Both the position numbers and the translations under genes were made by a program. DNA of 15,043 bases from Archangiaceae bacterium. Lineage in GTDB: Bacteria; Myxococcota; Myxococcia; Myxococcales; Myxococcaceae. The notes under the pieces were generated by a model. That model was given only the letters and a program-made list of their open reading frames with translations. It was not told where the DNA came from and did not search any database. Numbering within the stretch: the stretch's first letter is position 1; each line of letters begins with the position of its first letter. Positions 1 through 15,043 of the stretch are shown here, piece by piece. Location of the stretch: the NCBI GenBank assembly GCA_043750125.1, contig JAYVCD010000272.1, positions 1 through 15,043 of the forward strand. The letters are read 5' to 3'.

Positions 1-390
1 CGGCAGGCCCATCAGCTGCCCGAGCACTTCCCCCGCCGCCGCCAGGGTCTTGTCCGAAAGATCCTCGCCATCGAGGTTCCAGACCTTCTTGCGCCCCGCT
101 CCGGCCTTGGAAGAGAGGTGCAATTCGACGGTCTTCTTCTTCCCGTGGGCGATGACCTTGCCCTCGAGAACGAACTTCACCCTCTCTTTCTTGACCTTGT
201 TCCAGTCGACCTTGTTCCGGGTGACGACCTTGGCCTGGGCGGCGCATTCGGCGCGATCGCACAGCTCGGCAACGAACTGGTTGCGAATGGCGCTGGCGGC
301 AGGGCCGGTGAACGGAAGAATCGCTATTTTCTGCGCCAGCGCGGGCGTGGCAAAGAGCCAGGCGACCACACACGGAAGCGCGAATCTCAT
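1..390 (-). CDS. Secreted hypothetical protein, 5' part (runs off the left edge)
   Basis: Absent from the ORF track; translated by hand from ATG at 390: MRFALPCVVAWLFATPALAQKIAILPFTGPAASAIRNQFVAELCDRAECAAQAKVVTRNKVDWNKVKKERVKFVLEGKV...GQLMGLP, open to base 1. It has a Sec-type signal peptide (basic N-terminus, hydrophobic core, A-L-A then Q) and GC-rich third codon positions. Confidence 0.8.
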   Translation of the reverse strand, partial: MRFALPCVVAWLFATPALAQKIAILPFTGPAASAIRNQFVAELCDRAECAAQAKVVTRNKVDWNKVKKERVKFVLEGKVIAHGKKKTVELHLSSKAGAGRKKVWNLDGEDLSDKTLAAAGEVLGQLMGLP

Positions 391-456
391 GGCCGACTCA
401 ATTGCATGGGGGCGGGGCAGTGTACCCGTGCCCCCGTGCTAAGGAAGGTTTTAGCG

Positions 457-1536
457 ATGGCCACTGCGAACCCCGCGCTCGAACAATTCCTCAAGAGCAT
501 CCCCCTCTTTTCCCTGGTCGAGTCGGCCGCGATGATGGACATCCTCCATCTGCTGCGCCCGGTTGAATTGCAAGGCGGGCAGGTGCTCTTCAAGGAACGC
601 GATCCAGGTCGCGCGATGTGGGTGCTGGGCGCAGGGGTCGAGGTGTCGATTTCCACCACTCCTACCGGCTCGAAGCGCCCGGTGGCCGTGGCCTACGCGC
701 GCGAAGGTCACACCGTGGGCGAGATGGCGCTGATCGACGACGGGCCCAGGTCCGGCACCGCGGTGGTGGTGGCCGGCGGACACGCGCACGAGATTCTGGC
801 CGTCGAATTTCACGCGTTGCGCGATTCCTTCAAGCCGGGAGCATTTCAGGTGTTGCGACAGATCTGCGTCGATCTCTGCAGCCGCCTTCGAGCGACTTCC
901 GACCGAATCGTCGCATCGGGCAAAGGCTCGGTTCAGACCCCCCCTTCGAAGCCAGGGCCCCGGCCCGACGTCTCGGTGCTCGACCTCTTCGCGCCCTTCA
1001 AGCCGCTGCCGGCCGTGGTGAAGCTGGCGCTGGCTCAGAAGCTGCGATTGGTCGAGGTGAACGAAATCACTCCCCTGTTCGCCGAGGGCGAAGAGAGCGA
1101 CGGGGCCTATTTGCTGATCGACGGCGAGGTCTCGGTCGGACGCAATGGGAAGACGCTCTCGAACATGGTCCCCGGCACGATGTTCGGCCTGGTGTCGACG
1201 ATCGATTCCGGTCGCCGAAGCGCCGCCTGCGTCACCACTGGCCCGGCCCGGCTGCTGAAGCTGGGGGATGCCGACTTCGATGCCCTGTTCGCCTCGGGTC
1301 ATCGGTTTGCCTTTCAGATCGTGGACCTCGTCGCCCGCCAGCTGGTGAGCCATTTGCGCAATGCAAACACGATGTTGCCCATGCCCGGCGGCCCAGCCGG
1401 CCAGACGCCCACCGCTCACCCGATCGCGAGCCTGCTCTCGGCCACTCTCGACCGGGAAGAGGATCTCGAGGTCCTGCCCCTCGAGCTCGAGATGGAGATC
1501 GACGAAGGGGTAGTCCCAGGTGAGCTGCTGAGTTGA
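457..1536 (+). CDS. Tandem cyclic-nucleotide-binding (cNMP) domain protein without HTH, 359 aa
   Basis: ATG 457 follows AAGGAAGG (441-448). Domain 1: LKSIPLFS...VLFKERDPG...VGEMALIDDGPRSGTA. Domain 2: LFAEGEESDGAYLLIDGEVSV...MFGLVSTIDSGRRSAACV. The track's upstream extension (118-456) is antisense to the gene at 1-390. Confidence 0.88.
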   Translation: MATANPALEQFLKSIPLFSLVESAAMMDILHLLRPVELQGGQVLFKERDPGRAMWVLGAGVEVSISTTPTGSKRPVAVAYAREGHTVGEMALIDDGPRSGTAVVVAGGHAHEILAVEFHALRDSFKPGAFQVLRQICVDLCSRLRATSDRIVASGKGSVQTPPSKPGPRPDVSVLDLFAPFKPLPAVVKLALAQKLRLVEVNEITPLFAEGEESDGAYLLIDGEVSVGRNGKTLSNMVPGTMFGLVSTIDSGRRSAACVTTGPARLLKLGDADFDALFASGHRFAFQIVDLVARQLVSHLRNANTMLPMPGGPAGQTPTAHPIASLLSATLDREEDLEVLPLELEMEIDEGVVPGELLS

Positions 1537-1567
1537 TTTTCCCAAGGCAGGGGCTTACTGGTGACGG

Positions 1568-2128
1568 ATGTCCGTGAACATCCAGCTCGAGTGGACCCCC
1601 AACCCGTCGACCCTGAAGTACGTGGTCGACACCAAGCTGCTGCCGCGCGGCGCGATGAACTTTACCGACCGGGCCATCGCCCTCGAGAAGTCTCCGCTGG
1701 TCTCCAAGCTGTTCGGGATCAAAGGCGTGCAGGCGGTGATGCTTGGCACCAACTTCGTCACCGTCACCAAGGGCGATGAGGGCGAGTGGGACGAGCTCAA
1801 CGACGGCGTGATGTCGATGATCGACCAGCACCTGACCGCGGGCGAAGAAGTGGTCAAGGCGGAGTTCCTCGAGACCCAGGCTCCGACGGTGGTCGGCGGC
1901 TCGGAAATCGAAGGCCGCATTCGCGAGATCCTCGATGCCGAGATTCGGCCTGCGGTCGCGATGGACGGTGGCGACATCACCCTCGATCGGTTTGAAGACG
2001 GCATCGTCTACCTGCACATGAAGGGCAGCTGCGCGGGCTGCCCGTCCTCGACCGCCACCTTGAAGATGGGCATCGAGACGCGCCTGAAGGAAGCGTTTCC
2101 TGAAGTCGTCGAGGTCGTCGCGCTTTAA
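1568..2128 (+). CDS. NifU/Nfu-family Fe-S cluster carrier (Nfu N-terminal domain plus NifU C-terminal domain)
   Basis: The N-terminal TPNPSTLKY...SPLVSKLFGIKGV...NFVTVTK...W segment is the Nfu_N scaffold domain. The C-terminal IRPAVAMDGGDI...GSCAGCPSSTATLKMGIE has the CxxC motif. Confidence 0.95.
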   Translation: MSVNIQLEWTPNPSTLKYVVDTKLLPRGAMNFTDRAIALEKSPLVSKLFGIKGVQAVMLGTNFVTVTKGDEGEWDELNDGVMSMIDQHLTAGEEVVKAEFLETQAPTVVGGSEIEGRIREILDAEIRPAVAMDGGDITLDRFEDGIVYLHMKGSCAGCPSSTATLKMGIETRLKEAFPEVVEVVAL

Positions 2129-2142
2129 GCCGCAGCACGCAC

Positions 2143-2991
2143 ATGAGCTCTGAGAAGGCGCGCCGGCAGGTCGATTCGAAGAACGTTCGCCGCGAGCTGC
2201 TGCCGAATCAATCGCAAGCGCTGCTCAAGGCGCTGCACCTGATTACCCGCGACGGAAAGCTGAACGCGGACACGCTGCGCAAGCTCAAACAGGTCAACCA
2301 CCTGGTCGGCCTCTTGACCCCCGGGCTCGACGACGCGTTCGCCAAACACCCCAACCCGGTGCTGGTCGATGTCGGCAGCGGCAACGCCTACCTGGGCTTC
2401 GTGCTCTACGAGCTGTTCTTCAAGAACCGAGACAGCGGAGAAGTCCTCTGCATCGAGACCCGTGAAGACCTGCACGAGCGGGCCACGGCGCGGGCCAGCC
2501 AGCTGGGCTTTACCCGCATGCGCTTCATCCGCTCGGCCGTCGAGGCCGCGGTGGTGCCGGACAAGATCCACGTCGTCACCGCCCTGCACGCCTGTGACAC
2601 CGCGACCGATGACGCGCTCGCGCTGGCGATTTCGCACCACGCGGAACACGTCGCGGTGGTGCCGTGCTGCCAGGCCGAGGTCGCCCAACAGCTGAAGGAC
2701 GTGAAGTCGAAGGTCGCTCCCTCGCTGGGGGCGCTGTTCGAACATCCGTGGCACCGGCGGGAATTTGGCTCGCATCTGACCAACGTCATTCGCGCCCTGG
2801 TGCTCGAGTCGCGCGGCTTCTCGGTGACGGTGACCGAGCTGACCGGCTGGGAACATTCGCTGAAGAACGAGCTGATTCTGGGCCGGCGGGTCGAGCGCGA
2901 TGTCCGAGATCCCAAGGCCACGCTCGAAGCGCTGCTCGAGCAGACCGGAGTGAAGCCGAAGCTGGTCCGGGCGCTGACCCGGCCTTCATGA
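2143..2991 (+). CDS. Class I SAM-dependent methyltransferase (Methyltransf_32-like)
   Basis: RKLKQVNH, VDVGSGNAYLGF (SAM motif I), ALHACDTATD, VVPCCQ and HSLKNELI are typical of this family. Confidence 0.88.
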   Translation: MSSEKARRQVDSKNVRRELLPNQSQALLKALHLITRDGKLNADTLRKLKQVNHLVGLLTPGLDDAFAKHPNPVLVDVGSGNAYLGFVLYELFFKNRDSGEVLCIETREDLHERATARASQLGFTRMRFIRSAVEAAVVPDKIHVVTALHACDTATDDALALAISHHAEHVAVVPCCQAEVAQQLKDVKSKVAPSLGALFEHPWHRREFGSHLTNVIRALVLESRGFSVTVTELTGWEHSLKNELILGRRVERDVRDPKATLEALLEQTGVKPKLVRALTRPS

Positions 2992-4007
2992 AGCTTTTCG
3001 TCGCTTGCTCTCCCGGCCTGGAAGCCGCCCTCGAAGCCGAAGTGAAGGCGCTGGGTTTCACCGGGCACGCGGTCGCGGGAGGAGTCGAAGCCGAAGGTCC
3101 GCACGACGCGCACGAGACCGCGAACCTGTGGCTGCGCTGTGCGACCCGCGTCTGGGTGCGGATCGCCGAAGTCGGTCGCCCCGAAGAGCTGGCCCGGGTG
3201 TCTCTGGGTGCCTACAAGGCGAAGGCGATTCCGATTGCGCTCGACTGCCCTCCGAGGTGGCAGTCGATGGCCGAGCGAACGTGGGGAAAGTCTTCTTCCC
3301 ATGGGCTGGAAGTCATGCTGCGCGAGGACGAGGGGGGCCGCTGCCAATTGAGCGTCGATTCGAGCGGAGAGCTGCTCCACGTGCGCGGCTACCGGCAGGA
3401 AATCGGAAAGGCTCCGCTGCGGGAAACCCTGGCGGCGGGGGTGCTGAAGCTGGGCGGCTATTTTGGGGAAGGCCCGCTGTGGGACGTGATGTGCGGCTCG
3501 GGGACGTTGCTCATCGAGGCGGCGTGGATCGCGATGGGCAAAGCGCCCGGAGCGTTGCGTCACTTCGCCTTCGAGTCCTGGCCTTCGCACGACGCGAAGC
3601 GGTGGGAAGCCAAAGCCCGGCAGACCCCGAGGGCCGGGCCGTTGCCGCTGCTGCTCGGAACGGATCTGAACTCGGGCCAGCTGGGGATCGCGCGCCGCAA
3701 TGCCAAGCGCGCCTTCGCTTTCGAGAGCCTGAAGCTCGAGCGGATGGATGCGACGAAGCTGACCGTTCGCGAAGGGCCGAAGGGCCTGGTGGTGGCAAAT
3801 CTTCCCTACGGAATCCGGGTGGGAGATCGCAGCGGGCTTTCCGAGCTGTATGCGGCGTTGGGTGCATCGCTGAAGCAGGCGGTGGCCGGGTGGCGCTTTG
3901 CGTTCCTCCTTCAGGAATCAGAGGACGCGCTCGGGCTGCAGTTCGAGGGGGTGCACGAGGTGAACAACGGCGGAATCCGTTGCCGGGTGGTGACGGGCAA
4001 AGTCTGA
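2988..4007 (+). CDS. THUMP-type RNA guanine-N2 methyltransferase (RlmL N-half/YpsC-like), 339 aa
   Basis: ATG 2988 overlaps the upstream TGA (ATGA). Motifs: ACSPGLEAALEAEVKALG, ANLWLRCATRV, DSSGELLHVRGYR, APLRETLAAG, DVMCGSGTLLIEAA, ANLPYGIR, NGGIRC. Confidence 0.9.
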   Translation: MKLFVACSPGLEAALEAEVKALGFTGHAVAGGVEAEGPHDAHETANLWLRCATRVWVRIAEVGRPEELARVSLGAYKAKAIPIALDCPPRWQSMAERTWGKSSSHGLEVMLREDEGGRCQLSVDSSGELLHVRGYRQEIGKAPLRETLAAGVLKLGGYFGEGPLWDVMCGSGTLLIEAAWIAMGKAPGALRHFAFESWPSHDAKRWEAKARQTPRAGPLPLLLGTDLNSGQLGIARRNAKRAFAFESLKLERMDATKLTVREGPKGLVVANLPYGIRVGDRSGLSELYAALGASLKQAVAGWRFAFLLQESEDALGLQFEGVHEVNNGGIRCRVVTGKV

Positions 4008-4041
4008 AGCGAAGGCAGCCTCGCTGCGCTATGTCGCGAAC

Positions 4042-5436
4042 ATGTCACTTGAAAAAGCGTTGGCCCGGTTTGGGGCTGAGAAAAAGAACTACCTCGAAGA
4101 CTTGAAGACGTTGGTCCGGATTCCCTCGGTGTCGTTCGCCGGGTTCGACCCTCAGCAGGTGCGCGCGTCGGCCGAGGCGACCGCCAAGCTGCTCGAGCGG
4201 CGCGGGTTCAAAAACGTGCGGCTGCTCGAGATTGAGGGCGCCCACCCTTACGTCTACGGAGAAATTCTCGACGCTCCGGGCAAGCCGACCGTGCTGCTCT
4301 ACGCGCACCACGACGTCCAGCCGGCGGGCGATGCCAAAGCGTGGAAGTCGCCCCCGTTCGAGCCGACCGAGCGCGACGGCCGGTTGTTCGCGCGCGGGGC
4401 AGCCGACGACAAAGCCGGAGTGGTGGTGCATTCGTCCGCCGTCGACGCCTGGCTCAAGGGCGCCGGATCTCTGCCGCTGAACGTGAAGGTGATCATCGAG
4501 GGCGAAGAAGAAATCGGTTCCGAGCACCTGACCGCGTTCCTGCAGAAGCACAAAGCGCTGGTCCAGGCCGACTGCATCGTGCTGACGGACACCGGAAACT
4601 TCGAAACCTCGCTGCCCAGCATCACCACCGCGCTGCGGGGCCTGGTCACGGTCGATGTCGAGGTGAAGGCGCTCAGGCAGTCGCTGCACTCGGGAATGTG
4701 GGGCGGGCCCGTTCCGGATCCAGTGATGGGGTTGTGCCGGATGATCGCCACTCTGACGCGGGAAGACGGGTCGATTGCGATTCCCGGAATCTTAGAAAAG
4801 GTGAAGCCGCTGACCGCCGAAGAGCGGCAGTGGATCAACGAGCTGCCGGGAGATCGCGCCCACTTTCGCAAGCAAGCGGGGATGCTCGCGTCGGTCGAGC
4901 TGCTGGGCGGAGATCGCCACCCGTGGGAAACGAACTGGCGCCAGCCGTCGCTGACCGTCAATGCGATTCAAGCCAGCACCCGGGCGGACGCGCGCAACAT
5001 CATCTGCGAATCGGCGTGGGCCCGAATCGGCATTCGACTGGTGCCCAACCTCGATCCGCTCGACGTGCAGAAGAAGCTGGTCGATGCACTGAAGAAGTCG
5101 GTGCCCTGGGGGCTCGAGGCCGACATCCAGTCCGACCAGACCGTGAACTGGTGGTACACCGACCCCAGCGGGCCCGCGTTTCAGGCGGCGTTTCGCGCGC
5201 TCGAAAAAGGCTACGGAAAGAAGGCGGTCGCGATTGGTTGCGGCGGCTCGATTGGCTTCGTCGAGCCGTTCAGCAAGGAGCTCGGGGGAGTCCCCGCGCT
5301 GTTGATCGGCGTCGAGGACCCGTACACCAACGCGCACTCGGAAAACGAAAGCCTCCACCTGGGCGACTTCGACAAGGCGATCGCCAGCGCGATCTACCTC
5401 TACGACGAGCTGGCGAAGGCGCTCACCGCGCGGTAG
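4042..5436 (+). CDS. M20/M25/M40 metallopeptidase (CNDP/Dug1-like dipeptidase subgroup)
   Basis: Metal and catalytic motifs YAHHDVQP, ARGAADDKAG, EGEEEIGS, AHSENE; also LHSGMWGG and GGSIG of the dipeptidase subgroup. Confidence 0.93.
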   Translation: MSLEKALARFGAEKKNYLEDLKTLVRIPSVSFAGFDPQQVRASAEATAKLLERRGFKNVRLLEIEGAHPYVYGEILDAPGKPTVLLYAHHDVQPAGDAKAWKSPPFEPTERDGRLFARGAADDKAGVVVHSSAVDAWLKGAGSLPLNVKVIIEGEEEIGSEHLTAFLQKHKALVQADCIVLTDTGNFETSLPSITTALRGLVTVDVEVKALRQSLHSGMWGGPVPDPVMGLCRMIATLTREDGSIAIPGILEKVKPLTAEERQWINELPGDRAHFRKQAGMLASVELLGGDRHPWETNWRQPSLTVNAIQASTRADARNIICESAWARIGIRLVPNLDPLDVQKKLVDALKKSVPWGLEADIQSDQTVNWWYTDPSGPAFQAAFRALEKGYGKKAVAIGCGGSIGFVEPFSKELGGVPALLIGVEDPYTNAHSENESLHLGDFDKAIASAIYLYDELAKALTAR

Positions 5437-5443
5437 CCGCAAA

Positions 5444-5486
5444 TGAAAATGTGCGGCCCACTCATCGCGGGCCGCACACGTTTTCA
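5444..5486. terminator. Probable bidirectional intrinsic terminator
   Basis: Perfect 10-bp stem TGTGCGGCCC (5450-5459) / GGGCCGCACA (5469-5478) with a 9-nt loop. It is flanked by TGAAAA and TTTTCA and lies between convergent stops at 5436 and 5508. Confidence 0.8.
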
Positions 5487-5507
5487 ACCACCCGGAAAAG
5501 AGCAGGG

Positions 5508-6506
5508 TTACGGGGCGCAGACGCCCATCAAGCAGCGCTCGCCGGCAACGCAGTCACAGTTGCTGACGCACTGGGGACCTGAGCCCGGCAGGCAGTAGCC
5601 GATGCGGCAGGTCTCGGTGGACGTGCACTGCGAGGTGCTTCCGCAGCGGTTGCGGCAGGTCGAGTCGACGCAGTCCTGACCGGCTCCGCAGTCGCCACCG
5701 CTGCTGCAGGTGCCCGGAGCGCGGGGACGGCACAGGCCGGCCTGGCAGCTCTCGCCGGTGTTGCAGTTGGTGTCGAGGCTGCAGCCATAGAAGCACTTGG
5801 CATTCACGCACCAGGCGCCGACGCCGCACGCCGCATTGTTGGTGCAGCTTCCGGGAGGATTCGGGTGTCCGTTCCCGCCGCCCGTTCCACTGGTGCCGCC
5901 GCCGGTGCCGCTGGTGCCGCCACCGGTGCCGCTGGTGCCGCCGCCGGTGCCACTGGTACCGCCGCCGGTGCCGCTGGTGCCGCCGCCGGTGCCACTGGCG
6001 CCGCCGCCCGCGCCACTCATCCCTCCGCCACCGCCGGCTCCGCTGCCACCATCAGGGTTGGAGGTCGGGCCACAGAAGCCCGCCTGGCAGGTCGAAGTGC
6101 CGCCGCAGTCGACATCGCGGTAGCACGGACGGCTGCAATAGCCATTGAGACAGACGTCGAGCCCGCATTGATTGTTGGTGGTGCACGCCTTGGAGCCGGG
6201 AGGAAGCGGGCGGCAGGTGTTGGCGACACAGTATTCGCCGCCGTGGCAGTCGGTGTTTTTTGCGCAAGCTCCGGAGCAGACGCCGTTGCTGCACGCCTCG
6301 TTGGCCTTGCAGTCGCTGGCCGCGGTGCACTTGGGCAGGGTCGAACATTTCCCAGCCCGGCAAGAACAAGAGGAATGGCAGTCCGACGTCTCGGAACAAG
6401 AGGAGCCGGGACAGCCGAACGTGCAGTCCTGCCAGGGTTCTGCCTTGTCCACGATGCAGCCAGCGAAGAGCAGCGGTGTCAGCAACAGCGCGAAGCGCGA
6501 GTTCAT
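5508..6506 (-). CDS. Cysteine-rich repeat lipoprotein with central Gly/Ser/Thr linker, 332 aa
   Basis: ATG 6506 gives MNSRFALLLTPLLFAGC, a signal peptide with lipobox FAGC (Cys17). It has ten C-x5-C-x4/5-C-x4-C repeats and 45 Cys in total. The track's longer start (6704) crosses the intergenic promoter region. Confidence 0.88.
   Translation of the reverse strand: MNSRFALLLTPLLFAGCIVDKAEPWQDCTFGCPGSSCSETSDCHSSCSCRAGKCSTLPKCTAASDCKANEACSNGVCSGACAKNTDCHGGEYCVANTCRPLPPGSKACTTNNQCGLDVCLNGYCSRPCYRDVDCGGTSTCQAGFCGPTSNPDGGSGAGGGGGMSGAGGGASGTGGGTSGTGGGTSGTGGGTSGTGGGTSGTGGGTSGTGGGNGHPNPPGSCTNNAACGVGAWCVNAKCFYGCSLDTNCNTGESCQAGLCRPRAPGTCSSGGDCGAGQDCVDSTCRNRCGSTSQCTSTETCRIGYCLPGSGPQCVSNCDCVAGERCLMGVCAP
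5874..6020. repeat. In-frame 21-bp tandem repeat, about 7 copies, encoding (TSGTGGG)n
   Basis: Units close to GCCGCCGCCGGTGCCRCTGGT start at 5874, 5895, 5916, 5937, 5958, 5979 and 6000. Differences among the core copies are synonymous. Confidence 0.95.
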
Positions 6507-6553
6507 TGGTTTGGGCGAGCGCGGGGAAGGAATTTTGTCCGCGTTCAATTCAA

Positions 6554-6583
6554 TTCGTTGCCTCCGGTGGGTCGGTTGATCAT
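6554..6583 (-). promoter_or_regulatory. Putative ECF-sigma promoter for the Cys-rich lipoprotein gene
   Basis: The minus strand reads ATGATCA-accgacccaccgga-GGCAACGAA, i.e. TGATCA-N17-AACGAA, preceded by an A7 tract. A mirror copy lies at 6607-6636. Confidence 0.65.
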
Positions 6584-6606
6584 CGGAATTTTTTTGCGTC
6601 GAACGA

Positions 6607-6636
6607 ATGATCAGTTCGCGGGGGGGTGGCAACCAA
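6607..6636 (+). promoter_or_regulatory. Putative autoregulatory ECF-sigma promoter for the sigma/anti-sigma operon
   Basis: The plus strand reads ATGATCA-gttcgcgggggggt-GGCAACCAA, i.e. TGATCA-N17-AACCAA, ending 52 bp before the sigma ATG. It matches the copy at 6554-6583 at 15 of 16 box positions. Confidence 0.65.
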
Positions 6637-6688
6637 CGGAAGTGTGCTCGCTGAATCCCTCGAAGTCTGGTTGGACCGGAGCTCCACG

Positions 6689-7300
6689 ATGAGCGCCGGC
6701 GCAATTTCCCTACAGCGCCTGGTCCCCACGCCAGCGCCGCCGTCGGCCCTCGAGGCCCGGCTGTTGCGGTTGGTCGAACGGATTCGCAACGACGACATCC
6801 TGGCGTTCGAAGAGCTCTATCGACTGACGCGGGACGATGTGGCCCGCACGCTGGGTCACTTGATGGGTCGTCGATCGGATTTGGAAGACCTGATTCAGGA
6901 AACCTACCTGCGGCTGTTGAAGGCGGTCCCCAACTTCCGGGGAGAGTCCCAGTTCCGGACCTTCCTCTACCGGGTCTGCGCCAACGTGGCGCTGATGCAC
7001 CAGCGGTGGTGGCGGCGGCGGCGCGAAGATCTGGTGGAAGAGCTGCCGGAACAACACAGCAGCGACGACCCCGAGTCGTCCGCGCAGGCCGCCGAATCGG
7101 CCCGACTGGTTCAGCAGGCGTTGCAGAACCTGTCAGAGAAGAAGCGGGTGGTCTTCGTCTACCACGAGCTGTGCGGCATGGGTCCGGAGGAAATCGCCCT
7201 CGCCGTCGACTGCTCGTACAACACGGTGCGCTCGCGGCTCTTTCACGCGCGCCTCGAATTCACCCAGGCCCTGCGCGCGCTGGTGGAGGGCAGGCGATGA
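6689..7300 (+). CDS. ECF-subfamily RNA polymerase sigma-70 factor, 203 aa
   Basis: ATG 6689 follows GGAG (6678-6681). Region 2: AFEELY...EDLIQETYLRL...FRGESQFRTFLYRVCAN. Region 4: LSEKKRVVFV...EEIA...NTVRSRLFHAR. Confidence 0.95.
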   Translation: MSAGAISLQRLVPTPAPPSALEARLLRLVERIRNDDILAFEELYRLTRDDVARTLGHLMGRRSDLEDLIQETYLRLLKAVPNFRGESQFRTFLYRVCANVALMHQRWWRRRREDLVEELPEQHSSDDPESSAQAAESARLVQQALQNLSEKKRVVFVYHELCGMGPEEIALAVDCSYNTVRSRLFHARLEFTQALRALVEGRR

Positions 7301-9090
7301 AAAGGCACGATCAGACTCTGCTGTGGCAGTACGCCGCGCGCGAGCTCGACACCGAAGAGTCGGCGCTGGTCGAGCATCACCTTTCGGAATGCGTCGAGTG
7401 CAAAGAGCGGCTGCTCGACGTTCGCCAGGCGCGGCTGGTGCTGCAGGATGCTCAGGCGCCCCGCCCCAACGTGAAGTGGGAAAAAGTCGATCAGGGAATT
7501 TCGCAGTTGGTGGAGGCGCAGCTGCTGCGTCAGTCGAAAGCGGCGCAGCGAGGTTGGCGATGGCCGTTGGCGTTCGCGGCGATCGCAGCCGCAGTGATTG
7601 CGCTGGGGTCGACGGGCAAGCTCGACCTGACCCGTGCTCCCGAAGAGGCGCCCAGTGAAGCCATCGCCTCGAGCGGAACCGAGGTGGAGCAGGCGTTGGG
7701 CTTGAGTCGGGTGGGCGCGGAGCTGGCGCTGGCGCGGCAGGGTGAACGACTGGGTGCGGGAGAAGTGCTGCGGACGGCGGTGGGAGGGCGAGGGGTATTG
7801 GCGCTGCCGGACGGAAGCCGAATGCGATTGGCGGGTGGGTCCCAGCTGGCGTTGACGCGGACCGAGGCGGACGACGTGGCGTTGACGCTCGAGCGGGGAA
7901 GGGTAGGGGTGCAGGCCTCGCACCGGGTTCGCCGGGGTTTTGTGGTGCACACCAACGGAATGTCGGTGCGGGTGGTGGGCACGTTGTTCCTGGTTTCGCA
8001 GGTGGCGGGGGTGGTGGAAGTGGCGGTGGCCGAGGGGACGGTGGTGGTCGAGCCGCCTGAAGGCGAGGCGCTGCGGCTGGTGGGAGGAGAGCGGGTGCGC
8101 TTCGAGCGAGGCAACTGGAAACCGCTTCGTGGGGCGGTGAGTGTTGGGCAGGTGGCAGAGCTCAATGAGCTGAGTGCTCCGCCGATGACTGAAGCGGCGG
8201 GAGTTGCGCGGGCGCCGGCCGGAGGAACGTTGCCGGCGGGAGCGATGGCGCGCCGCGACGATGCCAGGGTTCATTCGATGCAGCAGACTTCGCAGGTGGT
8301 GGGTGTGGCGTTGACTCCGGACCCGCCGGCTTCGCAAGAAGAAGGGCTGTTGCCGAGGAAGCAGGCGGTGCCGAGGGGCGCACCGACGCTGTGGCCATTG
8401 GGTCATCCACGAGCCCAGAGCCCGGCGAATCCGCAGAGCGCTGGAGCGACGAGCGAAGACGAGGCGCCGCAGTTCGAAGAGAAGGCTTCGGTGTGGCCGT
8501 CGATGGGCGGGGGGCCGGTGACCTACGAGCCCCGAATGCGCAAGCGTTCGACGGCGAAAGTGGCGAGCAATCCCGCGGCGGCAGTGCCGCAACCTTTGGC
8601 GGCGGCGATTGCGGGGGACATCACGCCAGCGGCGGACGTGGCTCCGCAGTACCAGCTGGACGTAGAGCCGCCGGCGTCGGAAGCGCAGAAGGGCGCGGAC
8701 CCGGCAGAGTTTGGAGAGTTCCCGAAGGCGCAGGCGCCGACTGCGGCATCGCCGGTTGCGCCGAAGGCTCTGACGAAGGCGCGAGCGGGAGCAACGCCGA
8801 AGCAGCTGAAGAATGCGGATCCGTTGCCTGAGGATCTCGAGACGTTGTTTCTTCAGCGCGCTGAGCGAGGTCTGGATCGGGGCATCTGCGAGAGGTACCT
8901 GATGGGGTTGCAGGAAATCGCAGGGGACTCGAGCCGAAACGAGCGTGCCGAGAAGGCGCGGATACTCAGAGCGCGCTGCTACGACGCGAAGGTTCGGCCG
9001 GACCTTTCCGAGATTGAGTACCGCCGGTACCTCGAGGTGTGGCCGAAGGGCCGGCACGCGGATGAGGCGCGCAAAGCGATCATCGAGTGA
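7297..9090 (+). CDS. Membrane anti-sigma factor: zf-HC2 (ZAS), TM helix, FecR-like domain, Pro/Ala-rich linker, C-terminal TPR-like domain, 597 aa
   Basis: ATGA overlap with the sigma stop. HLSECVEC is an HxxxCxxC motif; TM WPLAFAAIAAAVIALG. FecR-like LPDGSRMRL...LERGRV...VRVVGTLFLV...VAVAEGTVVV. C-terminal ILRARCY...EYRRYLEVWPKGRHADEAR. Confidence 0.88.
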   Translation: MKRHDQTLLWQYAARELDTEESALVEHHLSECVECKERLLDVRQARLVLQDAQAPRPNVKWEKVDQGISQLVEAQLLRQSKAAQRGWRWPLAFAAIAAAVIALGSTGKLDLTRAPEEAPSEAIASSGTEVEQALGLSRVGAELALARQGERLGAGEVLRTAVGGRGVLALPDGSRMRLAGGSQLALTRTEADDVALTLERGRVGVQASHRVRRGFVVHTNGMSVRVVGTLFLVSQVAGVVEVAVAEGTVVVEPPEGEALRLVGGERVRFERGNWKPLRGAVSVGQVAELNELSAPPMTEAAGVARAPAGGTLPAGAMARRDDARVHSMQQTSQVVGVALTPDPPASQEEGLLPRKQAVPRGAPTLWPLGHPRAQSPANPQSAGATSEDEAPQFEEKASVWPSMGGGPVTYEPRMRKRSTAKVASNPAAAVPQPLAAAIAGDITPAADVAPQYQLDVEPPASEAQKGADPAEFGEFPKAQAPTAASPVAPKALTKARAGATPKQLKNADPLPEDLETLFLQRAERGLDRGICERYLMGLQEIAGDSSRNERAEKARILRARCYDAKVRPDLSEIEYRRYLEVWPKGRHADEARKAIIE

Positions 9091-9111
9091 GTCGAGGTTT
9101 CCTGAGTGGGG

Positions 9112-9250
9112 CCCGCACTGGTGAGGTTTACCCGCGCGCTTCGACGGTGCCGCTCACCAGTGGGGGTAGATCACACCGGTACACCAGCAAAACGCCTGAG
9201 GCGAACGCAGCAGAACGCAAAGGCGAGATGAATGAACAGCTCATCTCGCC
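9112..9250. other. Two 10-bp inverted repeats in the convergent intergenic region (possible terminators or structured RNA)
   Basis: CACTGGTGAG (9116-9125) pairs with CTCACCAGTG (9153-9162). GGCGAGATGA (9222-9231) pairs with TCATCTCGCC (9241-9250). Confidence 0.6.
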
Positions 9251-9505
9251 AATGCCCGAGGAACGAAGGAACCTGCGCCGCGCCGGGGCACTTGCGGAAG
9301 ATTCCCGAGCGCACAAACGGCTGCGACGCGAAACCGGCCGATGTCGGATTGCGCCGTGATCTGAGGCAAATCGGGGAGGCGCGAAGGGGTGGCGCAGCGC
9401 CCGGCGTCGCGCCGCACTCGCCCCATTCTTCCCCGGGCCTGGATGCGCCAAGACGAAGCTAAGGGGGCCGCGAGAGCCAGTCGACGAGCAAAATCGACAG
9501 AACAA

Positions 9506-10693
9506 TCACTTCTCACCCGGAGGAAGTGGCTGTCCGGGCCAGGCGACGACCTGAACGGTCGAGTGATCATCGAGGGCGAGGCCATCGCCGCGGGGTTCGG
9601 TGAGGTCGAGCTTGACGACGGCGCCGCGGGGCAAGCGGAAGAAGAGCTTGTTGTTTTCGGTCTGATGTTTCTGCTGCAGGGCGAGGCCGACGCGGCCTTC
9701 GGGGCCGCACCCCATGAAGCGAAGGCGACCTTTGCCTTCGAGCGGCTCGGAGACGATGCGAAACAACCGGCCGGGCGGAGGTTCGGCCCAGGGTTCACCT
9801 TTGGGGGCCAGGGCGAGATAGCTCATCTTCAGAGACTCTTTATGAATCCCGGCGAGCCGGGCGATCGCCTCGACGGTCTTGGGCATTTTCCAGTCGCGTT
9901 CGGCGTGGCACCAATCGGATTCCTTGGTCAGGGCGGGGCAGTTGCCGCGGAAGAGGCAAGGGGCGCGGACGGCGTACCCCCGGGACACCATGCGATCGCG
10001 AAGCTGGAGCAGGGCGCGCGAAGTGTCGCGCAGAGCGGGCTCGAGAATCAGCAGGCTGCCGCGGGGTTTGACCCTGGCGAGGACGGTCTCGAGCAGGGCG
10101 GCGCGCTTGTCGAGCACCGACGCGGTGATCTCTTTCCCGTCGTGAAACAGCTCGTTGACGACGTGGCCCATGAGGACGAGGTCGAACTGGCCGTCGGGAA
10201 GGGGGCGGTCGGGGCTCCATTCGCGGGTGGCGATGGGCTCGGTGGCTTCGGTGGCCAGCGCTTTGGCGAGATCGAGGGCGGCCTTGCTGCGATCGGCTGA
10301 AGTGACGGCGGCGGCGCCGGCGTCGAGCGCGGCGAAGGACATCGGGCCGGGACCGCTGCCGAGATCGAGGACCTCGCGGGGGCGGGGGAGCTCGCCTAAG
10401 GCCTGGCGGGCCTGGGCGTAGCTGACCGGCCAATAGAACAGCAGGTAGGCGCCGAGCAGGGCCGGGTCGTCCATGTACTTCGCCCCGGCGAGCTGGCGAT
10501 CACGGGTGAGGCCGAGAGAGAGGGTGCGAACGCCCTGGGAGACCTGCTTGAGCTCGTGGGGAGTGAGCTCGCCGTCGTCCTCTTCCTCTTCTTCGTACCG
10601 CTGCTTCTTCGAAACCTTGCCGCCGCGTGAACGCCACACCTTGATCAGGAGAGGCATCCAGCGTGCAAGGTCCTTATGGTAGTCGCTCGACAT
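9506..10693 (-). CDS. Rsm22/METTL17-family SAM-dependent methyltransferase-like protein, 395 aa
   Basis: From ATG 10693 (MSSDYHKDLARW); an alternative ATG is at 10657. Motifs: AYLLFYWPVSY, VLDLGSGPG, LLILEPA, APCLFRGNCP...DWCHAE, KMSYL, RIVSEPLEGKGRLRFMGCGPEG. Confidence 0.88.
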   Translation of the reverse strand: MSSDYHKDLARWMPLLIKVWRSRGGKVSKKQRYEEEEEDDGELTPHELKQVSQGVRTLSLGLTRDRQLAGAKYMDDPALLGAYLLFYWPVSYAQARQALGELPRPREVLDLGSGPGPMSFAALDAGAAAVTSADRSKAALDLAKALATEATEPIATREWSPDRPLPDGQFDLVLMGHVVNELFHDGKEITASVLDKRAALLETVLARVKPRGSLLILEPALRDTSRALLQLRDRMVSRGYAVRAPCLFRGNCPALTKESDWCHAERDWKMPKTVEAIARLAGIHKESLKMSYLALAPKGEPWAEPPPGRLFRIVSEPLEGKGRLRFMGCGPEGRVGLALQQKHQTENNKLFFRLPRGAVVKLDLTEPRGDGLALDDHSTVQVVAWPGQPLPPGEK

Positions 10694-10705
10694 GAGAGTG
10701 GGCCG

Positions 10706-11704
10706 ATGATCATCGAAGTCAAAGCGCTGAAGAAGCATTACCGCGTCCATAAACGGCAACCGGGGCTCGGTGCTGCGATCAAGTCGCTGTTTCATCGAGA
10801 GCACACGACGGTGAAGGCCGTCGATGGAATCTCGTTTTCGATCAACGCCGGCGAGCGGGTGGGATTCCTGGGTCCGAACGGGGCGGGGAAGACGACGACG
10901 CTCAAAGTGCTGTCCGGGCTGCTGTACCCGAGCGACGGCGAAGTGACGGTCGACGGTCACACCCCGCAGCGGCGCGAGGTGGCGTTCCTCAAGAAAATCA
11001 TGTTGGTGATGGGTCAGAAGCAGCAGCTGTTGTGGGATCTTCCGCCGGCCGAGACGTTCGATCTGAACCGGGCGATCTACGAAGTGCCGAAGGAAGACTT
11101 CAAGAAGCGGCTCAACGAGCTGACCGAGCTGCTCGGGGTGGGGGACATCATTCACAAGCCGACCCGGCAGTTGTCGCTGGGCGAGCGGATGAAGTGCGAG
11201 CTGATGGCGGCGCTGGTGCACGGCCCGAAGGTGCTCTTCCTCGACGAGCCGACCATCGGCCTCGACGTCTCGATGCAGGTGACGATGCGCGACTTCATTC
11301 GCCGCTACAACGCCGAGGTCGGAGCGACGCTGATCCTCACCAGTCACTACATGGACGACGTGGCGGCGCTGTGTCCGCGGGTGATCGTGATCGACAAGGG
11401 CAGCTTGAGCTTCGATGGAAAGCTCGAAGACCTTCGCACCCAGGTCCGGCCGGTGAAGCGGGTGGCGTTCCGGCTGTCGGCGCCGGTGGCAGACAGCGCG
11501 CTGGCGGCGATGGGAAAGCTGGTGTCGAACCAGCTGGGCGAAGCGGTGATCGAAGTGGCGGTGGACGACGTGAAAGAAGTGGTGGGGCGGGCGCTGGCGA
11601 GCCTGCCGGTGAAGGACCTGACGGTCGAGAACCCTCCGCTGGAAGAGGTGATGAGCGAGCTGTTCGAGCGCAGCCGGGCGGCGCGCAAGTCCGAGGCGGC
11701 CTGA
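10706..11704 (+). CDS. ABC transporter ATP-binding protein (COG4586-like), 332 aa
   Basis: Walker A GPNGAGKTT, signature variant LSLGERMK, Walker B LFLDEPT, H-loop TSHYM. The start MIIEV is at ATG 10706. Confidence 0.95.
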   Translation: MIIEVKALKKHYRVHKRQPGLGAAIKSLFHREHTTVKAVDGISFSINAGERVGFLGPNGAGKTTTLKVLSGLLYPSDGEVTVDGHTPQRREVAFLKKIMLVMGQKQQLLWDLPPAETFDLNRAIYEVPKEDFKKRLNELTELLGVGDIIHKPTRQLSLGERMKCELMAALVHGPKVLFLDEPTIGLDVSMQVTMRDFIRRYNAEVGATLILTSHYMDDVAALCPRVIVIDKGSLSFDGKLEDLRTQVRPVKRVAFRLSAPVADSALAAMGKLVSNQLGEAVIEVAVDDVKEVVGRALASLPVKDLTVENPPLEEVMSELFERSRAARKSEAA

Positions 11705-11707
11705 GCC

Positions 11708-12520
11708 ATGTTCCGAACGTTGCGAGCGCTGCCGACGATCATGCGGGTCGGCGTTTCCGAAGCGGTGGCGTACCGGGCCGAGATGCTGGTCTGGGTCTTC
11801 GCGACGACGATGCCGTTCATCATGTTGGCGCTGTGGTCGGCGGTGGCAGCGGTCGCTCCGATCGTGAGCAGCAGCGGCCGCAGCTACTCGAGCGGAATGT
11901 TCACCGCCTACTTCCTGGCGGTGTTCATCGTGCGTCAGCTGATTTCCAGCTGGGCGTCGTGGGAGATCAACTGGGAAGTGCGGCAGGGCACGCTGGCGAT
12001 GCGGCTGCTGCGGCCGATTCACCCGATCGTCTCGTACGGAGCGAGCAACCTGGCGGCGCTGCCGATGCGTTCGGTGGTGACGCTGCCGGTGGTGGTGATC
12101 ATCTACGCCCTCGGGGTGGGGGGCACCTTCCCGTCGGACCCGCGGGTCTGGGCGCTGTGGTGTGTGGCGATGGTGGGAGGGTGGCTGATCACCTTCTTCG
12201 CCAACATCGCGATCGGCAGCCTGTGCCTCTACATGGAATCGAGCATCAAGGTGATGGACATCTGGCTGGCGGGGTTCTTCGTCTTCTCGGGGTACCTCTA
12301 CCCGCTCGACATGTTCCCGAGCTTCGTGCGGGTCGCGGCCGATTGGCTTCCGTTTCGCTACCAGATTGGGGTGCCGGTCGAGCTGATGACGGGAGCGCAC
12401 GACTTGAGCGAAGCGCTGCGACTGGTGACGCTGCAGTGGATGTGGGCGGCCGGCCTGGGCGTGGGCGCGGTGCTGCTGTGGAACAACGGCGTGAAGCGCT
12501 TTCAGGCTTACGGAGGCTGA
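11708..12520 (+). CDS. ABC-2 family permease (DUF990-type, COG4587-like)
   Basis: About six hydrophobic segments; motifs AYR, EVRQGTLAMRLLRP and FSGYLYPLDMFP...WLPF. Starts 3 bp after the ATPase. Confidence 0.9.
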   Translation: MFRTLRALPTIMRVGVSEAVAYRAEMLVWVFATTMPFIMLALWSAVAAVAPIVSSSGRSYSSGMFTAYFLAVFIVRQLISSWASWEINWEVRQGTLAMRLLRPIHPIVSYGASNLAALPMRSVVTLPVVVIIYALGVGGTFPSDPRVWALWCVAMVGGWLITFFANIAIGSLCLYMESSIKVMDIWLAGFFVFSGYLYPLDMFPSFVRVAADWLPFRYQIGVPVELMTGAHDLSEALRLVTLQWMWAAGLGVGAVLLWNNGVKRFQAYGG

Positions 12521-12521
12521 C

Positions 12522-13316
12522 GTGGGCCGCTACTTCAGACTGCTGAAGATCCAGCTGCGCACCTCGGCGTTGGTCGCCGCGCAGTACCGGTGGGACTTCG
12601 CGATCGACGCTTTGATCTCGATCTTCTGGACCACGACCGCGGTGATCCCGCTGTTCGTCGTCTACGGGGGAGCGAGCACCGGTGGGATCCCGGGTTGGAC
12701 GTTGTCGGAAGCGCTGGTGGTGATCGGCTGGTTCATCTTGCTGCAGGGGGTGCTCGAGGGCGCGATCAACCCCGGCCTCACCGCAGTCGTGGATCACATT
12801 CGCAAAGGCACGCTCGACTTCGTGTTGCTCAAGCCGGCCGACGCCCAATTCCTGGTGTCGACTTCGCGGTTCGCGTTGTGGCGGGTGACCAGCGTGGTGA
12901 TGGGCCTGGTGATCTTCGGAATTGCCTTCAGCCGGCTGGGGCGCTGGCCGTCGGGTTCAGGAATTCTGCAGGCCCTGATGCTGGCGGCGCTGGCGATCGC
13001 GGTCCTCTATTCGCTGTGGATCATGATCGTCAGCCTCGCGTTCTACGTGGTGAAGGTCGACAACCTCACCTACCTCTTCAGCTCGATCTTCGACGCGGCG
13101 CGCTGGCCGGCGACGGTGTTCCGGGGAGCGCTGCACCTGGTCTTCACCTTCGTCATTCCGCTGGCGCTGATGACGACGTACCCGGCGCAGGCGCTGCTGG
13201 GTCGGCTGGAATGGGTGACCCTGGGCAGCTCGTTGGTGGGAACCGTGGTGCTGGCGACGATCTCCCGGCAGGTCTGGCTGATGAGCATTCGCCGCTACAC
13301 CTCGGCGAGCTCGTAA
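12522..13316 (+). CDS. ABC-2 family permease (DUF990-type, COG3694-like)
   Basis: GTG start 1 bp after the previous stop. Motifs QYR, IPGWT, IRKGTLDFVLLKPADAQF, RWPATVF, TFVIPLA...YPA; multiple TM segments. Confidence 0.9.
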   Translation: MGRYFRLLKIQLRTSALVAAQYRWDFAIDALISIFWTTTAVIPLFVVYGGASTGGIPGWTLSEALVVIGWFILLQGVLEGAINPGLTAVVDHIRKGTLDFVLLKPADAQFLVSTSRFALWRVTSVVMGLVIFGIAFSRLGRWPSGSGILQALMLAALAIAVLYSLWIMIVSLAFYVVKVDNLTYLFSSIFDAARWPATVFRGALHLVFTFVIPLALMTTYPAQALLGRLEWVTLGSSLVGTVVLATISRQVWLMSIRRYTSASS

Positions 13317-13319
13317 CCC

Positions 13320-14093
13320 GTGCGAATCATCACCTGGAACGTCAACTCGATCCGCGCGCGGGCGGCCCACCTGCTCGATGTTCTGCAGCGGTTGCAGCCG
13401 GACGCGATGATGCTTCAAGAGCTCAAGTGCACCGACGAGCAATTTCCCTCGGCCGAGGTCGAGGCGGCCGGGTACCACTGCGAGGTCTATGGGCAGAAGT
13501 CGTTCAATGGGGTCGCGCTGCTGTCGAAAGAGAAGCCGACCGACGTGGTGCGAAACATCAGCGACGGGGCCGAAGATCCCCAGGCCCGGTTGATCGGCGC
13601 GACGGTGCGCGGAGTGCGGATCTACGGGCTGTACGCGCCCAACGGGCAGGCGGTCGGGTCCGAAGCCTTCGAATACAAGCTCAACTGGTTTACCCGATTG
13701 CGCCGGTTCCTCACCCAGCGTCACGCTTCCGAATCGAAGCTGGTCCTGTGCGGGGACTTCAACGTCGCGCCCGAAGATCTCGATGTCTGGGACCCGCGGC
13801 TGTTCGCCGGGCAGACGCTGTTCACCGATTCGGAAAAGCGCGCCTGGCGCGAGCTGCGCGACAGCTTGAAGATGACCGACGTCTTTCGGGCCCAGCATCC
13901 GGACGAAAAGAAGTTCAGCTGGTGGGACTACCGGCTCAGCGGGTACGCGAAGAACCACGGGCTGCGCATTGACCACTTCCTCTGCACGCCTCCGGTGACG
14001 GCGTTATCCCGCTCTTCGGGCATCGACCCGGTGGCGCGGGAACAGAAGCTTCCCAGTGATCACGCCCCAGTCTGGGCGGACTTCGATATGTAG
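13320..14093 (+). CDS. xth: Exodeoxyribonuclease III (AP endonuclease)
   Basis: TWNVNSIRAR, LQELK, NGVA, YAPNG, GDFNVA, FSWWDYR, GLRIDH and SDHAPV form the complete ExoIII motif set. Confidence 0.96.
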   Translation: MRIITWNVNSIRARAAHLLDVLQRLQPDAMMLQELKCTDEQFPSAEVEAAGYHCEVYGQKSFNGVALLSKEKPTDVVRNISDGAEDPQARLIGATVRGVRIYGLYAPNGQAVGSEAFEYKLNWFTRLRRFLTQRHASESKLVLCGDFNVAPEDLDVWDPRLFAGQTLFTDSEKRAWRELRDSLKMTDVFRAQHPDEKKFSWWDYRLSGYAKNHGLRIDHFLCTPPVTALSRSSGIDPVAREQKLPSDHAPVWADFDM

Positions 14094-14118
14094 TCGGCAC
14101 CAAGCATAAGGGGCTGTC

Positions 14119-15043
14119 ATGGACATGATTTCAATTCCTGGGTTGATGTTCGGTGCAGCGGCCTGGTTCACGCTGCGGTACGTGATCTTCGGTTTCTACA
14201 CGGTGGCTCCAAACGAGCGCGCGGTGAAGACGTCGTTCGGCAAGGCCGAGCAGCTGCAGACCACGACGCTGGACAACCCGATGTCCGAGTCGCTGCGGCC
14301 TGAAGAACGCGAGCGCTACAAGTACCCGCAGGTGAGGGTGATTCCTCCCGGCGGCCCGTACTTCAAGTGGCCGTGGGAGAAGATCTACAAGGCCTCGGTC
14401 GCCACCGAGACGGTGAACATGGCGTGGGACCCCGAGGATGCCAACGCGAACCGCGGTGGGACGATGCTCGAAGCGGTCACCAAGGATCAGCTCAACACCG
14501 GCCTGGTGGGGCAGTTGCGCTTCCGGGTCAACGAGCAGAACCTCTACGCGTACCTGTTCGCGGTGAAGCGGCCGATCATCCACGTGATGGGGTACTTCAT
14601 CTCGATTCTTCGCCAACGGATCGCGGCGTTCGAAGCCCCGAAGTCCGAGCTGCCTCCAGGCATCGTCAACCCGCTGGAAATCAGCGTCGTCTCGGGGGTC
14701 AGCATCAACGACCTGCGCAAGAACCTGCGGATTCTAAATGAAACGATGGACCACGACTGCATGTCGTCTTCGGCGCGGTACGGAGTTCAGCTCGACGCGG
14801 CGCTGATCACCGACATCGACCCTCCGGTCGAGGTCGAGAGCGCATTGGCGGCGATCAACACCGCGCACAACCACGTCAGCTCGGACATCTCGCTCGCGCA
14901 GGCCTCGGCCGACCAACGCCTGGTCCAGAGCCGTCGGGCGGTCGAAGTCGAGACGCTCAATGCCCACGCCGAAGTCGAGCCGCTGGTGTCGATGGCCACC
15001 CAGCTGGTCGAGCTGAAGAAGATGGGGCCCGACGTGCTCAAGG
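14119..15043 (+). CDS. SPFH/band-7 domain membrane protein, 5' part (runs off the right edge)
   Basis: Absent from the ORF track. ATG 14119 follows AAGGGG: MDMISIPGLMFGAAAWFTLRYVIFGFYTVAPNERAVKTSFGK...PGGPYFKWPWEKI...VTKDQL...RYGVQLDAALITDIDPPVEVESALAAIN. It is open to the end, with an N-terminal membrane anchor and SPFH motifs. Confidence 0.85.
   Translation, partial: MDMISIPGLMFGAAAWFTLRYVIFGFYTVAPNERAVKTSFGKAEQLQTTTLDNPMSESLRPEERERYKYPQVRVIPPGGPYFKWPWEKIYKASVATETVNMAWDPEDANANRGGTMLEAVTKDQLNTGLVGQLRFRVNEQNLYAYLFAVKRPIIHVMGYFISILRQRIAAFEAPKSELPPGIVNPLEISVVSGVSINDLRKNLRILNETMDHDCMSSSARYGVQLDAALITDIDPPVEVESALAAINTAHNHVSSDISLAQASADQRLVQSRRAVEVETLNAHAEVEPLVSMATQLVELKKMGPDVLK

Follow-up and report, generated by a model that had tools for sequence, protein, structure and literature searches.

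The three genes at positions 5508-9090 of the window (the whole 15,043-nucleotide stretch of DNA analysed here) probably encode an ECF sigma/anti-sigma pair of the Myxococcaceae that controls its own expression, together with its one universally conserved target, a divergently transcribed Cys-rich lipoprotein. The lipoprotein gene (332 amino acids) lies on the minus strand at 5508..6506, and the plus strand carries the sigma factor (203 amino acids, 6689..7300) followed by a single-pass anti-sigma factor (597 amino acids, 7297..9090) whose start overlaps the sigma stop by ATGA. The sigma ATG at 6689 has a GGAG 8 nt upstream; translation could alternatively begin at an in-frame GTG at 6644, near the predicted transcript start. 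Gene calls and Pfam searches confirmed the divergent arrangement described in the first-pass annotation, and the boundaries drawn there are real. On the left, a GC-rich, terminator-like hairpin with T-runs at 5449..5479 (5444-5486 in that annotation) has a 13-pair stem with nine GC pairs and a T-rich tail on the minus strand; situated 29 nt past the lipoprotein stop and 13 nt past the stop of a convergent M20 peptidase gene, it is likely a terminator common to both. On the right, two hairpins at 9112-9166 and 9217-9255 (9116-9250 in the annotation) bound the module within a 415-nt gap that is devoid of genes and precedes a convergent Rsm22-type methyltransferase gene. An Rfam search of 5300-9700 returned no match.

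The trio is a self-contained, conserved unit of the Myxococcaceae/Archangiaceae. In 13 of 15 loci from relatives the lipoprotein gene is adjacent and divergent to the sigma gene, and of 80 loci recovered with a sigma alignment, 76 have it upstream of the sigma gene in divergent orientation, or 76 of the 78 that are informative, as two of the remaining four have no upstream sequence. These loci derive from Archangium, Hyalangium, Corallococcus, Myxococcus, Pyxidicoccus, Citreicoccus and many metagenome-assembled genomes, and in two genomes containing the sigma/anti-sigma pair the lipoprotein is neither adjacent nor, as an orthologue, found elsewhere. What flanks the conserved trio depends on the clade (M20 peptidase and Rsm22; Methyltrans_SAM and DTW; lysine aminomutase). 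The inspection of sigma neighbourhoods for co-occurring Cys-rich lipoproteins that the first-pass annotation proposed thus bears out its view of a self-contained three-gene module.

Both transcription units share the bipartite element TGATCA-N14-GGCAAC, with one copy facing each. The predicted ECF-type promoter of the lipoprotein gene (6557..6582, minus strand) consists of a -35 TGATCA at 6582-6577, a 14-nt spacer and a -10 GGCAAC at 6562-6557, which would set the transcript start near 6549 and give a 5' untranslated region of about 43 nt. The predicted autoregulatory promoter of the sigma/anti-sigma operon (6608..6633, plus strand) has its -35 TGATCA at 6608-6613, again a 14-nt spacer, and its -10 GGCAAC at 6628-6633. 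With a position weight matrix (PWM) trained on an Archangium-like clade, the sigma-side site scores 37.5 bits and the lipoprotein-side site 26.5 bits, ranking first and third in the 12.3-Mb genome, where no more than 44 hits exceed 14 bits. By the relaxed consensus GATCN-N14-[GT]G[CA][AG][AT]C, the element is present on the sigma side in 66 of 76 loci, on the lipoprotein side in 69 and on both in 60; spacings of 10-13 and 15-18 nt occur in 0-3 of the 76 loci, and shuffled sequence yields 0.008 matches per locus. The occurrence of the motif on both sides is far beyond chance. Spacer sequences diverge among loci while both promoter elements stay constant, and in the Myxococcus/Corallococcus clade the -10 elements on the two sides of the intergenic region show a matching change. 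In 26 of 79 loci the lipoprotein-side site fails to reach 14 bits; most of these are from Myxococcus and Corallococcus, where the -10 differs from that of the clade on which the matrix was trained. The twin motif reported in the first-pass annotation therefore stands in that the two units have an element in common, but not as a literal repeat: the 8-mer GGAATTTT, at 6529 and 6585, has both copies on the plus strand and is not kept outside the genus.

RNA evidence comes from a species other than that of the window, through raw RNA-seq reads (run X24) mapped on locus L095 of Myxococcus xanthus AM003. Depth over the lipoprotein gene was 60-108 for molecules with the first mate on the plus strand versus 15-33 for those with the first mate on the minus strand; the library has about 30x depth on both strands, and so is weakly stranded or contains DNA. 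Within 3.2 kb this one run gave a single flagged molecule end, at 3747 (seven molecules), exactly 8 nt past the predicted -10 hexamer of the lipoprotein gene; the predicted sigma start at the same locus showed nothing comparable. Since one promoter signature precedes both transcription units, the sigma factor most likely switches on the lipoprotein. That the lipoprotein is an output had been one suggestion of the first-pass annotation, and the promoter shared with the sigma operon and the RNA 5' end at the predicted place in the Myxococcus relative both speak for it; a conserved output of the sigma factor is what it most likely represents. Recognition of both promoters by this particular sigma factor is itself a prediction.

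The sigma factor is of the ECF type (group IV), with matches to Sigma70_r2 (8.3e-14) and Sigma70_r4_2 (3.3e-13) in Pfam and a score of 99.3 bits against TIGR02937 sigma70-ECF, for which the cut-off is 42.9; its identity across 12 orthologues is 58-92%. The anti-sigma factor has a modular structure. Its N-terminus contains a zf-HC2 domain (residues 6-35, E 1e-6 in Pfam), resembles M. tuberculosis RslA in a profile match (3hug_B, E 0.0011) and is modelled by AF2 with helices at 6-53 and 61-103, the membrane helix being at about residues 85-105. The protein is of the ZAS class I type, having an H-x3-C-x2-C motif ahead of a single membrane helix, and zinc binding is predicted from its residues: H28, C32 and C35 are invariant in a 32-sequence alignment, as are C32 and C35 among 58 orthologues. 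Beyond the membrane lies a FecR domain (PF04773 at 157-249, E 2.4e-15) within a FecR-type beta-sandwich spanning 128-280, for which Foldseek returned Parabacteroides BDI_1681 (4m0n, 2.4e-9) and the PupR signalling domain (6ovk_R, 1e-7). This is followed by a disordered Pro/Ala-rich tether of about 200 residues (299-505) and a helical, TPR-like end domain (514-596) with weak BamD/TPR matches in Foldseek; pLDDT is around 95 for the three folded parts. C531 and C561 of the end domain are invariant in both alignments. G228 is likewise invariant and T229 present in at least 90% of the 32 sequences, with Gly228-Thr229 in at least 90% of the 58 orthologues. This pair aligns with the conserved V-x-V-L-G-x-x-F position of BDI_1681, and Gly-Thr is described as the self-cleavage position of FecR and FoxR (PMC9249621), suggesting a putative self-cleavage site in the anti-sigma of the module.

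The lipoprotein contains 45 Cys (35-54 in orthologues), of which about 30 columns are invariant in an alignment of 26 sequences. Its signal peptide has a lipobox, LLFAGC, read from sequence rather than by a dedicated predictor and ending at Cys17; in 26 orthologues C17 is invariant and G16 is present in at least 90%, and orthologues likewise show a lipobox. The protein belongs to DUF7107 (PF23416; residues 81-124, 51.0 bits against a cut-off of 24.6, E 1.8e-13), which, with a sub-threshold match to Dickkopf_N, is its only Pfam assignment at E up to 0.01; NCBIfam returned no family at E up to 0.1, and a literature search on the name DUF7107 found nothing. The AF2 model shows two disulfide-rich beta-hairpin domains, at about residues 30-150 and 215-332 (pLDDT 80-95), in which small knottin/Dickkopf-like disulfide units follow one another in a chain; the Gly/Ser/Thr linker between the two domains has pLDDT below 50. 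The linker, (GGTSGT)n, is encoded by a 21-nt tandem repeat of 6.8 copies (5875..6017, minus strand), and its length differs among orthologues (alignment columns 190-290).

The first-pass annotation had placed the lipoprotein in a FecI/FecR/FecA-like scheme, in place of a TonB receptor. The classic transducer of such systems is TonB-dependent, has an N-terminal signalling domain and is usually encoded adjacent to the sigma/anti-sigma genes; its signalling domain is bound by an STN-like C-terminal subdomain (FecR_C/DUF4974) of the anti-sigma. No TonB-receptor domain was detected by Pfam among the 11 window proteins scanned, nor was such a receptor encoded by any of 60 flanking ORFs at 14 orthologous loci, so that the absence noted in the annotation holds, and sigma/anti-sigma pairs that mostly lack the lipoprotein or sit beside TonB-dependent transducers, which the annotation had named as contrary evidence, are not what the loci contain. 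The genome (89% complete) has 12 Plug-domain matches, none on this contig; a receptor with a signalling domain was not found in it, and its single STN match is on a contig without a Plug match. It should be stressed that the anti-sigma itself has no Pfam match to FecR_C/DUF4974 at E up to 0.01, that only about 131 of 213 PupR residues align with it in Foldseek, and that after the sandwich the AF2 model continues with disorder and then helices, without a folded receptor-contacting subdomain. With a zinc finger instead of a FecR-type N-terminus and with this subdomain missing, the protein was rejected as a member of the FecR family, and the phrase 'in place of a TonB receptor' thus over-reads the FecR domain; on the preferred reading, a TonB-dependent receptor has no part in the module. 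Receptor-free FecR-domain anti-sigmas have already been described in several ECF groups, including the myxobacterial ECF267 (PMC7826278).

On the preferred reading, the zinc-finger domain of the membrane-bound anti-sigma would hold the sigma factor at rest, as is known for the family. An envelope signal would act on the periplasmic part, comprising the FecR-type sandwich, the tether and the disulfide-bearing TPR-like end domain, and the anti-sigma would then be removed, presumably by regulated proteolysis. The freed sigma factor is predicted, from conservation, to read both TGATCA-N14-GGCAAC promoters, of which that of its own operon would provide positive feedback and the other would drive expression of the lipoprotein, for which a transcript start was observed in the relative. 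The lipoprotein would undergo export, acylation and the formation of as many as 22 disulfides, with the outer membrane as its probable destination, and it may also feed back on the anti-sigma.

It could be argued that the lipoprotein serves mainly in sensing, as a ligand or co-sensor that binds the TPR-like end or the FecR-type sandwich of the anti-sigma; its loss, misfolding or mislocalisation would trigger the pathway, and sigma-dependent expression would close a negative feedback loop. This is a somewhat unlikely primary role, compatible with the lipoprotein being an output too. The near-obligate co-occurrence in the informative loci is in keeping with it, although the status of a target gene explains this equally well, and the two genomes with no detectable lipoprotein orthologue keep an intact anti-sigma, end domain included. 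A disordered tether of 200 residues bearing an end domain of a protein-binding type could reach an outer-membrane lipoprotein, and the invariant periplasmic Cys531 and Cys561 are found beside a partner with 44-45 Cys. Divergent, co-regulated periplasmic feedback proteins are, moreover, an established design, with analogues in CpxP/CpxA, RseB/RseA and the receptor protecting a FecR-type anti-sigma against proteolysis. In CpxP with CpxRA, and in the CseA lipoprotein of Streptomyces sigE-cseABC, a stress regulator turns on an adjacent gene whose envelope protein exerts negative feedback on the sensor. The design would be that of the present module if the lipoprotein is also a ligand, although these are two-component rather than ECF/anti-sigma systems, and we know of no sequence or fold relation between CpxP or CseA and the lipoprotein. 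RcsF and NlpE, to which the first-pass annotation loosely likened the lipoprotein as a possible reporter of disulfide folding or outer-membrane state, are outer-membrane lipoproteins with structural disulfides that report the state of the envelope to an inner-membrane partner; the lipoprotein matches neither family in Pfam (E up to 0.01), differs in its chain of knottin/Dickkopf-like units, and to our knowledge neither RcsF nor NlpE is encoded beside its own signalling partner in a conserved unit. More speculatively, and rather improbably, the lipoprotein could be output and sensed ligand at once, a self-reporting envelope sentinel monitored by the TPR-like end domain. Its maturation would need up to 22 disulfides as well as the lipoprotein-sorting pathway, and a Cys531-Cys561 pair would staple the end domain at the tip of the 200-residue tether; a failure of oxidative folding or trafficking would either break the contact or let a misfolded form bind, leading to breakdown of the anti-sigma and synthesis of additional sentinel. 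If true, this would be an ECF-based counterpart of RcsF/NlpE logic in one portable three-gene unit.

There are two further explanations. The motif might be read by another regulator or sigma factor, imposing co-regulation from outside with neither unit controlling the other. A candidate reader, besides other myxobacterial ECFs, is a paralogous sigma on contig C42 (43% identical, with a FecR-domain anti-sigma), which has GGATCG-N14-GGCAAC upstream of its own gene, so that cross-recognition is possible. The TGATC -35 also resembles that reported for ECF11 (PMC7826278), and the motif occurs upstream of unlinked genes: a 160-amino-acid exported protein (six of six orthologues) and a 291-amino-acid lipoprotein (10 of 13 orthologues or paralogues, with a PWM score of at least 14 bits in 8 of 13). 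The conservation of these sites before genes of exported proteins also speaks for the preferred reading, and the genes may possibly form a regulon either of this sigma factor or of the C42 paralogue. Set against an external reader, which is very unlikely, are autoregulation from group-specific promoters, described as the rule for ECF operons (PMC7826278), the persistence of the motif at this sigma gene despite changing contexts (66 of 76 loci), and the parallel change of the -10 variant on both sides in Myxococcus/Corallococcus. That the adjacency is inherited gene order only, and the lipoprotein an ordinary structural envelope protein, is hardly credible: DUF7107-type Cys-rich repeats are indeed common, at about 10 other loci in the genome, and contig C208 carries one such lipoprotein with no ECF gene beside it, but the trio and its paired promoters have stayed together while the flanks were reshuffled among clades, and a bipartite motif repeated on the two strands with constant spacing would be unexpected in the absence of shared control.

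With FecI/FecR/FecA and PupI/PupR/PupB the module shares an ECF sigma and a single-pass anti-sigma that has a periplasmic FecR-type beta-sandwich. It differs in the zinc-finger N-terminus, in lacking both the receptor-contacting subdomain and a TonB-dependent transducer nearby, and in an operon predicted to be autoregulated, with a lipoprotein rather than a transporter as target. ECF267 of the 2021 re-classification (Casas-Pastor et al. 2021; PMC7826278) is likewise a myxobacterial ECF group; compared by description only, it has been reported in other genera (Sorangium/Chondromyces), with protein kinases in its context and non-conserved promoters, and the part of the description available makes no mention of a Cys-rich lipoprotein. 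DdvS/DdvA of Myxococcus xanthus also pairs an ECF sigma with an anti-sigma that has a zinc finger, one membrane pass and a flexible linker, is released by RseP-type intramembrane proteolysis, and has a TPR-containing periplasmic sensor that can be likened to the TPR-like end of the module's anti-sigma (PMC11506125). In contrast, the periplasmic TPR-CHAT domain of DdvA is about 900 amino acids long, the system controls a CBASS/CRISPR defence island, and, as described there, it has neither a FecR sandwich nor a lipoprotein partner (PMC11506125). The N-terminal domains of the two anti-sigmas show a weak sequence match (8rlz, E 0.0034).

The cysteine-rich lipoprotein gene (5508-6506, minus strand), which encodes a 332-residue protein with a signal peptide, the lipobox LLFAGC and 45 cysteines, lies divergent from an ECF sigma factor gene (6689-7300, plus strand) whose product contains Sigma70_r2 and Sigma70_r4_2 and scores above the TIGR02937 cut-off. 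An anti-sigma gene (7297-9090, plus strand; 597 residues) overlaps the sigma stop codon. A terminator-like hairpin (5449-5479) closes the trio off on the left and hairpins at 9112-9166 and 9217-9255 do so on the right, and the other genes of the window are of the housekeeping type (NifU, methyltransferases, an M20 peptidase, an ABC transporter, an exonuclease and an SPFH protein), with no TonB-dependent receptor detected by Pfam among the neighbours. Thus, the gene calls, the bounding hairpins and the receptor-free neighbourhood agree with the first-pass annotation, which had described a hairpin-bounded three-gene module in a window without a TonB-dependent receptor.

The genome that harbours the window is 6.2 Mb and 89% complete, and its named relatives are Myxococcaceae/Archangiaceae. 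In 13 of 15 related-genome loci fetched through lipoprotein matches the sigma gene adjoins the lipoprotein gene in divergent orientation; the two exceptions are a 3-kb contig and a locus with a lipoprotein-like gene alone. Scanning one genome per species with a sigma alignment yielded 80 loci, all from Myxococcota and including Archangium, Hyalangium, Corallococcus, Pyxidicoccus, Citreicoccus and Myxococcus xanthus, and the lipoprotein gene is divergently upstream of the sigma orthologue in 76 of these. Two of the remaining four have 350 bases or less of upstream sequence, while the lipoprotein is truly absent upstream of sigma in two, L077 and L082 (Archangium minus); no lipoprotein orthologue was detectable in two genomes that retain the sigma/anti-sigma pair. 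The flanks of 14 loci vary by clade (M20 peptidase with Rsm22-type methyltransferase; Methyltrans_SAM with DTW; lysine aminomutase), and Pfam found no TonB-dependent receptor among their 60 flanking ORFs. The trio alone travels together and is a conserved, portable unit, with sigma orthologues mostly accompanied by the lipoprotein and not by a TonB-dependent receptor, the neighbourhood anticipated when the module was first proposed.

Inspection by eye of aligned intergenic regions revealed a bipartite element, TGATC(A/G), 14 nt and GGCAAC(N)AA, on both strands, with copies that face the sigma and lipoprotein genes, respectively. In the window the sigma-side copy consists of TGATCA at 6608-6613 and GGCAAC at 6628-6633 (plus strand), and the lipoprotein-side copy of TGATCA at 6582-6577 and GGCAAC at 6562-6557 (minus strand). 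The twin motif that the first-pass annotation had assigned to both transcription units therefore stands in so far as this bipartite element faces each of them; the literal repeat GGAATTTT, found at 6529 and 6585 and both times on the plus strand, shows no conservation outside the genus and is not what the two units have in common. A relaxed consensus faces sigma in 66 and the lipoprotein in 69 of 76 loci, with 60 loci having it in both directions, against counts of 0-3 at spacings of 10-13 and 15-18 and 0.008 per locus in shuffled sequences. Spacer sequences vary freely while both elements and their distance are fixed, as would be anticipated for a promoter that a single sigma factor recognizes. 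According to a published account, autoregulation from a promoter specific to the group is typical of ECF operons (PMC7826278). The simplest reading of the conserved sequences is that the trio's sigma factor would read both predicted promoters.

A naive count of GATC[AG]-N14-GGCAAC in the genome gave 45 matches compared with 5-10 at spacings of 12, 13, 15 and 16. This excess was rejected, as spacings in the same codon phase all give 32-48 matches; being a coding-phase artefact, it was replaced by a position-weight matrix combined with intergenic context. Indeed, short GC-rich motif pairs in this genome display a threefold spacing periodicity, with 32-48 matches in one codon phase versus 3-18 in the other phases, a trap for promoter-motif counts in high-GC genomes. 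The matrix was built from 20 sites in 14 loci, and both strands of the genome were scanned with it. Of the 44 matches above 14 bits, the best (37.5 bits) is the sigma-side site, and that on the lipoprotein side is the third best (26.5 bits). Upstream sequence of 250 nt or more was available for 79 loci, of which 70 score at least 14 bits on the sigma side and 53 on the lipoprotein side, and when the contigs used for training are left out the corresponding figures are 59 and 46 of 68; the shortfall on the lipoprotein side derives mostly from the Myxococcus/Corallococcus clade, which has a variant -10 element. A sigma-70 promoter scan of window positions 5300-9600 returned no sites.

Several features of individual upstream regions were also recorded. 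The sigma ATG at 6689 is preceded by GGAG 8 nt upstream, and an alternative in-frame GTG at 6644, about 3 nt past the predicted transcript start, would add 15 residues; in several relatives a GTGCTCG string is conserved after the -10 element, in the region corresponding to window positions 6642-6689. At L077, a locus from a metagenome-assembled genome (L077:1-2310), a gene for a ResB-like membrane protein of more than 570 residues occupies the place of the lipoprotein, and a strong copy of the motif (30.9 bits) faces it. In two Hyalangium-type metagenome-assembled genomes (L083 and L087) the anti-sigma frame ends after 84 codons and the sigma-side motif was not detected, with the lipoprotein-side motif intact; this pattern could reflect regulator decay or an assembly error.

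RNA from M. xanthus bears on the lipoprotein promoter. Raw reads of one RNA-seq run (X24) were mapped on the orthologous locus of strain AM003 (L095:2400-5637), where 1613 reads were placed at 95-99% likeness; three further runs (X1, X2 and X5) consist of assembled contigs that span the whole stretch and are uninformative for strand, starts and level. Over the lipoprotein gene (2832-3695) the depth was 60-108 with the first mate on the plus strand versus 15-33 in the other orientation, an excess that under the usual stranded protocols denotes minus-strand RNA, the lipoprotein sense. The library carries substantial signal on both strands, and over sigma and anti-sigma both orientations lie at about 20-42, with a slight sigma-sense excess directly past the predicted sigma promoter. 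The sole flagged pile-up of molecule ends in the 3.2 kb is at 3747 (7 molecules, first mate plus), and none was flagged at the predicted sigma start. On the lipoprotein side of this locus TGATCA occupies 3780-3775 and the -10 hexamer 3760-3755, such that the end at 3747 is exactly 8 nt past the hexamer and 64 nt upstream of the lipoprotein ATG. Position 3747, flagged on seven molecules from one run in another species, is where a transcript from the predicted lipoprotein promoter would be expected to start, with a match to the nucleotide.

The anti-sigma factor combines a zf-HC2 domain at its N-terminus with a FecR domain (PF04773, 2.4e-15, residues 157-249). When 58 complete orthologues are aligned, the two cysteines of the H-x3-C-x2-C motif (Cys32 and Cys35) are invariant, as are the periplasmic Cys531 and Cys561, and Gly228-Thr229 inside the FecR domain is almost invariant. 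The AlphaFold2 (AF2) model, derived from 32 sequences, predicts a confident cytoplasmic helical domain (6-53), a long helix that includes the membrane span (61-103), a beta-sandwich (128-280, pLDDT about 95), a disordered Pro/Ala-rich stretch (299-505) and a compact helical domain (514-596, pLDDT about 95). In the end domain Cys531 stands at the beginning of one helix and Cys561 at the end of the following, antiparallel one, positions from which the two could form a disulfide in the modelled structure. Foldseek matched the sandwich to BDI_1681, an anti-sigma factor of Parabacteroides, in its periplasmic domain (2.4e-9) and to the cell-surface-signalling domain of PupR (1e-7, about 131 of 213 residues), and returned weak TPR/BamD-type matches for the end domain. 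The alignment puts the Gly-Thr pair at the conserved motif of BDI_1681. By analogy with FecR and FoxR, in which a published study describes self-cleavage of a Gly-Thr bond through an N-O acyl shift (PMC9249621), the anti-sigma factor might cleave itself at Gly228-Thr229.

The trio falls outside the FecI/FecR/FecA class. In FecR-type proteins the FecR_C/DUF4974 subdomain makes the contact with the receptor, and Pfam did not report it in the anti-sigma factor; this subdomain and a partner transducer were both sought and neither was found. The trio's anti-sigma domain, unlike that of the FecI/FecR/FecA class, is of the zinc-finger type. The sole STN-domain match in the genome (C140:18074-18214) is part of a frame of 971 codons whose contig has no Plug-domain match, and it probably belongs to a secretin-type protein rather than to a TonB-dependent transducer. 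Receptor-less FecR-like anti-sigma factors are on record, in the published account of ECF groups, for ECF46, ECF229, part of ECF242 and ECF267, the last being from Sorangium/Chondromyces with FecR-like anti-sigma factors fused to TPRs (PMC7826278). As far as the group descriptions in that source permit a comparison, ECF267 is the closest of these to the trio but comes from other genera. ECF216, a Myxococcales group with a zinc-finger anti-sigma factor, was rejected for the trio's sigma factor because its described gene context differs, and DdvS/DdvA was excluded as a counterpart on the architecture reported for it. Literature searches (DUF7107; myxobacterial ECF/FecR/lipoprotein) found no description of the trio; its sigma group may yet be described in the supplement of the ECF survey.

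Residues 81-124 of the lipoprotein match DUF7107 in Pfam (51 bits against a cut-off of 24.6), next to a sub-threshold Dickkopf_N match and no match in NCBIfam. Some 30 cysteine columns and the lipobox cysteine are invariant in 26 orthologues. Leaving aside the acylated Cys17, the protein has 44 cysteines, and this even number would fit full disulfide pairing. AF2 predicts with confidence two domains (about residues 30-150 and 215-332), both built as a string of short helix-turn and beta-hairpin units and connected by a disordered Gly/Ser/Thr linker. The linker is coded by a 21-nt tandem repeat (5875-6017, 6.8 copies, 89% matches) and differs widely in length among orthologues, and may thus be a slippage-prone, length-variable tether. 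Foldseek found nothing in the PDB at E 0.001 or better, its best matches (E 0.6-3) being TNF-receptor Cys-rich domains, Dkk4 and squash knottins; among 48,161 chains compared with VIA-align, 11 reached Z 2-3, all of them knottin toxins or Dickkopf that cover residues 28-80 or 210-262 alone. The predicted fold likeness is therefore weak and local, and no function can be read from the fold searches. A word-indexed protein search with the full-length lipoprotein returned 5 weak matches, the low-complexity linker having dominated the words, and none with residues 215-332. The genome has DUF7107-type repeats at some ten further places, and one other DUF7107 lipoprotein lacks a sigma neighbour, which indicates that the sigma link is specific to the lipoprotein's orthologous group and not to the domain.

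The trio most likely operates as other autoregulated ECF/anti-sigma pairs that have a target of their own do. Beside the gene order and its conservation, the paired promoters, the transcript start in the relative and the domain anatomy, all of which are demonstrated or strongly supported, stand the steps that knowledge of the family would supply. The zinc-finger domain would sequester the sigma factor until, after a periplasmic event, the anti-sigma factor is removed by proteolysis, and the freed sigma factor would then activate its own operon and the lipoprotein gene. The first-pass annotation had suggested that the lipoprotein may, besides being the output, be a ligand of the anti-sigma factor. 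This is compatible with the architecture, in that the long tether of the anti-sigma factor could reach the outer membrane, its end domain is of a protein-binding type and both proteins have conserved cysteines, and the negative feedback that such a ligand would create has a known case in CpxP. The two genomes in which the sigma/anti-sigma pair occurs and no lipoprotein orthologue was detectable, however, argue against it. Complex prediction with the FecR-type domain (110-300), the end domain (505-597) and the mature lipoprotein (18-332), an alignment being supplied for each, gave a score of 0.00 in each of two runs, the mark being 0.32, an uncontrolled result that is neutral on binding. If the lipoprotein is both sensed and induced, the trio would constitute a compact envelope-quality sensor of a new design.

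The best gene-preceding matrix matches outside the window's contig are on contigs C162 (29.8 bits) and C24 (21.0 bits). They lie upstream of genes for an exported protein of 160 residues (L108:1326-1805, minus strand) and a lipoprotein of 291 residues (L109:1361-2233, minus strand), neither of which has a Pfam family; the latter ends in LTF, a Phe-terminal motif of the kind typical of outer-membrane barrels. The upstream motif is kept in all six orthologues of the C162 protein and in 10 of 13 orthologues or paralogues of the C24 lipoprotein (8 of 13 at 14 bits or more). The ATG is 9-11 nt past the hexamer in nearly all of these genes, which suggests leaderless or near-leaderless mRNAs. By its positions, the motif marks out a small group of envelope proteins. 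Contig C42 carries a paralogous operon (L133:4-4309, minus strand) in which an ECF sigma factor, 43% identical to that of the window, is followed by a FecR-domain zinc-finger anti-sigma factor (483 residues), a PGA_cap protein and a Ser/Thr protein kinase, an arrangement that resembles the published description of ECF267, with FecR-like anti-sigma factors and kinases in the context. As this operon is preceded by the similar GGATCG-N14-GGCAAC, 13 nt before the ATG, the C162 and C24 genes could, judged by sequence, be targets of either sigma factor.

Myxobacteria have dozens of ECF sigma factors, very few of which, to our knowledge, have a known target or signal. The sigma/anti-sigma principle of the trio is ordinary; what is new is that it has a Cys-rich lipoprotein as a conserved partner, a defined promoter and an anti-sigma factor of hybrid architecture. 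One conserved ECF family thereby gains a testable promoter of the TGATCA-N14-GGCAAC type, a defined primary target in the lipoprotein and candidate further targets that are all exported proteins, and the orthologous locus in the genetically tractable M. xanthus opens these to direct testing. The anti-sigma factor also places a FecR-type sandwich outside TonB-dependent signalling, in combination with an anti-sigma domain of the zinc-finger type and, on a tether, a disulfide-bearing TPR-like domain, a point relevant to the annotation of FecR-domain matches. Downstream of the trio, the 415 nt between the anti-sigma stop codon and that of the convergent Rsm22-type methyltransferase gene (9091-9505) are without a convincing ORF, and Rfam gave no match at E up to 0.1 in window positions 5300-9700. 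This gap holds two hairpins, one with 14-nt arms and a 27-nt loop.

Follow-up and report, generated by a model that had tools for sequence, protein, structure and literature searches.

Here we analysed the spacer between an ECF sigma factor gene and a divergent lipoprotein gene in a 15,043-nt stretch of DNA from an Archangiaceae bacterium. This stretch, referred to below as the window, is contig C272 of an assembly of 6.17 Mb in 460 contigs, with 65% GC and 89% completeness. The genes and features of the locus are collected in Table 1. The sigma gene has a GGAG Shine-Dalgarno sequence at 6678-6681, with the ATG 7 nt further on. In an NCBIfam scan, the generic sigma70-ECF model was the only one that the sigma factor matched above the model's cut-off, and among solved structures it comes closest to AlgU (6in7, 2.5e-19) and E. 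coli sigma-E (1or7). The anti-sigma gene follows directly, overlapping the sigma stop codon. Judged by its Pfam matches and an alignment of 20 orthologues, the anti-sigma factor combines an N-terminal zinc finger with a FecR domain, a linker rich in Pro, and some 90 residues of conserved domain at the C-terminus; it matches the NCBIfam antisigma model at 2.2e-10, below that model's cut-off, and a membrane-spanning segment is predicted from reading the sequence by eye. The lipoprotein on the other side of the spacer contains MNSRFALLLTPLLFAGC in its protein sequence, and 37 Cys columns are invariant among its 19 aligned orthologues. The divergent order of lipoprotein, sigma factor, and anti-sigma factor genes is kept in relatives. 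Close relatives are mostly metagenome bins, with cultured orthologues in Corallococcus and Citreicoccus at 60-64% identity.

Table 1 Genes, motif copies, and predicted transcription starts at the locus.
Feature	Position	Strand	Description
Divergent lipoprotein gene	5508..6506	-	332 aa; lipobox LLFAGC; DUF7107; GGTSGT-type repeat linker
Predicted start of lipoprotein gene	6543..6548	-	best guess G6546 after T6547; from ATG spacing
Lipoprotein-facing promoter copy (predicted)	6554..6583	-	TGATCA 6582-6577; GGCAAC 6562-6557; GAA 6556-6554
Gap between ATGATCA boxes	6584..6606	.	23 nt; T7 run 6589-6595; upstream of both -35 boxes
Sigma-facing promoter copy (predicted)	6607..6636	+	TGATCA 6608-6613; 14-nt spacer; GGCAAC 6628-6633; CAA 6634-6636
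Predicted start of sigma operon	6642..6647	+	best guess G6644 after T6643; from ATG spacing
ECF sigma factor gene	6689..7300	+	203 aa; Pfam Sigma70_r2 8.3e-14, Sigma70_r4_2 3.3e-13
Anti-sigma factor gene	7294..9090	+	598 aa; Pfam zf-HC2 1.3e-06, FecR 3e-15

The spacer runs for 182 bp from the lipoprotein ATG at 6506 on the minus strand to the sigma ATG at 6689. An earlier note on this DNA had described two outward-facing copies of a bipartite motif here, ATGATCA-N14-GGCAAC(G/C)AA, and on re-reading the window this description proved exact in its coordinates, its spacer length, and its boxes. The minus-strand copy at 6583-6554 reads ATGATCA-accgacccaccgga-GGCAACGAA and the plus-strand copy at 6607-6636 reads ATGATCA-gttcgcgggggggt-GGCAACCAA. 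By direct comparison the boxes of the two copies agree at 15 of 16 positions, as had been claimed, and a hand count of the intervening sequences, which the earlier note had called equal in length and largely dissimilar, gives 14 nt in both with 3 of 14 bases in common. The ATGATCA boxes lie 23 nt apart on either side of the T7 run, again as described, which places the back-to-back -35 hexamers 25 nt apart. Scored by a 30-nt position weight matrix (PWM), the sigma-facing copy, whose -10 region is CAACcAA, is the second-best match in the genome at 33.0 bits, and the lipoprotein-facing copy scores 23.1 bits. The T7 tract was considered as an UP-element but is not claimed as one; the A/T fraction upstream of the -35 box across 27 motif instances is 0.33-0.41, without a clear peak, and A/T enrichment at this position is not general among them.

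The same arrangement recurs in orthologous spacers, the comparison that the earlier note had proposed as a check, with N14 fixed and the spacer sequence free to vary. Orthologous and paralogous sigma loci were drawn from 40 relatives, and upstream of the sigma gene 19 of the 21 loci examined contain a plus-strand N14 site with at most two box mismatches (the exceptions are L020 and L023). Among these 21 loci the N14 copy persists down to paralogues of 44-50% identity, and the minus-strand copy is also present in the closer orthologues. In complete family loci, the pattern [T/G/C]GATC[A/G]-N14-GGCA[A/T]C-nAA describes the sigma-side copy in 19 of 19 cases and the lipoprotein-side copy in 18 of 19. 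With a strict definition (GATC core intact and at most one mismatch elsewhere), the plus copy is found in 38 of 58 myxobacterial loci and the minus copy in 36, with both in 31, while 20 gammaproteobacterial RpoE-like loci yield no plus copy and one minus copy; the chance rate under this definition, measured in the bacterium's own genome, is 0.0126 per 520-nt strand. Within the genus the boxes remain intact while the spacers diverge, as in the lipoprotein-side series accgacccaccgga, acctttgaacggga, cccgccggaatcga, and cctgacggaatcga. Columns that played no part in selecting the instances are conserved as well, namely the C before GGCAAC (0.80), A28 (+2; 0.71), and A29 (+3; 0.92), and a pyrimidine-rich stretch follows the -35 box across instances. 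The resulting consensus is t-TGATCR-nyty-N9-C-GGCAAC-nAA, with GGCATC frequent in the lipoprotein-side copy.

We also determined how often the motif occurs across whole genomes. In the bacterium's own genome the exact pattern has seven matches against none for the backward control, and the PWM has 12 matches of at least 20 bits against none for the reversed matrix, although the matrix was built from instances selected by their boxes and its box information content is inflated as a result. When the central columns of the matrix are blanked, N14 gives six matches of at least 22 bits, compared with one for N12, two for N13, none for N15, and one for N16. A search with GATCR-N14-GGCAACNAA returned 29 matches and no control matches in five family genomes that carry the sigma factor; in five others lacking any match to it there was a single match, which corresponds to L061, a site judged from its frame to be coding. 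Extended to 121 family genomes, the same search gave 199 matches against one for the backward control. Of these matches, 162 fall in the 31 genomes where the sigma factor has a close orthologue (E<=1e-78), and 28 of these genomes have at least two. Thirty-five genomes with an orthologue at 58-63% identity hold nine, five genomes with a paralogue-level match only hold 17, and 50 genomes with no sigma match at E<=1e-35 hold 11, with none at all in 40 of the 50. Motif abundance follows the presence of the sigma factor, as is looked for in an ECF promoter: the mean is 5.2 matches per genome with a close orthologue and 0.22 without the sigma factor, a phyletic pattern whose significance, like that of the binomial comparison below, is overstated by kinship among the genomes, the sigma classes themselves tracking phylogeny.

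The distance from the motif to start codons is also constrained. Start-codon distances were computed frame-free for 33 exact matches, 29 from five relatives and four from the bacterium's own genome. In 13 of the 33, the final AA is followed at 5-9 nt by an ATG from which an ORF of 50 codons or more runs, with one more at 10 nt; the background for any ATG in this interval is 4.3%, and the corresponding binomial value of 4e-10 is inflated by relatedness. In the bacterium's own genome an ATG occupies the same position after 10 of 68 N14 matches, compared with 0 of 27 for N12, 0 of 73 for N13, 4 of 29 for N15, and 2 of 91 for N16. With the further condition that no in-frame ATG or GTG lies upstream, six N14 matches are left and none at any control spacing. 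About half of the exact matches have no start codon close by, and a few are coding or antisense. Many target promoters abut the start codon in this way, and their mRNAs would therefore be leaderless, which we infer for many of the targets.

This spacing was used to predict the transcription starts listed in Table 1. Counting from the A of the ATG as +1, a gap of 6 places TGATCA at -35 to -30, GGCAAC at -15 to -10, and AACnAA at -12 to -7, with the AA at -8/-7. The geometry is that of the sigma-70 family, the -35 hexamer and the -10 hexamer AACnAA being separated by 17 nt. ECF promoters have the layout GGAAC-N16/17-CGTC, so that TGATC stands for GGAAC and CAAC for CGTC. Transcription from an ECF promoter is expected to begin about 6-10 nt past the -10 box, and the 5-9 nt to start codons would agree with this indirectly. 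A TG occurs at the identical offset in both copies, T6643/G6644 on the plus strand and T6547/G6546 on the minus strand. The predicted starts overlap the intervals given in the earlier note, 6640-6645 (+) and 6545-6550 (-). From the predicted start, the sigma gene here would have a leader of about 45 nt. In three other genera (L161, L167, and L176) the sigma ATG lies 6-8 nt past the motif, and otherwise the leader measures 23-99 nt; complete family loci typically give the lipoprotein gene a leader of 46-54 nt.

These observations make it probable that the spacer holds two divergent ECF promoters, one for autoregulation and one for co-expression of the lipoprotein, and that about ten more promoters of this kind precede envelope genes elsewhere in the genome. 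The earlier note had read the boxes as -35 and -10 elements, and the fixed N14, the free spacer sequence, and the genome-wide enrichment that tracks the sigma clade all support that reading. Every comparative test run here agreed with the predictions made in the note. As in ECF promoters, the elements are bipartite with a constrained spacer length, at which N14 outperforms N12, N13, N15, and N16; the plus-strand copy faces its own sigma/anti-sigma operon and is kept in orthologues. The boxes themselves are not canonical. The commonest ECF consensus has 'AAC' (GGAAC) in the -35 and 'CGT' in the -10, where TGATCR and GGCAAC-nAA are found here, although the lipoprotein-side copy in Corallococcus does have TGCGTC. 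Departures from this consensus are common among ECF groups, ECF11 with its GTGATC being one case. The adjacent ECF sigma factor most likely reads both promoters, and it is from the sequences that we infer sigma dependence, start sites, feedback, and leaderless translation. Autoregulated ECF promoters are textbook, and current understanding is not overturned by the twin promoters.

A second ECF sigma factor that could read these boxes is encoded on contig C42. This paralogue is 46% identical, and its own promoter bears a motif that is almost the same, GGATCG-N14-GGCAACCAA, which lies 8-10 nt before the ATG in G000, G004, G008, and G016. If the paralogue rather than the adjacent sigma factor read the boxes in the window, the arrangement would be a cascade and not autoregulation. 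The identical -10 box at the paralogue's own promoter is compatible with this, as are the many regulon matches in relatives that carry the G-type -35 (GGATCG) and the 17 matches in the five genomes with a paralogue-level match only. However, at least one genome scored as 'paralogue-only' (G054, 78% complete) holds an 88%-identical orthologue fragment at a contig end. The -35 elements also separate the two sets of promoters: GGATCG is invariably found at paralogue promoters, whereas the sigma/lipoprotein pair mostly has TGATCR or CGATCR and seldom GGATCR (1 of 19 sigma-side copies and 0 of 18 lipoprotein-side copies). In addition, both -10 boxes beside the Corallococcus-class orthologue have changed jointly, as expected if the adjacent sigma factor reads them. 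We consider it unlikely that the paralogue is the reader of the twin boxes in place of the adjacent sigma factor. The differences between the promoters suggest that the orthologue and paralogue sigma factors have two related specificities, and they may divide the regulon or have it in common.

The Corallococcus class indicates how the two elements may have evolved. In 12 aligned spacers from Corallococcus, Citreicoccus, and related genomes, the twin TGATCA...TGATCT, the A/T-rich centre, and N14 are all kept. In this class the sigma-side -10 box reads GGAGACcCA and the lipoprotein-side one TGCGTCgAA, and genomes with an orthologue at 58-63% identity have few matches because their -10 boxes differ. 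The -35 element thus appears to be stable and the -10 element to have drifted with the sigma factor, and the motif as written would hold solely for a sub-clade. On the protein side, the sigma-4 segment NTVRSRL, taken here as the helix that recognises the -35, does not vary among the three sigma classes with the GATC -35 core. One sigma-2 column tracks the change in the -10 box, reading ALMH in the GGCAAC classes and ALSH in the Corallococcus class; this column is a lead only for the -10 shift, being confounded by descent. A broader scheme, which we put forward tentatively, would have an orthologue/paralogue pair of ECF sigma factors with a common -10 (GGCAAC-nAA) and different -35 elements (TGATCR and GGATCG) jointly serving an envelope regulon that is about half leaderless, with the sigma gene itself leaderless or leadered depending on the genus and the -10 rewired to GGAGAC / TGCGTC in the sister clade. 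If true, the paired sigma factors would be a natural example of the evolution of ECF promoter specificity.

Taken together the back-to-back copies make an inverted repeat, with TGATCA a palindrome in its own right, and the pair could be pictured as an operator to which a dimeric or tetrameric transcription factor binds to repress or activate both genes, with no promoter involved. The unit is asymmetric, however, with TGATCA at one end and GGCAAC at the other, and it occurs singly and always gene-facing. Across 31 loci, 12 to 151 nt (median 37) separate the back-to-back -35 boxes, and paralogous sigma genes as well as other genes have lone copies facing them. Because the inter-copy gap varies and single gene-facing copies occur, the two copies appear to be separate units rather than one palindrome. 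An operator would also sit poorly with the constant distance of 5-10 nt to the start codon at many genes unrelated to each other and with a genomic abundance that tracks the sigma clade, and we regard it as highly improbable.

Several instances read TTGATCA, which resembles the TTGACA of housekeeping-sigma promoters plus one base, and under that reading the ECF neighbour would be a coincidence. A sigma-70-like promoter scan of positions 6350-6800 found no sites, and the copies lack a TATAAT-like -10. A housekeeping sigma factor is expected in all bacteria, whereas the motif is nearly absent (11 matches) from the 50 family genomes without the ECF sigma factor, and the genomes that have it hold just a handful of copies each. 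These points leave the housekeeping reading hardly any weight. Sigma-54 promoters (GG-N10-GC) have the consensus TGGCAC-N5-TTGC(A/T); here GGCAAC is followed by CAACGGAAG or GAATTGAAT, and TTGC is missing where a sigma-54 promoter would need it. A fortuitous resemblance, the remains of a local duplication, or a hairpin structure, for which the inverted symmetry alone would speak, has a negligible probability, given that TGATCA-N14-GGCAAC has two matches in the window and 0 of 200 dinucleotide shuffles reach two (mean 0.00), that the motif is conserved across genera, that the RNA fold z-score is -0.47 with 59 of 200 shuffles folding equally well or better, and that an Rfam search of the motif region gave no match at E<=1.

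With two divergent ECF promoters as the preferred reading, the motif can be used to search for a regulon, as the earlier note had anticipated, and a genome scan yields a plausible and partly conserved set of secreted proteins and lipoproteins. About ten further candidate promoters were found in the bacterium's own genome, mostly at envelope genes. The best-scoring precede a small secreted protein on C162 (33.1 bits) and a lipoprotein on C24 (24.3 bits), both with the ATG at +6. These are followed by a di-iron/ferritin-like protein (C376, 20.5 bits), a lipoprotein (C127, 19.1 bits), an unannotated protein (C394, 18.9 bits), a membrane fatty-acid hydroxylase family protein (C14, 18.9 bits), a DUF2807 lipoprotein (C360, 18.3 bits), a secreted His-rich protein (C430, 18.0 bits), a lipoprotein (C238, 15.9 bits), and the paralogous ECF sigma factor (C42, 15.7 bits). 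Most of these candidate genes have no Pfam family. Several recur with the motif in relatives: the C162 target at L039 (G004) and L045 (G012), the C24 target at L058 (G016), the C127 target at L054, the C360 target at L057, the C376 target at L049, and the paralogous sigma factor at L062, L064, and L065. Matches within coding sequence, such as those at C146 and at the pair L061/L067, are probably not promoters, and the same holds for C214, a strong match (28.3 bits) that points antisense.

In the mechanism that we propose, TGATC(A/G) would be the -35 element in each of two independent divergent promoters, and GGCAAC-nAA would contain the -10, with the core CAAC in the place of the usual ECF 'CGTC', 16 nt past the -35 hexamer and followed by AA. 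RNA polymerase with the adjacent ECF sigma factor would start approximately 6-9 nt past the AA, near 6644 on the plus strand and 6546 on the minus strand, and the close paralogue may share this promoter reading. The membrane anti-sigma factor, with its zinc finger inside and its FecR domain outside, would release the sigma factor, which would then amplify its own operon in a positive feedback. The freed sigma factor would also activate the Cys-rich lipoprotein, which is conserved, together with a small regulon whose products are for the most part secreted or anchored by lipid. The co-regulated lipoprotein might act as a sensor that partners the anti-sigma factor with its FecR domain; a complex prediction of lipoprotein residues 18-332 with anti-sigma residues 125-300 (FecR) or 505-598 (C-terminal domain), run on alignments built for this analysis and without control runs, scored 0.00, which speaks neither for nor against such a pairing.

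The promoter model [T/G/C]GATCR-N14-GGCA[A/T]C-nAA is testable and applies to an uncharacterised ECF clade; the myxobacterial family concerned is represented chiefly by metagenome bins. The model comes with predicted starts and a first regulon of about ten promoters, mostly of unannotated secreted proteins and lipoproteins. The recurrent distance of 5-9 nt to the start codon suggests leaderless translation in this lineage. The combination of -35 and -10 elements is unusual, and an orthogonal sigma/promoter pair of this kind could become a part for synthetic biology.

Among known systems, a close parallel is given by the autoregulated RpoE/AlgU-type promoters of E. coli sigma-E and P. aeruginosa AlgU, with the consensus GGAACTT-N16-TCNAA. 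Both these and the system described here have a bipartite promoter upstream of a sigma/anti-sigma operon and envelope-protein targets, and AlgU and sigma-E are the nearest solved relatives of the sigma factor. TGATC differs from GGAAC at the first and fourth positions, and C-n-AA resembles TCNAA. However, the boxes here are TGATCR and GGCAAC-nAA, an anti-sigma factor with a zinc finger at the N-terminus and FecR further on takes the place of RseA, a second divergent copy serves the lipoprotein, and many targets appear leaderless. The FecR domain of the anti-sigma factor is shared with FecI/FecR-type systems (ECF239-243). FecI-type sigma factors are usually not autoregulated, in contrast to the apparent autoregulation here, and the zf-HC2 N-terminus is a further difference. 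The anti-sigma factor scores 30.3 bits against the FecR equivalog model, which has a cut-off of 385 bits, and no TonB-dependent receptor domain was found in the 12 large window ORFs scanned.

The -35 core TGATC is shared with ECF11, the R. sphaeroides RpoE-ChrR type, for which the supplement of the 2021 ECF re-classification, as far as covered here, gives a predicted -35 of GTGATC and a -10 of CGTA (PMC7826278). In the same portion of that supplement, GTGATC is the sole GATC-containing motif found, and no group appears there with a GATC...GGCAAC motif (PMC7826278). A zinc-binding N-terminal domain in the anti-sigma factor is also common to both. Unlike ECF11, the -10 here is CAAC-nAA rather than CGTA, and the anti-sigma factor combines FecR with a segment predicted to span the membrane, whereas that of ECF11 is soluble with a cupin domain. 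The anti-sigma factor here, composed of zf-HC2 and FecR, reaches 16.8 bits against the ChrR model (cut-off 124.5 bits), and neither R. sphaeroides RpoE nor ChrR is named among the 22 PDB matches.

The literature search, at the level of listings, named neither this sigma factor nor this motif. A paper on DdvS/DdvA that was searched for the boxes held nothing relevant (PMC6061681), and no paper on leaderless mRNAs in Myxococcus was found, as judged by titles and abstracts. In the sections consulted of Todor et al. 2020, ECF regulons are traced by phylogenetic footprinting, with leaderless targets beginning with A that occur in Actinobacteria and vary in prevalence by phylum (PMC7776599). The footprinting logic and the promoter properties are alike here, and the leaderless pattern differs in belonging to a myxobacterial family. 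Three further ECF groups, ECF210, ECF216, and ECF267, are specific to Myxococcales, and the re-classification supplement, in the part covered, lists their promoter motifs as 'not conserved' (PMC7826278). Like the system here, these are myxobacterial ECF sigma factors with an anti-sigma gene at +1. According to its group description, ECF267 has an anti-sigma factor that is FecR-like and includes TPR, occurs in Sorangium/Chondromyces, and has kinases nearby (PMC7826278); this anti-sigma factor, FecR-like and bearing an extra C-terminal repeat region, is similar to the one here, while the genera differ and nearby kinases were not seen among the 12 window ORFs scanned. Compared with these three groups on the basis of their descriptions, the locus analysed here has a clear promoter motif, which fills a small gap beside ECF210, ECF216, and ECF267 (PMC7826278).

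In the orthologous loci of Corallococcus, Citreicoccus and their relatives (L124-L137), the predicted ECF promoters retain back-to-back TGATCA/TGATCT -35 boxes with N14 spacing upstream of the sigma gene. The -10 boxes here differ, reading GGAGACcCA on the sigma side and TGCGTCgAA on the lipoprotein side, and downstream of the sigma-side promoter these loci share the block AGTGTGCTCG with the window.

An in-frame GTG lies 7 nt past the motif in the window and could serve as a leaderless start, which would lengthen sigma by 15 residues; three further genera place the ATG of the sigma gene itself at 6-8 nt from the motif, on its downstream side. The start in the window is more likely to be the downstream ATG rather than this GTG, since a GGAG precedes the ATG by 7 nt and the position of this ATG matches the N-terminus of the orthologues in the alignment.

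The lipoprotein contains 37 cysteine columns that are invariant in 19 orthologues, together with a linker made of a variable Gly/Thr/Ser repeat (GGTSGTGGGTSGT...). Its only domain matches are DUF7107 and a weak Dickkopf_N, and its candidate roles are as an output or as a signal partner of the anti-sigma. The direct repeat GGAATTTT has one copy within the leader predicted for the lipoprotein gene; its second copy adjoins the lipoprotein-side -35 box, an arrangement that may be due to chance. In the anti-sigma, a long, variable Pro-rich linker is accompanied by a C-terminal domain of ~90 residues that is conserved, has invariant C532 and C562, and gave no Pfam match.

Positions of the features discussed.
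Feature	Location	Strand
Twin predicted promoters, L124-L137	about 150-250 nt upstream of sigma gene	
Shared block	window 6641-6650	
GTG	window 6644 (extension 6644-6688)	+
ATG	window 6689	+
Lipoprotein gene	window 5508-6506	-
Direct repeat	window 6529-6536 and 6585-6592	
Anti-sigma gene	window 7294-9090	+
Motif site TGGATCG-N14-GGCAACCAA (PWM match)	G000 C214:670-699	+
Esterase-like gene	C214 705-1718	-

At several G-type (GGATCG) sites (L043, L044 and L059 from related genomes, and contig C214 of the G000 genome), GAATTCAT or AATTCAT begins ~19-23 nt ahead of the -35 box. On C214 this element supplies the start codon for a divergently oriented gene (MNW...), leaving only ~11-15 nt between that ATG and the -35 box.

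The C214 site, at 28.3 bits the third-best weight-matrix match in G000, the genome that contains the window, occupies a 46-nt gap whose flanking genes are both on the minus strand, and its direction enters the 3' end of the esterase-like gene antisense. It may be the promoter of an antisense or non-coding RNA. The orthologous site, plus ~20 nt downstream, is kept in the same-genus genome G004 (L044).
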